Under the pieces are notes generated by a model. It saw nothing but the letters and a program-made list of their open reading frames with translations, was not told the origin of the DNA and did not search any database. From an uncultured Candidatus Bathyarchaeia archaeon (GTDB lineage: Archaea; Thermoproteota; Bathyarchaeia; RBG-16-48-13; JAGMEO01), in assembly GCA_964611975.1 (NCBI GenBank), contig CAZTBK010000001.1, positions 1-59,740 of the forward strand: a DNA stretch of 59,740 nt. The letters run 5' to 3'. Made by a program: the position numbers and the translations under genes. Every line of letters begins with the position of its first letter. Within the stretch, counting starts at the first letter, position 1. Shown here one piece after another: positions 1 through 59,740 of this stretch.

Positions 1-95
1 CGCCCTTCCTCTAAACATTTGAATAAGGGATTTTTTCCGGCCCTAAAAATCTTTATGGCTAACAGATTAGAGACCACATTAATTAGTCTATAAAA

Positions 96-923
96 TCACT
101 CATATGTTTGACCCAATATTTTCACGCGCACCTCTTCGTCACCACTTATGGAAACCCCCTTCAGTGAGGAAGCCATGCCGAGGATGGATTTACGGATGAT
201 TTCTGATACGAAGGGGTTGAGGGGGACCTCAGCGTCATTAACGGTTACCCTCGTCTTCAGTTTTGACTTAAGTTTCAATACGACACAATCGCTTAATTTA
301 GCCCTCCCCTCGTAGATATCCAAGGCCATATCCTTGCATGATGAGTGGCCACACTCTCCACAGTCTATTCTTGGGAGGAGGCTGAGGATCCTTAAGATCT
401 CCCGCTCTCTCTCAATGTACTTTAATGCCCGCTCAACCAGAACACGAGAGCCCTCCTTTATCTTCAGAATAGGGCTCCCTAAGGACTGAATAGAGCAAGA
501 GGCTATGATGTCCCCCCTCGCCTTTTCCCTAAAATCCTTGTATTCTTCCCTATCCCTGACGCATAATATCTTGCCTATGTCCTCATCGTTTAAAGCAATT
601 TTTGAAAAGCCCTCGAGGACGATCACATCTATCTTGGGCAGGAAATCGAACAGTCGCTCTATGGAAAAGTTCGCCTCCCCGTCCTTTATCAGTATGGCCA
701 TTTCCACATCTGAAACGCAGATGACTGGGTTAGCGCCTGCCATTGAGTGCCTCCATGTATCCTTTCCCTTGCTATCTATGGAGAAACCCTTTTGACCAGT
801 GTGCTTAACGGTTGCTACTCGATACCCTCTTTTCGTAAGCTCTCGAATTATGCTTTCGATAATAGTTGTTTTCCCAGACCTTCTGTGGCCTATCACACTT
901 AGCACAGGAACCCTTACACGCAT
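96..923 (-). CDS. mobB: Molybdopterin-guanine dinucleotide biosynthesis adapter MobB fused to a C-terminal Cys-rich (putative Fe-S) domain
   Basis: N-terminal P-loop VIGHRRSGKTT with MobB-like ATVKHT and KDTWRH strings. C-terminal CGECGHSSCKDMA...C motif resembles the small Fe-S binding domain. Confidence 0.8.
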   Translation of the reverse strand: MRVRVPVLSVIGHRRSGKTTIIESIIRELTKRGYRVATVKHTGQKGFSIDSKGKDTWRHSMAGANPVICVSDVEMAILIKDGEANFSIERLFDFLPKIDVIVLEGFSKIALNDEDIGKILCVRDREEYKDFREKARGDIIASCSIQSLGSPILKIKEGSRVLVERALKYIEREREILRILSLLPRIDCGECGHSSCKDMALDIYEGRAKLSDCVVLKLKSKLKTRVTVNDAEVPLNPFVSEIIRKSILGMASSLKGVSISGDEEVRVKILGQTYE

Positions 924-982
924 GATTTACAACCCCGTTATTTTATATGGTACTAAAAGTTTACACGGTAAGAATTTTTTTA

Positions 983-1846
983 TCATCCCCTCAAAGAAGG
1001 CCCCTTCAGAATGAGGGAGCCTACCCTCGTCCCTATGTCCTCTGCTATAGTCGGGCACTTTACTTTCAGTAGGAAGAATATCTTCTTGTCTTTTACATCG
1101 CTGAGAGACTCGTAATTGGCCTGCCCTTTACTGATCACTAACTCACTGTTTTTAAACTTCATGAGGAATTCCTTTGAGCAATAATCGAGAAGTGTCCCTA
1201 TAGAGTCTGTTCCAGTTGAGGTCACCGCAGCTATGCTGTCGATCCCAGCTATTTTAGCGTCTTGAAGAGTAGCGTCATTGAGGATGGGGGCGCCCTTGAC
1301 GACGTAAGTTACGTTTATGCCCCTTTTTGAGAGTTCTTTTATCAGAACCTTATCGAAAAAGGTTTCTCCAGCGTTATCTGCAAGGTACAGTACATTTTTT
1401 GATTTTAGAGCTAACCTTTCCAATAGGTCCAGATCATTTACCGCAAACTCGCTCTCTAGAACTTTTTGAACTTCCTGTCTTAGATCAACATCCACTCCTC
1501 GAGCAAGATCTATGACGTTACCAGCTACAGCGATCTTAGCTGCGGTCAGTAGCCTATCCTCTGAGTTTTTTACCATGAGATCAAGCCCTGGATAGAGTTC
1601 TGACGCCGCCTTGTTGTATTTCTCCTTCAGCTGTTTATAGGGGTCTTCGTTACCTGTGTTCTTCTTTACGATCCTGTGGACCTTTGTGGCAAGTTCAGAG
1701 GTTGTTTTATCCCAATTTTCATACAGAAGATAGTCCATGACCTCTTTAAGAGTTTCTTTACGCACCACGTCATCATCAGTGCTCATTTTTATGGCCTCTG
1801 ACGCCTGTCTCAAAAGACAGGGGATGCACTCTAAATGCGCCTTCAC
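983..1846 (-). CDS. DUF89 / ARMT1-like damage-control phosphatase family protein
   Basis: Starts MKAHLECIPCLLRQ (typical DUF89 N-terminal CxxC). Has the LADNAGE and ISKGQANYE motifs characteristic of the family. Confidence 0.75.
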   Translation of the reverse strand: MKAHLECIPCLLRQASEAIKMSTDDDVVRKETLKEVMDYLLYENWDKTTSELATKVHRIVKKNTGNEDPYKQLKEKYNKAASELYPGLDLMVKNSEDRLLTAAKIAVAGNVIDLARGVDVDLRQEVQKVLESEFAVNDLDLLERLALKSKNVLYLADNAGETFFDKVLIKELSKRGINVTYVVKGAPILNDATLQDAKIAGIDSIAAVTSTGTDSIGTLLDYCSKEFLMKFKNSELVISKGQANYESLSDVKDKKIFFLLKVKCPTIAEDIGTRVGSLILKGPSLRG

Positions 1847-1895
1847 CTTACCCGCCCTCTAATTGACAAAGGGACCCGTGACCTCTCTATCAGAT

Positions 1896-2639
1896 CTAAA
1901 TGTAGAAAACTTTTCCAGACCCGTTTCTGACATACCTTTCTCCCATGATCTTCGCGATAGCTTTCCTAGCGTTAATCCCGGTGCAGTGACATGGGGAGGC
2001 CAGCTTAACATCTATTTCCCGCATGAACCTCGCCACCCTCGCGCCCTCGCTCGCACTAGAGATGTGGAGGCCGCCCATGACTGCGTACACTTCATCTACA
2101 CCACTTACCTGCTGTGCGCGTTTGATGATATTTATAATTCCCGGGTGACTGCAGCCGGTTAAGACGACCAGCCCCCTGTCCTTCACGTTTATCAGCAAGG
2201 AATGCTCCCGTATCCCGTAGCCTAATTCACCTGTGGACATCATGCCTTCCTTAAGCTCTATGGGCTCAGAGCAGACATTTGCGATCCCTCCAGCGTTTTC
2301 AATCATCCTGATTTCTGAGGCGCTCCCAGACGGGACATAGATAGGGGTCTGTTCCTTCAGAAGCGGTAGGACATATCTTAGGGCGCCACAGTGATCTCCA
2401 TGCCAATGCGATATGAAAGCCGCCTCTACAGCCCCGACATCTACGTTGAGCTTCGATGCATTTTCGGATAGTACGCTGAATGATCCGCTGGTGTCCATCA
2501 GGACAGGATGGGATTTACCATTTTTAGACGCCTCGACGTAGAATGAGAGGCCCCATGAGGAGGATAGGCCCTTCTTCCAGACATCATTATCAACCAGCGT
2601 TATGATTTTGACGGAGTCGACTTCCTTCACATTATCCAC
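1896..2639 (-). CDS. MBL-fold metallo-hydrolase (archaeal MJ0301-like subgroup)
   Basis: HWHGDHCG metal-binding motif, VDN..W start pattern, later CSHPG and HCTG motifs. Confidence 0.8.
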   Translation of the reverse strand: MDNVKEVDSVKIITLVDNDVWKKGLSSSWGLSFYVEASKNGKSHPVLMDTSGSFSVLSENASKLNVDVGAVEAAFISHWHGDHCGALRYVLPLLKEQTPIYVPSGSASEIRMIENAGGIANVCSEPIELKEGMMSTGELGYGIREHSLLINVKDRGLVVLTGCSHPGIINIIKRAQQVSGVDEVYAVMGGLHISSASEGARVARFMREIDVKLASPCHCTGINARKAIAKIMGERYVRNGSGKVFYI

Positions 2640-2714
2640 CTCCCTTTATTAGGATATAGAATTAAAAGGAACACTCATAAGCCTTCTAGTAACCATTAGA
2701 AAGTTTCAGACCAT

Positions 2715-3635
2715 TTAAGCGAAAATAGGGAGTAAGTTGATCAAATACCCAAAGATCAGGGTTAGGAAGGAGAATATGAGAACCGAAGCGACCGCAGTTT
2801 TCTTTCCCAGCGCCGTCCAGATCGTTCCCATTTCTGTCATATCTGTAACTACACCACACATGAGGAGCGTGAAAATGACCCCTGGGGAAGCCCCGAGGGA
2901 ATATAAGCTGCAGATTATCGGTACGCTCGCTTCAACCGCGACCTCCATCACGGTCCCGACTGCTAAAGCCAATAGGACGGAGTGTAAGGAGTATCCCAAT
3001 AAATTTTCTATGATCTCTGCTGGAATTAAGGCCTTAGTTATCCCTGCTCCTAGAAAACCTATCGCTATCCATATGCTTGCTAACTTAAAGAAATCATAAG
3101 AGTAATGCAAGGCTGAGAACATCCTGTCTTTAATGGTTTCTGGTCCATAATTCCTTTCAACCTCTACTGCAGGCTTGGGAGAGCTTGGATGCCCTGACTC
3201 TATCACCCCTCTTTTCTCTAAATATCCTATCAGTAGGCCGCCAATTATCCCAACGACCATCGTCATCACAACGATGAACAAGAACATATTGGTTCCGACA
3301 AATGAAATTAAAATGAGGGATTCTATCACACATAACCAAGGCGTTGAGACCATGAAAGTAACTACGGCCCCTCTGCTAGCGCCTAAATGAAAAAGGGAGA
3401 TTGCAAGAGGCAATCCACTATGAGGAAGAAATTGGGCGAGAGTGCCCATAATGGAGGCGATTAAGACATCTCTTATTCCACTTCCTCCAAACATTTTTAG
3501 GAACCACTTCCTCGGGACGAACTCCCTAATAAGACCAGCTACTAAGAAGCCCAAAACTATCCAGTGAGAAACTTTTAGGAACAATCGAAGGGTCTCAAGT
3601 ACGATTCGAATTACCAGATCGATCATTTTTCTCAC
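2715..3635 (-). CDS. Polytopic permease (predicted-permease / ArsP_1-like), probably a metal transporter
   Basis: About 8 hydrophobic segments in two half-repeats. Its start overlaps the stop of the upstream DtxR-family gene by 41 nt. Confidence 0.6.
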   Translation of the reverse strand: MRKMIDLVIRIVLETLRLFLKVSHWIVLGFLVAGLIREFVPRKWFLKMFGGSGIRDVLIASIMGTLAQFLPHSGLPLAISLFHLGASRGAVVTFMVSTPWLCVIESLILISFVGTNMFLFIVVMTMVVGIIGGLLIGYLEKRGVIESGHPSSPKPAVEVERNYGPETIKDRMFSALHYSYDFFKLASIWIAIGFLGAGITKALIPAEIIENLLGYSLHSVLLALAVGTVMEVAVEASVPIICSLYSLGASPGVIFTLLMCGVVTDMTEMGTIWTALGKKTAVASVLIFSFLTLIFGYLINLLPIFA

Positions 3636-4083
3636 CTTCTATGATGCATCCACAGCATTTTTCGTCCCTAAATATGGTCTTATTACATGGACAGGTCTCT
3701 GGATGACCATACATTCTGCAGATGCGATTTGTGATGTTTTCAGAGAGGTAATAATCTAGTTTTGACGCCTCTTTGCAAGCCGATTCGACATCGCATTTAA
3801 GGAAATTTACGAACAGGACCTCCAGAAGCCTGTGCTTCCTGAGCATTTTCTGAGCCACATGGATGCCCTCATCTGTAAACTCAACCCCGTAGTAACGTTC
3901 ATATCTGAGTAGGCCACGCTCGTCGAGTTTCTGGAGCATTTCTGTCACCGTCGCTGGATGGACTTTAAAGAAATCCGCAAGCATCTTAGTCCCAACTTTG
4001 CGGCCCTCCTCAACTTGTTTTCTGTATATGAATTTCAGGTAGTTGCCCTCAGTTGGGGTTATGCCCACCTCCTCGCTCAACAC
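3595..4083 (-). CDS. DtxR/MntR-family metal-dependent transcriptional repressor with Cys-rich tail
   Basis: wHTH GNYLKFIY...ATVTEMLQKLDERGLL, dimerisation helix KHRLLEVLF, C-terminal CPCN...CCGC cluster. Confidence 0.85.
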   Translation of the reverse strand: MLSEEVGITPTEGNYLKFIYRKQVEEGRKVGTKMLADFFKVHPATVTEMLQKLDERGLLRYERYYGVEFTDEGIHVAQKMLRKHRLLEVLFVNFLKCDVESACKEASKLDYYLSENITNRICRMYGHPETCPCNKTIFRDEKCCGCIIEGEKNDRSGNSNRT

Positions 4084-4277
4084 ACCTCTCCTCGATCTCT
4101 CTATGAAAGTTTGGTACTACCTAATAAATGTTTGGTTGATCCTAACTTCAGCAAGGAAGGGTAAAAGAGGAATACGAGCTACAATTTCCTCTCGGGAAGG
4201 CGAGTAAGGGGTGAGCTCTGCCCTCTTCAATGGGTTTTAGAAGGGGGCGAGGTAATTACTGTCAAGGGAGCAATAGG

Positions 4278-5039
4278 TCACAATCTCTTAGGCAAACTTC
4301 TCTCATGAAGTTTTATGGCTGCGATCAGAAACGCCACAGTGAATGCTGCAAGGAGCGTTATGTCCAGGAGGACGGGGCATTGATTGTCTCTCTGAAAACA
4401 GTATCTAAGTGAATCGATGAGGTAAGTTAGGGGTGAAGCCAAAGAAACGGCTCTCCCCCAAGCAGGTAATTCCTCGATAGGGATGAATACCCCGCTGATG
4501 AATGTCAGCGCAAACTTGACCAAGGTCGATAGCATCATCACATTCGCCACGTTATCTGTCGGGGGACTGGACAGCAGAGCTCCGAATGATGAGAAACAGA
4601 GTGCGGCTAGAACTACACTCACTATGAGGACAAGTGAGTCGGTGACACTGGCTCCAATGATTAGGCCTATCAAAATTGAAAATATGGAGATGATTGATCC
4701 AAAGAGGAACGAAGCCAGGACGTCCCCCAATATTATTGCTGACATCGAGATCGGTGATGCTGCCAGTCTTTCCAGGGTCTTCATTCTTGATTCCCAAGGC
4801 GCGATGACAGGCACAACGGAAGTAGAAGTGAAGTACAGCGTCATTCCAACCATGCCAGGAACAAGTGAAGCCACCGGGATGTTTCTACCAACACAGAATG
4901 ATAGGAACATGAGGAGAGGTATCATGATTCCTTGTATGAGAACGGGAGGCTTGGTATAATAGATAAGGGCGTCCTTCTTAGAGATCGCTAAGGCTCGCTT
5001 AAGTTGTTCGATCAGGTTCCTCATAAAAGGATCTTTCAT
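4278..5039 (-). CDS. ABC-2 type transporter permease
   Basis: Six hydrophobic segments, 253 aa, immediately downstream of the ABC ATPase on the same strand. Confidence 0.75.
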   Translation of the reverse strand: MKDPFMRNLIEQLKRALAISKKDALIYYTKPPVLIQGIMIPLLMFLSFCVGRNIPVASLVPGMVGMTLYFTSTSVVPVIAPWESRMKTLERLAASPISMSAIILGDVLASFLFGSIISIFSILIGLIIGASVTDSLVLIVSVVLAALCFSSFGALLSSPPTDNVANVMMLSTLVKFALTFISGVFIPIEELPAWGRAVSLASPLTYLIDSLRYCFQRDNQCPVLLDITLLAAFTVAFLIAAIKLHERSLPKRL

Positions 5040-5052
5040 AATGACGGCCTTC

Positions 5053-5982
5053 TCAAGAGCCTTCTATGAGTTTGATGTAAACGTCCTCTAGGCTTGGGGC
5101 GAGTGTGTTCAACGTGACTATCCTCAGGTCGTTTGACTTAGCATAGTCGACTAAGGAACACACTACATCGCTTGGCTCATCGGTATAGAGTCGAAGCTTG
5201 TCCCCCATCTTTTTCACTTTGTTCACCTTTGGAAGCTTAGATAGATGCAGCGTTTTCACAGGTTTGCTAAAGGAAACCTCTACGGATTGCAATCCCTTGA
5301 TTGATCTTCTAAGCTTTTCAGGAGTGTCTATCGCAGCGATTCTGCCGTGATTGATGACAGCTATCCGGTCACACAGATAGTTGGCTTCCTCCATGTTATG
5401 CGTGGTCAGAAAGACGGTGGTCCCTTTCTGGTTAAGTTCGCGGATCACGTCTCTGATCATTCTAGAGCTCTGAACATCCAGCCCAACAGTCGGCTCGTCA
5501 AGGAAGAGTATTTGTGGGCCATTCAACAGAGCCATACATATGATCAGCCTCTGCTTCATACCCTTAGAGAAGCCCTTCACCAAATCATCCTTTCTTTCGT
5601 AGAGCCCAAGCTTTTTAAGAAGAACATCCGCGCGTTCCACCCTTCTCTTTTTAGGCACACCATATAACTCCCCCATAAACATTAGGTTTTGCCATGCCGA
5701 CAGATCGATGTAAGCGTTTGATATCTCGGGAACGATTCCCATCACCTGCTTGGCTTTTAAGGGCTCCCTCTGTATATCGTAGCCCATAACAGACGCCGTC
5801 CCAGCGTCTGGTTTAAGGACGCCGGTAAGCATGCGGATGGTGGTTGTCTTTCCAGCGCCATTTGGACCTAGGAAACCGAAAATCTCACCACTCCTCACTT
5901 GAAAGCTTATGTGATCAACAGCCACTAAATCACCAAAAAACTTCGTCAAATTCGAGGCTTCAACAGCGTTATCAGCATTCAT
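5053..5982 (-). CDS. ABC transporter ATP-binding protein (ABC-2/DrrA-like)
   Basis: Walker A GPNGAGKTT, signature FSKGMKQR, Walker B ILFLDEPT. I prefer the internal ATG (MNADNAV) at 5982 over the ORF-track start at 6033. Confidence 0.9.
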   Translation of the reverse strand: MNADNAVEASNLTKFFGDLVAVDHISFQVRSGEIFGFLGPNGAGKTTTIRMLTGVLKPDAGTASVMGYDIQREPLKAKQVMGIVPEISNAYIDLSAWQNLMFMGELYGVPKKRRVERADVLLKKLGLYERKDDLVKGFSKGMKQRLIICMALLNGPQILFLDEPTVGLDVQSSRMIRDVIRELNQKGTTVFLTTHNMEEANYLCDRIAVINHGRIAAIDTPEKLRRSIKGLQSVEVSFSKPVKTLHLSKLPKVNKVKKMGDKLRLYTDEPSDVVCSLVDYAKSNDLRIVTLNTLAPSLEDVYIKLIEGS

Positions 5983-6090
5983 AGTGAAACATGCCCCAAT
6001 TCTGTCTAAAAGTCGGAAATGGAGATAGTGCATTACTGAACTAAGGTTCTACATCTATCATATTTTCCCTTCTGGAGCCATTAAACATTT

Positions 6091-6513
6091 TTAAGTCCTG
6101 ACATACTTTCGCAGGGCTCTTTCTAAGGGTCCACGCCCAACCGCACCGACGACGCTTTCGACAGGCCGACCGGCGTTAAAGATTATAAAGAAGGGTATGG
6201 ACATAATGCCGTATCGTCTGGCTATCTCCGGGCTCTTGTCCACATTTAACCTAGCGAACAGAGCCTTACCAACATAGTCACGTGCAAGCTCTTCCAAAAC
6301 AGGCCCCATCATGAGACAGGGCATGCACCACTCAGCCCAGAAGTCAACCAACACAGGTAAGGTGGCGTTCCTGATAAACTCATCGAAGTTTGAAGAGGTT
6401 AGTGTGATTACTCCCCCTGCTTTGGGTCTTCTTTTAGGTCTTTCATATGCCCCTCTCATCAGTTCCCTTAGCTTCTTTAACCTTATCCTCTCAAGTTCTT
6501 TGTCTCTCTTCAT
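6091..6513 (-). CDS. Thioredoxin with atypical WCMPC active site and basic N-terminal extension
   Basis: VLVDFWAEWCMPC...SIPFFIIF thioredoxin fold strings. About 30 aa Lys/Arg/Glu-rich leader. Confidence 0.85.
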   Translation of the reverse strand: MKRDKELERIRLKKLRELMRGAYERPKRRPKAGGVITLTSSNFDEFIRNATLPVLVDFWAEWCMPCLMMGPVLEELARDYVGKALFARLNVDKSPEIARRYGIMSIPFFIIFNAGRPVESVVGAVGRGPLERALRKYVRT

Positions 6514-6583
6514 TGGAGCATCAACCTCATCGATAGGATGCTCATCTTTAATTTAAACTTTAACCGGAAGTAGATCGTACCTT

Positions 6584-6853
6584 ATGATCAAATTATTAAA
6601 AATACTGGAGTTTATTAGAGCTGATGGCGCCTCCCTTAGCCTCATAAACGGTCGGTTGGCTTGGACTGCTTACTATCACAGTAGTAACATTAATTTTTGG
6701 AACTCTCAGAAAGGAGCTGACACTGATAATGCTCGCAATCCTCTCGGGAATGACTACTTCACACAAGTTTTGATGACGAGTCAGATAGTTGCATTCACCT
6801 TTGTAACGATGTTTTACGTTCCCTGTATAGCCACTTATAACCGCCCTGATTAA
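6584..6853 (+). CDS. Hypothetical small protein (weak)
   Basis: ATG-initiated 89-codon ORF with an AT-rich TTTAAAC box about 30 nt upstream. No recognisable motif. Confidence 0.2.
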   Translation: MIKLLKILEFIRADGASLSLINGRLAWTAYYHSSNINFWNSQKGADTDNARNPLGNDYFTQVLMTSQIVAFTFVTMFYVPCIATYNRPD

Positions 6854-6952
6854 GGAGTACCGACTGGAAGAGGGCACTGCCTTTAGGTGGAGTGGCATCG
6901 AGGTTGTTGACAGCAATGGGAATGTAAGACCAAAAAGGGAATTTAAAATTTG

Positions 6953-7384
6953 TTACTCGACACCGCTGCTTACCTCTAATTCGGCCTTTAAGGGTACAGG
7001 ATCCTTGAATATGGAGAGCACTGGACACTTCTCCTCGGTCTTTCTCCACATGGTCTCTAAAACTCGTTTGCTCGCCTTCCCAGAGACCTTGACCTTGAGG
7101 TCTACACCAGTAAGCTTTGCCGAGCCTGCGGGCTTTTCAGCCTCGGCCACGGCCACCAGCTCAGTGAGCTTCACCCCGCTCTTCTTTGCGATGTCGGCAT
7201 ATATTGTCACCGCGCAGTCCGCTAGGCTCATAACAGCAAGCTCCAAGGCGGTCGGCCCTGTATCCTCTCCGCCAAGGTTTGTCGGCAGATCCAACACAAC
7301 GCTATGGGTCCTCGAGTTATCAGCTATTGATCGGACGTTCCTAACCCATTTCGCGGTAGCCTTTATCTTCGCCATATCAATCAA
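6953..7384 (-). CDS. OsmC/Ohr family peroxiredoxin-like protein
   Basis: GGEDTGPTALEL, LADCAV and EKCPV motifs (two conserved Cys). Confidence 0.85.
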   Translation of the reverse strand: MIDMAKIKATAKWVRNVRSIADNSRTHSVVLDLPTNLGGEDTGPTALELAVMSLADCAVTIYADIAKKSGVKLTELVAVAEAEKPAGSAKLTGVDLKVKVSGKASKRVLETMWRKTEEKCPVLSIFKDPVPLKAELEVSSGVE

Positions 7385-7524
7385 CTCAAGTAACCCTCAT
7401 TATAGAAATAAACAAAAAAAGGTTTCGATTCAAAGAGATGGGTCAAGTACAAAACCTGAAAGACGGGAACAAGTGTTACTTTAACCGATATGTTCTTTTT
7501 ATCGTTTCGAACGTATGAACGCCC

Positions 7525-7705
7525 GCTCAAAGGGTGTAACCTGTAAGGCTCCATAAGCCTATTGCGAGCCTGCCCCCCTGACGACAGGGCGGGGCAGTTT
7601 AAGTGGTGGAACCCCGTGAATTTATTCGTGGGAAGATGTCAGCAGACAGGGATCATGAAAGAATCATTTACGAGATCCTGCTAACATAATTTCAAACGAT
7701 CAATT
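7525..7705 (+). ncRNA. Candidate structured non-coding RNA of unknown class (four consecutive hairpins)
   Basis: No ORF of 60 codons or more. Hairpins at 7546-7560, 7570-7597, 7613-7632 and 7641-7681. G-U pairs in the third hairpin only work on the + strand. TTTTTATC box about 25 nt upstream and a T-rich stretch downstream. Confidence 0.3.
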
Positions 7706-7832
7706 TTCCGATAGCCTATTTTATAAAAAGTTCCCAGGGCGGCCTTAGAATCAAAACTTAAAAGGTTTTTAGAATCGCAAGTGTCAGAATAGAACTTGCA
7801 ACGCTGAGCATCCAAGAATTATGTCCCTTACC

Positions 7833-8084
7833 CTAGGATTCTCCCCATAGGGGGATCGTTAAGGATCTATTTGCTAAAACCCGGTCAGCTTTCCGTATTG
7901 CCTCTTCAATGGTCCATTGCCTAGAGTTATTAGGATCAAGCCGAGTCATGAGATGCCCTTTTGAATGGCGTCTACCTATCGTCCGTCTTGTGCCCCCTAA
8001 CATAAACCAGAAAACCCTTACTTTCAAACCTGTGGACATTTGATATAAACATCTCTGACCGTTGTGGAATTCACAGATTTTCAT
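7833..8084 (-). CDS. Hypothetical small protein downstream of tRNA-Gln
   Basis: ATG at 8084 preceded by purine-rich GGGGGAAAGG. 83 aa, basic, no recognisable family. Confidence 0.3.
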   Translation of the reverse strand: MKICEFHNGQRCLYQMSTGLKVRVFWFMLGGTRRTIGRRHSKGHLMTRLDPNNSRQWTIEEAIRKADRVLANRSLTIPLWGES

Positions 8085-8159
8085 CCTTTCCCCCTTCACA
8101 TCTATGGTTTAGAGGTTTATTTCTCAAAAACTGTTCCAAAATGTTAGATCGTATTTAGG

Positions 8160-8275
8160 TGGTAGCCCGGAGGAGATTCGAACTCCTGTCAGCGGGTTTC
8201 TGCGGTGGAAAAATCACCCCCAAAGCCCGCTATTCAAGGGGATTTGCCCTTGCTTGACCGCTACACCACCGGGCT
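8160..8275 (-). tRNA. tRNA-Gln (anticodon UUG) with two introns and genomically encoded CCA
   Basis: Minus strand reads AGCCCGG-UG-GUGU-AGCGGUCAA-GCA[18 nt]U-A-GCGGG-CUUUGG[22 nt]A-CCCGC-UGAC-AGGAG-UUCGAAU-CUCCU-CCGGGCU-A-CCA. Acceptor stem is 7 bp, anticodon stem 5 bp, T stem 5 bp. Mature length is 73 nt. Confidence 0.85.
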
Positions 8276-8310
8276 ACGTTTCTTTATCTTTGCTTTTTCT
8301 CCTTTTTGAA

Positions 8311-8330
8311 TTTTTCTCGTTCGAGAAAAA
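8311..8330 (-). terminator. Perfect 9-bp palindrome TTTTTCTCG-TT-CGAGAAAAA between trm112 and tRNA-Gln
   Basis: Read directly from the sequence. T5/A5 arms fit an archaeal oligo-T terminator for the upstream minus-strand gene. Confidence 0.3.
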
Positions 8331-8372
8331 GTATGATGCTTTGACGCTCAAATAAAACGGTAGGAGCGGAAA

Positions 8373-8648
8373 CTAATGGGCAGACAGATTGAATGGCTTA
8401 CCTTCCTTTAAAATGTTCTCCGGTATTCTCTTTTTCCACCTTCTCAAGAATGGAAGATCTTCCTCCTTTGACCTGAGGTTGTCGGGCAACATATGTGGGA
8501 TCTCATCTATCACTGGGTACCAACGATTACAGGCCGGACATACTATGAGCCCCTCGACGATCTCCCTTTCTTCCTTGAATACATAGAGCTTCAAGGGCGA
8601 GTGCTTACATATTGGACAAGCCAAAATGTCCATGAGCTTCCTCTTCAA
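8373..8648 (-). CDS. Trm112 family methyltransferase activator (zinc-ribbon protein)
   Basis: ILACPICK...[19 protein letters not shown] is the classic Trm112/DUF343 pattern. Confidence 0.85.
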
Positions 8649-8701
8649 GATCCCTCTTCACCTCTTAGCTGCCTCAATTAAACATTTTATATTTTGATGT
8701 T

Positions 8702-9646
8702 TCAAATTAACGTAACTTTTACGCCTTCCTCTGCAGATCTCAGCGCGGCCTCAGCGACCTCTAAGGCCCTCAGCCCATCGAGGCCTGTGACGCTAGGGGC
8801 TCTATCACTAGCGATGCTCTCCGCGAAGTGTTTCAGCTCAAGCATCAATGGCTCTACCCACTCATGGTTCGGTGTCACCGACCTCTCAGCATCACTGATG
8901 GTGATCCTCTGCGTAATGTAATCAACTGTGGCTATGGCATCGGTCCCAGTTAGAGTCAGCGTCCTTATCTTGTATGGCGTCAGCCAATTGGCTTCCACGA
9001 AGGCCGTCTTGTTTTCACCAAATCCTAGGATTATCTGGGCATAGTCCTCAAACTTATGGCCTATGCTCCCGACCTTGGCATAGACACTCGCCACGTCGTC
9101 CTCGAACAGGAACCTCATTATATCGATGTCATGTATCGCGGAATCCTTCACTACACCGACGTCACCAACCCTCTCAGGCCACCTTCCAACCCTCCTAGCG
9201 AACGCCAGTACAATCTCACCGAGCATCCCATCGTCGATCAGCCTCTTGGCCCTCTGGACGCCTGGGTTAAACCTCTCTATAAATCCAGTCATCAGGTAAA
9301 CCCCTTTCCGTTCAGCTGCTCCTAAAACCTCCTTGGCTTCCTTGGAAGATCTCGCCATCGGCTTCTCAACCAGAATGTGCTTTCCAGCCTCTATCGCCTC
9401 TAAAGCGATCTCATGATGGGTAATCGTTGGCGTACATATGCAGACGGCATCTATGTCCTCCCTCCTCAGAAGGTCACTACTCTCAGTGTACCAGCTTACG
9501 CCATATTTTTCACCAACGCCCCTCGCTCTGGCTCGATCCACATCGCATACAGCGACTAGCTCAGCGCTCTCTATCTCTGACAAAACCCTCGCGTGATTCC
9601 GTCCCCAAAAACCAACTCCTATAACTCCGAACCTGGCCCTCTTCAA
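8702..9646 (-). CDS. Gfo/Idh/MocA family NAD-dependent sugar oxidoreductase (WbpB / UDP-GlcNAc(A) 3-dehydrogenase-like)
   Basis: GVIGVGFWGRNH Rossmann start and EKP motif (ILVEKPMA). Overlaps the upstream sugar dehydrogenase stop by 4 nt. Confidence 0.8.
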   Translation of the reverse strand: MKRARFGVIGVGFWGRNHARVLSEIESAELVAVCDVDRARARGVGEKYGVSWYTESSDLLRREDIDAVCICTPTITHHEIALEAIEAGKHILVEKPMARSSKEAKEVLGAAERKGVYLMTGFIERFNPGVQRAKRLIDDGMLGEIVLAFARRVGRWPERVGDVGVVKDSAIHDIDIMRFLFEDDVASVYAKVGSIGHKFEDYAQIILGFGENKTAFVEANWLTPYKIRTLTLTGTDAIATVDYITQRITISDAERSVTPNHEWVEPLMLELKHFAESIASDRAPSVTGLDGLRALEVAEAALRSAEEGVKVTLI

Positions 9647-11019
9647 AATCTACCACGCCCTATCTCTCGATAAATGATCCATTTTCTGTTTACTTCCCTA
9701 AAGTCAAGAATATGACAGCCGTCCACGATGACAACAGGCTTCTTAACGAACTTCTCAATTTCATCGATCTTTAAATCCTTAAACTTGTCATGCGCCACCG
9801 CGAAGAGTATGCAATTAACATTTTCGATGGCCTGCCAAGGCCCACTTGCTGCGTTGTATCCCATTTCTCTAATCTCATCTACGGTGAAGTATGGATCATA
9901 AACGCTAACTTTAGCGCCCTTCTTCACCAGCCTTTTTATGATCTGGTGAACTGGAGATCCCCTAGCCTCCTTAACATTTGCCTTGTAAGAGAGCCCGAAG
10001 ACGGCGATCCTGGACCTCCTTAGGGTCCTTCTGCACATCCTTAACCCATCGATAATAAGGTCGACTGTGTGCATAGGCATCCTATCGTTGATTTTCCTAG
10101 CAACCTTAGGTAGCGCAAGCTTAACCCCAACGCGTTCAGCCTCTTTGATCAAGAAATAAGGGTTTATGGGGATGCAGTGGCCACCGACTCCTATGCCAGA
10201 TGTGTGAATGTGCGAGAATGGTTGGGTGTTCGCCGCCCTCTTAGCCTCCTCAAAGTTTATTCCAGCCCTCTCGCAGAAGATCGCCAACTCGTTCGCGAGG
10301 GCGATGTTCACATCCCGATAAACGTTTTCAAAGAGTTTTATGGCTTCAGCTGTTTTTATATCATGGACCTCGATGATCCTGCCCTTAATTATGGTGCTTA
10401 AAACCGCGCTAGCGACCTTAAAACTACGCTCGTCCAGCCCAGCAACCACCCTTGGATAGCTCTGTATGTCCCTCAAGACGTTGCCAGAGGATGCCCTTAT
10501 CGGACTATAGGCTAAACCGAAGTCTCTGCCAGCTTTAAGGCCAGAAGCCACTTCGATCGTTTTCTCAACCAGATCCTCTGTTATCCCCGGTCCTACGGTG
10601 CTCTCAAAGATAATTAGGCGCCCTTTTCTCAGCTTTAATCCTATGTCCTTACAGACCTTCCTAACAGCCGAGTAATCAGGCGCCTTTCTCCTATCGATCA
10701 GAGTTGGGACTATGATTACGATCACATCACTTTCGAGGGCTGCCTTCCCAGCATCGTCTGTGGCGATGAGCTTTCCAGCCTCTACGTGCTTCCTCACTAA
10801 CCGTTGTAACCCTGGCTCTTCAACATGGCTCTTTCCACTGTTAATGGTTTCAATAACATATTTATTCACATCCACACCAATGACGTTGGCCCCAGCCTCA
10901 GCAAACAGACAAGCGGTTGGCAACCCCATCCAGCCAAGTCCATAGACACCGATGGTCAGCTCCCCGTACTTTATCGCATTTTTGATGCTTTCCGGATCCA
11001 GATTCATGATGTTTTTCAA
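9643..11019 (-). CDS. UDP-N-acetyl-D-mannosamine / UDP-N-acetyl-D-glucosamine 6-dehydrogenase (WecC/WbpA type)
   Basis: GLGWMGLPTA Rossmann motif and catalytic GVGGHCIP. 458 aa, typical of the nucleotide-sugar dehydrogenase family. Confidence 0.85.
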   Translation of the reverse strand: MKNIMNLDPESIKNAIKYGELTIGVYGLGWMGLPTACLFAEAGANVIGVDVNKYVIETINSGKSHVEEPGLQRLVRKHVEAGKLIATDDAGKAALESDVIVIIVPTLIDRRKAPDYSAVRKVCKDIGLKLRKGRLIIFESTVGPGITEDLVEKTIEVASGLKAGRDFGLAYSPIRASSGNVLRDIQSYPRVVAGLDERSFKVASAVLSTIIKGRIIEVHDIKTAEAIKLFENVYRDVNIALANELAIFCERAGINFEEAKRAANTQPFSHIHTSGIGVGGHCIPINPYFLIKEAERVGVKLALPKVARKINDRMPMHTVDLIIDGLRMCRRTLRRSRIAVFGLSYKANVKEARGSPVHQIIKRLVKKGAKVSVYDPYFTVDEIREMGYNAASGPWQAIENVNCILFAVAHDKFKDLKIDEIEKFVKKPVVIVDGCHILDFREVNRKWIIYREIGRGRF

Positions 11020-11845
11020 GGTCTAAGCCCTTCTGTCCAGCCTCCTTTCAGGATTCGCCATAAGCATCTTAAAGTGCTTATGAACGAGAGGGCTATATGT
11101 ATTTTAGGCTTTTATCTAAAAAAGCTTAAAATTAGTCTAATCGAGTATTTAACTCCTTAACGGATGGATAGTTAAGAAAAATGAGAATTTGGGTGAGTAT
11201 GCTGACGTCTGGAGACATTCCCCGCAAATCCCCTCTTTTTCTACCATGTTTTGTGGGCTTTCAGGATCGCGCAGGCCTTGTTTGGGTCTCCGTCTACGAA
11301 GCTGATTGAAAATTTTCAGAAAATGCAAGTTTAATGGTAATGAGGGAAAAATCATGGTAAGGCTTATTAAAGCTAGTAATGACGATATCTCCGCAATCCC
11401 CACACCTTTTTTTTTGTGAGATCGCCGTCGTGCGTGCAACTGTTATTTTTCTAAAAACTTAGAGGATTCCCCATCGGTCGATGGTTGACCAAACACCTGA
11501 CAGGACTATGAATAAGCCCAGATAGCTGGAGAACTGGCCAAAGGGTGGGAGCCAGCGACCGGGCCGATCAGCAAACACAGCCAACCCAAAATCCTCATAG
11601 CAGGCCCTGAGTTCAAGATAAAACACCTAAAGCCTATGGGATCAGTTGGACCGCTGGCCAGATCGTCTGGGGGCTACACACCTAGTGGCCAAGCGTGGAT
11701 TGAGTACCGACACCTATACAACACAAACCAGATCGAGAGGAGGTACTGGGTGCTCACAGAGAACGAGATATACTGGGGCATATCCGAGCCAGCAGAGATA
11801 CCCGGACAAGTATGGATAGACGAGCCCAACGACCAGTCCTCGGTT

Positions 11846-12517
11846 CTACGCGTGCTTACGTTTCAAAAAATAAATAGCAGCTATTGCGACGCATAGGGGG
11901 ACGGCTAACGCAACCATTTTCACTGTATCCGTAAAAATTTCTTTCTCTCTTTGCCACATGTTCGTGCTTATCATCCCCGCTTTGTAACGCAATCCTCTGG
12001 CACTAAATGTTACGTTTACCATGAATCCTGTGGCTCTATCGTAATATAGGTCTATACAATAATACGATGAGCCGCCATAGGGGCTTTCGTATATGTGTAG
12101 ATAAATCACTTCTCGAATCATGCCGGCAACAAACCTCTCAGAAACGTTCTCTATTACAGGCGCGTCCTCGGCATCGTAGATCCTGTCACCTTCATCCAGA
12201 GAGCTAGCAATAATCATAGGATAGTACCCCCAACGCTCAAACGGGTCGAGCCAACGGGTTGATTTAACATCCGTTGAATAATTCCCCGATAACACGCCCG
12301 TAACTTGATATCGTATATCAGTGCCGTTAATTGCGGTTATTGTAACTTTGAAATTCTCAGTTTCGCGAGCGCCGATAATTTTGTATTCATATATCGCCCA
12401 GTCGCCGACCTTACAACCAACCTTATATTCCTGTGAAGCAACGGAGATTATTGGTAGAGATAATAAAATTGATAAAATTAGGGACGCGTGAAAAATTAAA
12501 CCCTTAATTCTCAACAT
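11846..12517 (-). CDS. Hypothetical secreted protein with C-terminal membrane anchor
   Basis: N-terminal signal-like LIFHASLILSILLSLPIISVA and C-terminal TM VALAVPLCVAIAAIYFLKRK. N-x-S/T sequons present. Confidence 0.5.
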   Translation of the reverse strand: MLRIKGLIFHASLILSILLSLPIISVASQEYKVGCKVGDWAIYEYKIIGARETENFKVTITAINGTDIRYQVTGVLSGNYSTDVKSTRWLDPFERWGYYPMIIASSLDEGDRIYDAEDAPVIENVSERFVAGMIREVIYLHIYESPYGGSSYYCIDLYYDRATGFMVNVTFSARGLRYKAGMISTNMWQREKEIFTDTVKMVALAVPLCVAIAAIYFLKRKHA

Positions 12518-12909
12518 GTTATCGAATGTGAAGAATGCTTCACTTATATTTAATTACTCTGATCTAAAATCTCGTCGATTGATTTGCAGCCCAGAGTCCG
12601 ATGTCGCCATGTCTGTATTCTTAGTTGCTCAGGTAATCTCAACAACCATCGCTGAAGGTGAAAACCCAGCCAACAACCTTCACGCGCTAGCTAGCTGGGC
12701 TTTCGCGTCCGGTCACCGCCTTCCTTATGCTAATCTTCGTATTTGACCTCTTTTTTGCTCAAGCACTTGCACTCCACACTTCTCGTTTTTTGAAAGATCT
12801 TGCCGTCACCAATAAAGCGTACGGGGCCGCGTAACCCAGAACGCAAAAAAATTAAATGTGCAACAAAGCATATATACACTAACTTATTTGACGAATGAAG
12901 GGTATTTAG

Positions 12910-13311
12910 ATGCCTGGTTGGGGAAGAAGCTTTGTCGTGGCTTTTAAGGCCTGGGTAGTCGGACTACTTCTAGGTTTAGTGTTCACCATCGTATTTGGGT
13001 TTATGGGCTATAGAATGATCAGCGGGGCCATCGTAATCCTGCCGCACGAGCCATACCTTCAGATCAACTATGGGGCAGCTATTCTCGGCATCGTCCTTGC
13101 CCTCATTGGTGTGCTCCTAGCCAGCCTAAGCGCGTACGTAGCCCTGGTCAAGTACGTAGTTGAAGAAAGCGTTAAAGAGGCCGGGCTCAGAGCCCCTCCA
13201 TCAACGCTACCACCAGTGGCACAAACAAGGATTTGCCCGCAATGCGGTAGACCAGTGATGAGGGGCTCGGAATTTTGCCCATACTGCGGAGCAAAGCTAA
13301 CCTCCACATAA
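12910..13311 (+). CDS. Membrane protein with C-terminal zinc-ribbon
   Basis: Three hydrophobic segments followed by CPQCG...CPYCG. Confidence 0.55.
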   Translation: MPGWGRSFVVAFKAWVVGLLLGLVFTIVFGFMGYRMISGAIVILPHEPYLQINYGAAILGIVLALIGVLLASLSAYVALVKYVVEESVKEAGLRAPPSTLPPVAQTRICPQCGRPVMRGSEFCPYCGAKLTST

Positions 13312-13318
13312 TTTTTAA

Positions 13319-13465
13319 ACTCTCGACCGTAGCGTACAGCAGTTAGACCACTCTTCAGCAAGCAGAACGGAGAGTTCACATGAAGAGGTCGCGAAGCTCC
13401 TCGAGGTCGGCCTCGAGTACATCTGCGAGAAGGACGGGCTGCTCTTCTTTAGGAAACGGAAATAA
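13319..13465 (+). pseudogene. Startless reading-frame relic ending ...EEVAKLLEVGLEYICEKDGLLFFRKRK
   Basis: Open frame with no ATG/GTG/TTG. The tail resembles a C-terminal motif I recall from small archaeal proteins (..AGFEYV.E.DG.KLFRKRK). Confidence 0.2.
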
Positions 13466-13506
13466 GGCGATAAAACACAAATCGGCATGAAGGTCTGTGG
13501 GAAAAA

Positions 13507-14583
13507 ATGAGAGTTTGGATGGACATACTGACGCCAAAACAAGTCCTTTTCTTAGGGAAGCTAAGTCAGAGGCTCGAGGAAGAGGGGCATAAGGTGATGA
13601 GGACGACTAGAAAGTATCGCGAGGTAAACGAGCTCCTTGAACTGAAGGGTATAAGCGCTGTTGTGGTCGGAAGACATGGAGGAGCAAGCCTCAAGGGAAA
13701 GTTGATTGCGAGTTCACGTAGAATACTCGAGCTGGCCAGTATAGTAGATAAATTTAAGCCGGACGTCTCAGTAGGGTTCGCATCACCAGAGGCCGCGCGC
13801 ACGGCCCTTGGTCTAGGCGTGCCGCATTATACGATAAACGATTCCCCACACTCAGAAGCGGTCGCTTTATTGACTATACCTCTCTCAAAGAAGCTCTTTT
13901 CACCGAAAATCATACCGATAAAGGCGTGGCTAAAGCTTGGCGTGAGCCCAAAGAAGATCATCCGGTATGATGCCTTAGATCCAATAGTATGGCTGAGGGA
14001 CTTCCGTCCAGACATAAAGGTATTGGATGAACTCGGGTTAGATGAATCCACCCCCATTGTGGTTTTTAGAGCCGAAGAATCCTTTGCATCATACCTCCTA
14101 GGCAAGGTCCCGAAAAATGGATCGGTGACCGTGCCCATGATCAACAGCCTGATTGAGAGACTGGGGAAATCGGTCCAGATCGTTTTCCTATCAAGATATC
14201 GAACTCAGATGGAGCTTGCGGAAAGGAAGCTCCGCAAGGGGGTGATCATCCCGGAGAGGATAGTGGATGGGCCTAGTCTTCTGCACTTCTCGTCCGTTTT
14301 CGTGGGGGCAGGGGGGACGATGACGGCGGAGGCCTCGCTCATGGGAGTTCCGACAATAACGTGCTATCCAGGTGAACCTACGTTCGTTGATAAATATCTT
14401 ATCAGAAAGAGGCTCTCTTATCGACTGACAAACCCTGAGGATGTGGTAAGGAAGATTATACAAATTCTAGAGGATGCAGAAGGCTTCCGCAAAAAATTCC
14501 AGAGAAGGGCAATGGCGGTAACGTCTAAGATGGGGGATCCTCTGGAGATCATCGTGAAAACGATTGAAAAAGGGGCCCCCTAG
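13507..14583 (+). CDS. DUF354 domain protein (GT-B/epimerase-like, glycosylation-cluster associated)
   Basis: MRVWMDILTPKQVLF start and GGTM..EA..GVP motif, typical of DUF354. Confidence 0.7.
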   Translation: MRVWMDILTPKQVLFLGKLSQRLEEEGHKVMRTTRKYREVNELLELKGISAVVVGRHGGASLKGKLIASSRRILELASIVDKFKPDVSVGFASPEAARTALGLGVPHYTINDSPHSEAVALLTIPLSKKLFSPKIIPIKAWLKLGVSPKKIIRYDALDPIVWLRDFRPDIKVLDELGLDESTPIVVFRAEESFASYLLGKVPKNGSVTVPMINSLIERLGKSVQIVFLSRYRTQMELAERKLRKGVIIPERIVDGPSLLHFSSVFVGAGGTMTAEASLMGVPTITCYPGEPTFVDKYLIRKRLSYRLTNPEDVVRKIIQILEDAEGFRKKFQRRAMAVTSKMGDPLEIIVKTIEKGAP

Positions 14584-14834
14584 GTCTTCTCTTTGTAAGC
14601 CTTTTTAAAAACTCTCCAAAAAAGCACACATTCGACTTTTCTCCAGAGCCAGAGCCAGAGAATAACTGATAGAGCTCCTGCGCCTACTTTCATCACTCCA
14701 GTAAGCAGTGCACCTAAGGGGGAGTTAGCCTCTAGGGTCAGAGGTACGATGACCTGAAGGATCAGCCACAGCTCGAAGAGCATAAAAATCCAAACGAAGA
14801 GCAGGACGCCAAATAACCACGCGATCTTTTTCAT
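14580..14834 (-). CDS. Small two-TM membrane protein
   Basis: 84 aa, two hydrophobic helices. Start lies 1 nt after the AglH-like stop, so it is probably co-transcribed. Confidence 0.45.
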   Translation of the reverse strand: MKKIAWLFGVLLFVWIFMLFELWLILQVIVPLTLEANSPLGALLTGVMKVGAGALSVILWLWLWRKVECVLFWRVFKKAYKEKT

Positions 14835-14835
14835 A

Positions 14836-15825
14836 CTACATCATCATAAACATCGTTAAGAACGACAAGAGACCTGAGAAGGCGGTAAGCAGAAAGAAGC
14901 AATGGACGACTTCTTCCTCTCTCATCGGACCCACGGCCAAAATCGTCCTCGTCAATGTTAAGGGGGAATTTGGGTCCGAGCTTGCGGCCAACCTACCGTC
15001 GTCTAACACGCGTATGGGCCTTGCCGGTATCTGCCTCCTCTCATAGAAGCCACCTACACTGGCCAAGAAGTAAAAGCCATTCATTATGTGGGGCATCATC
15101 GCCGTGACCCCGATGGCCTCTATGCGCCCAAGCACGACCAACGCCCCAATGGCCGCCCCAACAGCCAGATCGCCAACGTTGCCGGGAAAAACCCTGGATG
15201 GAAATTTATTATAATGGTAGAAGGCGAGCAAAGATCCCAATAAGCTAGCTCCCAAGATCGCAGCATTCCAATGACCTAGCATTGCTGCGGAAATCGTCAA
15301 GACAAACACGACGATGCTGCACGTGCCGCTCATAACACCATTTAATGTGTCCATCATATTCACGGCATTAGATGGAACGGCTATGGCAAGTGGTATCAAA
15401 AGTCGATAGACGATCGTCAACCTAACCCTGCCGATGAGGGGCAAAAGAGGGCGGGGGTCATAGGCACCCGTCAGAAGGATGGGAAAACTAGCAAGAGCTG
15501 TTAGTAAGGGCTTAATCCTTGGTCCTAAGCGTTTCAGATCGTCGACGGCACCGACCATCCCCGACAGCAAGACTACCGAGAGAAAGGTCAAGAAATCAAC
15601 AGCGTACTTCCATAGAATTATAAGAGAGACCAATGTGGAAACGATTAACCCGATCAAGATGCTGATGCCACACATCTCTGGCACTTCAGGTTTGTGCTGT
15701 TTGTGGACATCCACGCCGACCATCCCCTTTTTCCTCATTCTCTCAGCAATTAATGGGGTGAAAATTAAAGTGATCAGAGCACTGACCAGTGACGCGACGA
15801 CGGCTGTAAAAATCTCTGTGAACAT
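14836..15825 (-). CDS. UDP-GlcNAc:dolichyl-phosphate GlcNAc-1-phosphate transferase (MraY/WecA/AglH family)
   Basis: About 10 TM segments. DDL motif (GAVDDLKRL) and NAVNMMDTLNG motif of the polyprenyl-phosphate HexNAc-1-P transferases. Confidence 0.8.
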   Translation of the reverse strand: MFTEIFTAVVASLVSALITLIFTPLIAERMRKKGMVGVDVHKQHKPEVPEMCGISILIGLIVSTLVSLIILWKYAVDFLTFLSVVLLSGMVGAVDDLKRLGPRIKPLLTALASFPILLTGAYDPRPLLPLIGRVRLTIVYRLLIPLAIAVPSNAVNMMDTLNGVMSGTCSIVVFVLTISAAMLGHWNAAILGASLLGSLLAFYHYNKFPSRVFPGNVGDLAVGAAIGALVVLGRIEAIGVTAMMPHIMNGFYFLASVGGFYERRQIPARPIRVLDDGRLAASSDPNSPLTLTRTILAVGPMREEEVVHCFFLLTAFSGLLSFLTMFMMM

Positions 15826-15916
15826 CGTTAACCACGGAAAAATCGTTAACTACTTCTGATATGGAGAAATTAGCTCATATTTATCTCTGTATGGTAGTAG
15901 AGTTAAGGGGTTAAAT

Positions 15917-16669
15917 ATGAGGCGACCCGAAAGGATTTACATAGTCATCCCAACATATAACGAGAAGGAGAACATTAAGCGGCTAATACCCAAAATAGAG
16001 GCCATAAGAGAAAGCGTACGCCTGAATTTGCGAATAATCGTTGTAGATGATGCGAGCCCCGATGGGACAGCTGAAGAGGTTGAGAGGCTCGCCAGAAAGT
16101 ATGGCAATATAACTGTAATTCGAAGGCCTGGAAAACTCGGCATCGGGAGTGCCTATAAGGATGGTTTTCGAGCTGCCCTAAATATGGGAGCTGATATAAT
16201 AATAGAGATGGATGCCGACCTCTCTCACGATCCCAAATATCTGCCTACGCTAATAGACGAGGCCAGCAAAGGCAAAGACCTCGTAATAGGCTCGCGATAT
16301 ATATCAGGTGGATCGGTACCTGGTTGGTCATTCAAAAGAGAGCTGATAAGTAAAGTGGCAAACCTCTACGCAAAGACCTTACTGGGACTGAAGCCCAAAG
16401 ATGTGACTAGCGGGTATCGTGCCTTTCGGGCCGAAGCCCTGATGAAGGCAGATTATTCAGCGGTAAAGTCTGAGGGGTATCTTTTCCAAGTAGAAGTTGT
16501 CTATCGCTTTAAACAAAAGAACTTGCGAGTCTCTGAAATACCGATCTCATTTACAGATAGACGGGCAGGCAAGTCCAAGCTCGGTGCGCTGGAGATCCTC
16601 AAGTTCGCAGTAGGAATCCTTTACCTCTTTTTAGAGAGAGCAGTCTATAGAGCCGCACAAACGATGTAA
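15917..16669 (+). CDS. GT2 dolichyl/polyprenyl-phosphate mannosyl(glycosyl)transferase (Dpm1-like)
   Basis: VIPTYNEKENI, VVDDASPDGT and EMDADLSH motifs. Confidence 0.85.
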   Translation: MRRPERIYIVIPTYNEKENIKRLIPKIEAIRESVRLNLRIIVVDDASPDGTAEEVERLARKYGNITVIRRPGKLGIGSAYKDGFRAALNMGADIIIEMDADLSHDPKYLPTLIDEASKGKDLVIGSRYISGGSVPGWSFKRELISKVANLYAKTLLGLKPKDVTSGYRAFRAEALMKADYSAVKSEGYLFQVEVVYRFKQKNLRVSEIPISFTDRRAGKSKLGALEILKFAVGILYLFLERAVYRAAQTM

Positions 16670-16745
16670 TCCTTAAAAATTAATAGTGAAGGTAACGAAT
16701 GGCCTATCAGCTATCCAAAAAGGTGACCAAAACTTGTCAAAAGCG

Positions 16746-19700
16746 ATGCCAATACTATTGATGTTGCTCTTAGCTCTCAGCCTCTTCAGCAGCTCGTTCG
16801 CTTCTGTTAAAGCGGCCGCCGAGGAGGGGATGGAGAATGCTAAGCAAGGATTCTCCAACGTCGACACGCCAGCATTTATCGTAGCGAATGGCAAATCATT
16901 CGCCGTCTTGCACAGGGTTTGGAGCCCAAAGCTCAAGAATTGGGGGACGTGGGAGCTCGCGGAGTTCTGCCCTTACAGCAGAATGAGGCTAGGCAAGGAC
17001 TTTGAGACTTGGGGTTACGCTTACAGCGTATCAGAAGCTTACTTCGGGGTGAGATACACAAGGGACGGGATCACCTTCTTCGAGTGGTCGAACGACTTCC
17101 CAAACATCGAATACGCCGATTACGAGCCTAAAGCCCCAGTTGTAAATATCAATATGAGCGCACCTGTTGATCCAGAGATCAGGCTTTCATGGGTCTTCTT
17201 TGCTTCAGAAGAAGACGATGGCGTGGTATGGGGGGCTGAGGTGACCAACCTCGCAAGTAGCAGACTAAGCGATGTCAAGCTTTACTTTAACTTCGATGCG
17301 TTAATCAACAACAAACGTAGTGATTTCGTATGGCATGAAGACAAGCTCGCTTACACCATAGAAAGACGAGAGCTGGGCATCTATGTTGGCATATCTTCTT
17401 GGACCCCACCGGACGTCCATCATCATGGTTTGAACACCAAGCAAATGATTTACAACGATGCCCTAAGAAACACTACGGGGCGTGCTAACGTTGACTCATG
17501 CGGCTTCGAATGGACATTAGGGACTCTACAACCCAATGAGTCATCTAAGAAAGTTTTCCTCTTTATCACTTTGGGCAATGACGCCGAGGATGTTCTTAGA
17601 AAAGTTCAAGAAGCCAAGCGAAAGCCACCAAGTCAGCATCTCGAGTTTACAAGAGATTTCTGGAGCGAATGGTTGGGAAAAGCCTCATTCGAATCACCTG
17701 ATCCCTACTTGAACAGGATGTTTGACCTCTCACTGATGTTCTCGCTTATGGGAATTCACAGACCTTCAGGAGCAGTAATAGCTTGCATGGACGGGGCTCA
17801 CTGGATGAGGTGGGGTGGAGAGAGGCCGTACTCACGATGGGAATTCCATCCTTATTACCTACACGTGTGGATCAGGGACCTGATCTTCTTCAGCATGGAA
17901 TTTGATCTATTAGGGTACGTGGAGGAAGCGAGGAACGCGTTACTCTTTGCTAGGAATGTTCAAAATCCAGATGGCTCATTCTACACGAACTATGAAGTCG
18001 ACGGCTCAGTCGCGAACACGGCCCCGGATGAGACGGATCAGACCGCCCTTTATGTTTATGGGTTGTACCTGCATTACTGCGCAACTGGTAATATGAGCTT
18101 CTTAGAGGAGACGTGGGAATCCATACGGCGGGCGTGCGTTTTCCTCATGAGCAGACAGAGCTCTAAAGGGTTAATCTATGGTCAAGCGTCGATACATGAG
18201 TGGCCGGGAGTGAGTGAGGGGTATGAGGCATGGACGCAAGCCTGTGGTTATGCGGCCTTAAAATCAGGGGCGAGAATGGCACTAGTTTTGGGGCATCTCT
18301 CAGAAGCCTCAGAATGGGAGGATGCGGCGGAGAGATTAAGGATCGGTACATGTGTTCATCTGTGGAACTCGACGATGGGTTCCTTCTGCCAGAGGCTCTT
18401 CAACGGAAAACAGTTCATGTGGGCTGATGTTAAGATGCTCGCCCCATCCCTCTTTTTCATCCCCATCCTTAACGCATCCGACCCTAAAATGATGAGGACG
18501 TACGACTTTCTGGTTCAACGTCTGGACGATCCCTACATAGGTGGAATATGGCGTTATGAAAGGGATGCCGGTGAGCCGACGGTCCCTGAGAAATATAACG
18601 GGGGATATGGGCCATGGTTTATATACACCTGTTGGTCTGCCCTGAACAGGATGGCTGCCGGTAGGGTTGATGAGGCGCTCAAGTGGATCGATTGGTGCAA
18701 AACCCATGCTACGGCCCAGGGTTTATTCTCAGAGCATATATCCACTTCAGAGTGGCATTACTTGTTCCAGAACCCAGCCAATGCAACCCGATCATACTAT
18801 GGGATAGGAACATTTGGGGGATGGTTCGCTCTGACGTTGGCTTCACTGTTCATCAAGTTAACAGATCATTCCGGTTTAACCTTGCGCCCAATCATCCCAT
18901 CTTATTGGGATTCGATGAACTTGACTTTCATGTATAGAGGGACCACGTTTACCCTTAACGTGAGAGGCCACGGGTTCATAGATGAAATAGCGATCGATGA
19001 CCGACTTGTCCAAAGCCTTCGGATACCAAGTGAATTTTGTGACAAGGGGCGTCATGTAGTATCAATAAGTTTGAATCCCTCCTTGAAATCACCATATATT
19101 GAGGATGCGCCTCTCCTGAACATCCGATATTCCTCTTATAACTCTGAGTATGATGCTTTGAATTTAGAGTTAGATGCGCCATATCTCAGCGATCAATCCA
19201 TACGAGCTGTCTCGGCGGAAGAGCCCATAGTCGTTTATGTGAATGGCATCCCATCCCCGCAATCCAAATCCCTAAACATATTATTCCACCACGTCGGCTG
19301 GACGTACAATGAAACTGAGCGTCGGTTGTATCTGAAGGTCAGAGGGTCCGCGAATCCACTTAACGTCACCATGATGTTCGGACACTCACTAGACGTAAAG
19401 ATTGTTGACCATTATGATGGTGCATTAGGGGGCTCCATAGTTACGGTTTACTGGCTTAACGGCACAAGAATTCGATCACAACAAACTGATGATGAAGGCA
19501 TGGCGCACTTTCATCACTTACGAGGAGGGATTTACAAGATACGAGCAGAGTATAAAGGGATACATTATGAGTCCACAGTTGCTGTTGAGGCGCCCATCGT
19601 GAAATTTACAGCTAAACTCGAAATTATAGGTTTTCTGTTCGGGATGCCCGTAACCAAGCTAGCTGCTGACTTTATGTTGATCATAATGATGACGTTTGTT

Positions 19701-19802
19701 GTTGGGTATATCTTCAGGAGGCCGGTTGGCAGTCTATTTAGAAAGGCTCGATCGTTGAAAGGCATAAAGGGCTTAAAATCAAGGGGCGCAATGCAAGTAT
19801 GA
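16746..19802 (+). CDS. Large extracytoplasmic GH15-like (alpha/alpha)6-barrel protein with C-terminal beta-sandwich domain and TM anchor
   Basis: Signal peptide MPILLMLLLALSLFSSSFASVKA at ATG 16746 (the ORF track starts at GTG 16686). VWIRDLIF, NPDGSF and DETDQTALYVYG strings recall glucoamylase-type barrels. Has a CarboxypepD_reg-like segment, then a TM helix. Confidence 0.6.
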   Translation: MPILLMLLLALSLFSSSFASVKAAAEEGMENAKQGFSNVDTPAFIVANGKSFAVLHRVWSPKLKNWGTWELAEFCPYSRMRLGKDFETWGYAYSVSEAYFGVRYTRDGITFFEWSNDFPNIEYADYEPKAPVVNINMSAPVDPEIRLSWVFFASEEDDGVVWGAEVTNLASSRLSDVKLYFNFDALINNKRSDFVWHEDKLAYTIERRELGIYVGISSWTPPDVHHHGLNTKQMIYNDALRNTTGRANVDSCGFEWTLGTLQPNESSKKVFLFITLGNDAEDVLRKVQEAKRKPPSQHLEFTRDFWSEWLGKASFESPDPYLNRMFDLSLMFSLMGIHRPSGAVIACMDGAHWMRWGGERPYSRWEFHPYYLHVWIRDLIFFSMEFDLLGYVEEARNALLFARNVQNPDGSFYTNYEVDGSVANTAPDETDQTALYVYGLYLHYCATGNMSFLEETWESIRRACVFLMSRQSSKGLIYGQASIHEWPGVSEGYEAWTQACGYAALKSGARMALVLGHLSEASEWEDAAERLRIGTCVHLWNSTMGSFCQRLFNGKQFMWADVKMLAPSLFFIPILNASDPKMMRTYDFLVQRLDDPYIGGIWRYERDAGEPTVPEKYNGGYGPWFIYTCWSALNRMAAGRVDEALKWIDWCKTHATAQGLFSEHISTSEWHYLFQNPANATRSYYGIGTFGGWFALTLASLFIKLTDHSGLTLRPIIPSYWDSMNLTFMYRGTTFTLNVRGHGFIDEIAIDDRLVQSLRIPSEFCDKGRHVVSISLNPSLKSPYIEDAPLLNIRYSSYNSEYDALNLELDAPYLSDQSIRAVSAEEPIVVYVNGIPSPQSKSLNILFHHVGWTYNETERRLYLKVRGSANPLNVTMMFGHSLDVKIVDHYDGALGGSIVTVYWLNGTRIRSQQTDDEGMAHFHHLRGGIYKIRAEYKGIHYESTVAVEAPIVKFTAKLEIIGFLFGMPVTKLAADFMLIIMMTFVVGYIFRRPVGSLFRKARSLKGIKGLKSRGAMQV

Positions 19803-21988
19803 TTAATAAGATCCAAGATAAGAGGTGGACGCTTGCATTCTTTGGTATAGCGATCTTGAACTTATTCTTCACTTACCCTCGACTGCGCAGCGGCGTCCCT
19901 ATGGGGGAGGACTCAACTAGTCATCTTTTTCAAGTGTTATACCTTTATAACAGCTATAGGTCAAGCCAAAGACTGCCTCTCTGGTGTAGTGAGTGGTATT
20001 GCGGTTTTCCGTTCTTGCTCTTCTACCCTCCTCTGAGCTATTTTTTTACATTCATTATATCCATGATGGGGATACAACCCATTCTTTCATATAAGATCAT
20101 AGAATCTTTCTTCTATATCATAGCACCCTTTGCCCTCTATTTCTTGGCCAGAACATTAAATCTCACCAAGCGCGAGGCCTTTGTTGCTGCCTTGGCTTTC
20201 AGCCTAACACCAGGCGTAGTTACGAACTTCATCTTCTGGGACAGATATCCAACGATAGTGGCCACTCCTTTACTTATACTACTATCAGCCTTCATCATAC
20301 GTTACCTAAGAAGTGGGAGGGACACCGATTTTATCATGGTCAGCCTCACATTTAGTTTCCTCCTCCTAATCCACCATTATTCCGCCTACTGCTCAATTAT
20401 AGCGGCCACTATCCTCAGCATAACTTACCTCACCATAAAGAAGGAGTGGCTAACCCTCAAAAGAGCACTTAAATTAGTGGCCTTTACTGGGATGACGTCC
20501 TTTTCTGTTGCGCTTTTCTGGGTTTTACCGTTCCTAAACTTCAGAAGCTACCTCTCAAATAACCCGTTTACCAACGGAGATGTGTGGGACAACTATCTGC
20601 CGCCAGAGCACTGGGATCTAATGCTATATAAACTTCACTATCTAGGCCTGGTTCAATGGCTACTCGCAACTTACACCTTTTCCTATTTTACGGCCTGTCG
20701 GATAGATGATGGACAAAAATCCCTGAGGGCGAAGCTAATTTGCGGAATACCGTCCTTGTTCTTCTTGTCAGCTATTTTCATCCAGCCTTTTTACATCAAC
20801 TTTGAGCCAGCGGAGCTGCTCCTTTTAGCGTTAGTCTCAACTATCGTTCCGATCCTTCTCATCTCATCCATTAAGAAGGTGGCAAAGGAGGAGGGGGCTC
20901 AATTCATAATGCCCGCTGTCTGGTTTTTCCTCTTCGCATGGTTAAGCTTCGGGAGCCATGCGTTACTCTTCAAGCTTGTACCTTACTGGGAACGGTTAGA
21001 TACGTATCGTTTTTCCCTCTATGCATGCATTCCTGAATGCATTCTTATCGGTAAACTCAGCTCTCTGATCTCCTCCTCAAACATGCCAGAGCCGTCCAAT
21101 GGAGGAGGACCACCCAGGTTTTCTTTCCCATCGAAAAGAGCTTCGACCTTTTTTGTGATCTTACTGCTTGTAGCAAACCTCTACATAGGATTCACGAAGT
21201 ACAATGATTTCACCTATAGGTACAACGACGTAATCTCAGAAGGTTTAGTGGAGTATTTTAAATCTCAAGAAGATCATGCGAGGATATTGGCCATCGAGTG
21301 CCCTGACTGGATTTATTTACTTCCAACATACACCGGAAAACCCCTCCTCGACGGTTGGTATCCGCAGGCCAAGATCCTGCCCCTTCTAGTCAATATAGAT
21401 GATTATAAGCTAAACGAGCTGACCAAGACTTACCGTGCTGGTGGAGACGAGGCGAGGATCAAGCTTTGGAGAGCAGTAATCTCGAACTATTCTTTACTAG
21501 GTGTCGAGTGGGTAGTCCTCCCAGAGGAAAATAGGACGCTCAATGCCGTACTCTTGGGGGATAACAAAGATTTTTACGTGGACGGAAGAATAGATGGTTT
21601 TATAATATACAAAGCGGTAAAGTCCCAATCCCTGGTACAGGCTGAGTCAAAAATACTTGAGGCATCTTGGCGGCCCGATAAAATAACGATCATCGTAGAA
21701 ACAAACAGAAGCACGTCTATCACGGTTAAGGAGGCATATTTCCCGGAGTGGACGGCTAAGGCAAATGCGAGTTTATGCGAGATGTCCAAGGACGATAATG
21801 GTTTTATCAAAATCCTAGTTACGCCGATGATAAACTCACGAAAATACAGAGTAGAGCTTACGTATGAAAGACCATATCAAGGCTACCTATATATACTTTC
21901 AGCCCTCACATTTTTCCCCCTCGTGGTGGGTTACATCAGGTCCGCTTGGAGGGAGAGGAGAAAGTGGCGCTTAAAAAACGGGACATAA
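19799..21988 (+). CDS. Polytopic membrane protein, GT-C-fold-like glycosyltransferase candidate with C-terminal soluble domain
   Basis: At least 12 hydrophobic segments, an acidic first loop (GEDSTSH) and an about 250-aa C-terminal globular part. ATGA overlap with the upstream gene. Confidence 0.5.
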   Translation: MINKIQDKRWTLAFFGIAILNLFFTYPRLRSGVPMGEDSTSHLFQVLYLYNSYRSSQRLPLWCSEWYCGFPFLLFYPPLSYFFTFIISMMGIQPILSYKIIESFFYIIAPFALYFLARTLNLTKREAFVAALAFSLTPGVVTNFIFWDRYPTIVATPLLILLSAFIIRYLRSGRDTDFIMVSLTFSFLLLIHHYSAYCSIIAATILSITYLTIKKEWLTLKRALKLVAFTGMTSFSVALFWVLPFLNFRSYLSNNPFTNGDVWDNYLPPEHWDLMLYKLHYLGLVQWLLATYTFSYFTACRIDDGQKSLRAKLICGIPSLFFLSAIFIQPFYINFEPAELLLLALVSTIVPILLISSIKKVAKEEGAQFIMPAVWFFLFAWLSFGSHALLFKLVPYWERLDTYRFSLYACIPECILIGKLSSLISSSNMPEPSNGGGPPRFSFPSKRASTFFVILLLVANLYIGFTKYNDFTYRYNDVISEGLVEYFKSQEDHARILAIECPDWIYLLPTYTGKPLLDGWYPQAKILPLLVNIDDYKLNELTKTYRAGGDEARIKLWRAVISNYSLLGVEWVVLPEENRTLNAVLLGDNKDFYVDGRIDGFIIYKAVKSQSLVQAESKILEASWRPDKITIIVETNRSTSITVKEAYFPEWTAKANASLCEMSKDDNGFIKILVTPMINSRKYRVELTYERPYQGYLYILSALTFFPLVVGYIRSAWRERRKWRLKNGT

Positions 21989-24333
21989 TGACAGCCTTAT
22001 TAATCCTCTCCCTGATCTCCTCATCTGTCTTATTCTATCAAGTGTACTTACGCGTCCCTTATAAGGCAAGAAGGACGATCCAAGCGTTATGTCAAAGGCC
22101 TTTAAAAGAGCTTACCGTGACCTCTTGGATGGTACATGGACGTACATACATCCGATATTCAAGCGATGATTTTGTGCCATTGACCCCCTTCATAGGACAT
22201 TATTACCCTTTAGGAGGGTGGATGAGGTGGGTGAGCAAAGACTCAAAGGTCCTCCTCAAGAAGTACTACACGATCACGCCTAACGAAGAGGCGGTTTTAT
22301 GTTTCACATGGGTTGAATGCCAGTTTCAGGCCAGCATCATCGACTATGAAGACTATGGCGATGAGGTAATTAGACTATGGGATGCTGAGGGGGTCTTCGT
22401 CACCATATGGGGGCCAAAGACGACCGACGTTTTGGGCTTCATGCGACTGGTCTTAGATCACTTAAAATCCTATTTAAACGAAAAATGGAACAGCCCATAT
22501 CTCTTCTCGGATACCATCGAAAATATCAAATCTAGAATGCTGACGCCGAATGGTTACATAGAGGTCTATCAAAAAATACCAAACTTCTGGTCCGACGATA
22601 CAGGGAAACTTATCGACGCTTTAATTGAGTACTACGATAAAACAGCTGACCCCTCAGCCTTAGATATGATCTGGCGTGGGGATAACTTCCTCTTCGCTGC
22701 CCAGAATGAGCTAGGTCACTTCTGGGCTAGGAAATATCTTGGGCCTGCGTACATCAGCACAGAGCACGAATATGGAAAAATGATAAGTGCCAGAAACTGG
22801 TTGATAGAGTTCAACTTTCTCAATGAGCCCCCTTACTTCAAGAGGGATGGATGCGATTGTGAGTTTAGATTGGAACCAGAAATCTTGCTCCTCCCGAGGG
22901 TCGAGATAAAACCAAGAAATGCCACATCTTACCGAACCAAATTTCTAAAGGACTATCATAGGAGGTCTATAACGGTAGTAGAACAGACAGAGGAGAACGT
23001 AACCATCTGTCTGAGGTATGAGGACCCCGACTTTCCAACTTTTTCCATATATGTATCTCTGCTGAGGTCTGAGCCGGGTGCAAAGATCTGGTTCAAGTAT
23101 CTTTCAGCGTCCGATCTGGAAAACCTGATTTTTTGGTACGGATTCGAGCCACTTGAGGACTTCTGGCTCAAGAATGGGGGGAGTGGCATTGGCCCAAGGT
23201 ACTGCTATGCTCAAGGTAAAGTCATCAGGAGGAATGACCAGGATCCAATGTTAATCACGGGTGATGACGTGAGTTCCTTAGTACTCTTTGACAACACGAC
23301 AGGCCTTCGAGGCAGGATGATCCTCCTGGCCTTTAAGGATAGGCCTGACTCTATTTACGATTGCTTCTCTCACGGCGATAGCGATGAAGACAACATCGAA
23401 GAGTTTCATCATTTGGGTTTAAGATACGAGGTGGGTTCAACGGAGATTGGATCAGGCGGAACGACAGGGAGGATTTTCCTCGTACCACTTTACGACGTTG
23501 ATGTCTGGCGATGGGAGGAGACCATCAAAAAAATCTGCTCCAGGATCACGAGCAATCTTCTCGAATCTGGACGTTCTGGGTTCTATGGCTTCGAACTCTC
23601 TGACGTCCGCAACCAAGCCCCAATAATAGAGTCGCTATTAAACTCGGCTATCTTCTGGGCAAAAACGCCTTATGGTTACCGTAGCAACGTTTGTTCGGAG
23701 GTCGGCAAGCTCGGACTCGATTCTTACCTGAAGACCATCACCTTAGGCCGTCTTCTAAGCGGGTATGAGATCGGGTATCTCTCAATCGCTTGCAGCCACG
23801 CCTATCATTTAACTGGTAATGAGAGTTACAGGGTTTGGCAGAGGCGACTGAGCGATCAGATAATCGCCCAACAGATCTTAGACCCAAATGACTGCCGTTA
23901 TGGTGGGTATATCGACGGGCAAGTATCCCCGTCTTGTCATCTCGATGTCGCGGCCATCTTCCTCATCGCTTTAAAGCGCTCTTATGAGGATTTTGGAGAT
24001 TGGGTCTACTTTGAAAGCGCCAAGAGATGTATAGAAAACTGGGTACATATAGACAGTGAGCAGGGCGCTTGGGGTTATTCTGATCGCGCGCATAGCATAG
24101 ATGGTAAGGGACAGACCAGTAAACAGGGCATTCTAATAAAAGCCCTCACAGAGTGGGGTTACATAGATCTGGCTAAAGAGATCTCGGAGTTCTTCTTTGA
24201 ACACCCGGTTCCACCCTATGGTCTAGCTCCAGTTGCACCGACATCTGATGATCCTTGGGGGGCCTCTTGGGACATAAACTCTGAAACATTGGCATGGTCA
24301 TTAAGTGGTCTTATTAGCTTGATGGAGCTATGA
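21988..24333 (+). CDS. Large N-terminally anchored hypothetical protein (about 780 aa)
   Basis: TAATG overlap with the upstream stop. Single N-terminal TM (TALLILSLISSSVLFY). No confident family. The C-terminal third is helix-repeat-like. Confidence 0.55.
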   Translation: MTALLILSLISSSVLFYQVYLRVPYKARRTIQALCQRPLKELTVTSWMVHGRTYIRYSSDDFVPLTPFIGHYYPLGGWMRWVSKDSKVLLKKYYTITPNEEAVLCFTWVECQFQASIIDYEDYGDEVIRLWDAEGVFVTIWGPKTTDVLGFMRLVLDHLKSYLNEKWNSPYLFSDTIENIKSRMLTPNGYIEVYQKIPNFWSDDTGKLIDALIEYYDKTADPSALDMIWRGDNFLFAAQNELGHFWARKYLGPAYISTEHEYGKMISARNWLIEFNFLNEPPYFKRDGCDCEFRLEPEILLLPRVEIKPRNATSYRTKFLKDYHRRSITVVEQTEENVTICLRYEDPDFPTFSIYVSLLRSEPGAKIWFKYLSASDLENLIFWYGFEPLEDFWLKNGGSGIGPRYCYAQGKVIRRNDQDPMLITGDDVSSLVLFDNTTGLRGRMILLAFKDRPDSIYDCFSHGDSDEDNIEEFHHLGLRYEVGSTEIGSGGTTGRIFLVPLYDVDVWRWEETIKKICSRITSNLLESGRSGFYGFELSDVRNQAPIIESLLNSAIFWAKTPYGYRSNVCSEVGKLGLDSYLKTITLGRLLSGYEIGYLSIACSHAYHLTGNESYRVWQRRLSDQIIAQQILDPNDCRYGGYIDGQVSPSCHLDVAAIFLIALKRSYEDFGDWVYFESAKRCIENWVHIDSEQGAWGYSDRAHSIDGKGQTSKQGILIKALTEWGYIDLAKEISEFFFEHPVPPYGLAPVAPTSDDPWGASWDINSETLAWSLSGLISLMEL

Positions 24334-24582
24334 TATTTACATTTCTCCAATAAAGACTTAAGATCAGACCCCGATGTTGGAGGGATAAAGGTACAAGGAT
24401 TGAGCATCTCCTTATATGTAAGGAGACCGCGATGTAATGCATCACTCTTCATGTGTCGCTAGCATTCAATAACTTAGTTCTGCCCTCTTAAGTGCCACAT
24501 ATACACATGCTGTTGACTTTCTTAAACGCTTTTTTATCAGAAACATCTCTTAAAATTAGCTTCAGATAAAGAAGGCATAAAA

Positions 24583-25878
24583 ATGTTCAAGAGGGTTTTT
24601 CAGAAGTGGAACATCATCCTTGCGGGGTTAGCTATTCGCCTATGTATTGCCCCTTTCACCGGTCATCCATGCGACATGCCTCTCTGGGGGACTTTTGGTA
24701 AAGCAATCTTGGTGGAGCATGCAAATCCATACGCTACCTTTCCCTATCCTCCGCCTTGGATCCTCATAACCGGATTTACGTATGGCATATATCTACTTCT
24801 CCCAAGCGAGCCATTCCTAAACTTCATCTTGAAGCTCCCAATAATCTTGGGAGACATATTACTGGGGATAACGCTTCATGCCATTGTCCAAGATTTATCT
24901 AGCAGCCGAAAAAAAGCAAATTATGCTACTGCACTTTTTCTGCTGAATCCATACGTAATCTGGATATCGAGCGTATGGGGCATGTTTGATGCTCTTCCAG
25001 CCCTATGCACTCTTCTGGCTCTCAGATCCTTCTTGAAGGGCAACGAAAAAGTCAGCGCCCTATTCCTAGGACTTGGAATCGCGTTTAAATATTATCCCAT
25101 TCTTCTGTTACCAGTGTTCCTGATATTGGGATGGAAACGGGAGAGAAAAATCGACTTCATCTTAAGATACGCTCTTTATGCTGGTCTACCTCTGATAGTA
25201 ACCTCAACCCCATTTTTGATCCTTGATTGGCAAAGCTATCTTCGACAGATCTTTTCAGCCCCATTGATGACCCATAAATGGTGGAGTATTCCAGCATCCT
25301 ACTTGGCATCTATCTACCTTCTAGAGTACATCTCACCAGACCTATTTAGTCAGCTGACATCTAACTTTTGGTGGTCAAATGCCTTGAGCTACGGCATTTT
25401 TTCGATATTGTATATCTTTGTGATGTTGAGGCTATACCATGAGGATGAGCAATCGATCTCTAAGTTTCTAAATAACGGAATCATGGCAGTCCTTCTTGTA
25501 ACCCTTCTGAGTTCAAAAATAGTTTGCGAACAATACTTTCAGTGGATCGTCCCTTTCATGATAATTGATTTTTCAGTATTCACCAGTGAAAACAAGTCTT
25601 TCTTCGATATCCTCTGGCCATCGTTCTTCGCCTTTTTCTCCATAAATGTCCCCATATATAATTTCTTTCCAGATGTACAAAAGAGGACTTATAATTACAT
25701 GGGCTTCCTTGCTCCCTTAGTTGATTTTTATGAGATGAGCGTCCCTGACGTTTTCAAGAGAACGGCCCTCTTTTTGCTTGGCCTAACTATAAGCGTGACC
25801 TTTGCACTCTACCTCAAAAAAATTCTGGGCAATACTCTTTCAAAGATTGAGGAGCAACCTAACAGAGTTTTTAGCTAG
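24583..25878 (+). CDS. Polytopic GT-C-like glycosyltransferase (DUF2029/GT87-like)
   Basis: More than 10 TM segments, N-terminal RL.IAPFTGHP.D loop, FKYYP motif. Confidence 0.55.
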   Translation: MFKRVFQKWNIILAGLAIRLCIAPFTGHPCDMPLWGTFGKAILVEHANPYATFPYPPPWILITGFTYGIYLLLPSEPFLNFILKLPIILGDILLGITLHAIVQDLSSSRKKANYATALFLLNPYVIWISSVWGMFDALPALCTLLALRSFLKGNEKVSALFLGLGIAFKYYPILLLPVFLILGWKRERKIDFILRYALYAGLPLIVTSTPFLILDWQSYLRQIFSAPLMTHKWWSIPASYLASIYLLEYISPDLFSQLTSNFWWSNALSYGIFSILYIFVMLRLYHEDEQSISKFLNNGIMAVLLVTLLSSKIVCEQYFQWIVPFMIIDFSVFTSENKSFFDILWPSFFAFFSINVPIYNFFPDVQKRTYNYMGFLAPLVDFYEMSVPDVFKRTALFLLGLTISVTFALYLKKILGNTLSKIEEQPNRVFS

Positions 25879-27224
25879 TCGCTCCTTTGTCGCCGTTTCG
25901 GTCCTACACCAATAGCAAAGTACCTTAATTTCTCTGAGAACTCTGATGGGTCATAAATTCTTCTTCCATCCACGACCAAGGGCGTTTTCATGTATTTCAT
26001 AAAGGTGCTTGGCCTTAAATTCTTGAACTCATCCCATTCTGTGAGGACCATACAGCAATCGGCGCCTCTTAAGCACTCGATCGACGAGCGCGCGAAGTCT
26101 ACCCTTCCGTTGAAGATGCTTTTCGCTTTTTCAATGGCCATCGGGTCATAAGCGCATATCGAGGCCCCCCCTCTCAGGAGGAGGTTTATTATGCGGATCG
26201 ACGGGGCCTCACGCACGTCATCCGTGTTAGGCTTAAAGGATAGACCTAAGATGGCTACCCTCTTTCCCTTAAGATCGCCGAGCCCTCGTCTCGCTAGCTC
26301 AACGATCCTCATCGCTTGCCTCTCGTTCACCTCAAGAACCGCCTCTAACAGAGAGGGATTGTACCCTAACCTCTTAGAGAAAGCGATCAGGGCCCTTAAG
26401 TCCTTCGGAAAACACGATCCACCAAATCCGCATCCCGCCTCTAAGAAAAGCGGGCTGATCCTATGATCCATACCGACGGCCTTAGCTACCTGAGTTACGT
26501 TAAGATTCGGCACCCCCTCACAGATGCTGGCTATGGAGTTGATGAATGAGACCTTCGTAGCTAAGAAGGCATTAGTAGCGTATTTTACCATCTCAGCCGA
26601 CGCGAGGCCCATCCTTAAAATATGCGGACGACCACTGTAAAAACCGTGATAAAAAGTCTCTAAGGTCTTCCCAGACCTCTCATCATATTCGCCGATGATC
26701 ACCCTGTCTGGTTCTAAGATGTCGTGGATTGCGGATCCCTCACGCATGAATTCCGGGTTCATGCATAAACCGTAATTCTCACCAACTTTTTTCCCTGAGG
26801 CCCCCTCCAATATGGGCTTAACGACGTATTCGGTAGTGCCTGGAGGGACGGTGCTCTTCACGACGACTAGATGATATCCATCCTTCTCGCGTAGTGCCCT
26901 TCCAATCTCCTCCGCTGAGCCCCTAATGTACTGCAGGTCTGCGGTACCATCCGGCTTACTCGGCGTCCCCACGGTGATAAAAGTTATATCTGAGTTTAGT
27001 ACGGCTTTTTCGCGATCAGACGTCGCTAGCAGGTCGCCGCTTCTGACCGCTTTCATGAGAAGTTCGCTTAGATGGGGCTCATAGAAGGGTGGGTGGCCGC
27101 TTTGGATCAATTTAATCCTATCTTTTTTGAGGTCCGATATGGTGGTTTTGTAGCCCTTATTCGCAAGACATACAGCAGTACATAAGCCAACATAGCCCGC
27201 CCCGATGATTGAGGTTTTATACAT
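25875..27224 (-). CDS. ugd: UDP-glucose 6-dehydrogenase
   Basis: IIGAGYVGL and catalytic GFGGSCFPKD motifs. 449 aa. Confidence 0.9.
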   Translation of the reverse strand: MYKTSIIGAGYVGLCTAVCLANKGYKTTISDLKKDRIKLIQSGHPPFYEPHLSELLMKAVRSGDLLATSDREKAVLNSDITFITVGTPSKPDGTADLQYIRGSAEEIGRALREKDGYHLVVVKSTVPPGTTEYVVKPILEGASGKKVGENYGLCMNPEFMREGSAIHDILEPDRVIIGEYDERSGKTLETFYHGFYSGRPHILRMGLASAEMVKYATNAFLATKVSFINSIASICEGVPNLNVTQVAKAVGMDHRISPLFLEAGCGFGGSCFPKDLRALIAFSKRLGYNPSLLEAVLEVNERQAMRIVELARRGLGDLKGKRVAILGLSFKPNTDDVREAPSIRIINLLLRGGASICAYDPMAIEKAKSIFNGRVDFARSSIECLRGADCCMVLTEWDEFKNLRPSTFMKYMKTPLVVDGRRIYDPSEFSEKLRYFAIGVGPKRRQRSD

Positions 27225-27343
27225 TTTTTGCCCTCTATGTAAATTAGGTACCCTTCATTTATGAATGTAAAGAAATCAAATATATTGGCTGCAGAAGTTT
27301 ACTTTCCTTTAAACTATTAAGGATCAGAAAACTCAATGTTCAT

Positions 27344-28519
27344 TTGCACAGATCCTTTAATAACCCCAAACTGGTGGGAACGATTACGAAGATTTGCATG
27401 ATAACAACGTGTTACGCTCCATCTAGGGGAGGGGTCGAGAGGAGTGTAAATAAACTTACAGAACAGCTATTGAAAAGAGGCCATCATGTTCACATCATAA
27501 CTTCTAGTCGTGGATTGGATCCAACGAGGTTTTATCATGAGAAACGAGGTAACTTGGAGGTCACAAGATATCCTGAAACGCGCTTTCTTTTCGATTGCCC
27601 AATAAACCCGAGGATTGCGGCGCACGTCCTGAAATGTAATTATGATGTGCTCCATGTTCACGGGATCACCCCGACAATAACCGACCTAGCCATACTCTTC
27701 GGTAAAATGAAGAGGAAGCCCATCATCCTCACCTATCATTACAGCCCCATGCCTGATTATGGAAGAGGCTGTGGACGTTTCCTAAGCAAACTTTACATGA
27801 AAATTATAGACCGCTTCATAGTCAATCTCACGGATGGAGTTGTTACGACAACCAGATCGTTCACCGAGGCCAATCCGACCCTTAGAAAACTCTTGAAAAG
27901 GGTCACAATTATCCCTTGGGGAGTAGATACCTCAACAAAGGAGGCATTGCTGAACGATTTGGGTACTAAGTCCAAAGTGAACGTGCTTTTTGTTGGTCAG
28001 TTAAAAAAATACAAGGGGATAAGGTATCTCCTTGAGGCCGTTAAGTCCCTTTCCGATGAGGGGATTTATTTAAACCTCACCATAGTTGGTGGAGGGCCGG
28101 AGGAAAAAACATTGAAGGCTTACTCGAGAGCTTTGGGAATTAGTGTGAAATTCACAGGCATCGTTTCAGACGAGGCGCTTCACTTCTACTACTCTAATAG
28201 TGATATTTTTGTTTTGCCCTCGGTAAGTGGAAGAGAGGGGTTTGGGTTGGTCATACTGGAAGCCATGTCTTACGGGAAGCCAGCAATCGTAACAGACCTT
28301 CCAGGACCGAACGAGCTAGTGAAGGATGGCTATAATGGGATACTTGTGCCGCCAAGAGATCCAGAGGCCATAGCAAGAGCCATCAAAAAACTAGCTTTAG
28401 ACCCGGAGCTTCGGCGCGCCCTTTCCCTCAATGCATTAAAGACGGCCAGGAGGTTCTCTTGGGAAACGGTCGGAGCGAGATACGAGAACATCTACAATAC
28501 TGTCCTTTGTCGATCATAA
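27344..28519 (+). CDS. GT4-family (GT-B) glycosyltransferase
   Basis: EGFGLVILEAMSYGKPAIVTD (E-x7-E motif). ORF-track start is TTG; the true start is possibly GTG 27374 or ATG 27398. Confidence 0.85.
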   Translation: MHRSFNNPKLVGTITKICMITTCYAPSRGGVERSVNKLTEQLLKRGHHVHIITSSRGLDPTRFYHEKRGNLEVTRYPETRFLFDCPINPRIAAHVLKCNYDVLHVHGITPTITDLAILFGKMKRKPIILTYHYSPMPDYGRGCGRFLSKLYMKIIDRFIVNLTDGVVTTTRSFTEANPTLRKLLKRVTIIPWGVDTSTKEALLNDLGTKSKVNVLFVGQLKKYKGIRYLLEAVKSLSDEGIYLNLTIVGGGPEEKTLKAYSRALGISVKFTGIVSDEALHFYYSNSDIFVLPSVSGREGFGLVILEAMSYGKPAIVTDLPGPNELVKDGYNGILVPPRDPEAIARAIKKLALDPELRRALSLNALKTARRFSWETVGARYENIYNTVLCRS

Positions 28520-28525
28520 GCGTAC

Positions 28526-29785
28526 ATGAATGACGTGATTTACAGTTGGGCGATCCCTTTGGACAAAATATGCGTCTTCAGCCATAAGACGTTTATTCCA
28601 CCCACTTCAGGGCATAACATAACCTTATTTAACACGCTTAGCGGTCTTGTGAAAGAGGGGATTATCGTAGACTTTTACACTTATGGCCAAAAAAACATGG
28701 ATTTTCAGTATAATGGAATAAACGTACATGTTTATCCATTCCCGCCCCTCGCCAGATTCCTGTTCCAAAACAGGTTTTTCAAGAGGATCATGGATCGTAT
28801 GCAGAGCTCTGAGGCGCATTTATGCCTATCGTCTTTAGCCCCTCATCTCGTTTCCTTTGCGAGCAAAGAGATGAGGAGAAGCGACCTCATCTTTTTGGAG
28901 CATATCTGGTCCAGCCTCTTTCCACTTCTATATGCCAAGATCTTCAGGAGGCCTGTAGTCATCGTTGATCATAACGCTGAGGTGGTTCTGTCCAGACGCT
29001 TCCTGAAGATGCGTACATCCAAGTTAACAAAGTTTCTGTTATTTCTAAGGCTCGTGTACACCTTCCTACTGGAAAAGTTCGTATGTTCATTAGCAGATAG
29101 GGTCTTTGTAACTTCGTATAACGACAAGTTAGCAATTAATAAATACCTTGGGATCCCTGTTTGCAAGATAGACGTCTTTCCACCTTGTGTGAACACCTCA
29201 CGCATAAAGGGCGATAAAAGTCAAGGTCGGCTCCTCAGGGCAAAACTGAACATCTCGAGGCAAGACCTGGTTGTTTGTTTCTTAGGGGATATGACGACCG
29301 TCCCAAACTATATGTCCGCCAAATACATAACTGAACGCCTTTTTCCAGAGGTATCAACAAAGATCCCGGGAATGCGTTTTCTGATGGTGGGTCGTTACAG
29401 GAAATCTTCTAGATTTCCAACTAACCCTAAGATAATTTTCACCGGTGAGGTGAAGGACTTAACACCCTTCCTAAGCGCAGCGGACATATGTATAGCTCCC
29501 TTAACTTTGGGTTCGGGGATCAAACTCAAAATCTTAACGTACTTCTCATTCGGCAAACCCGTCATATCTACGCCCACTGGTATGGAGGGCATAGGCGCGA
29601 GGGATGGAAAGGAGGCGATCATTAGCAGTTTGGAGGGTTTTACGAGGGAGATAGTGAGGTTAGCCTCGGATCCTGAATTAAGGTCCAGGCTGGGAAGGGA
29701 AGGACGTAAGTTCGTGGAGGAGAACTACGATCAAGACGTGATCACTAAGCGTTTGATAAGGACTTTGAGGAGGATAACCCATTGA
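28526..29785 (+). CDS. GT4-like (GT-B) glycosyltransferase, divergent
   Basis: C-terminal GSGIKLKILTYFSFGKPVISTP nucleotide-sugar binding pattern. Confidence 0.7.
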   Translation: MNDVIYSWAIPLDKICVFSHKTFIPPTSGHNITLFNTLSGLVKEGIIVDFYTYGQKNMDFQYNGINVHVYPFPPLARFLFQNRFFKRIMDRMQSSEAHLCLSSLAPHLVSFASKEMRRSDLIFLEHIWSSLFPLLYAKIFRRPVVIVDHNAEVVLSRRFLKMRTSKLTKFLLFLRLVYTFLLEKFVCSLADRVFVTSYNDKLAINKYLGIPVCKIDVFPPCVNTSRIKGDKSQGRLLRAKLNISRQDLVVCFLGDMTTVPNYMSAKYITERLFPEVSTKIPGMRFLMVGRYRKSSRFPTNPKIIFTGEVKDLTPFLSAADICIAPLTLGSGIKLKILTYFSFGKPVISTPTGMEGIGARDGKEAIISSLEGFTREIVRLASDPELRSRLGREGRKFVEENYDQDVITKRLIRTLRRITH

Positions 29786-30921
29786 GGGTGCTACAGGTCT
29801 GTCCAATATTTCATGATCGGATGGTGAGCGGCGTCGGTCTATACGTCTTGAACCTCACGAAGATGTTAATGAAGATGGGGCATGACGTCCGAGTATTTTC
29901 GTCAAATCTTCTTAGGGAGGGGGCGCGGAGTGTTACGCATGAATTTCAAGAGGTGGACGGGATAAGAGTTAGACATTTCAATCTCTTCAAAATACCTAAG
30001 GTAACTTCAGGATATATTCCATCCCCATCATTCGTTAAGGCCATGCTAAACCAGGACGTAAACATCATTCATGCTCACTCATACTCATATTTTCCAACTT
30101 ATACCTCGGCGTTAGTAAAAATTCTCAGGAAGAGGCCCTTGATTCTAACTACGCATCAGCCTCCTACTGAAAAGGCATTTAAAAGCAAGCTGCTCATGAA
30201 AATGTACAACCATAGCTTAGGGCGCCTTTCATTAATGAAGGCCGACAAGATAATTGCGGTGACGAGGCTAGAGGCGGATTTCTTAGTTAAAGTTGCTGGA
30301 GCGAGGCCCGATAAGATAAGGGTTATACCAGAAGGCGTAGATCTAAATCTATTTAGACCAAAAACTGCTGAAATAGGATCGGAAAAAGTCCTGTTGTTCG
30401 TGGGAAGGGTCGCGCCGGAAAAGGGTTTAATACACTTAATTAGAGCTATGCCCAAGGTGGTTAGCGCTTTTCCGTCCGCGTCCCTTTTGATAGTTGGTGA
30501 GGATCAAGGAATTCAAAGGGAACTTATGAAAGTAGCTGAAGGGCTTAAAGTTAAGAAGGCGATACATTTCTTAGGGCCAAAGTTTGGATCCGAGCTTGCG
30601 AGAATTTATCAGAGGGCAACGATCTTCGTTCTACCCTCCGTCTATGAGACATTTGGTTTGGCAGCTTTAGAGGCGATGGCGACCGGCCTGCCGATCGTGG
30701 CTACGAAAGTTGGGGGGATTCCTGAGCTCGTCGAAGATAACTATAACGGCATATTGGTCAGCCCCAGAGATCATGATGCATTGGCCGAGGCGATCATCAA
30801 GCTTCTATCGGATCCTGAGTTGCGCTTAAAGATCAGCAAGAGAAACGCAGCAAAAGCTAAACGATACTCTTGGGAGAACATTGCTAAGAAAATAGAGAAG
30901 GTCTATAAAGGTTTATGCTAA
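29782..30921 (+). CDS. GT4-family (GT-B) glycosyltransferase
   Basis: ETFGLAALEAMATGLPIVATKVGGIPELV. TTG start overlaps the upstream stop. Confidence 0.85.
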   Translation: MRVLQVCPIFHDRMVSGVGLYVLNLTKMLMKMGHDVRVFSSNLLREGARSVTHEFQEVDGIRVRHFNLFKIPKVTSGYIPSPSFVKAMLNQDVNIIHAHSYSYFPTYTSALVKILRKRPLILTTHQPPTEKAFKSKLLMKMYNHSLGRLSLMKADKIIAVTRLEADFLVKVAGARPDKIRVIPEGVDLNLFRPKTAEIGSEKVLLFVGRVAPEKGLIHLIRAMPKVVSAFPSASLLIVGEDQGIQRELMKVAEGLKVKKAIHFLGPKFGSELARIYQRATIFVLPSVYETFGLAALEAMATGLPIVATKVGGIPELVEDNYNGILVSPRDHDALAEAIIKLLSDPELRLKISKRNAAKAKRYSWENIAKKIEKVYKGLC

Positions 30922-31149
30922 GCATAGAGGGATTAATGGAGAGGCCACTCAATGAGTTTAAAATAAATTAAAGGATAGCCTATGAAGCACCCCCTCGTTT
31001 AAGAAAAATATCCATTACGTGAAAGCGGTCTTTTTATAAATGACGTTGAAATCGCTAACATTAATGGTTACTATTAACACAAGGACAATCGTGTCCACGA
31101 AGGCCCAGCCGAAGAGCGTTATAGGATATAAACTCCATCAAAATTCACA

Positions 31150-31436
31150 TGCGCTGATAAGCCTCGAGGTGTCTCGATGGTATATCCGCTGAGGGGACAT
31201 TCCCTGAGAGTAGGATCGGTTGATCCGACTTCGCCCTTAAGCCTCTCGCTCCCTTTAAAGAGGTAAACTTGGAAAATGTTGGTCGATGGCCGTATGAGCC
31301 TTCCCCCTGTGAAAGAAGAGACAACCTGGCAACGTTCCGTAAGCACGTAGCGAACCAGCGCCTCTGGCGACAGAGCAAGGGCATTCAAGATGACAGAACC
31401 ACACAAATTCATTTATGGGAGGGCTCAGCTTTTTTC
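31150..31436 (+). ncRNA. Candidate structured ncRNA (class unresolved; some RNase P RNA-like strings)
   Basis: 580-bp gap with only mutually overlapping antisense ORFs. TATA-like GATATAAA at about 31125. An 11-bp helix pairs 31295-31305 with 31418-31428, followed by a T6 tract. Ordered strings GUGAAAG, GGCAAC, CCGUAAGC, GAGCAAGG, AAGAUGA, ACAGAACC. Confidence 0.35.
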
Positions 31437-31501
31437 TTGTAAAAAGGGAGATCCCATTTATTATTTTAAAGAGAGGCTTTATAGTAGAAAGGTGAGAGGG
31501 C

Positions 31502-31831
31502 ATGCCAACGTTGGAAGAATGTAAGGAAAAAGTTGAGCAGCTAGTTCAAGAAAAGAAGTTTTACAACCAGAGAAAACATGTTCCATTAAAGCTGCTTTTC
31601 GCATTTATAGAGCTCGGAGAGGCAGGCAACGCTTGGAAGAAGGGGATGCCAGAGGAAGCTATAGCGGAAGAGCTAATAGATGTGATATTCTATGTTCTAG
31701 ATGCTTGGAGGTTGGCCTGTCCAGACCTAAACCCTGACGAGGTATTTGACCTAAAGTGGCGGAAGAACATGAGCAGACCTATAAGGTATGGAGAAGGTTA
31801 TAGAACGCTTGAGGACAAGTATAAAAATTGA
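31502..31831 (+). CDS. MazG-like nucleotide pyrophosphohydrolase domain protein
   Basis: All-helical 109 aa with ELGEAGNAW ... EELIDVIFY acidic motifs (E-x2-E ... E-x2-D pattern). Confidence 0.7.
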   Translation: MPTLEECKEKVEQLVQEKKFYNQRKHVPLKLLFAFIELGEAGNAWKKGMPEEAIAEELIDVIFYVLDAWRLACPDLNPDEVFDLKWRKNMSRPIRYGEGYRTLEDKYKN

Positions 31832-31838
31832 GGCATCT

Positions 31839-32984
31839 TTAGGTGTGATCTAAGTTTTTAACGCTCGATGATTTCCTCATAAAGAAGCTGAGCCTCTTAA
31901 GAGCGTTAATGCGCTCCTTGTTTCCTGTTTTAGCCTGCTTTACAGCATTCTCTAAAACGTTGATCGTTTTATCGTAAGTATCCCTATCGACCGGATATGG
32001 AACGCCATCCTTGCCGCCAAAGGCAAAACTATACTTTACAGGGTCATTCCAGCTTGGTTTTTCGCCGTACATCAGCTCGGAGATCAAGGCGAGAGCCCGG
32101 ACGGTGGCCGGACCTACCCCTTTAATCCCTAGGAGCTCTTCGTAGTTTTTCGGTTGGAAGTCATACACCCTCTTTAAGACGCCCCAGTTTAGGTTTTTGG
32201 GAAGATAAAGAAAGCTGGTCACGTACTCTTCCCACTGTGCGTTCGGAATCCACCTCTTTAGAGACCTTTGATAGGCTGGACGAATTGATTTGAGTGATCT
32301 TAGGACTTTCCTAGGGTTCTCCTTCGCAATATCTATCGACGTTTTTCGACAGGCCTCGCTTTCTTCTGCAGTCATGTCTAACACGATGTTTCTTTTCGAA
32401 TCGCATAAAATTGCGTCATGAGGTTTCACCACGAAGTTCTTAACGTGCTCTGACAGCCAATGATATCTCCTAGCATACCGATCCCTTGGGTCCAGTCCTT
32501 GCTGGATTATGCACCAATCGCCCTCCTCGGTCATGATGAACGTGTGATGATAGAGCTGATAGCCATCTTGGATGGCCGTGTTATCGACCTTAGCGCCCAT
32601 CCGACTTGCGTATTTTAATGAGTTAATTTTCTCTGTGGAAAGGCCTAATTTATCCCCTGTTTGATCTATTTCCATCAGGGCTCGTAATGATGCCTTACCT
32701 TTGCCTCCACACACAGCGACTCCGTGCTCCTCAGGATCCAGCGCTATTTTAAGGGCGCCACATGTAACGGTCGTCGTGCCGCTAGAGTGATAGTCGTAGC
32801 CCAAGACACATGAGAGGGCCTGAAACCAGAATGGGTCAGAGAGCCTTCTCAGGAACTCCTTATGGCCAAATTCCTGAATGAGGGCTTCAGAGATGCTCCT
32901 GCTCAGTTTAACCATTCGCTTAAACAACCACGGTGGGGCCCTTCCCCAATGCAAGGGTAACTCAGCTATGCCTGTCCTCCTCAA
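31839..32984 (-). CDS. DUF763 domain protein (contains a helix-hairpin-helix)
   Basis: AELPLHWGRAPPWLFKRM N-terminus typical of DUF763. LLGIKGVGPATVRALALI HhH motif. Confidence 0.75.
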   Translation of the reverse strand: MRRTGIAELPLHWGRAPPWLFKRMVKLSRSISEALIQEFGHKEFLRRLSDPFWFQALSCVLGYDYHSSGTTTVTCGALKIALDPEEHGVAVCGGKGKASLRALMEIDQTGDKLGLSTEKINSLKYASRMGAKVDNTAIQDGYQLYHHTFIMTEEGDWCIIQQGLDPRDRYARRYHWLSEHVKNFVVKPHDAILCDSKRNIVLDMTAEESEACRKTSIDIAKENPRKVLRSLKSIRPAYQRSLKRWIPNAQWEEYVTSFLYLPKNLNWGVLKRVYDFQPKNYEELLGIKGVGPATVRALALISELMYGEKPSWNDPVKYSFAFGGKDGVPYPVDRDTYDKTINVLENAVKQAKTGNKERINALKRLSFFMRKSSSVKNLDHT

Positions 32985-33079
32985 TTTAATTCACAGACCA
33001 TGAGACGGATAAGTATTTAAGCCTCATTCATCTCCGACTGAAGTCAGGGTTTTCTGGGCGCACCATCCCTTATAAGGAA

Positions 33080-33703
33080 TCAGGATCGCCTTAGCGTCCA
33101 AACGCCATTCTCACACTCGAATCTTTTCTTCGGATCAGTCGCCAAGATTATGGCCAAGTGATGAGGCGTTAGCAGATCGAAACCCATCACCCTCAATCTT
33201 GTAAGGAGCTGATGCGCAGTAGACACCTTCTTTTTAGATAGGATGATGAAGGAGGCTTCCCTGACGTCCTTTATCTCAGCGATCGGAAGAGATTTTTTAA
33301 CGACCTTCACCTTCCTCCATTCTTCCATCAGTTTGTCATAGATCTGATCTGAGGCTTCGATCCTCTCATACTCGCCAAGAGCCTCGGCCAACTTCTGCGC
33401 TAGGAGATGGTAGCATAGATAGGTCTCATGATTGATGACACGAAAGTAAAAGTCATCACAAGCGCAGAAACCAACTTCTGGGATTACCTGATAATCTCTC
33501 TCCTTCCCGACAACGATCCAAACGGTCCTCCCACTCGGTTTAAAGCAGTACTTCTTAACCCTCCTATCCCTTAGCGCCTCGTAAGCATTGTTAAACCTCT
33601 CGCCAAAGATCTTAGAAAGTAGCAAAAACTGATCTTTCGTTAACTTCTTTTTCTTTCGCATAGCGTCACAAAGTTTCTGAAGGAGAGACAACTCTGTTAT
33701 CAA
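33080..33703 (-). CDS. SWIM zinc-finger domain protein
   Basis: CACDDFYFRVINHETYLCYH matches the CxC-x(n)-CxH SWIM signature. Confidence 0.7.
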   Translation of the reverse strand: MITELSLLQKLCDAMRKKKKLTKDQFLLLSKIFGERFNNAYEALRDRRVKKYCFKPSGRTVWIVVGKERDYQVIPEVGFCACDDFYFRVINHETYLCYHLLAQKLAEALGEYERIEASDQIYDKLMEEWRKVKVVKKSLPIAEIKDVREASFIILSKKKVSTAHQLLTRLRVMGFDLLTPHHLAIILATDPKKRFECENGVWTLRRS

Positions 33704-34244
33704 TCAGGAAACCTTCTAGCCATCCTATTCTAGAAATTAAAAAATAAGGTCCCCCATCGTAAAATCCTACATTTTCCATTGTGGATTTTTATTTAAATAT
33801 ACTTCAGGCTGTTGAAGGTCTCGTAAGCCTTAGATATAAGTCGTTCTTTTTGTCAAAGACTTCGCTAGGTTTTTATTTGCCTCATGTAAATTGTGGCAGG
33901 CTTCTTCTACAATTATATGGCACCCTTACACTTAACGACTTATCAGTAGTCATTTGTTCTTCATAGCTTATACCTCCAAATGTGAAGCATGGTACTTTTC
34001 TTAGAGGATGGTAATGAAATCTCATCAAACACCATTAAGGAAGATACGCCCCTCCCCTCTCAAAGTTACCCCCATCCTAAAGCCTAGCATAACCATCGTC
34101 AAGCCCCGAGCGGCTAGACTATGCCTACTAAGAACGTGTTCGTCCTTTCCATTCCGGTAGAGAATGAAGCAACCCTAAATTTAACTACGTCGGCGGGAAG
34201 CCCCCTGCGATAGCTGGGGGTAGTTCACGCCCCAACGCTATTCA

Positions 34245-34266
34245 CCCAACCCTTAAAAGGGTTGGG
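34245..34266. repeat. Perfect inverted repeat CCCAACCCTT-AA-AAGGGTTGGG
   Basis: Read directly. Lies 37 nt beyond the stop of the minus-strand metallophosphoesterase gene. Confidence 0.5.
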
Positions 34267-34302
34267 CTTTCTGGCTAATAATGGGTATTTCGGCCACCTA
34301 AA

Positions 34303-35160
34303 TCAAAGTCGGGATCGGATTTTTCCCAGCGCGCCGACGTAAGAGCCATCAAGAAAATACAGCTCCGAGTTTTCAAGATCAACGCAGCCAGAGCGCAAAA
34401 CGGGGCCCATGGGCCTATGACCTGCCTGATTAACGGCCAAGCCACCAAGCAGACCGTTAAAAGCGGGCATGATGACCAGCTCAGGGTCCTTTATACTACG
34501 CCCAAATTTCTCCTTAAAAACATCCTTAGGAGATAACTCGTTGATCTTCACTCTCAAGTGCTTAAGATAAGCCTTAGCTAAAAGATCTCCATTGCAACGA
34601 GCTTTAACCCAGACCTGTCTGACGATAGAGAAGCCGTATCCATCATAAAACCTCAGGACAGGATGTATATGGCCCATAACTAATATATCCGATGCCAATA
34701 CATCCCAAGAGGGCCAAGCATGACCATGAAATAGACCTATCTTCCTACCCCTTCCAATGACCATGCCGCTTGATGAAACTATTTGGACCTGACTTGGAAC
34801 GAGCGGCTTGAGATCGCCATCGTGATTCCCAACGATGACTAACACCTTATCAACAACGCTCAAGACAGACTCGAAAAAAAACGGGACGTCCTTCCATTCT
34901 CTTAAGCTAATTTTAGGGATAGCCTGCTTTACATCACCTAAGAACACCAAAGTATCTGGCTTATACTCGTCAACTATCCTCAAAAGCCTTGCTAGCATCT
35001 TAGATGTCTGAGATGGGATATATATCCCATTCTTAACCAACTCGTGCTCAAAACCTATGTGAAAATCTGCAACAATTAGCACCTTCTCTGAGCTGCCTTT
35101 AAACAAGAGCGCAGGATGAGGGGCACAGAGCTTTAAACCGCTAATGGCGCTGACCCCCAT
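34303..35160 (-). CDS. Metallophosphoesterase (calcineurin-like, archaeal MJ0037/SbcD-related subgroup)
   Basis: ADFHIG, GDVKQ, GNHD and GHIHP metal-ligand motifs in canonical order. Confidence 0.8.
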   Translation of the reverse strand: MGVSAISGLKLCAPHPALLFKGSSEKVLIVADFHIGFEHELVKNGIYIPSQTSKMLARLLRIVDEYKPDTLVFLGDVKQAIPKISLREWKDVPFFFESVLSVVDKVLVIVGNHDGDLKPLVPSQVQIVSSSGMVIGRGRKIGLFHGHAWPSWDVLASDILVMGHIHPVLRFYDGYGFSIVRQVWVKARCNGDLLAKAYLKHLRVKINELSPKDVFKEKFGRSIKDPELVIMPAFNGLLGGLAVNQAGHRPMGPVLRSGCVDLENSELYFLDGSYVGALGKIRSRL

Positions 35161-35214
35161 TCACGATAGCGCCTTTAATCCCTCTTCAGGTCTGATCGTT
35201 GCAAATGCGTGTGA

Positions 35215-35348
35215 TGGGGCCGCCCGGACTTTCAGCCACACCACTGTTGATGTAGCTTTTGAACCGGAGTCTAGAGGACTCTCTACTTCCTAAGCATGTA
35301 ATAAAGTTCCCGAGCCTCCAAGCCTAGACCAAACTAGCCGACGGCCCC
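35215..35348 (-). tRNA. tRNA-Pro (anticodon CGG) with two introns (anticodon loop and T-loop)
   Basis: Minus strand reads GGGGCCG-UC-GGCU-AGUUUGGUCUA-GGCU-U-GGAGG-CUCGGG[30 nt]U-CCUCU-AGAC-UCCGG-UUCAAA[29 nt]U-CCGGG-CGGCCCC-A. All stems pair. Mature length 75 nt. No encoded CCA. TATA-like TTATATTTTTTAT lies about 20-30 nt upstream. Confidence 0.85.
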
Positions 35349-35399
35349 CTAACGACCATCATAAAAAATATAACCACCCTCCGTATATTAACTTTACAG

Positions 35400-35476
35400 C
35401 CGACACCCGTAGAATGATAATTGTTTATAGTCGTTTCTTATGATTAGGGTGTCGGAAAAATTCTTAATTTTCCGAC
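35400..35476. promoter_or_regulatory. Overlapping inverted repeats sharing a GTCGG/CCGAC core (candidate operator or alternative hairpins)
   Basis: CCGACACCC (35400-35408) pairs with GGGTGTCGG (35447-35455). GTCGGAAAA (35451-35459) pairs with TTTTCCGAC (35468-35476). A further TTTTCCGAC at 35606-35614 lies about 35 nt upstream of the nrdD-like ATG. Confidence 0.35.
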
Positions 35477-35648
35477 TTTGCATAACTCAAGCAGTCTCGC
35501 ATCAAACTAAACTCTTTTTATAGCCTTTTTTCCACACTGCTCTTTTGACATATACTATTAAACTGATTTAATATTTACAAAACCTTAGAAGAAGAAAAAA
35601 CACTTTTTTCCGACAGCCTGTTATGATAATAATGATATGTATGTTTAA

Positions 35649-37970
35649 ATGCTCCATTGGTGGATGGTAATAATTTTGGCGTATAAAAAGAGCCCTGAGA
35701 TACTCGATGCCGCTGCGGCCCCCCTCAGGCTTCAAATCCTGAGGCTCCTCAACGCTTACGGGCACCTAAGCTATAGTGAAATTATGAGTAAATCAAATCT
35801 AGATCCCTCTCGAGATGCTGGCAAATTCGCATACCACCTAAGGAAGCTGCGCCAAGCATCTCTGATAGCTGTGGACGAGAGGACAAAAAAATACAAGATC
35901 ACCCCCCTCGGTGAGGTTTTGGTCAACTTTACCAAAAAATTAGAGGCGTGCGTCGCTAAGGAAGGCAGAGTCTTCGTTCGAACCTCAAAGCTTACGATGG
36001 AGGAGTTCGACAGGAATAAGATAGCTAGAGCGTTGATTAAGGAGGCTGGAATGCCAATACGACTTGCCTATTCTATAGCCAAAGAGGTAGAGGAGAGGTT
36101 ACTCAAACTAGACGTGAGATACCTCACATCATCACTTATCAGGGAATTCGTCAACGTCGTCTTGATTGAAAAAGGGCTTCAGGAATACAGACATAAGCTG
36201 GTAAGGCTCGGCCTCCCTGCTTACGATGTAACTCAACTCATAAAGGACTCGGGCAACTCTTACCAGAGTGTCGAAGCTATAAGCGAGGCCGCTAGTGAGG
36301 GGGTGCTAAGGGAATATACCCTCCTCAATGTCCTTCCAAGAGAAATCACAGATGCCCATCTTTCAGGAGCCATACACATAAATAACATCGGTTTATGGGT
36401 GCTAAAACCATGTGATCTGCAACACGACCTCAGACCGTTCCTTCAAAGGGGGTTCAGGTCAATTCAACAAGGGCTAGTTACGGCCTTCGACCCCCCAAAG
36501 ACATTTGAAGCCGCAACCTCGCTGATTTATAACTTAATAGAGACGTCAGGGGCAGAGTTGGCCGGGGAGCAAGCCATCAATTACTTCAATATATTCTTGG
36601 CCCCCTTCGTGAAAGGCTTATCAGAAGATGACATGAAGAGGGCGCTTCGCTTCTTTATCTACAGTCTAAACACGGTGCCAACTAGCAGAGGAAGGCCGGT
36701 GGAGGTGACCATAGGAGTCGACCCACTAATTCCCAATAACTTTGAGGAGACCAGGGCCATTGGACCATGTGGCAGGGTGGTAGGTAATTACGGGGACTAC
36801 GTCGATGAATCTCGTAAGCTCCTAGACGTCTTATTGAGCATATTCCATGAGGGAAGCGTCCATGGGCACATTCTCGCTCCAAATTTAATTTTCAATATTA
36901 GACATGAGACTTTAAAGAGGAAGGAATTGGAGAATTTTTTGTTAAAAGTGCATGAACTTAGCGCAAAAAACGGAAAACCATATTTTGTGAATTTAATCCC
37001 AAGATGGCAGAATTGTGCTGTGTACTTCTCTACTGGAAATAGATTAGCGTCAGAGTGGACTAAGGACTGGGAAATCGACACGTTACGGACAGGACACTTA
37101 GGCAGTATAGCGATTAACCTGCCAAGGCTCGTATGCGAGACCCGGGAAGAGGAAGGTAAGCTCTTTAAACTCCTCAAAGATCGCATGGAGATGGCCGCAG
37201 AGGCATTGCAGATAAAATATCACGCGATACAGGAGCGTGGAAGACGATCACTCTTGCCTTCATTATTTCATCGCATTGCAAGAAAAACTTACTTTAGATT
37301 AAAAAATGCATCTAGCCTCATCGGTTTCATCGGCCTAAATGAAGCTGTTAAGATCTACACAGGAAGCAACATTTATAGATCCAAAGATAGCGCTTATTTC
37401 GCCAAAAAAATTATCGAAAAAATGTCTCTACACGCCAGGGAGTTATCGCAAAAGCTCGGTCTTCGAATAGGTGTCTCTCAGATATCCAACGGCGAGGCGG
37501 CTCAAAGGCTCGCAGAGTTAGACGTGGAAAAGTACGGTTGGAAGATCGTTAGCACGCAGGGGACAAAAGAGGCTCCCTATTATACAGATCTTGTCGCCGT
37601 TCCATTAGAAGCAAAGATCTCGCTTGAGAATCGCTTGCAAATAGAGGGCGAGTTCCATCAACTAACCTTAGGTGGGCATCTTTCTTTGATTGAACTTGAG
37701 GAATCAGAGCAAGATCCGGAAGATCTCCTTAATATGACGAGAAAAATCTGTCTTTCGTATGACGTAGGTGCATTTGCTTACACAAGGAACTTCAGCTACT
37801 GCAAAAATTGCCAAAAAGCTTTTGGTGGACATCCGGAAAAATGTCCAAACTGTAAATCCACAGATTCATTGATCTATTACGGCCGTCAGTCAGCTAAATA
37901 CAAACCGCTGAGATATTGGGCGACCTCAAAGAGGGAAGGCATGAGACGAAGGGTGCGTTACAGAGTTTAG
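35649..37970 (+). CDS. ArsR-type wHTH + ATP-cone + class III ribonucleotide reductase (NrdD)-like protein
   Basis: wHTH PLRLQILRLL...FAYHLRKLRQASLI. ATP-cone VFVRTSKLTMEEFDRNKIARAL. NrdD core AHLSGAIHINN and GSIAINLPRL. C-terminal CKNC...CPNC zinc ribbon. Confidence 0.85.
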   Translation: MLHWWMVIILAYKKSPEILDAAAAPLRLQILRLLNAYGHLSYSEIMSKSNLDPSRDAGKFAYHLRKLRQASLIAVDERTKKYKITPLGEVLVNFTKKLEACVAKEGRVFVRTSKLTMEEFDRNKIARALIKEAGMPIRLAYSIAKEVEERLLKLDVRYLTSSLIREFVNVVLIEKGLQEYRHKLVRLGLPAYDVTQLIKDSGNSYQSVEAISEAASEGVLREYTLLNVLPREITDAHLSGAIHINNIGLWVLKPCDLQHDLRPFLQRGFRSIQQGLVTAFDPPKTFEAATSLIYNLIETSGAELAGEQAINYFNIFLAPFVKGLSEDDMKRALRFFIYSLNTVPTSRGRPVEVTIGVDPLIPNNFEETRAIGPCGRVVGNYGDYVDESRKLLDVLLSIFHEGSVHGHILAPNLIFNIRHETLKRKELENFLLKVHELSAKNGKPYFVNLIPRWQNCAVYFSTGNRLASEWTKDWEIDTLRTGHLGSIAINLPRLVCETREEEGKLFKLLKDRMEMAAEALQIKYHAIQERGRRSLLPSLFHRIARKTYFRLKNASSLIGFIGLNEAVKIYTGSNIYRSKDSAYFAKKIIEKMSLHARELSQKLGLRIGVSQISNGEAAQRLAELDVEKYGWKIVSTQGTKEAPYYTDLVAVPLEAKISLENRLQIEGEFHQLTLGGHLSLIELEESEQDPEDLLNMTRKICLSYDVGAFAYTRNFSYCKNCQKAFGGHPEKCPNCKSTDSLIYYGRQSAKYKPLRYWATSKREGMRRRVRYRV

Positions 37971-37976
37971 GGAGGG

Positions 37977-38336
37977 TCAAACTTGAGCCTTAGATTGGAG
38001 CAGGAGTATCGCCTTCGCTAGATCACCACCTGTCTCTTTCAACGCCTCTCTCGCCTCGTCTAAAGTTTTACCCGTTTGATTTGCAACCAACTGAACATCT
38101 TCATCTGGAATTTCCCCCTCAACTTCTAAGGTTTTTTCAGTTATGCTCCCACCGACTATCTGAAAGGTTTTCTGGCCTCGGACCTCCATAATAGTCACCT
38201 CGGGGTCTTTGATGATTAACTCTCTGCTATCGGTCTTTATCGTGACCTCTTGCACGTTAGGTACCTCCTTAACCTTTACCCCCATACGTTCCATAAATCG
38301 CCTGGCTCGGCGCGGGGTCATCCTCCTCATTTTCAC
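37977..38336 (-). CDS. nac: Nascent polypeptide-associated complex protein (archaeal NAC alpha)
   Basis: NAC domain (VQEVTIKT...QKTFQIVG) plus C-terminal UBA (LDEAREALKETGGDLAKAILLL). Confidence 0.9.
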   Translation of the reverse strand: MKMRRMTPRRARRFMERMGVKVKEVPNVQEVTIKTDSRELIIKDPEVTIMEVRGQKTFQIVGGSITEKTLEVEGEIPDEDVQLVANQTGKTLDEAREALKETGGDLAKAILLLQSKAQV

Positions 38337-38465
38337 GCGTCCTCCTCATCTTTTCAATATATATTAACTCCCCCTTTACTACATCCCTTATAAAAATCGG
38401 CGATATATACAAACATCATTAAGTAAAAATGAAGAAGGATTCTGATATTATAGATGGCTTTAAAG

Positions 38466-38975
38466 ATGGAATGTGAAATATGCGGTAAAAAGATATGCGG
38501 GGAGCCATATAATGTGGTAATCGATGGGGTAAAGTTCATCGTATGCGAGGAGTGCGCAAGGTTTTCATCACCAAAAGAAAGAATCAAAATGGCATTGATC
38601 GCGAGGAAAAAGCCGTCCGTAAAGCCTCCTCCGCTTAAACCTAAAGGGGCAAAGAGGAAGGCCCTCGAGGAGCTGGAGCTTGTGGAAGACTACGGTTCAC
38701 TAGTCAAAATGGCAAGGGAAAAAATTGGGTTTAGCCGTGAAGATTTAGGAAGAAGGATCGGTGAGAAGGTATCAGTCATTCGAAAAGTTGAAATGAATAG
38801 GATTGTCCCTGATCAAAGGCTTGTTAGGAAACTCGAGCACTTCTTGAGGATCAGGCTCCTTGTGAAACCCCCTTCCCCCCATATCATAAGGAGAGGATCT
38901 GCCCAAAAACCTTATGAGTTCACGTTGGGTGACGTAGTTTCGATTCGGAAGAGGAAGAGCGATGTTGGAGGTTAG
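38466..38975 (+). CDS. Archaeal multiprotein-bridging factor 1 (aMBF1): zinc ribbon + Cro/C1 HTH
   Basis: MECEICGKKI...CEECARF zinc ribbon, then HTH segment REKIGFSREDLGRRIGEKVSVIRKVE. Confidence 0.85.
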   Translation: MECEICGKKICGEPYNVVIDGVKFIVCEECARFSSPKERIKMALIARKKPSVKPPPLKPKGAKRKALEELELVEDYGSLVKMAREKIGFSREDLGRRIGEKVSVIRKVEMNRIVPDQRLVRKLEHFLRIRLLVKPPSPHIIRRGSAQKPYEFTLGDVVSIRKRKSDVGG

Positions 38976-38978
38976 GGG

Positions 38979-40262
38979 ATGAGGGCGGTCATAGTTCAGA
39001 GGAGGAAGAGGGGGGATTATCCAAGCTTAAGCGAGCTCAAGAGTTTAGCCGAATCTGCGGGGTACGTCGTCGTCGGCTCCATCGAACAAGTTCGCGAACC
39101 TGACCCTAAATATCAGATAGGTGCGGGGAAGGTCACCGAACTAGCAAGATTAGTTCAGGATCTCAAAGTAGATAAGATAATATTTGAGAACAGCCTCAAA
39201 CCAACCCAGGCTTACAATCTTGCGAAGGCTACTGGAGTAGAGGTCATAGATCGCTTTCAGTTAATACTCGAAATTTTTGCTAGGAATGCATTTACCAAGG
39301 AAGCCAAGCTACAGATCCAGCTGGCAAAGCTTCGCTATCAGCTTCCACGCGCAAAAGAGAGCGTAAGGCTGGCAAAGATGGGAGAGCAGCCTGGTTTTTT
39401 AGGCCTAGGAAGATACGAGGTCGATGTTTATTATGAGGCCATAAAGAGGCAGATAACACGAATTAGGGAGAAGTTGAGGAGGGTTCGGAGAAAGAGGATA
39501 CTACACAGGACTCGCAGGCTTAACTTAGGTTTTTCGCTCATTTCTTTAGCCGGGTATACAAATTCCGGAAAGAGCACGCTGTTTAATGCACTCACAGAAG
39601 AAGGCGTACCAACAGGTCCTGGTCTCTTCACTACGCTTTCGACGACGACTAGAGCTGTAAACCTCGGTGGCAGGAGGGCCCTGATAACGGATACTGTTGG
39701 CTTTATTGATCGCCTGCCACTTGCATTAGTGGAATCCTTTCGTTCAACGCTCGAAGAAACCATTTTCTCTGATGTAATTGTCCTCGTCGTCGATGCCAGT
39801 GAAACGATCTCTGAAATTCAGAGAAAGATCTCTTGTTGCCTTGACACGCTCACGGAGATAGGGGCTGGTGGCATCCCGATAGTTGCGGCCCTTAACAAGA
39901 TCGATTTACTGAAGAGTGATGAGGTCAGTGAGAGGGTCTCTCGTCTGAAGGGCATCGTCCCTAACTTAGTTCCAATCTCAGCACTCAAAGGAACGGGGAT
40001 AGGAGCGTTGAAGGGCGAAATTTCCAAAAACTTAGAGGGGCTTGAGGAAGCCTCGGTTGTCCTTCCACTTGATGGGAAAACCATGTCCTTTATATCAAAC
40101 CTTTACCGCGCATCTAACGTCATCGAGGCTAGATATAAAGACAGAGAGGTGAAAGTTAAGTTTAGGGCACAACCTGAGTTTGTATGTAGAGTCCTGGGAC
40201 GGGTAAGCAGATTGGGTGGGAAAACCTTGAGGAGAGGCGTTACGGTGATCGCTTTACGATGA
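38979..40262 (+). CDS. hflX: GTPase HflX
   Basis: HflX N-domain (DRFQLILEIFA, LAKLRYQLPR). G1 GYTNSGKST, G3 DTVGF, G4 NKID. Confidence 0.9.
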   Translation: MRAVIVQRRKRGDYPSLSELKSLAESAGYVVVGSIEQVREPDPKYQIGAGKVTELARLVQDLKVDKIIFENSLKPTQAYNLAKATGVEVIDRFQLILEIFARNAFTKEAKLQIQLAKLRYQLPRAKESVRLAKMGEQPGFLGLGRYEVDVYYEAIKRQITRIREKLRRVRRKRILHRTRRLNLGFSLISLAGYTNSGKSTLFNALTEEGVPTGPGLFTTLSTTTRAVNLGGRRALITDTVGFIDRLPLALVESFRSTLEETIFSDVIVLVVDASETISEIQRKISCCLDTLTEIGAGGIPIVAALNKIDLLKSDEVSERVSRLKGIVPNLVPISALKGTGIGALKGEISKNLEGLEEASVVLPLDGKTMSFISNLYRASNVIEARYKDREVKVKFRAQPEFVCRVLGRVSRLGGKTLRRGVTVIALR

Positions 40263-40797
40263 CCTTTTTTCCATGTTTTTGTGGGATTATTCTCATTTTC
40301 GCCCCTCTGAATTCTAAGCTAAGCTCCTTTCCATTAAAGAGGCGATCAAGAAATACAGCCAGGGCTGCACATTCGCTGTGCGGCTGATTGCCTATAGCGA
40401 CGTTGAAATCCGCCAAAGTGAACATCTCACTTGGAACCTTTGCTGCGCCTACCACCACCATTACATCCTTTCCGGTCTTTATGATCCTCTCTAAAACATC
40501 ACTCCCCTCGATGTTCTCTCCATACATAGTTAGGTGGCAGACTATTCCTCCCCTCCGCTTCCATTCCTTAATCGCGGTTTTCCATGGCACCCCCATCTCT
40601 ACTGCAATATTCCCTCCCCACCTTTCCGTTATCTTTTCGACAGTCTTCTTGACCTTTTTGTCGATTATATCTGCCAAAATTATCGATGAGGCACCAAAGG
40701 CCCTCGCTATGAGGCAGATGTGGGAGGTCAACCTGGAGTCGCGCACATACCTATGCCCCCATCTGAGCACTACAACTTTCGGGGAGAGGGGTGCCAT
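40240..40797 (-). CDS. trm56: tRNA (cytidine56-2'-O)-methyltransferase aTrm56 (SPOUT)
   Basis: VVLRWGHRYVRDSRLTSHICLIARAFGA, HLTMYG and GNQPHSECAALAVFLDR motifs. I prefer ATG 40797; the ORF extends to 40926. Confidence 0.9.
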   Translation of the reverse strand: MAPLSPKVVVLRWGHRYVRDSRLTSHICLIARAFGASSIILADIIDKKVKKTVEKITERWGGNIAVEMGVPWKTAIKEWKRRGGIVCHLTMYGENIEGSDVLERIIKTGKDVMVVVGAAKVPSEMFTLADFNVAIGNQPHSECAALAVFLDRLFNGKELSLEFRGAKMRIIPQKHGKKVIVKRSP

Positions 40798-41078
40798 CCC
40801 GTCATCAGAAGTCTGATGGGAAATCTTTTTGCTTAAATCTTCGTCTTTTTGCATGCACGGGGCCTTATGCCTTATGGTCGAAGCGTCTTCTGGCAACCTA
40901 TTGGTTAGTTGATAATTGGTTTTCATGTTTTTGCCCTTTTGTTTTTGACCGGCTCACGGCTAATTAGGCGATTCAGTAAGTTTACGGAACAGGGCGTCAT
41001 AAATCTTTAAGTTCCTCCTTCCTCTATCTATATTAGTAGAGAGGACAGTCTAAAAATACAGGTGTATACATTTTGGCG

Positions 41079-41582
41079 ATGTTTGTGGATGAGGACCTAC
41101 TGGTAAAGGTTGCGAGTATTATAGGCGGAGATGGGGCAGTTAAGGTTGTTAATTTTCTTGGATCAGTAGAGGAAGCAACGGAGGATGAGATATCAAGAAA
41201 AACTGAAATTCAACTAAACGACGTCCGTAAGGTTCTGTATAAACTTTATAATCACTCAATAGTCACGAATGTGAAGTTTAGAGATAAAAAGAGCGGGTGG
41301 TTTGTTTTTAAGTGGAAGCTACAACCAGGCCAAGTTGCTGGGTTCGTCAGAGTTTTGAAGAGGAAGGTTCTTGAGAAGCTTGAGAGGAGGTTGAAGTACG
41401 AGAAAAGCCATGACTTCTTTTCTTGTTTCAGTCCAGGCTGTGGCAGGGTGACCTTTGAGGAAGCTGTTGAGGACGTTTTTCGCTGCCCAAAATGTGGCAA
41501 ACCCCTAAAGCGCTTTGCTAACAGTTTGGTCATTAAGGCTTTAGAGGAGAGGATCGAGTTGTTGAGGAAGGAGTTAGGTTAG
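41079..41582 (+). CDS. tfe: Transcription factor E (TFE alpha)
   Basis: Extended wHTH (EDEISRKTEIQLNDVRKVLYKLYN, GWFVFKWKL) and a zinc-ribbon remnant CPKCG. ATG at 41079 sits about 25 nt after a TAAAAATA box. Confidence 0.85.
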   Translation: MFVDEDLLVKVASIIGGDGAVKVVNFLGSVEEATEDEISRKTEIQLNDVRKVLYKLYNHSIVTNVKFRDKKSGWFVFKWKLQPGQVAGFVRVLKRKVLEKLERRLKYEKSHDFFSCFSPGCGRVTFEEAVEDVFRCPKCGKPLKRFANSLVIKALEERIELLRKELG

Positions 41583-41592
41583 GGATCTTCAG

Positions 41593-42132
41593 GTGTCCTA
41601 TTTGGTTTTGCCCTCTCGCGCTGAGTGCCTGAAAATTCTTCGTGAAGCTGGGTGTGGATATAACGTCATTAGACATTGCATCACTGTTTCCTCTCTTGCC
41701 GTTAGGATCGCTAGGCTGTTCGTTAAGAGGGGCTTTAACATCAACGTAAGACTAGTTGAGGTCGGTAGCCTCTTACATGACATAGGGAGGTCCAGGACAC
41801 ATGGGATCAGGCACGGCATCATTGGCGGTGAGATCGTGAGAGAGTTAGGGTTGCCCGAGGCTGTAGCGAGGATCGTTGAGAGGCACGTCGGAGCTGGCCT
41901 GGCAGCCGATGAGGCCACAAGTTTTGGTCTGCCCCACAGGGATCTTATTCCCATGACTTGGGAGGAGAAAATTGTTTGCTATGCTGACAAGCTGGTTGCT
42001 GGTGGTCGTGTCATTAGTTTTAACGAAACATTCAAGAGGTTCGTTAAAGATGTTGGTATTAACAGCCCCGCTGCTGGGAGATTAAGGGAGCTACATGAGG
42101 AGATCTCAAGAATTACTGGCGACAACTTCTAA
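41593..42132 (+). CDS. HD/HDIG domain phosphohydrolase (TIGR00295-like)
   Basis: H...LHDIGR...H...ADKL motif series. Confidence 0.8.
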   Translation: MSYLVLPSRAECLKILREAGCGYNVIRHCITVSSLAVRIARLFVKRGFNINVRLVEVGSLLHDIGRSRTHGIRHGIIGGEIVRELGLPEAVARIVERHVGAGLAADEATSFGLPHRDLIPMTWEEKIVCYADKLVAGGRVISFNETFKRFVKDVGINSPAAGRLRELHEEISRITGDNF

Positions 42133-42260
42133 GGGTCTAAAATTTTTACATAAATGGTTTTGCGGTTCTTGAGTTGTTTTTGCTAGCTTCTTATTTACTG
42201 AAGATTGTTTACATATTTATGTTAAAAAAACTTAAATACTTTTAGGTAAATGCCATAAAT

Positions 42261-42809
42261 ATGGCAAAAGAAAAATACTCTTCATCTAAAATCACAATCT
42301 TGGTAGCGACTACGTCGGCGATAACTGGCGTTGGTTTTCTTTTGACTGCACCTGTTCCATTAATTCCAGGCGCGATTCACTGGAGAATCTTAGCTTTCCT
42401 GCCGTGTGTTTTTGGTATATTATTTGGGCCGAAGATAGGATTTCTCTCAGGCGCCATCGGCAACACCCTGTGGGCGATTCTTGGAGGGTACTTCAACGCA
42501 GCGACACCGATATTCGACCTAACGGGTGTTGGTTTAACTGGATTGATACCCGGTCTATTGATCAAACCAGAAAGCTGCAAAAACTTGATAGGGTTGGTGA
42601 AGGCCACGATGGTTTCCTTGTTGTCTGGAATAATAATGGTATTCATAGTGGCTGTTGGTTTCGAGTTAGCTGGGGCGGCGCCGTTCTGGCCAGCGCTTTA
42701 CATGCTCGTGTTGAGCGATTTACCGCCCATAATTGTAGGGACTCCAGTCATAGTTGCAGCGTTACTTCCACCTCTAAAGGCAAGAGGGTTTCTGAAAGGC
42801 AGATGGTAA
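42261..42809 (+). CDS. ECF transporter substrate-capture (S) component, specificity unknown
   Basis: 182 aa, about 6 TM, directly upstream of the EcfA-EcfA'-EcfT genes. Confidence 0.6.
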   Translation: MAKEKYSSSKITILVATTSAITGVGFLLTAPVPLIPGAIHWRILAFLPCVFGILFGPKIGFLSGAIGNTLWAILGGYFNAATPIFDLTGVGLTGLIPGLLIKPESCKNLIGLVKATMVSLLSGIIMVFIVAVGFELAGAAPFWPALYMLVLSDLPPIIVGTPVIVAALLPPLKARGFLKGRW

Positions 42810-42824
42810 TCCCATCAATATGGT

Positions 42825-43679
42825 GTGAAAATGAAGGGGTTGATAACGGAGGATCTATGCTATCGGTATGATAGTTCAGGATTCTCCCTGCAGAACGTCA
42901 ATATTGAGATAGGTGGGGGGGAGTTCGTCCTGGTGACGGGGCCATCTGGTTGTGGTAAATCCACACTGGCATACTGCTTAAGCGGAGTGATACCACACTG
43001 CATAAAAAGCGGTGAGATGAAAGGCAGGGTCATTGTTAACGGGAAGGACACCAGGACCACGGAGTTGAACAAACTGGTGAGGGATGTTGGGATAGTCTTA
43101 CAAAACCCAGAGTCGCAGATATTTGGAATGACAGTTGAAGAGGACATAGCGTTTGGTCTAGAGAACGTCTGCTTGCCACCGAGCACCATAAGGGAGAAAG
43201 TCGACGAGGTATTGAGTTTCATTGGTTTAGAGAATGCAAGGGCTAAAAACCCATATCAATTGTCTGGGGGCGAGAAGCAGAGGCTTGTGATAGGGTCAGT
43301 GCTCGCTATGGATCCGAGCATACTTATCCTCGATGAACCCTTTTCGAACATAGATTCCCTAGGAGCAGAGACCGTCTTATCGACTCTGGTTTCACTGAAG
43401 AATGCTGGAAAGACGGTTGTTCTAATAGAGAGGAGGAGCGAGTATGTGATTTCCTTCGTAGATAGAATAATAGCTTTGGAGGATGGTGGGGTGGTCGCGG
43501 ACACAAACCCGAGGAGCTTTTTCAAGAACAGGAAGCTGGTGGAGGAGCTCGATATAAATCTACCTCAAGTGGTTAGGTTAGCTTACAAGCTTGAAGAGAG
43601 TGGGGTGAAAATGGGAGATGTTCCCTTGACCGTTGAAGAGCTCGTGAGTGATTTAAATGGATCCTATAATAGAAACTGA
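42825..43679 (+). CDS. ECF transporter ATPase EcfA1
   Basis: GPSGCGKST, LSGGEKQR, ILILDEP. Confidence 0.9.
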   Translation: MKMKGLITEDLCYRYDSSGFSLQNVNIEIGGGEFVLVTGPSGCGKSTLAYCLSGVIPHCIKSGEMKGRVIVNGKDTRTTELNKLVRDVGIVLQNPESQIFGMTVEEDIAFGLENVCLPPSTIREKVDEVLSFIGLENARAKNPYQLSGGEKQRLVIGSVLAMDPSILILDEPFSNIDSLGAETVLSTLVSLKNAGKTVVLIERRSEYVISFVDRIIALEDGGVVADTNPRSFFKNRKLVEELDINLPQVVRLAYKLEESGVKMGDVPLTVEELVSDLNGSYNRN

Positions 43680-44493
43680 AAAACTGTGTTTCACTTATGA
43701 TGGGGTAAGCTGGGCGATTAGGGATGTGAGTCTTGAAATTTACAGGGGTGAAGTCGTATCTATAATAGGGCCGAACGGTTCTGGGAAGACCACTCTCGTC
43801 AAGCACTTTAACGGTTTGTTGAAACCAACGAGCGGAACAGTCCTTGTTAACGGAATAGACACAACGAAAATCACGACCGCTGAATTAGCAAGAACCGTTG
43901 GATACGTCTTCCAAAACCCGAATCACCAAATTTTTTCTAACACTGTTTTAGAAGAAACAGCATTTGGACCGAAGAACATCGGGTTTAAAGATGCAGAAAA
44001 GCTTGCACTTGAGAGTTTAAGAAGTGTTAACTTAGAGAGTAAAGCAGGCGCTTCACCATTTTTGCTGAGTATGGGCGAGAAAGAGAGGCTCGCCATCGCA
44101 TCCTTACTAGCGATGCAACCCGATGTTTTAATAATGGACGAGCCCACCACGGGTCAGGATTATTCCACCTGCTTAGCGATAATGGATGTGGTGAGTAGGC
44201 TCAAGCAGCTCGGAAAGACCGTGATATTGGTAACTCACGATATAGATGTCGTGGCCGAGTGGGCTGACAGAGTTTTTGTCTTAAGTAATGGTATTTTGTT
44301 GAGGCAGGGTAAGCCGGGTGAGTTGTTCTCTGATTTCAATTTCTTACAGAGTGTACACTTGTCACCGCCACAGATACTTAAAGTAGAGAGACTGCTCGGG
44401 TTAAAGTCAGCCTGCATGTCCGTAGACGAACTTGCTAAGAGGATTAAAGATGGAATTAGTCAACCACACAAGAACAAACTCGTTTTTTCATAG
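43657..44493 (+). CDS. ECF transporter ATPase EcfA2
   Basis: GPNGSGKTT, LSMGEKERLAIA, VLIMDEPT. 23-nt overlap with ecfA1. Confidence 0.9.
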   Translation: MDPIIETEKLCFTYDGVSWAIRDVSLEIYRGEVVSIIGPNGSGKTTLVKHFNGLLKPTSGTVLVNGIDTTKITTAELARTVGYVFQNPNHQIFSNTVLEETAFGPKNIGFKDAEKLALESLRSVNLESKAGASPFLLSMGEKERLAIASLLAMQPDVLIMDEPTTGQDYSTCLAIMDVVSRLKQLGKTVILVTHDIDVVAEWADRVFVLSNGILLRQGKPGELFSDFNFLQSVHLSPPQILKVERLLGLKSACMSVDELAKRIKDGISQPHKNKLVFS

Positions 44494-45253
44494 GCTAGAT
44501 CCTAGGTCAAAAATGTTTTTGTGCGCGACCATAATGGCCTTGAGCCTCTTATTCAACAGTCCAGTTTTCCTCGTGGGCTTGTTCCTAGTTGTGACTTCAC
44601 TGATTTTCTTAGCTAGAGTGCACCACGAGTTCTTTGAGAGAGTTAAACTGCTTGCTTCAACCATTTTCATGGCTTTCATCCTCTGGTCTTCGTTCTATCG
44701 CTGGTCATTGTTCAGCTCTTCTGGTTCCACTGAGGCGATATTTACAATTGGACCGATAACCCTTGACAGGCTGGGTCTCGCCTATGGGGTCTCCATGCTA
44801 TTCAGGGTCCTAGTGATGATAGGGACACCTTTACTGTTCTTTATGACAACCACACTGAGCGAGCTTGTTCTAGCTTTTGTAAAATTGAAGATCCCTTACA
44901 AAGTGGCTTTCACGCTTGGGTTGTCTGGCAGGCTCGTCCCATTGTTGGAAAATGAGTTTAAGACTATAAAGCAGGCTCAGATGGCCAGGGGGCTGGAAAT
45001 CGATAAAGGCGGCTTAGTGAAAAGGGTTAAAAATCATATACCAATCCTGACCCCCTTGATCTTCAGGTCTCTGGAACTCTCGGATCAGATGAGTACGGCT
45101 ATGGAAACGAAGGGGTTCGCTATGAAAGATGATAGAACCTTCTACAAGGACATAGAGATGAGGAGAAGAGATTATTTAGTAGTTATGATCTCTCTGCTTG
45201 CACTAGCTTTAGGTATAGCGCTCAGGTTTTTCGGGGTTGGCATCATTGCGTGA
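44450..45253 (+). CDS. ECF transporter transmembrane component EcfT (CbiQ family)
   Basis: FHRLDPRSK N-terminal signature and the ARG.E coupling-helix motif (QAQMARGLEI). Confidence 0.85.
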   Translation: MELVNHTRTNSFFHRLDPRSKMFLCATIMALSLLFNSPVFLVGLFLVVTSLIFLARVHHEFFERVKLLASTIFMAFILWSSFYRWSLFSSSGSTEAIFTIGPITLDRLGLAYGVSMLFRVLVMIGTPLLFFMTTTLSELVLAFVKLKIPYKVAFTLGLSGRLVPLLENEFKTIKQAQMARGLEIDKGGLVKRVKNHIPILTPLIFRSLELSDQMSTAMETKGFAMKDDRTFYKDIEMRRRDYLVVMISLLALALGIALRFFGVGIIA

Positions 45254-45286
45254 AAAACCTTCAGAAAATTTATGGAGAGTGTTTAG

Positions 45287-45919
45287 ATGGTGACTGAAGG
45301 ACTTGTCCAACTATACGATGGAAAGAAGCATTATGAGGTGAGCACTTGTGGTTTAAAGAGAGTGTTGCCGATACGTCGCGTCGGGGATGGAGTTTGGATC
45401 GCGTCGAACCACGTTCTGATGTTGGGGGATGTGGAGTTCATAGAAGCCGCCGCGAAGGAGTTGGCTTCCCGCTTGTCCAAGTATGAAGCAGACTTGGTAG
45501 TTACGGCGGAAGCGAAAGCATGTCCTCTAGCGTATGAGGTCTCAAAGAGGTTGGGTCTCCCTTACCTAGTGGTTTGTAGGAAGAGTGTTAAGGCATACAT
45601 GAAGGAGCCCTTAGTGACCGAGTTGAAATCGATAACCACAGAGGGGGTCCAGAAGCTAGCTTTGGACGAAACAGATGCAGAGAGGATTCGCGGGAGAAAG
45701 GTGGCCCTCGTAGACGACGTGACCACCACAGGCGGAAACATGAATGCTATGGAGGACCTAGTAAACAAAGCTGGAGGAAAAGTTGTGGCGAAGGCTTGCA
45801 TTTGGGTTGAGGGGCCTTCGACCACGGAGGATAGCTCTCGAGCAAGGAAGAACTTGGAGTATATAGACTGCTTGCCTTTGTTTCTGAGTGAGGAAAAAAT
45901 GAACAGACAATCAAACTGA
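45287..45919 (+). CDS. Type I phosphoribosyltransferase (purine/adenine PRTase-like)
   Basis: PRPP-binding loop VALVDDVTTTGGN. Confidence 0.8.
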   Translation: MVTEGLVQLYDGKKHYEVSTCGLKRVLPIRRVGDGVWIASNHVLMLGDVEFIEAAAKELASRLSKYEADLVVTAEAKACPLAYEVSKRLGLPYLVVCRKSVKAYMKEPLVTELKSITTEGVQKLALDETDAERIRGRKVALVDDVTTTGGNMNAMEDLVNKAGGKVVAKACIWVEGPSTTEDSSRARKNLEYIDCLPLFLSEEKMNRQSN

Positions 45920-45930
45920 GGGAAGCATGG

Positions 45931-47319
45931 TTGATCGAGAGCGAGGAAATGCAGGAGATGGCAGAGAGGTTTGAGGAGCCGATTGAGTTGATACTCGGTT
46001 CGCACTCTGCCTTAGACGCAGCCGCTGGTGCAAGGGATTATGGAATAAGGAGAATAATCTACACCACACCTGGAAGGGCGGAGGTCTATCTTTCTAATCC
46101 TATAGTTGGGGGTTCAAAGGAGGCGATAGAAGATCTACCTTCAGAGGTCAGAAGGGAGGTAATAGTTAGGAATGACCCAAGGGATATACCAAAGGGCGGC
46201 TCATGGAGGCACTGCATCCTAATCTTGGACAGGTACGATGACATTCTAAAGTTCCAGAGCGAACTTCAGGATCTTGAGTGCCTCCAGATTCCAAACAGGG
46301 CGTTCTCCGTCTACGTGGGTGGGGAACACTGTAAGCGAATAGAGAACGATTTCGCCATTCCGATAGTTGGGTCGAGAAGACTGCTAAAAATAGAGGACAG
46401 GGAAATCGAGAAAAACTATTATTGGTACTTGGAGAGAGCAGGGATACCTTGCCCAGAGGAGGTTAAGTATTCTGTGGTAGAAGACGGGCTAAGATTCAAA
46501 GAAGATATTGAACGACCACTCGTGCTCAAAGTTCCCTTTGCCTCGAGAAGATATGAGAGGGGTTTTGTTTTTGCAGCGAACTCTACGGAGCTGGAGAGAA
46601 AAGTCAGGGAGGAGATAATACTGGGGCACATAGATAAGGACGACTTGAAGATCGGGAGAGTTGAGGAGATAGTCCCTGGTGTGACTGCAAACTTCAACTT
46701 CTTTTATTCACCAATAAACGCGAAGGAAGACTGGGGTGAACTGGGAAAGTTCGTTCCCGCGTGGAAGCTTGCGAACGAGCTACTATCGATAGATGAGAGG
46801 AGGGAAACAACTCATGACGGAATTATTCGATTTCCAGCGAGGGACCAAATGAGAATGGACTGGTCCAAAACAGATTACCCTGAAGCTTTCGAGGTCACAG
46901 CTCACGCATCAATAAGCTTGAGAGAGTCCCTGTTAAGGTTTGTTTTCCCCATAGCGAACAAGTTTATTGAACTCGCACAGGAGGAGGAGCCCCCTGGTAT
47001 GATCGGTGCATATTGTCTTCAAACCTTGTTTACCTACCAGAAGAACCCGCAGTTAAGGATGAGGAATATAACGATTGGTTTGGGCGTCCCAGTTAAAGAA
47101 GGGGTTTACGATGTCCCTGAGGGAAAAGAATTCTACGATTTTATTCCCATAACACAAGACGTTGCAACTAGGCATGGGGGTGGAACGAACGTTCACATGG
47201 GAATTGGGTCACAATATGCTAACGTAAAATATCGAAGACCGATGAGCATGGGAAGCAGAATAGCTTTAGAGATAAAACGGGCTTGTAAAAAGGGAATGCT
47301 AGGTGAGATAGTTACGTAA
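45931..47319 (+). CDS. purP: 5-formaminoimidazole-4-carboxamide ribonucleotide (FAICAR) synthetase PurP
   Basis: LGSHSALD N-domain and ATP-grasp C-domain with the HGGGTN string typical of archaeal PurP (DUF1246/DUF1297). Confidence 0.8.
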   Translation: MIESEEMQEMAERFEEPIELILGSHSALDAAAGARDYGIRRIIYTTPGRAEVYLSNPIVGGSKEAIEDLPSEVRREVIVRNDPRDIPKGGSWRHCILILDRYDDILKFQSELQDLECLQIPNRAFSVYVGGEHCKRIENDFAIPIVGSRRLLKIEDREIEKNYYWYLERAGIPCPEEVKYSVVEDGLRFKEDIERPLVLKVPFASRRYERGFVFAANSTELERKVREEIILGHIDKDDLKIGRVEEIVPGVTANFNFFYSPINAKEDWGELGKFVPAWKLANELLSIDERRETTHDGIIRFPARDQMRMDWSKTDYPEAFEVTAHASISLRESLLRFVFPIANKFIELAQEEEPPGMIGAYCLQTLFTYQKNPQLRMRNITIGLGVPVKEGVYDVPEGKEFYDFIPITQDVATRHGGGTNVHMGIGSQYANVKYRRPMSMGSRIALEIKRACKKGMLGEIVT

Positions 47320-47334
47320 TTTTGGGTGATCAAC

Positions 47335-48267
47335 ATGTTTGAACCGAGGGTTTTCATTGAGAAGTCTGTAAATGAAATAAGAGACAAAACAAAAAATGAG
47401 ATGGTCATAGCAGCTTGCTCTGGTGGCGTAGATAGCACGACGGTAGCCGTCTTGGCTCAGAGGGCTGTAAGGAACAATTTACTCGCGGTTTTCATAGACG
47501 ACGGACTAAGGAGGGAAAACGAGTCTAACGAAGTTTTGAGAACGCTAAAAAATCTCGGCATAAGAGTTAGGAAGATTAACGCAGAGGATGAGTTCTTCAA
47601 AGCGCTGAAGGGGATAAGGGACGCAGAGAGAAAGAGGAAGAAGTTCAGGAAGACTTTCTACTCGATCCTTGGAAAAGTTGTGAAGAGTGAAAAAGCGAGG
47701 TGGCTCGCCCAAGGCACAATAAAGGCTGACGTGGTTGAAACCGTTGGAGGCATCAAAACCCAACACAACGTCCTTGAGCAGATCGGGATCAACCCGGGAA
47801 CGTATGGGTTTCGCCTATTAGAACCACTAAAAGAGTTGTATAAACCACAGGTAAGAATGGTGGCGCGAGAACTTGGACTGCCAGAAGAGGTTTCTGAGAA
47901 GATGCCTTTTCCGGGTCCGGGTCTAGCCATCAGGGTGCTAGGGGAGGTGACACCCGAGAGGGTTAAAATATTGAGAAAAGCCACCAAGATAGTTGAGGAA
48001 GAAACGAGGAGACTTAAGGCGTTCCAGAGCCTCGCCGTTTTGCATGAGGACAAGGCCACGGGAATAAAGGATGGCAAAAGAGTTTACGGGGACATAATCA
48101 CGGTTCGAGTGGTCGAATCCGACGATGGCATCACCGCAAGAGCGATGAGAGTACCATATGGTTTACTGAAAAAAATTTCTGAGAGAGTAATCGATGAGAT
48201 ACCGAGCGTCGTCAGATGTTTGTTTGACATGACAGACAAACCGCCAGCGACAATCGAATTTGAGTGA
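47335..48267 (+). CDS. guaA: GMP synthase subunit B (ATP pyrophosphatase subunit)
   Basis: PP-loop ACSGGVDSTT, C-terminal dimerisation domain ending PPATIEFE. ATG at 47335 (MFEPRVF). Confidence 0.9.
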   Translation: MFEPRVFIEKSVNEIRDKTKNEMVIAACSGGVDSTTVAVLAQRAVRNNLLAVFIDDGLRRENESNEVLRTLKNLGIRVRKINAEDEFFKALKGIRDAERKRKKFRKTFYSILGKVVKSEKARWLAQGTIKADVVETVGGIKTQHNVLEQIGINPGTYGFRLLEPLKELYKPQVRMVARELGLPEEVSEKMPFPGPGLAIRVLGEVTPERVKILRKATKIVEEETRRLKAFQSLAVLHEDKATGIKDGKRVYGDIITVRVVESDDGITARAMRVPYGLLKKISERVIDEIPSVVRCLFDMTDKPPATIEFE

Positions 48268-48340
48268 TTCCCATTAAATAATGCGGAGAAAGTAGCGAAT
48301 TATAGATGAGAGGTATAGGGATTTTTCTGAGCCTTAAAGT

Positions 48341-49168
48341 TTAAACCTCGCATATTTGTAGTTTCACTTTTCCGCCCAGAATGCTCGCTGTTATGAGTTG
48401 CCCGCTTTTTAGGGTTTGCCAGTCATCTTCTTTGTTTGTTTTCTCCGATGCGACTATCAGTCGTGTAGGACTGGAGAGATATGAGAGTTGGAACACCGGC
48501 TGTTCTCTGAAGCAAAGTGAATATTCTGACTCATCCTCCTTCTGATACTTACAGTATACATATAGGCGCTTCCCGTCGCTAAGTATAATATTAAGACCTA
48601 CGTATGGGCGTTCCTTGTCTGAATACTTTCCCCTATTCTCATGCCAGAGGTCTGATAGCGTCCCCTCAAACACTTTCAGAGCATTTCGGAGAGTCGCCCC
48701 GTTAGTAATCTCCTTTATGATATACCAGAAATAGACCTCGCTGTCATTGAGCGACCTCAGCTTCCTCCTCCAACCACCGAGCCTCTCCGCGACCTCATCT
48801 GGTATGTTTATTACCCCATTATGGGCAAACAAGTACTCTTTATAGTTGAAGGGCTGAGAGTTTTCGGCTGAGATGATCCTATCCCTTGGTAATCCTCTCG
48901 GGTTACTCGCCCGCCTTATGTGCGCCACGATTATCCTAGAGCTGGCAGATCTAACGACTGAGGAAAACCTTTCTGGCTCTTCGTAAACGGGCCTGCTGCT
49001 CCTGATGACCACAGGGGCACCGTCAGAGTAGTAGCCTATGCCCCAACCATCCCTCTGCGGACGCTTTGGGTCCGCATTACTTTGAGCGAGAAGGGAACAA
49101 GGATCATTAATGAGATACTTACTCACATTACATGGCTTAACTGAAAGCATGCCGAACAAACGACACAT
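48341..49168 (-). CDS. Class II (Ntn) glutamine amidotransferase domain protein
   Basis: MCRLFG N-terminus (Cys2 nucleophile) at ATG 49168, HIRRAS and NSQPF motifs. The ORF-track start at 49285 would bury the catalytic Cys. Confidence 0.8.
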   Translation of the reverse strand: MCRLFGMLSVKPCNVSKYLINDPCSLLAQSNADPKRPQRDGWGIGYYSDGAPVVIRSSRPVYEEPERFSSVVRSASSRIIVAHIRRASNPRGLPRDRIISAENSQPFNYKEYLFAHNGVINIPDEVAERLGGWRRKLRSLNDSEVYFWYIIKEITNGATLRNALKVFEGTLSDLWHENRGKYSDKERPYVGLNIILSDGKRLYVYCKYQKEDESEYSLCFREQPVFQLSYLSSPTRLIVASEKTNKEDDWQTLKSGQLITASILGGKVKLQICEV

Positions 49169-49374
49169 CATCTGATTCCTCAAGTCTATTTGGGTGTAAA
49201 TTAACAAATGCTTTACGCTTGAGATCCTGCAGAAAGTAAAATCATAGAAGGGGGACACTGGGTATGCTCGGTTGAATAATGTCAATCCTATATGCGAACG
49301 TGGTGAACGGAGCTGGAATGCGTCGACTGGTCAAATGATGGGATAATCGCCCACTCATCAAAGGATTTTATTAA

Positions 49375-49539
49375 TTATTTTGATAATCTGCCTTTTGATT
49401 TTTTCCAGTAATACCATACTAGCCCGATCACTATCAGGAGGGACAAAACCATCAGCATGTAGTCATAGGGATGCGCTCCTGCTAGGGGTTTCGTGCCTTT
49501 CTGGAAGCCGAACCTTATGACCGCGCACGCTACGAACAT
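49375..49539 (-). CDS. Small membrane protein (start uncertain)
   Basis: Two hydrophobic helices and a KKSKGR tail. The longer ORF (to 49650) would overlap the upstream gene by 77 nt. Confidence 0.3.
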   Translation of the reverse strand: MFVACAVIRFGFQKGTKPLAGAHPYDYMLMVLSLLIVIGLVWYYWKKSKGRLSK

Positions 49540-49573
49540 GATCGCCAGCGCCACGTAGTCCCACCTGAACTTC

Positions 49574-50161
49574 TCACTCAAGCTCCTCCCCTCCGCTCCA
49601 TAGCCAACGAGGACGCATGAACTCCGGCGAGGTCCGCAATACAATTGCAAGAGGTATGAACTCCTGTAGGATGTGCACTATGCTAGGCCCAGCCACCGTG
49701 CTCAAAAAGAACGGCCAGAAGGGCGCGACACCAAACATAGCGATTACGAAGGCCCCCCAAGGTGCAGATATGATGAATTCCGCCAGTATTATGGCCACGA
49801 GGATTAGCGAGTATGCCCGGATGTGTTTCTTCTCCTCCATCCATCTCCAAGCCCTCTTACTAACTGAGGCGATGGTTATCCCTATGAGTGGAAAAGCCAC
49901 GCAATCGTACAAAGGGTACGCTGAGGGGAGCCCCATGAGGAAACCTGATGCGATCGCGACGTATGGTCCGCCGGCGAAGCTCACTATGGCAAGGAGCGTA
50001 TATCTAATGCCCAGCACATAGGTCGTAGGAGGAATTAGCACTACGAGGCCTAGGGCACGCCACGCAAAGCCTAACCCACCGAAGGCGGCTATCATACCGA
50101 CCTGCCTAGCGGTCAATAAAGGCCTTCTCTTCTCAATCTTTTTCTCACCCATCGACACCAC
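49574..50161 (-). CDS. Putative ECF transporter S component
   Basis: 195 aa, about 6 TM, immediately downstream of ecfT on the same strand. Confidence 0.5.
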   Translation of the reverse strand: MVSMGEKKIEKRRPLLTARQVGMIAAFGGLGFAWRALGLVVLIPPTTYVLGIRYTLLAIVSFAGGPYVAIASGFLMGLPSAYPLYDCVAFPLIGITIASVSKRAWRWMEEKKHIRAYSLILVAIILAEFIISAPWGAFVIAMFGVAPFWPFFLSTVAGPSIVHILQEFIPLAIVLRTSPEFMRPRWLWSGGEELE

Positions 50162-50170
50162 CTCACATTT

Positions 50171-51004
50171 TTACCTGTTAATCCCTAAAGCGTGAACTAA
50201 TAAATCCAGGCTGGTCTCATAATCCGCTATTCTGAGCCCCCAATGCCCGATGACGAGGCTAAAGACCGCGGCAGCCACCAGAACCCCACAAACAGCGTAA
50301 TCTAATTTAGTGAACTTTACCTCAGTTAGATAAGTTCTTCCCCGAATATCGTACCCAAACCCCTTAGATTCCAGCGCTAATGCTATGTCACCAGAGCGTT
50401 TGATTCCACGCATGATTGCCGGGATCATCAATTTAAGAAGGGCCCTCATGCGTTTTATTGGGTTTCCCTTGAGATTCCAGCCCTTCACTCGCTGGGCATC
50501 CCTGATCTTTTCGGTTTCATCCATCATAACGGGAAGGTATGCGAAACCGCTGGTAAAGGCAATGCCGAACTCCACGGGCATCCCAAGCTTCACAAGCCCT
50601 AAGATCATGTCCTTTATCGATGTGACCATGAGGACCGCTCTAAGAGAGAGCAATATGCAGAGAAACCTTATCGTGCTCCCAAGCGTGTATACGATTCCGT
50701 CTACAGACACTGGAAAATAGAAGAAGTCAAACAGTATGTAGTCGTTCGAGTGAAACCCCCAAAGGAGGGTAAAGAGGGCGTAAACCACAGTTGGAAAAGC
50801 GACCGTCCTTAAGAATCCCCAGATTTTGCTCCACTCAACTTGGCTGATCTTTAGCACCATAAAGATCACGGCCAAGACGCAACCGATGAAAAGCGGATCA
50901 GAAAAGAGGAGAACGCAGAGCATTACGACTATGTAAAAAAGGATTTTCGTCCTTGGATCTAATCTATGAAAGATTGTATTCCCAGGTTTATAATCAAAGG
51001 CCAT
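50171..51004 (-). CDS. ECF transporter transmembrane component EcfT (CbiQ family)
   Basis: FHRLDPRTK signature and the DAQRVKG coupling motif. Confidence 0.85.
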   Translation of the reverse strand: MAFDYKPGNTIFHRLDPRTKILFYIVVMLCVLLFSDPLFIGCVLAVIFMVLKISQVEWSKIWGFLRTVAFPTVVYALFTLLWGFHSNDYILFDFFYFPVSVDGIVYTLGSTIRFLCILLSLRAVLMVTSIKDMILGLVKLGMPVEFGIAFTSGFAYLPVMMDETEKIRDAQRVKGWNLKGNPIKRMRALLKLMIPAIMRGIKRSGDIALALESKGFGYDIRGRTYLTEVKFTKLDYAVCGVLVAAAVFSLVIGHWGLRIADYETSLDLLVHALGINR

Positions 51005-51007
51005 GTG

Positions 51008-52753
51008 TCAACCTCCAAGAATGGTAACAAATTCATCATACATCTCGTCGACCCTCAGGACAGGGGTCGAAATCCCATATCCCCTAAGAGCATATCCTAG
51101 CCTCGTGATCTGAGGCGGTCTCAGAGACGTTGTTTCCAGCAGCTTTGGTTGAGAGAAAGCATCTGCCGTAGCACCATCGAAGATGACCTCACCGTCCCGA
51201 AGCACAACCACCCTATCCACATATTCAGCGACAAGCTCCATGTCATGAGTTATCAAGATGACCGTCTTACCTCTGGAGTGAAGGGACCTCAGAATCTTCA
51301 TCATCTCCTCTCCCATCCTTTTATCTTGTCCGGTCGTTGGCTCATCTACAACCAGGGTTTCAGGTCCCATCGTGAGAACAGAAGCTATAGCCACCCTCCT
51401 TTTCTCGCCTCTGCTCAAGGAGTACGGCGACCTATCGAGGAGGCGCTCAAGTCCCATTTCCCTGCTAATCTCATCAACCCTCCTCTCAACTTCATCATCC
51501 GGCAACCCTAGGTTTCTAGGTCCAAACTCTAGTTCTTCCCTCACGCTTTTGCAACATATCTGGTGATCCGGATTCTGGAAGCAGTAACCAACCTTCTGGG
51601 CAAGCTCATACACAGTCGCAGCTTTAGTGTTCACACCATAGACGAAGACATCGCCCTCAGTTGGCTTCAACAGACCAACGAAATGCTTCACCAAAGTTGT
51701 TTTACCTGATCCATTTCGCCCTATGATGGCCATGAAGTCACCTTCGCGTACCGTCAAGTTTATCCCCCTTAAGGCAACGCTCCCCTTTTCATATGAGTAA
51801 TGGAGGTTTCGAACCTCGATGATAGGGCGCGCAGGCTTATTGAGGATAGATTTGAGTTTCCTTACCCCTTCCCGGTCAGACCACGCCCCTTCCCTGCCCC
51901 TCAGAATGCCTAAGAAAGCTTTAACAGCGTCCTCAAATGTGAGGAAAGTGGGATCGATCTCTATCCCTGATTTTTTAAGCCTCAAGGCTAAGGAGTTAAC
52001 CTGAGGCTGTCTGAGGCCCAATTCCTCTAGGGCTTCTACTTTATTTAGGATTACCTGAGGCTCACCATCCGCCACTATGCGCCCCTCATTCATCACGATT
52101 ATCCTGTCTACAAGAGGAAGCATCTCCTCCATCTTATGCTCGACGATGACCATCGTCTTCTCACGTCTTCTAGCAAGCTGTGTTATGAGGCGGAGAACTC
52201 TACTGCTTCCAACAGGATCGAGGTTTGACGTTGGCTCATCTAACACGAATATATCCGGACGCATAGTCATGATAGATGCTATCGCGCATGTCTGCTGTTC
52301 CCCTTCTGAAAGGGAGAAGGGAGATCTATCCCTATATCGCTTAAGTCCAGTTGCTTCTAGAGCCTCTTCAACCCTTACCCTTATCTTCTCTGGTGGGATA
52401 TGGTAGTTCTCTGGGCCGAAGGCGAGTTCATCCTCAACGGTTGGGGCGATCAGTTGGCTCGAAGGATCTTGAAAGAGCAAGCCGCAGACGTGTGACAAAG
52501 CACTTATCGCATATTCCCTCGTATTCATGCCCTTAACTAACACATTACCATTAAACTTCCCACGATAATATTGGGGGATCAAACCATTTAAGCACTGGCA
52601 GAGCGTAGTCTTACCAGCTGCGGTAGGACCTGTGACCATAACTATCTCGCCCCTCTTCACTTTTAGGTCTATGTCCTCAAGCGCCGGTTTTTTGCCCCTC
52701 GGATAGGTGTAGGTGACGCCTTCCATCACGATGTCGTAGCCCTTCTCAGCCAT
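51008..52753 (-). CDS. Fused tandem ECF/ABC ATPase (EcfA1-EcfA2 in one polypeptide)
   Basis: Two complete cassettes: GPTAAGKTT/LSEGEQQ/FVLDEPT and GRNGSGKTT/LSRGEKRR/LVVDEPT. Confidence 0.9.
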   Translation of the reverse strand: MAEKGYDIVMEGVTYTYPRGKKPALEDIDLKVKRGEIVMVTGPTAAGKTTLCQCLNGLIPQYYRGKFNGNVLVKGMNTREYAISALSHVCGLLFQDPSSQLIAPTVEDELAFGPENYHIPPEKIRVRVEEALEATGLKRYRDRSPFSLSEGEQQTCAIASIMTMRPDIFVLDEPTSNLDPVGSSRVLRLITQLARRREKTMVIVEHKMEEMLPLVDRIIVMNEGRIVADGEPQVILNKVEALEELGLRQPQVNSLALRLKKSGIEIDPTFLTFEDAVKAFLGILRGREGAWSDREGVRKLKSILNKPARPIIEVRNLHYSYEKGSVALRGINLTVREGDFMAIIGRNGSGKTTLVKHFVGLLKPTEGDVFVYGVNTKAATVYELAQKVGYCFQNPDHQICCKSVREELEFGPRNLGLPDDEVERRVDEISREMGLERLLDRSPYSLSRGEKRRVAIASVLTMGPETLVVDEPTTGQDKRMGEEMMKILRSLHSRGKTVILITHDMELVAEYVDRVVVLRDGEVIFDGATADAFSQPKLLETTSLRPPQITRLGYALRGYGISTPVLRVDEMYDEFVTILGG

Positions 52754-52849
52754 AGCGGAACCCCTGGTACAATGTTGTCATGGAGCCGTAGCTAGGGCCT
52801 CTTTTATAGAGGAGAATATCAGAAGTATTAATATTTAACTGAAAAAAAT

Positions 52850-52863
52850 ATTCCTATAGGAAT
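52850..52863. promoter_or_regulatory. Perfect 14-bp palindrome ATTCCTATAGGAAT in a divergent promoter region
   Basis: Read directly. Lies between the start of the fused ECF ATPase gene (52753, minus) and the glycosylase gene (52946, plus). Confidence 0.3.
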
Positions 52864-52945
52864 TTTAAGGTGCGCTAAGTAACTTTATAAAGAATTTTAA
52901 GTGATCGATCTCTACAATGAATTAATGTTTATCAGGTAAATTCTG

Positions 52946-53614
52946 ATGGCTATGAATGTTGAATCTGAGCTTTCAAGGCTACGGAGTTACTCGGAGGAGC
53001 TTGGGTTAGATCTATCTAGGCCCGAGGACAGGTTCAAGTGGTTTCTAGCATCACTGTTGTTCGCTAAAAGAATATCTGCGGAGATTGCGAAGAAGACCTA
53101 TCGACGGTTCGAGAGGGAGGAATTAACAACCCCGGAGAGGATTTTGAACGCAGGTTGGGATCGGCTTGTTCAAGTTCTGGATTTAGGGGGATATGTCAGG
53201 TATGACTTCTCCACAGCTTCAAGGCTCCTAGAGATCGTGAGGAAGCTTAAGGAGGAATATGGAGGCCTTGAGGAGATCCATAGAAGGTCAAGGAATCCGA
53301 CAGATCTGGAGAGAAGGCTCAGAGAATTCAAGGGGGTTGGGCCAGTATGTATCAACATCTTTCTCAGAGAGCTTAGGGGGATATGGAAGAACGCCGACCC
53401 AAAACCCTCAAACATGGCCGTCAAGGTCGCTAAGCGATTGGGCTTAGGAGATCCCAAGCCTTATGAATCAGCCTTGGTGAGGCTCAATTTAGAGTACTGT
53501 AAGAGGCAGAGATGTGAGGATTGCCCTGTCAAGAAATTCTGTAAAAAGAAGGCCCTAGATCTCCAGAGTCAGCAGAAAGTTAGCCATAAAAGGCTGGCAT
53601 GTTTCGTGGTTTAA
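52946..53614 (+). CDS. HhH-GPD superfamily DNA glycosylase (endonuclease III-related) with C-terminal Cys cluster
   Basis: HhH FKGVGPVCINIFLRELRG and C-terminal CKRQRCEDCPVKKFC (four Cys, Fe-S-loop-like). Confidence 0.65.
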   Translation: MAMNVESELSRLRSYSEELGLDLSRPEDRFKWFLASLLFAKRISAEIAKKTYRRFEREELTTPERILNAGWDRLVQVLDLGGYVRYDFSTASRLLEIVRKLKEEYGGLEEIHRRSRNPTDLERRLREFKGVGPVCINIFLRELRGIWKNADPKPSNMAVKVAKRLGLGDPKPYESALVRLNLEYCKRQRCEDCPVKKFCKKKALDLQSQQKVSHKRLACFVV

Positions 53615-53674
53615 TGGGCTAAAATTCGTTCACTTTTGAATATAGAGGATTAGATTTGCCATTACCTTAGTCAA

Positions 53675-54061
53675 TCAGCCCTCATCGCTTAAGCCTTCCT
53701 TTAACCTGATCGACTTTAGAATACCTTGAGTTCTGGGATGGCCTTCCTCAGCTTTCTCTATCAATATGGGCACCGCGCTTCCGCTCATACCTTGAAGCGT
53801 GTCTGAGAAAGAAACCCTCCCTTGGTCCATTATCGCGTATCTTTTGTACTCTCGTAGCACGCAGTAGTTTACCGTGGTTATGTAATGCACATATGGCTTC
53901 TCGTGGTGCCACTCCTCTTCATATTCATATAGGTATCCACCGCACCATACAAGATGGGGGACTTCCTTCCTGGCCTGAAAACCGACCAGATCCTCAATCC
54001 TCATCCTTTCTGGAACGCAGACGACGGGATATCGGATTTTCCATTTCCTCATGATCCTCAC
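53675..54061 (-). CDS. Hypothetical protein
   Basis: 128-codon ORF with protein-like composition. No recognised family. Confidence 0.4.
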   Translation of the reverse strand: MRIMRKWKIRYPVVCVPERMRIEDLVGFQARKEVPHLVWCGGYLYEYEEEWHHEKPYVHYITTVNYCVLREYKRYAIMDQGRVSFSDTLQGMSGSAVPILIEKAEEGHPRTQGILKSIRLKEGLSDEG

Positions 54062-54163
54062 AGCTCCGGGACTCTTAAGGTAGATGCGCGAACTACCAGC
54101 TTTTGTAAGTGGCAGCCTCCTTCTTCGACGGCCATGCTCAATCCTCGCCTAACGCTGCTTCGG

Positions 54164-54373
54164 TCATAAGGACGTCATCAAGTCGCATCTAGGCGGGTTA
54201 TGAGCTGGGCCTTCATGGATATAACTTCGGCTTGTTCTATAGTCGAAGGGAAAAAGTATAATGAACAAAAATATAAACATACCAAAATCTTTCAATGAGG
54301 GGATGGCCGTCTTTATCCACAGTTTCCTTAAGCGCGTGTTTCCATCAGCTAAAAGTTTAAGCGCTGACATCAC
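54164..54373 (-). CDS. Hypothetical small membrane protein
   Basis: Start overlaps the phosphatase stop by 4 nt. One hydrophobic helix (FGMFIFLFIILFPF). Confidence 0.25.
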   Translation of the reverse strand: MMSALKLLADGNTRLRKLWIKTAIPSLKDFGMFIFLFIILFPFDYRTSRSYIHEGPAHNPPRCDLMTSL

Positions 54374-55167
54374 CTTAAGCTAACTACATATCCTTCCAAA
54401 TGCCTGAAAGCTCTATCCAATTCCTTAGATGGAAGGGCCAAGACAAACGGGGTCCCCCCATATATTATTGTCGAGCTTATCGTTATAACCCTCCCATCGT
54501 GCTCCACGTAAGGCCCACCCCTGGCCTTCCTAGGCTGGTGGCCCCTTACAATCCTCTTTATGCCAAGCCTTTGGCAGACCCTCTCGCTCACGTCCTTCCC
54601 AAACTCGATCCCTATCCCTCGCATGTTAGGGCGCTCACCGTAGCCTCCAAATGGGTCGCTCCAAAGGACGTCCTTCTCTATTTGTCTAGATGGGCGCCTT
54701 AAGTCATTGACACTCCTAATTTTATTTGATATCCCACCATGAACGAAAAGCACTTCACCGGGTATCAGGACGGCCAGGTAAAGCTCATCTAAAAATGGCC
54801 TCAACACACCTTCAAAATAGGATGGCCAGCCATTTCTCTTCTCGTAGGCCTCATGCATCAGGTCACATGGTGCAAATGATGGAGCCCCACTTTTACTGTA
54901 GTCCTCGTGATTACCCTTCATCGCGATGGCTCTATCAGGATATTTCCTAACAAGCTCCCGTACACCATCTATGACCTCGATGCCTTTTGGCCCCCTGTCT
55001 GCGTAATCGCCGAGGAATATCAGGAAATCTTGACTAGGATCGAACAGATCGCGAATTCTTTGAAGGCTTTCATAGTCGCCATGTATATCGCCTGAAACGA
55101 TCACGCGATCGATTTCAGAGAGCTTCTCATGGGACAGCTCATAGAGCCCTCTATGCGAGCCCCTCAT
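54370..55167 (-). CDS. PPP-family serine/threonine protein phosphatase
   Basis: GDIHGD, GDYADRG, GNHE, HGG and RGHQ motifs in canonical order. ATG 55167 avoids a head-to-head overlap with the neighbouring gene. Confidence 0.85.
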   Translation of the reverse strand: MRGSHRGLYELSHEKLSEIDRVIVSGDIHGDYESLQRIRDLFDPSQDFLIFLGDYADRGPKGIEVIDGVRELVRKYPDRAIAMKGNHEDYSKSGAPSFAPCDLMHEAYEKRNGWPSYFEGVLRPFLDELYLAVLIPGEVLFVHGGISNKIRSVNDLRRPSRQIEKDVLWSDPFGGYGERPNMRGIGIEFGKDVSERVCQRLGIKRIVRGHQPRKARGGPYVEHDGRVITISSTIIYGGTPFVLALPSKELDRAFRHLEGYVVSLR

Positions 55168-55241
55168 CTTAGATGGTTTCAAAGTCTCATCCTCCAAAGC
55201 CTGAACAACCCTTATTTTATACGTAAGGAAGTATAAGAACC

Positions 55242-56327
55242 ATGTACTTGATTCGACCAGACGTAGCATCAGCCTTGAGGGACCCCTTGGTAAAAAAGAT
55301 CCTGCCGAGATACGTTAAAGCCGTTAACAACGATGTGGATGTGAACTTCCAGATCGTGAAGAAAATTGCATTTGATTTCAGCGGAGGATTGAGCTTAGAC
55401 GAGATGATGGAGTGGCACTCCAGGCTTATGGGTGAATTCTATGAAATGAGGCATGCTCTGGATCGTGGAGAGATTAAACTTAAGGATCTGGAAAGCCCGA
55501 AGCTCTCACTGCTGGACCTGAAAATCTTTATGACTGAAGAGCTTATGAGGAGCTGTGAGCTGTGCGAGAGGAAGTGCCACGTGAACAGATTGGAGGGAGA
55601 GGTTGGAGAGTGTGGAGTTGGAGATGAGTGCCTGATCTCCACCGACTTCACACATTGGGGGGAAGAATTTTACATCAGCCCATCGCACACCATATTCTTC
55701 ATGGGCTGCAACTTTCACTGCCAATTCTGTCAGAACTGGGGTATATCACAATGGTATGAAAGTGGTCAATTTGTCACACCAGAACAAATGGCTAGAAGGA
55801 TGGAATTGAAGAGGAGGGAGGGCTGCAGGAACGTCAACCTTGTTGGCGGCGAGCCCACACCGAACCTCTTGAACATCCTAAAGGCGCTGAAGCTATGCAG
55901 AGCTAACATACCCGTCGTGTGGAACAGTAACTTCTACATGTCAGAGAAAGCTATGCAAATATTAGATGGAGTGGTCGACTTATACTTATCTGACTTCAAA
56001 TACGGGAACGATGAATGCGCCAAGAGGCTCTCAAAGGTTCCAAACTACTTTGAGGTCTGCTCAAGAAACCACGTACTGGCGTCAAAACAGGCAGAACTAA
56101 CGGTGAGACATCTGATTCTGCCGAATCATTTGGAGTGTTGTACAAAGCCCGTCTTAGAATGGATAGCTGGGAATATTCGGGATAAGTGCATAGTAAACTT
56201 AATGGACCAGTACAGACCAGAGTTCAAAGCTATGGAATACAAGGAAATAAGCAGAAGAATTACGCGAGAAGAGTTTAGAGAAGCTGTAGATTACGCCGAA
56301 AAACTAAAAGTAAACTACATAACATGA
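55242..56327 (+). CDS. Radical SAM protein (PflX/COG1313-like activase homologue)
   Basis: CNFHCQFCQNW (CxxxCxxC) preceded by a Cys-rich CELCERKC...ECG segment. Confidence 0.85.
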   Translation: MYLIRPDVASALRDPLVKKILPRYVKAVNNDVDVNFQIVKKIAFDFSGGLSLDEMMEWHSRLMGEFYEMRHALDRGEIKLKDLESPKLSLLDLKIFMTEELMRSCELCERKCHVNRLEGEVGECGVGDECLISTDFTHWGEEFYISPSHTIFFMGCNFHCQFCQNWGISQWYESGQFVTPEQMARRMELKRREGCRNVNLVGGEPTPNLLNILKALKLCRANIPVVWNSNFYMSEKAMQILDGVVDLYLSDFKYGNDECAKRLSKVPNYFEVCSRNHVLASKQAELTVRHLILPNHLECCTKPVLEWIAGNIRDKCIVNLMDQYRPEFKAMEYKEISRRITREEFREAVDYAEKLKVNYIT

Positions 56328-56426
56328 CGTGCGTGAGTAGAAGCTCCATCTAGCGTCTGTTTAATAGCGTGAGAGGTCTAGCGTAAACGAAAATGATATC
56401 TTTTTCTAATGCTATTAATTTAAAAT

Positions 56427-56834
56427 ATGAAGGAATGTATCTTCTGTAAGATCATAAACAGAGAGGTCCCAGCGAACATCGTTTATGAAGACGAGAGGGT
56501 CCTGGCTTTCCTAGATATTAACCCGATTAGCAGAGGCCATACTCTAATCGTGCCTAAAAAACATTATACAGACATCTACGATGTCACAGAAGATTACTTG
56601 AAGGAAATGGCGGTCATAGCTAAGAAGATGTCAGTGGCTATGAAAAAAGGACTCGGAGCTGATGGGGTGAACATCCTACATGCAAGCGGGGAGGCCGCGC
56701 AGCAGTCCGTTTTTCACTTTCACATCCACCTCGTACCAAGGTATAGAGGCGACAAATTAGATACTTGGCCAAAGAGTAGATACAAAGAAAAAAATCTTGA
56801 TAAGGTTGCCGAAGAGATCAAGAATGCGCTTTGA
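56427..56834 (+). CDS. HIT family (histidine triad) nucleotide hydrolase
   Basis: CIFCKI start and HFHIHLVP triad. Confidence 0.9.
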   Translation: MKECIFCKIINREVPANIVYEDERVLAFLDINPISRGHTLIVPKKHYTDIYDVTEDYLKEMAVIAKKMSVAMKKGLGADGVNILHASGEAAQQSVFHFHIHLVPRYRGDKLDTWPKSRYKEKNLDKVAEEIKNAL

Positions 56835-56850
56835 TCCCGGGTAAGACCAC

Positions 56851-57465
56851 TTAAGCTAGTGGGAACGTCTCCTTTAACCCGGTTAAAATATAGCTGACCG
56901 CTATAGTTGTAAGGAGCATCGCCATCACCCTCTCGATGACGACAGATCCTGTTTTACCCAAGAACCTGTGTAACGGCTCAATAAAATAGAATACCGCTCC
57001 GACCAAAGAGAACACTATGAGAATAGACAACAGGGTTATTAGCACCCCACTCGACCTCAAGCTGACGATCGTCGTTGTGATAGCTCCTGGTCCAACAAGA
57101 AGTGGAACAGCTATCGGAACAGCTCCAACGCTCTCACCGGGCTTAACGAGTCCTGTCCGACCTCCTGAAACTATGATCCTTACGGCGATGATGAAGAGGA
57201 GCACACCTCCCGCGATCATGAGATCGCTGAGGGTTACCCTGAAGAAGCTTAGGATCTTGTCTCCCACCACAGCGAACGTCGATAGAAGCACCAGCCCAAC
57301 AACTGTGGCTGTTCGAAAGGCCTCTCGTCTTGCTGAGGGACATAGGTCTTTGGTGAGGGAGATGATTATTGGGATGTTACCGAGCGGGTCAACTACTATG
57401 AATAAAGCTAGCACCTGCCTTGCCAGCTCAGGAATTATACGAAGAATCACCGATAGGATGTTCAT
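56851..57465 (-). CDS. MarC family (UPF0056) membrane protein
   Basis: Six TM segments and an FIVVDPLGNIP motif near the N-terminus when started at ATG 57465. Confidence 0.8.
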   Translation of the reverse strand: MNILSVILRIIPELARQVLALFIVVDPLGNIPIIISLTKDLCPSARREAFRTATVVGLVLLSTFAVVGDKILSFFRVTLSDLMIAGGVLLFIIAVRIIVSGGRTGLVKPGESVGAVPIAVPLLVGPGAITTTIVSLRSSGVLITLLSILIVFSLVGAVFYFIEPLHRFLGKTGSVVIERVMAMLLTTIAVSYILTGLKETFPLA

Positions 57466-57568
57466 ATTTGCCCCCTCCTTTTTGTAAGGATATGAAAAAG
57501 GTTGTCCCGGTTTAAGTTTTTTCAAAGTTAAATGCGTCATGGCCTACTCTCCAAGGGCCTTCGTAGTC

Positions 57569-58633
57569 TTAACCTTGTGTAGATAGATGCGCCTCTTTAA
57601 CAATCAAAGCGTATTTGGCGGCCGTAATGATCGCCTCCTTCATGCTCGTAGGGTTGGCCATACCCTTCCCAGCTATGTCATAAGCCGTCCCGTGATCAAC
57701 AGAGGTCCTTATGAAGGGCAGTCCTAGGGTTATACTTATCGTCTTGTAGAAGTCGTACATCTTTGATGCGATGTGCCCTTGGTCATGGTAAAGAGCCAGC
57801 ACTGCGTCGAACTCTCCATTTGCAGCCCTATAGAAAACGGAGTCCGCAGGGTAGGGGCCTTCTGCCATAATTCCTATCGATCGAGCCCTCTCGATGGCTG
57901 GTTTTATCTCTTCTATCTCCTCCGTTCCAAACATGCCCTTTTCACCAGCGTGAGGGTTAAGGGCAGCGACCGCTATATGTGGAGCCTTTATCTTAAGCCT
58001 TCTTAGATAGCGATCCGCTGTCTTTAGCATTTCCAATATTTTTCCCTCCTTAACCTGGTTTATCGCCTCCTTTAATGAAACATGTCGACTTAAAAAGAAT
58101 ATTCTCAATCCCTTTACTTGAAACATAGTGATAGCCTCTTTAGATCCTGTCAGGCCTTTAAGCATCTCTGTATGTCCAATGTATTTTATCCCGGCCATCC
58201 TCAATGCGTATTTGTTTATTGGGGCTGTTGCTATCCCGTCCGCGACGCCACAGGTACACATCCGGACGGCCTCCTTAACGAACTCGAAAGACAACCTCCC
58301 GCATATTTTAGAAGGGGCACCGACCCTGAACTCATTTATATCCACATTTCCAATCGATACAAAAGGAACCCTTATCACACCATGTTTCACGATGTTAGAT
58401 CTCGCCCTTCTAATAATCTTTACCTCCTCATCGGAACTTTTTCTCTCCATATCAACTCTTTCTATTCTCGCGTTTGTAACCTCGATGGCTTTATCAAAAA
58501 CATCCTTCTGCCCAATCACGACGGGGGAACATACTTTCCAAACACCCCTGTCCTGTAATGATAAGGCCACAACCTCTGGACCTATCCCACAGGGGTCTCC
58601 CATTGTCACCGCTATTATGGGCTCTCTCATCAC
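57569..58633 (-). CDS. pdxA: PdxA-family NAD-dependent 4-phospho-hydroxyacid dehydrogenase
   Basis: TMGDPCGIGPE, GHTE, NPHAGE and LYHDQGH motifs. Confidence 0.85.
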   Translation of the reverse strand: MMREPIIAVTMGDPCGIGPEVVALSLQDRGVWKVCSPVVIGQKDVFDKAIEVTNARIERVDMERKSSDEEVKIIRRARSNIVKHGVIRVPFVSIGNVDINEFRVGAPSKICGRLSFEFVKEAVRMCTCGVADGIATAPINKYALRMAGIKYIGHTEMLKGLTGSKEAITMFQVKGLRIFFLSRHVSLKEAINQVKEGKILEMLKTADRYLRRLKIKAPHIAVAALNPHAGEKGMFGTEEIEEIKPAIERARSIGIMAEGPYPADSVFYRAANGEFDAVLALYHDQGHIASKMYDFYKTISITLGLPFIRTSVDHGTAYDIAGKGMANPTSMKEAIITAAKYALIVKEAHLSTQG

Positions 58634-58719
58634 TCAATCCTCTAACTCAAATAGGGCCATTTTAAACTTAATTGTGCTTTTAAGGGGCTTTTATAATAGC
58701 TTTGAGGGGCACCTGAAAA

Positions 58720-59376
58720 GTGAAATTCCTGAGATTGAGAAGGCGCAGCGAGGTCGAGGTCCTAGATCTTATTAAGAGACATGTGGAGGTCTGCGTTTCA
58801 GCATCTGATGAGTTAAAGAGGGCTGTTGATGCCAAGCTCGTAGGGAATGAGAAGGGTGTAGAAGAGAGGCTTAAAAGGTTGTCTTCCTTTGAAGGAGAAG
58901 GTGATAAGCTCAGACGGAGAATGGCCGAGGAACTGGCTAAAGGGATGCTGCCGCCAGTGAGCAGAGAGGACTTCATGAGACTCATCGAAATGCTCGACAA
59001 GGTCGCTGATTGGTCTAAAGATGCTGGTAGAGTCCTGGCAGCCCTTTCTGCCAAGGATCTTTCTGAGAGATCGAAGGGGTGCTTTAGGATGCTGGCTGAA
59101 AGAGTTAACAATTGTGTGCATACCCTAAGTAATTGTGTAAAATTGTTCTATGAAGATTATGAGGGGGCCTCAAAGGAATGCACATACGTCGAGACGATCG
59201 AAGAAGAGGTGGATAGCTTATATGTGAACACGCTCAAGACCCTGTGTAGCTCTGAATGGAGCATTAAATCATTCGTGTGTTGGATAGAATTGGCAAAACA
59301 TCTTGAGATGGTAGCTGATAGTTGCGAGGACACGTGCGACTTGATTAGAATCATCATGGTCAGCACGTTATATTGA
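58720..59376 (+). CDS. DUF47 / PhoU-like phosphate-transport regulator family protein
   Basis: GTG start. EGEGDKLRR and REDFMRLIEMLDKVAD patterns typical of TIGR00153. Confidence 0.8.
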   Translation: MKFLRLRRRSEVEVLDLIKRHVEVCVSASDELKRAVDAKLVGNEKGVEERLKRLSSFEGEGDKLRRRMAEELAKGMLPPVSREDFMRLIEMLDKVADWSKDAGRVLAALSAKDLSERSKGCFRMLAERVNNCVHTLSNCVKLFYEDYEGASKECTYVETIEEEVDSLYVNTLKTLCSSEWSIKSFVCWIELAKHLEMVADSCEDTCDLIRIIMVSTLY

Positions 59377-59389
59377 GGGGCCGGACCGC

Positions 59390-59740
59390 CTACTGAAAAT
59401 TCACGATCAAGTGATGTGTAACGATCGTGATTGTAGCTGTCATGATAAATGTTGCCAACCACACGTAGGTCGTTCTCCTTAGTCTCCTAACGTTCACCCA
59501 TACTCCTCTCTCTAATCCTAAACCCGCTAAAGCTCCGACGAGTACATGAGTAGTTGATAGCGGCATACCCAACCAAGTCCCAAGAAACACTACTAGGAAC
59601 GTACTCAATTGGATACCCAGCGCAGCCACAGGATCAAGCTTGATGATTTTCAGTCCGACTGATTTTATGACCCTCCTTCCAAGCGTCAACAAGCCAAGAG
59701 ACATCCCGATCGCGCCGATCACCCTTATTGTAAACGGATC
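59390..59740 (-). CDS. Inorganic phosphate transporter, PiT family (C-terminal part; gene runs off the window)
   Basis: GMPLSTTHVLVGALAGLG motif and hydrophobic segments. The frame is open to the window edge. Confidence 0.8.
   Translation of the reverse strand, partial: DPFTIRVIGAIGMSLGLLTLGRRVIKSVGLKIIKLDPVAALGIQLSTFLVVFLGTWLGMPLSTTHVLVGALAGLGLERGVWVNVRRLRRTTYVWLATFIMTATITIVTHHLIVNFQ

Follow-up and report, generated by a model that had tools for sequence, protein, structure and literature searches.

A catalytically degenerate NrdD paralogue with an N-terminal winged helix as a candidate regulator of class III ribonucleotide reductase genes in Bathyarchaeia

The class III ribonucleotide reductases (RNR), as known from the NrdD proteins of T4, E. 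coli, T. maritima, P. copri and S. thermophilus, are built on a ten-stranded barrel with an NLPR motif and a C-terminal Zn ribbon, to which the P. copri and S. thermophilus enzymes add an N-terminal ATP-cone. Their catalytic residues are the Gly of a Gly-Tyr motif, which carries the glycyl radical, a thiyl-radical Cys in the finger loop and a second active-site Cys. It is established that substitution of Ala for Gly in glycyl radical enzymes abolishes radical formation (crystals of the G580A variant of T4 NrdD). The conversion of a nucleotide-pathway enzyme into a regulator has precedent in PurR of B. subtilis, which consists of a winged helix-turn-helix (wHTH) and an inactive phosphoribosyltransferase domain; ligand binding has been demonstrated for both PurR and PyrR. 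The repressors of the ArsR/SmtB type (PagR, CzrA, SmtB, HlyU and ArsR among them) are stand-alone dimers of approximately 100 aa per subunit. In bacteria, transcription of RNR genes is repressed by NrdR, a protein composed of a Zn ribbon and an ATP-cone and encoded beside RNR genes. The control of RNR transcription in archaea is essentially uncharacterised and, as NrdR is reported to be rare in these organisms (PMC9110341), the regulatory niche is open. The family described here is a concrete candidate to fill it.

The window (the whole stretch of 59,740 nucleotides that was analysed) contains an open reading frame (ORF) whose single polypeptide joins four parts: a winged helix of ArsR type, an ATP-cone of divergent sequence, the core of a class III RNR (NrdD) and a Zn ribbon. 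A sequence-only reading of the window had described a DNA-binding, NrdD-like protein with substituted radical residues, and this description was borne out by profile, MAFFT and structure-based comparisons, including the order of the domains (Pfam DUF7347 at residues 20-92, ATP-cone at 110-180 and NRDD at 203-771, with all four Cys residues of the ribbon present). The coding features are as follows.

35649..37970, + strand: ORF encoding the protein with wHTH, ATP-cone, NrdD-like core and Zn ribbon (773 aa if read from the first ATG)
35706..35924, + strand: ArsR/SmtB-like wHTH, residues 20-92 (Pfam DUF7347, AF2, Foldseek)
35805-35849: recognition helix of the wHTH, PSRDAGKFAYHLRKL
35976..36188, + strand: divergent ATP-cone, residues 110-180, beginning VRTSKLTMEEFDRNKI (PF03477)
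36255..37961, + strand: barrel core and C-terminal domain of a class III RNR (NrdD), with degenerate catalytic residues (PF13597, TIGR02487, AF2, Foldseek)
36405..36434, + strand: KPCDLQHDLR, counterpart of E. coli NCMLIDLKG, with Asp256 at the C175 position
37029..37049, + strand: finger loop STGNRLA, with Asn464 in place of the thiyl-radical Cys
37800..37853, + strand: CxxC...CxxC Zn ribbon, retained
37878..37919, + strand: degenerate glycyl-radical motif YGRQSAKYKPLRYW, with Ala749-Lys750 in place of Gly-Tyr

The true start of the ORF is probably the TTG at 35676, giving a product of 764 aa; it is preferred because this product is 100% identical to the database protein P0001 and because an SD-like GGTGGATGG lies upstream of the codon. 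In the closest relatives, the 729-aa gene models begin at a wrongly called start codon, the wHTH being encoded in frame 5' of it. That the wHTH might belong to a separate gene, or result from a wrongly called start, had been raised in the sequence-only reading and was ruled out: it is in frame with the remainder without a stop, and 80 of 80 loci from GTDB species representatives match from approximately residue 13-18 to the end. These 80 loci were retrieved from at least 459 matching stretches and are essentially all from Bathyarchaeia. Among the complete or near-complete genomes with the gene are CP122380.1 (Ca. Bathyarchaeum tardum), CP070828.1, CP070759.1 and the MAG to which loci L007 and L008 belong. 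The survey of orthologues thus found the same fusion throughout, in independent ENA, JGI, NCBI and Logan assemblies, with the ORF intact in every locus retrieved and a mean column identity of 62%. The notion of a decaying pseudogene, or of an assembly or gene-fusion artefact, for which only the missing catalytic residues speak, is refuted by these uninterrupted frames and this identity, and we give it virtually no credence. Purifying selection demonstrably acts on the wHTH and the scaffold. Searches of the literature gave no description of a wHTH-NrdD architecture, nor does a review of glycyl radical enzymes from 2026 refer to one, in agreement with the earlier impression that it had not been described.

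The N-terminal domain matched DUF7347 at residues 20-92 with 33.4 bits (cutoff 27.6) and was modelled by AF2 with pLDDT values of 81-98. Its Foldseek neighbours were PagR, CzrA, SmtB, HlyU and ArsR (TMt 0.7-0.8), on which the N-terminal 90 residues superpose at 2.2-2.9 Å rmsd. Matches to the ArsR-type models, namely the NCBIfam metalloregulator model NF033788 (26.9 vs 55 bits), Pfam HTH_20 (PF12840; 20.6 vs 27) and HTH_5 (PF01022; 16.7 vs 22), were sub-threshold. Unlike the ArsR/SmtB repressors, the protein has no evident metal site, falls below the ArsR family cutoffs and carries its wHTH fused to a C-terminal module of 680 aa. Among 255 unique wHTH-bearing homologues, essentially all from Bathyarchaeia, the recognition helix hardly varies, with His63 found in 255, Tyr62 in 254 and Gly58 in 252.

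Homology to the class III NrdDs extends across the whole core. The Pfam family NRDD (PF13597) aligns with residues 203-771 over profile positions 4-562 of 562 (E 1.9e-96), the AF2 model has pLDDT values above 90 across this region, and the best 36 Foldseek matches are all NrdD, with TMt values of 0.75-0.81 to the T. maritima, P. copri and T4 enzymes. No family other than NrdD was matched by the core in the Pfam and NCBIfam libraries. On TIGR02487, the NCBIfam equivalog model of NrdD, the protein scored 319.7 bits, below the cutoff of 326.35, whereas the canonical NrdDs that adjoin members of the family scored 523, 514 and 567 bits, above it. The residues of the Zn ribbon (C718, C721, C732 and C735) are conserved in 246-247 of the 255 members. 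Of the 82 columns that are invariant among canonical NrdDs, 28 have been lost, among them those of HxHD, NGQxPF, PAE and the YYTN Asn; 42 are retained, which belong mostly to structural positions, to NLPR and to the Zn ribbon.

All three positions of radical chemistry are substituted. In HMMER alignments to the NrdDs of T4 and S. thermophilus, G-N-R of the query stands opposite G-C-R, which places Asn464 at the thiyl-radical Cys (E. coli C384, T4 C290) as the sequence-only reading had claimed. Its second claim, of Ala for the glycyl-radical Gly, likewise held: MAFFT places A749 on G681 and K750 on Y682 of E. coli NrdD, and by the family profile the C-terminal motif YGRQSAKYKP agrees, with R-x-S-A-K-Y matching QRITGYL of P. 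copri and MRIVGYLVP of T. maritima residue for residue. The second active-site Cys (E. coli C175, T4 C79) is replaced by Asp256; this column holds Cys in none of the 255 members, and the neighboring Cys255 is not conserved (Cys in 6/255). The loss is not peculiar to the window. Column 464 is Cys in 26% of members (67/255), the others having Thr (13%), Phe (11%), Leu (11%), Ser (9%), Asn (8%) or further residues. At column 749, Ala is found in 118 members, Ser in 43 and Gly in 14 (5.5%), and the entire Gly loop is deleted in 50 (20%). None of the 255 members keeps the three catalytic residues together. Judged from these columns, the protein of the window should be incapable of radical chemistry, and the loss of the catalytic residues is a property of the whole family, which is found in hundreds of species. 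Intermediate states are visible, some members having the Cys, two having both the finger-loop Cys and a Gly in RVSGRH, and others lacking the whole Gly loop.

A class III reductase that still works, with radical residues at other positions (for example Gly745 of YYGRQ) or with a radical provided in trans, would account for the full-length NrdD fold with its Zn ribbon, for the annotation of the protein as NrdD by pipelines and for the two members just mentioned. Gly745, which the sequence-only reading had itself named as a possible radical Gly, lacks conservation, its column being Ser in 50 and Gly in 6 of 70 homologues. The absence of the thiyl Cys and of the C175 equivalent, the members without a C-terminal loop, the known effect of Gly-to-Ala substitution and the failure of any of the 255 wHTH-bearing members to pair a finger-loop Cys with Gly-Tyr further make this explanation highly improbable. 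The proposal that the protein is no reductase but a pseudoenzyme derived from RNR and equipped with a DNA-binding domain is by comparison strongly supported by the three substituted positions, the lost invariant columns and the TIGR02487 score. Where they are named, relatives are labelled 'anaerobic ribonucleoside-triphosphate reductase', a function for which their residues would not equip them; since the protein is predicted to be unable to carry out radical chemistry, metabolic reconstructions and censuses of RNR classes that count this gene as an RNR would be wrong for an abundant sediment lineage.

A pocket remodelled for another purpose was also considered, in which the protein would catalyze or bind something else (e.g., nucleotide hydrolysis or transfer) and the wHTH would couple this activity to DNA. 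The retention of about half of the canonical-invariant columns, including the NLPR, PPK, YYT and GGH-like motifs, is consistent with such a non-radical enzyme, as are strongly conserved positions of the family's own, e.g., W470, D477 and the DWELDT motif beside the finger loop. Against it, no plausible new catalytic constellation was identified in the protein, the columns of the former active site are variable rather than re-fixed and the family libraries match NrdD only; we regard it as quite improbable.

The gene neighborhood bears on what the protein does instead. A same-strand canonical nrdD with an intact RxTGY lies directly downstream of the gene in 32 of 59 informative loci, and this adjacency is conserved. 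A gene for an NrdH-like redoxin stands between the two in 22 loci; the long gaps between the pseudo-reductase gene and nrdD are no regulatory deserts, as the NrdH-like gene lies inside them. In locus L010, nrdD is followed by a bona fide NrdG2 gene (190.8 bits vs a cutoff of 131), which was found with the NrdG2 HMM only, BLASTP of E. coli NrdG against all locus ORFs having given no matches. The genes pyrB and pyrI are often neighbors, and one locus adjoins the replication genes for RFC, GINS and MCM. No nrdD adjoins the gene in the other 27 loci, among which are the window and its closest relatives; the lineage of the window has lost this neighbor. The absence of an adjacent NrdG-type activase, remarked upon in the sequence-only reading, was confirmed for the window: its sole activase-like gene, at 55242-56327, encodes a radical SAM protein of 361 aa that scores 49 bits against the NrdG2 cutoff of 131.

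Such adjacency would also be expected of a partner subunit, that is, of a pseudo-NrdD that heterodimerizes with the adjacent canonical NrdD to modulate its activity or allostery, with the wHTH tethering the complex to DNA or contacting proteins. The barrel scaffold that forms the dimer is preserved and has a high-confidence model, the nrdD gene is tightly adjacent in those 32 loci, and the locus beside RFC, GINS and MCM would fit. However, more than two-fifths of the informative loci (27/59) have no nrdD alongside, the partner NrdDs fall into three divergent subtypes, which is hard to square with a co-evolving heterodimer interface, and the invariance of the recognition helix is that expected for base-specific contacts to DNA. 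A partner subunit is thus rather unlikely. We consider it somewhat more probable than not that this non-catalytic NrdD paralogue binds DNA and regulates transcription of the gene cluster for class III RNR, and a role in the regulation of DNA-precursor synthesis is probable because in related genomes the gene usually sits just upstream of a real reductase gene. The idea of a regulator had been put forward from the sequence alone, and it has gained new evidence in that the gene has a conserved position immediately 5' of canonical nrdD, frequently accompanied by an nrdH-like gene and nrdG; from this arrangement and the domain content we infer the regulation itself, the binding of DNA, the target genes and a nucleotide as the signal.

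With respect to the signal, the ATP-cone surpasses the gathering cutoff of PF03477, albeit with a weak score (32.0 vs 25.8 bits). The canonical K-R-[DE]-G turn is absent; with Phe120 and Ile125 as anchors, residues T112-L115 of the query (TSKL) align with KRDG at positions 7-10 in NrdD of E. coli, and RTS[KR] stands where the turn is expected. A search of the PDB with the family profile of the cone found no solved ATP-cone by sequence. The earlier suggestion of (d)NTP sensing is weakened by this divergence; sensing of ATP or dATP is uncertain because the cone lacks the KRDG turn and scores weakly.

The similarity of the family peaks with the type-I NrdD of Bathyarchaeia (approximately 350-390 bits), and an unusual VRTS cone is common to both. 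A probable course of events is that a cone-bearing NrdD of the Bathyarchaeia was duplicated and that one copy acquired the ArsR-like winged helix at its N-terminus. This copy no longer has the site of the glycyl radical, the Cys of the thiyl radical or the other active-site Cys, but still has the barrel fold, Zn ribbon and cone. The body of the former enzyme would then serve as a signal-receiving or oligomerizing module, and the targets of regulation would be the genes of the nrdH-like redoxin, nrdD and sometimes nrdG, possibly together with its own. The wHTH-NrdD protein would in this way be the archaeal functional counterpart of bacterial NrdR. The two have in common a DNA-binding domain together with an ATP-cone, an encoding gene beside those of RNR and a presumed role in the feedback control of RNR transcription. 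In contrast to NrdR, the query is an archaeal protein of 773 aa with an ArsR-like wHTH instead of a Zn ribbon as its DNA-binding domain, a dead NrdD body of approximately 570 aa and a divergent cone; no NrdR boxes were seen and the NrdR models in NCBIfam and Pfam gave no match to it, such that the analogy is functional only and implies no membership. The likeness to PurR and PyrR is one of principle, a pathway enzyme being duplicated, disabled and either fused to a nucleic acid-binding regulator of that pathway or reused as its sensor; neither the fold nor the step in the pathway is related, and ligand binding, demonstrated for PurR and PyrR, is putative for the query. We tentatively propose, as a possibility that falls a little short of an even chance, that the Bathyarchaeia, in which, as in most archaea, NrdR is expected to be absent, control their anaerobic RNR operon by means of a transcription factor made from a dead RNR catalytic subunit, whose retained allosteric or substrate pockets and cone read nucleotide pools and whose winged helix switches nrdH-nrdD(-nrdG). 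If this proposal is true, no RNR-derived transcription factor would have been described before it, nor any archaeal regulator specific to RNR. The family is a clear example of an essential radical enzyme that was copied, stripped of its catalytic residues and put to another use, probably the regulation of the enzyme from which it came.

The region 5' of the gene contains a cluster of CCGAC repeats, listed below.

35400..35614, no strand assigned: CCGAC repeat cluster in the 5' region, window-specific, candidate operator
35400: CCGACACCC, part of the cluster
35451-35476: palindrome GTCGGAAAA-N8-TTTTCCGAC, in the cluster
35606-35614: copy of TTTTCCGAC, in the cluster

All three exact copies in the 59.7 kb window are located here, and their clustering is significant. 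The repeats noted in the sequence-only reading are in this sense real; as a conserved operator, however, the dyad was rejected, for it was found in 5 of 78 orthologous upstream regions and in none of the spacers between pseudo-reductase gene and nrdD, and the repeats are absent upstream of the orthologues in the two closest relatives (L002 and L007). They are specific to the lineage. A scan of metagenomes for GTCGGAAAA-N8-TTTTCCGAC returned 94 unrelated contigs, mostly from gut, none with an NrdD or with similarity to the window. No family-wide operator was found despite the invariant recognition helix. The element that is conserved is the 20-mer TACTTTAATTTTTTAAACTA, not a palindrome TAGTTTAA-AAAA-TTAAACTA; in 17 species or more it is located approximately 54 bp 5' of the start codon, and 33 of its 47 matches lie within about 4% of the sequence searched. 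An exact copy is present 5' of nrdD in L010, and degenerate copies are present in eight other spacers between the two genes. Conserved upstream k-mers belong to an intron-bearing tRNA, and the AT-rich TACTTTAATTTTTTAAACTA may be a bidirectional promoter shared with a divergent tRNA-Pro gene; Rfam and ARAGORN found nothing in the window and its upstream region.

A second group of NrdD-like proteins (P0194, P0210, P0211 and others) was observed to have two ATP-cones and a truncated NrdD core. Like the wHTH-bearing family, these proteins have the VRTS cone, apparently from the same archaeal NrdD source, and lack both the finger-loop Cys and the Gly domain; unlike it, they have a second ATP-cone instead of a wHTH, and no Zn ribbon. 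A small ORF adjoining this group was considered as a detached Gly domain and rejected on examination. The existence of such a group without a wHTH suggests that non-catalytic derivatives of NrdD are more widespread than has been recognized.

The open reading frame at 35649-37970 (+) runs for 773 codons without interruption, and its product joins a winged helix-turn-helix (wHTH), an ATP-cone and a class III ribonucleotide reductase (RNR) core, the three parts that the sequence-only reading had recognized.

Pfam domains of the query, numbered from the 773-residue translation; all lie above their gathering thresholds
Residues 20-92: DUF7347 winged helix, 33.4 bits
Residues 110-180: ATP-cone, 32.0 bits
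Residues 203-771: NRDD anaerobic RNR family, whole profile covered, E 1.9e-96

ArsR-type HTH models of Pfam and NCBIfam also match the query, all below threshold, and the NCBIfam equivalog model of NrdD (TIGR02487) gives 319.7 bits, slightly below its cutoff of 326.35. Structure prediction, which the earlier reading had proposed as a check, returned a confident NrdD-fold core and an ArsR-like N-terminus: the AlphaFold2 model (70 homologues as input) has a mean pLDDT of 84, with the core above 90, and its closest PDB neighbours are without exception class III RNRs (TMt 0.75-0.81, identity 17-18%), while the N-terminal module, modelled separately, superposes at 2.2-2.9 A on the ArsR/SmtB repressors PagR, CzrA, SmtB, HlyU and ArsR. 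Translation more probably begins at TTG 35676 than at the first ATG (35649), because that start yields the 764-residue database protein P0001, is preceded by the Shine-Dalgarno-like GGTGGATGG and agrees with the alignment of relatives. The closest relatives encode the wHTH in frame and 5' of the called ATG (about 9660-9808 in locus L002 and 9960-10108 in L007), where no ATG, GTG or TTG is available for it; their public 729-residue gene models are hence start miscalls, truncated so that half of the wHTH is missing.

The finger loop of the query reads G-N-R opposite G-C-R in alignments with the T4 and S. thermophilus NrdDs, bearing out the earlier assignment of Asn in place of the thiyl-radical Cys. 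The family profile R-x-S-A-K-Y-x-P matches QRITGYLV of P. copri and MRIVGYLVP of T. maritima column by column, and when MAFFT aligned 61 family members and 43 canonical NrdDs, among them the E. coli protein from NC_000913, A749-K750 fell on E. coli G681-Y682 and D256 on C175; Ala for the glycyl-radical Gly, likewise claimed before, was thereby upheld. The MAFFT register of the finger loop is off by two residues, and the query has no Cys there in either register. The Gly of YYGRQ, which the sequence-only reading had itself offered as an alternative occupant of the catalytic column, was ruled out, since 50 of 70 homologues carry Ser in its column. Canonical NrdDs share 82 columns with a conservation of 90% or more; the family keeps 42 of them and loses 28, among the latter HxHD, NGQxPF, PAE and the YYTN Asn. 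The query combines a dead NrdD with a fused domain of the DNA-binding type. It belongs to the class III NrdD superfamily by homology and fold, but it has none of the features by which a functional class III reductase is recognized: the Gly and the two Cys residues are missing, the score stays below the equivalog threshold, and no activase is encoded nearby. That it still serves as a reductase is very improbable.

A protein search over 5.8 billion sequences gave 1592 matches at E <1e-10. The best 120 are all 700-775 residues long with the same wHTH, cone and NRDD architecture, an outcome that answers the orthologue survey proposed earlier, and those with a named source are from Bathyarchaeia and labelled 'anaerobic ribonucleoside-triphosphate reductase'. 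At least 459 stretches of GTDB species representatives encode a relative, the best 80 being Bathyarchaeial with the exception of one contig (L061, DATKLC010000012.1). This contig is labelled Candidatus Krumholzibacteriaceae bacterium and is probably mis-binned archaeal DNA; its Bathyarchaeial wHTH-NrdD-like gene has archaeal MBF1 and HflX neighbours.

Residues at the catalytic columns in 255 unique wHTH-bearing members
Thiyl Cys column (E. coli C384): C 67, T 33, F 28, L 27, S 22, N 20, others
Glycyl Gly column (E. coli G681): A 118, deleted 50, S 43, G 14, others
C175-equivalent column: Cys in 0 of 255

The radical residues are lost throughout the family. Cys and Gly occur together in only two members, both reading RVSGRH; G-Y is kept in a single member, which is without the Cys, and many proteins end just after ...FSRI with the entire radical loop missing. 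About 97% of members retain the four Zn-ribbon cysteines, 254 have Asn490 of NLPR, and G58, F60, Y62, H63 and L64 of the recognition helix are kept in 98-100%. This pattern is one of purifying selection on the scaffold and the DNA-binding helix with relaxed selection on the chemistry, and fits a pseudoenzyme but not a decaying gene; an artefact or pseudogene is scarcely credible. A new, non-radical enzymatic function is considered quite unlikely. Two paralogues, with 67% and 53% identity to the query, are found in one MAG (SRP098346_co1_227; L007 and L008), and the family has therefore been duplicated further within some lineages.

Placement upstream of genuine class III RNR genes is conserved. 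A canonical nrdD lies directly downstream on the same strand in 32 of the 59 loci whose downstream sequence extends for 1.5 kb or more, as in L004, where the gene precedes one for a 691-residue NrdD whose finger loop reads QCCRL and whose SRITGYY motif is intact. These partners comprise three subtypes (RITGYYQRV, RVTGYYQAV and RVVGYLRPV) and score 514-567 bits against TIGR02487, far over the cutoff; next after nrdD in L010 comes a bona fide NrdG2 (190.8 bits). In a Bathyarchaeum-like clade, the seeming spacer of 500-570 bp holds a conserved gene for a redoxin of about 101 residues, NrdH/glutaredoxin-like with the motif VVVYTSxGC[PT]RC (22 loci, e.g., L029 12395-12700 and L039 about 12465-12770). 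It is followed by an nrdD of the RVTGYYQAV type with a CCAYCF finger loop, an arrangement suggesting that the class III RNR of these Bathyarchaeia depends on a redoxin. Clustering of neighbours over 82 loci gave nrdD 36, pyrB 26, redoxin 22, pyrI 18 and NAC 10. Of the partner NrdDs, the family is closest to type I (about 350-390 bits), with which it has the unusual VRTS cone in common, pointing to an origin by duplication within Bathyarchaeia. No nrdD adjoins the gene in the window, L002 or L007, and tblastn found no canonical NrdD, redoxin, pyrB or pyrI in the whole window, where NAC, MBF1 and HflX directly follow the query. Since NAC sits several genes past nrdD and pyrBI in L016 and L022, these genes have apparently been lost or moved elsewhere in the window lineage. 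A role as a non-catalytic partner subunit of NrdD, with the conserved adjacency on one side and the missing nrdD neighbour on the other, is regarded as unlikely.

Beyond the loss of catalysis, we infer with fair confidence a regulatory function: the wHTH would contact DNA, the bound protein would control the nrdH-nrdD(-nrdG) cluster and perhaps its own gene, and the dead NrdD body with its cone would receive the signal. Nucleotide sensing is the weakest link: the cone reads RTS[KR] in place of the canonical KRDG and scores only 32 bits, and a search of solved structures with the family cone profile found no ATP-cone. Of the earlier proposal of a nucleotide-sensing pseudoenzyme regulator, the loss of catalysis is a family-wide property, and the sensing is weakened by the divergent cone. 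PurR of B. subtilis, a disarmed enzyme paralogue fused to a wHTH that regulates its own pathway, is one precedent for such a design. With a different DNA-binding domain and no match to NrdR models, the query is not an NrdR, although it may act in a similar way. NrdR is reported to be uncommon among archaea (PMC9110341). The literature searched, with a 2026 review on glycyl radical enzymes among it, describes neither a fusion of a wHTH to NrdD nor a non-catalytic NrdD.

Three exact copies of TTTTCCGAC occur in the 59.7-kb window (about 0.5 expected), all within 165 bp upstream of the gene; two are arranged as the palindrome GTCGGAAAA-N8-TTTTCCGAC, and position 35400 has a fourth copy, which is partial. 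The motif was not found upstream of the closest orthologues, and a metagenome-wide scan for the dyad returned unrelated contigs only. In another clade, at least 17 species-level genomes (L013-L052) share the identical 20-mer TACTTTAATTTTTTAAACTA (core TTTAA-N4-TTAAA) about 54 bp before the start codon; an exact copy precedes the canonical nrdD of L010 (5173-5192), and degenerate copies occur in eight other spacers between the two genes. TACTTTAATTTTTTAAACTA is thus a suggestive candidate for an operator common to both genes, but bidirectional promoter architecture would explain it equally well, as it is AT-rich and lies between divergent genes.

The divergent neighbour in the window is a tRNA gene.

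35212-35348 (-): tRNA-Pro(CGG) gene with insertions of 30 nt at canonical position 37/38 and 29 nt in the T-loop

Neither ARAGORN nor Rfam detected it in the native sequence. With both insertions removed, ARAGORN calls tRNA-Pro(cgg), and with the T-loop insertion alone removed, its intron mode calls tRNA-Pro with a 30-nt intron. In L012, L018 and L022, the wHTH-NrdD-like gene has an uninterrupted orthologue of this tRNA gene upstream of it, in divergent orientation.

A second NrdD-like group (P0194 at L182 1066-3141, P0210 at L181 6001-8067, P0211, P0216, P0223, P0225, P0250 and P0180) has two ATP-cones, no wHTH, no finger-loop Cys and an NRDD core ending near profile position 500 of 562, and may be another non-catalytic lineage. 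The only sequence inspected, P0194, also lacks the Zn ribbon and Gly domain; the 124-residue ORF adjoining it was rejected as a detached Gly domain, and L182 has genes for an AsnC-type regulator and a radical SAM protein close by.

Three further features of the window were noted.

33080-33703 (-): 207-residue ORF with no Pfam match, adjoining DUF763 and calcineurin-like phosphoesterase genes
45931-48267 (+): DUF1246/DUF1297 protein and a protein with a GMP synthase C-terminal domain
55242-56327 (+): 361-residue radical SAM protein with Fer4_12, Radical_SAM (residues 150-298) and an unassigned 150-residue N-terminal extension

The first is also upstream of the gene in at least seven related loci (e.g., L002 5888-6502). 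The radical SAM gene is syntenic with L002 19265-20350; its product resembles glycyl-radical activases but is not assignable as one, its best NCBIfam match being NrdG2 at 49 bits against a cutoff of 131, in keeping with the earlier observation that no NrdG-type activase adjoins the query. The DUF1246/DUF1297 protein, which we take to be a PurP-type FAICAR synthetase, and its neighbour lie 8-10 kb downstream of the query and add further nucleotide-metabolism context to the window.
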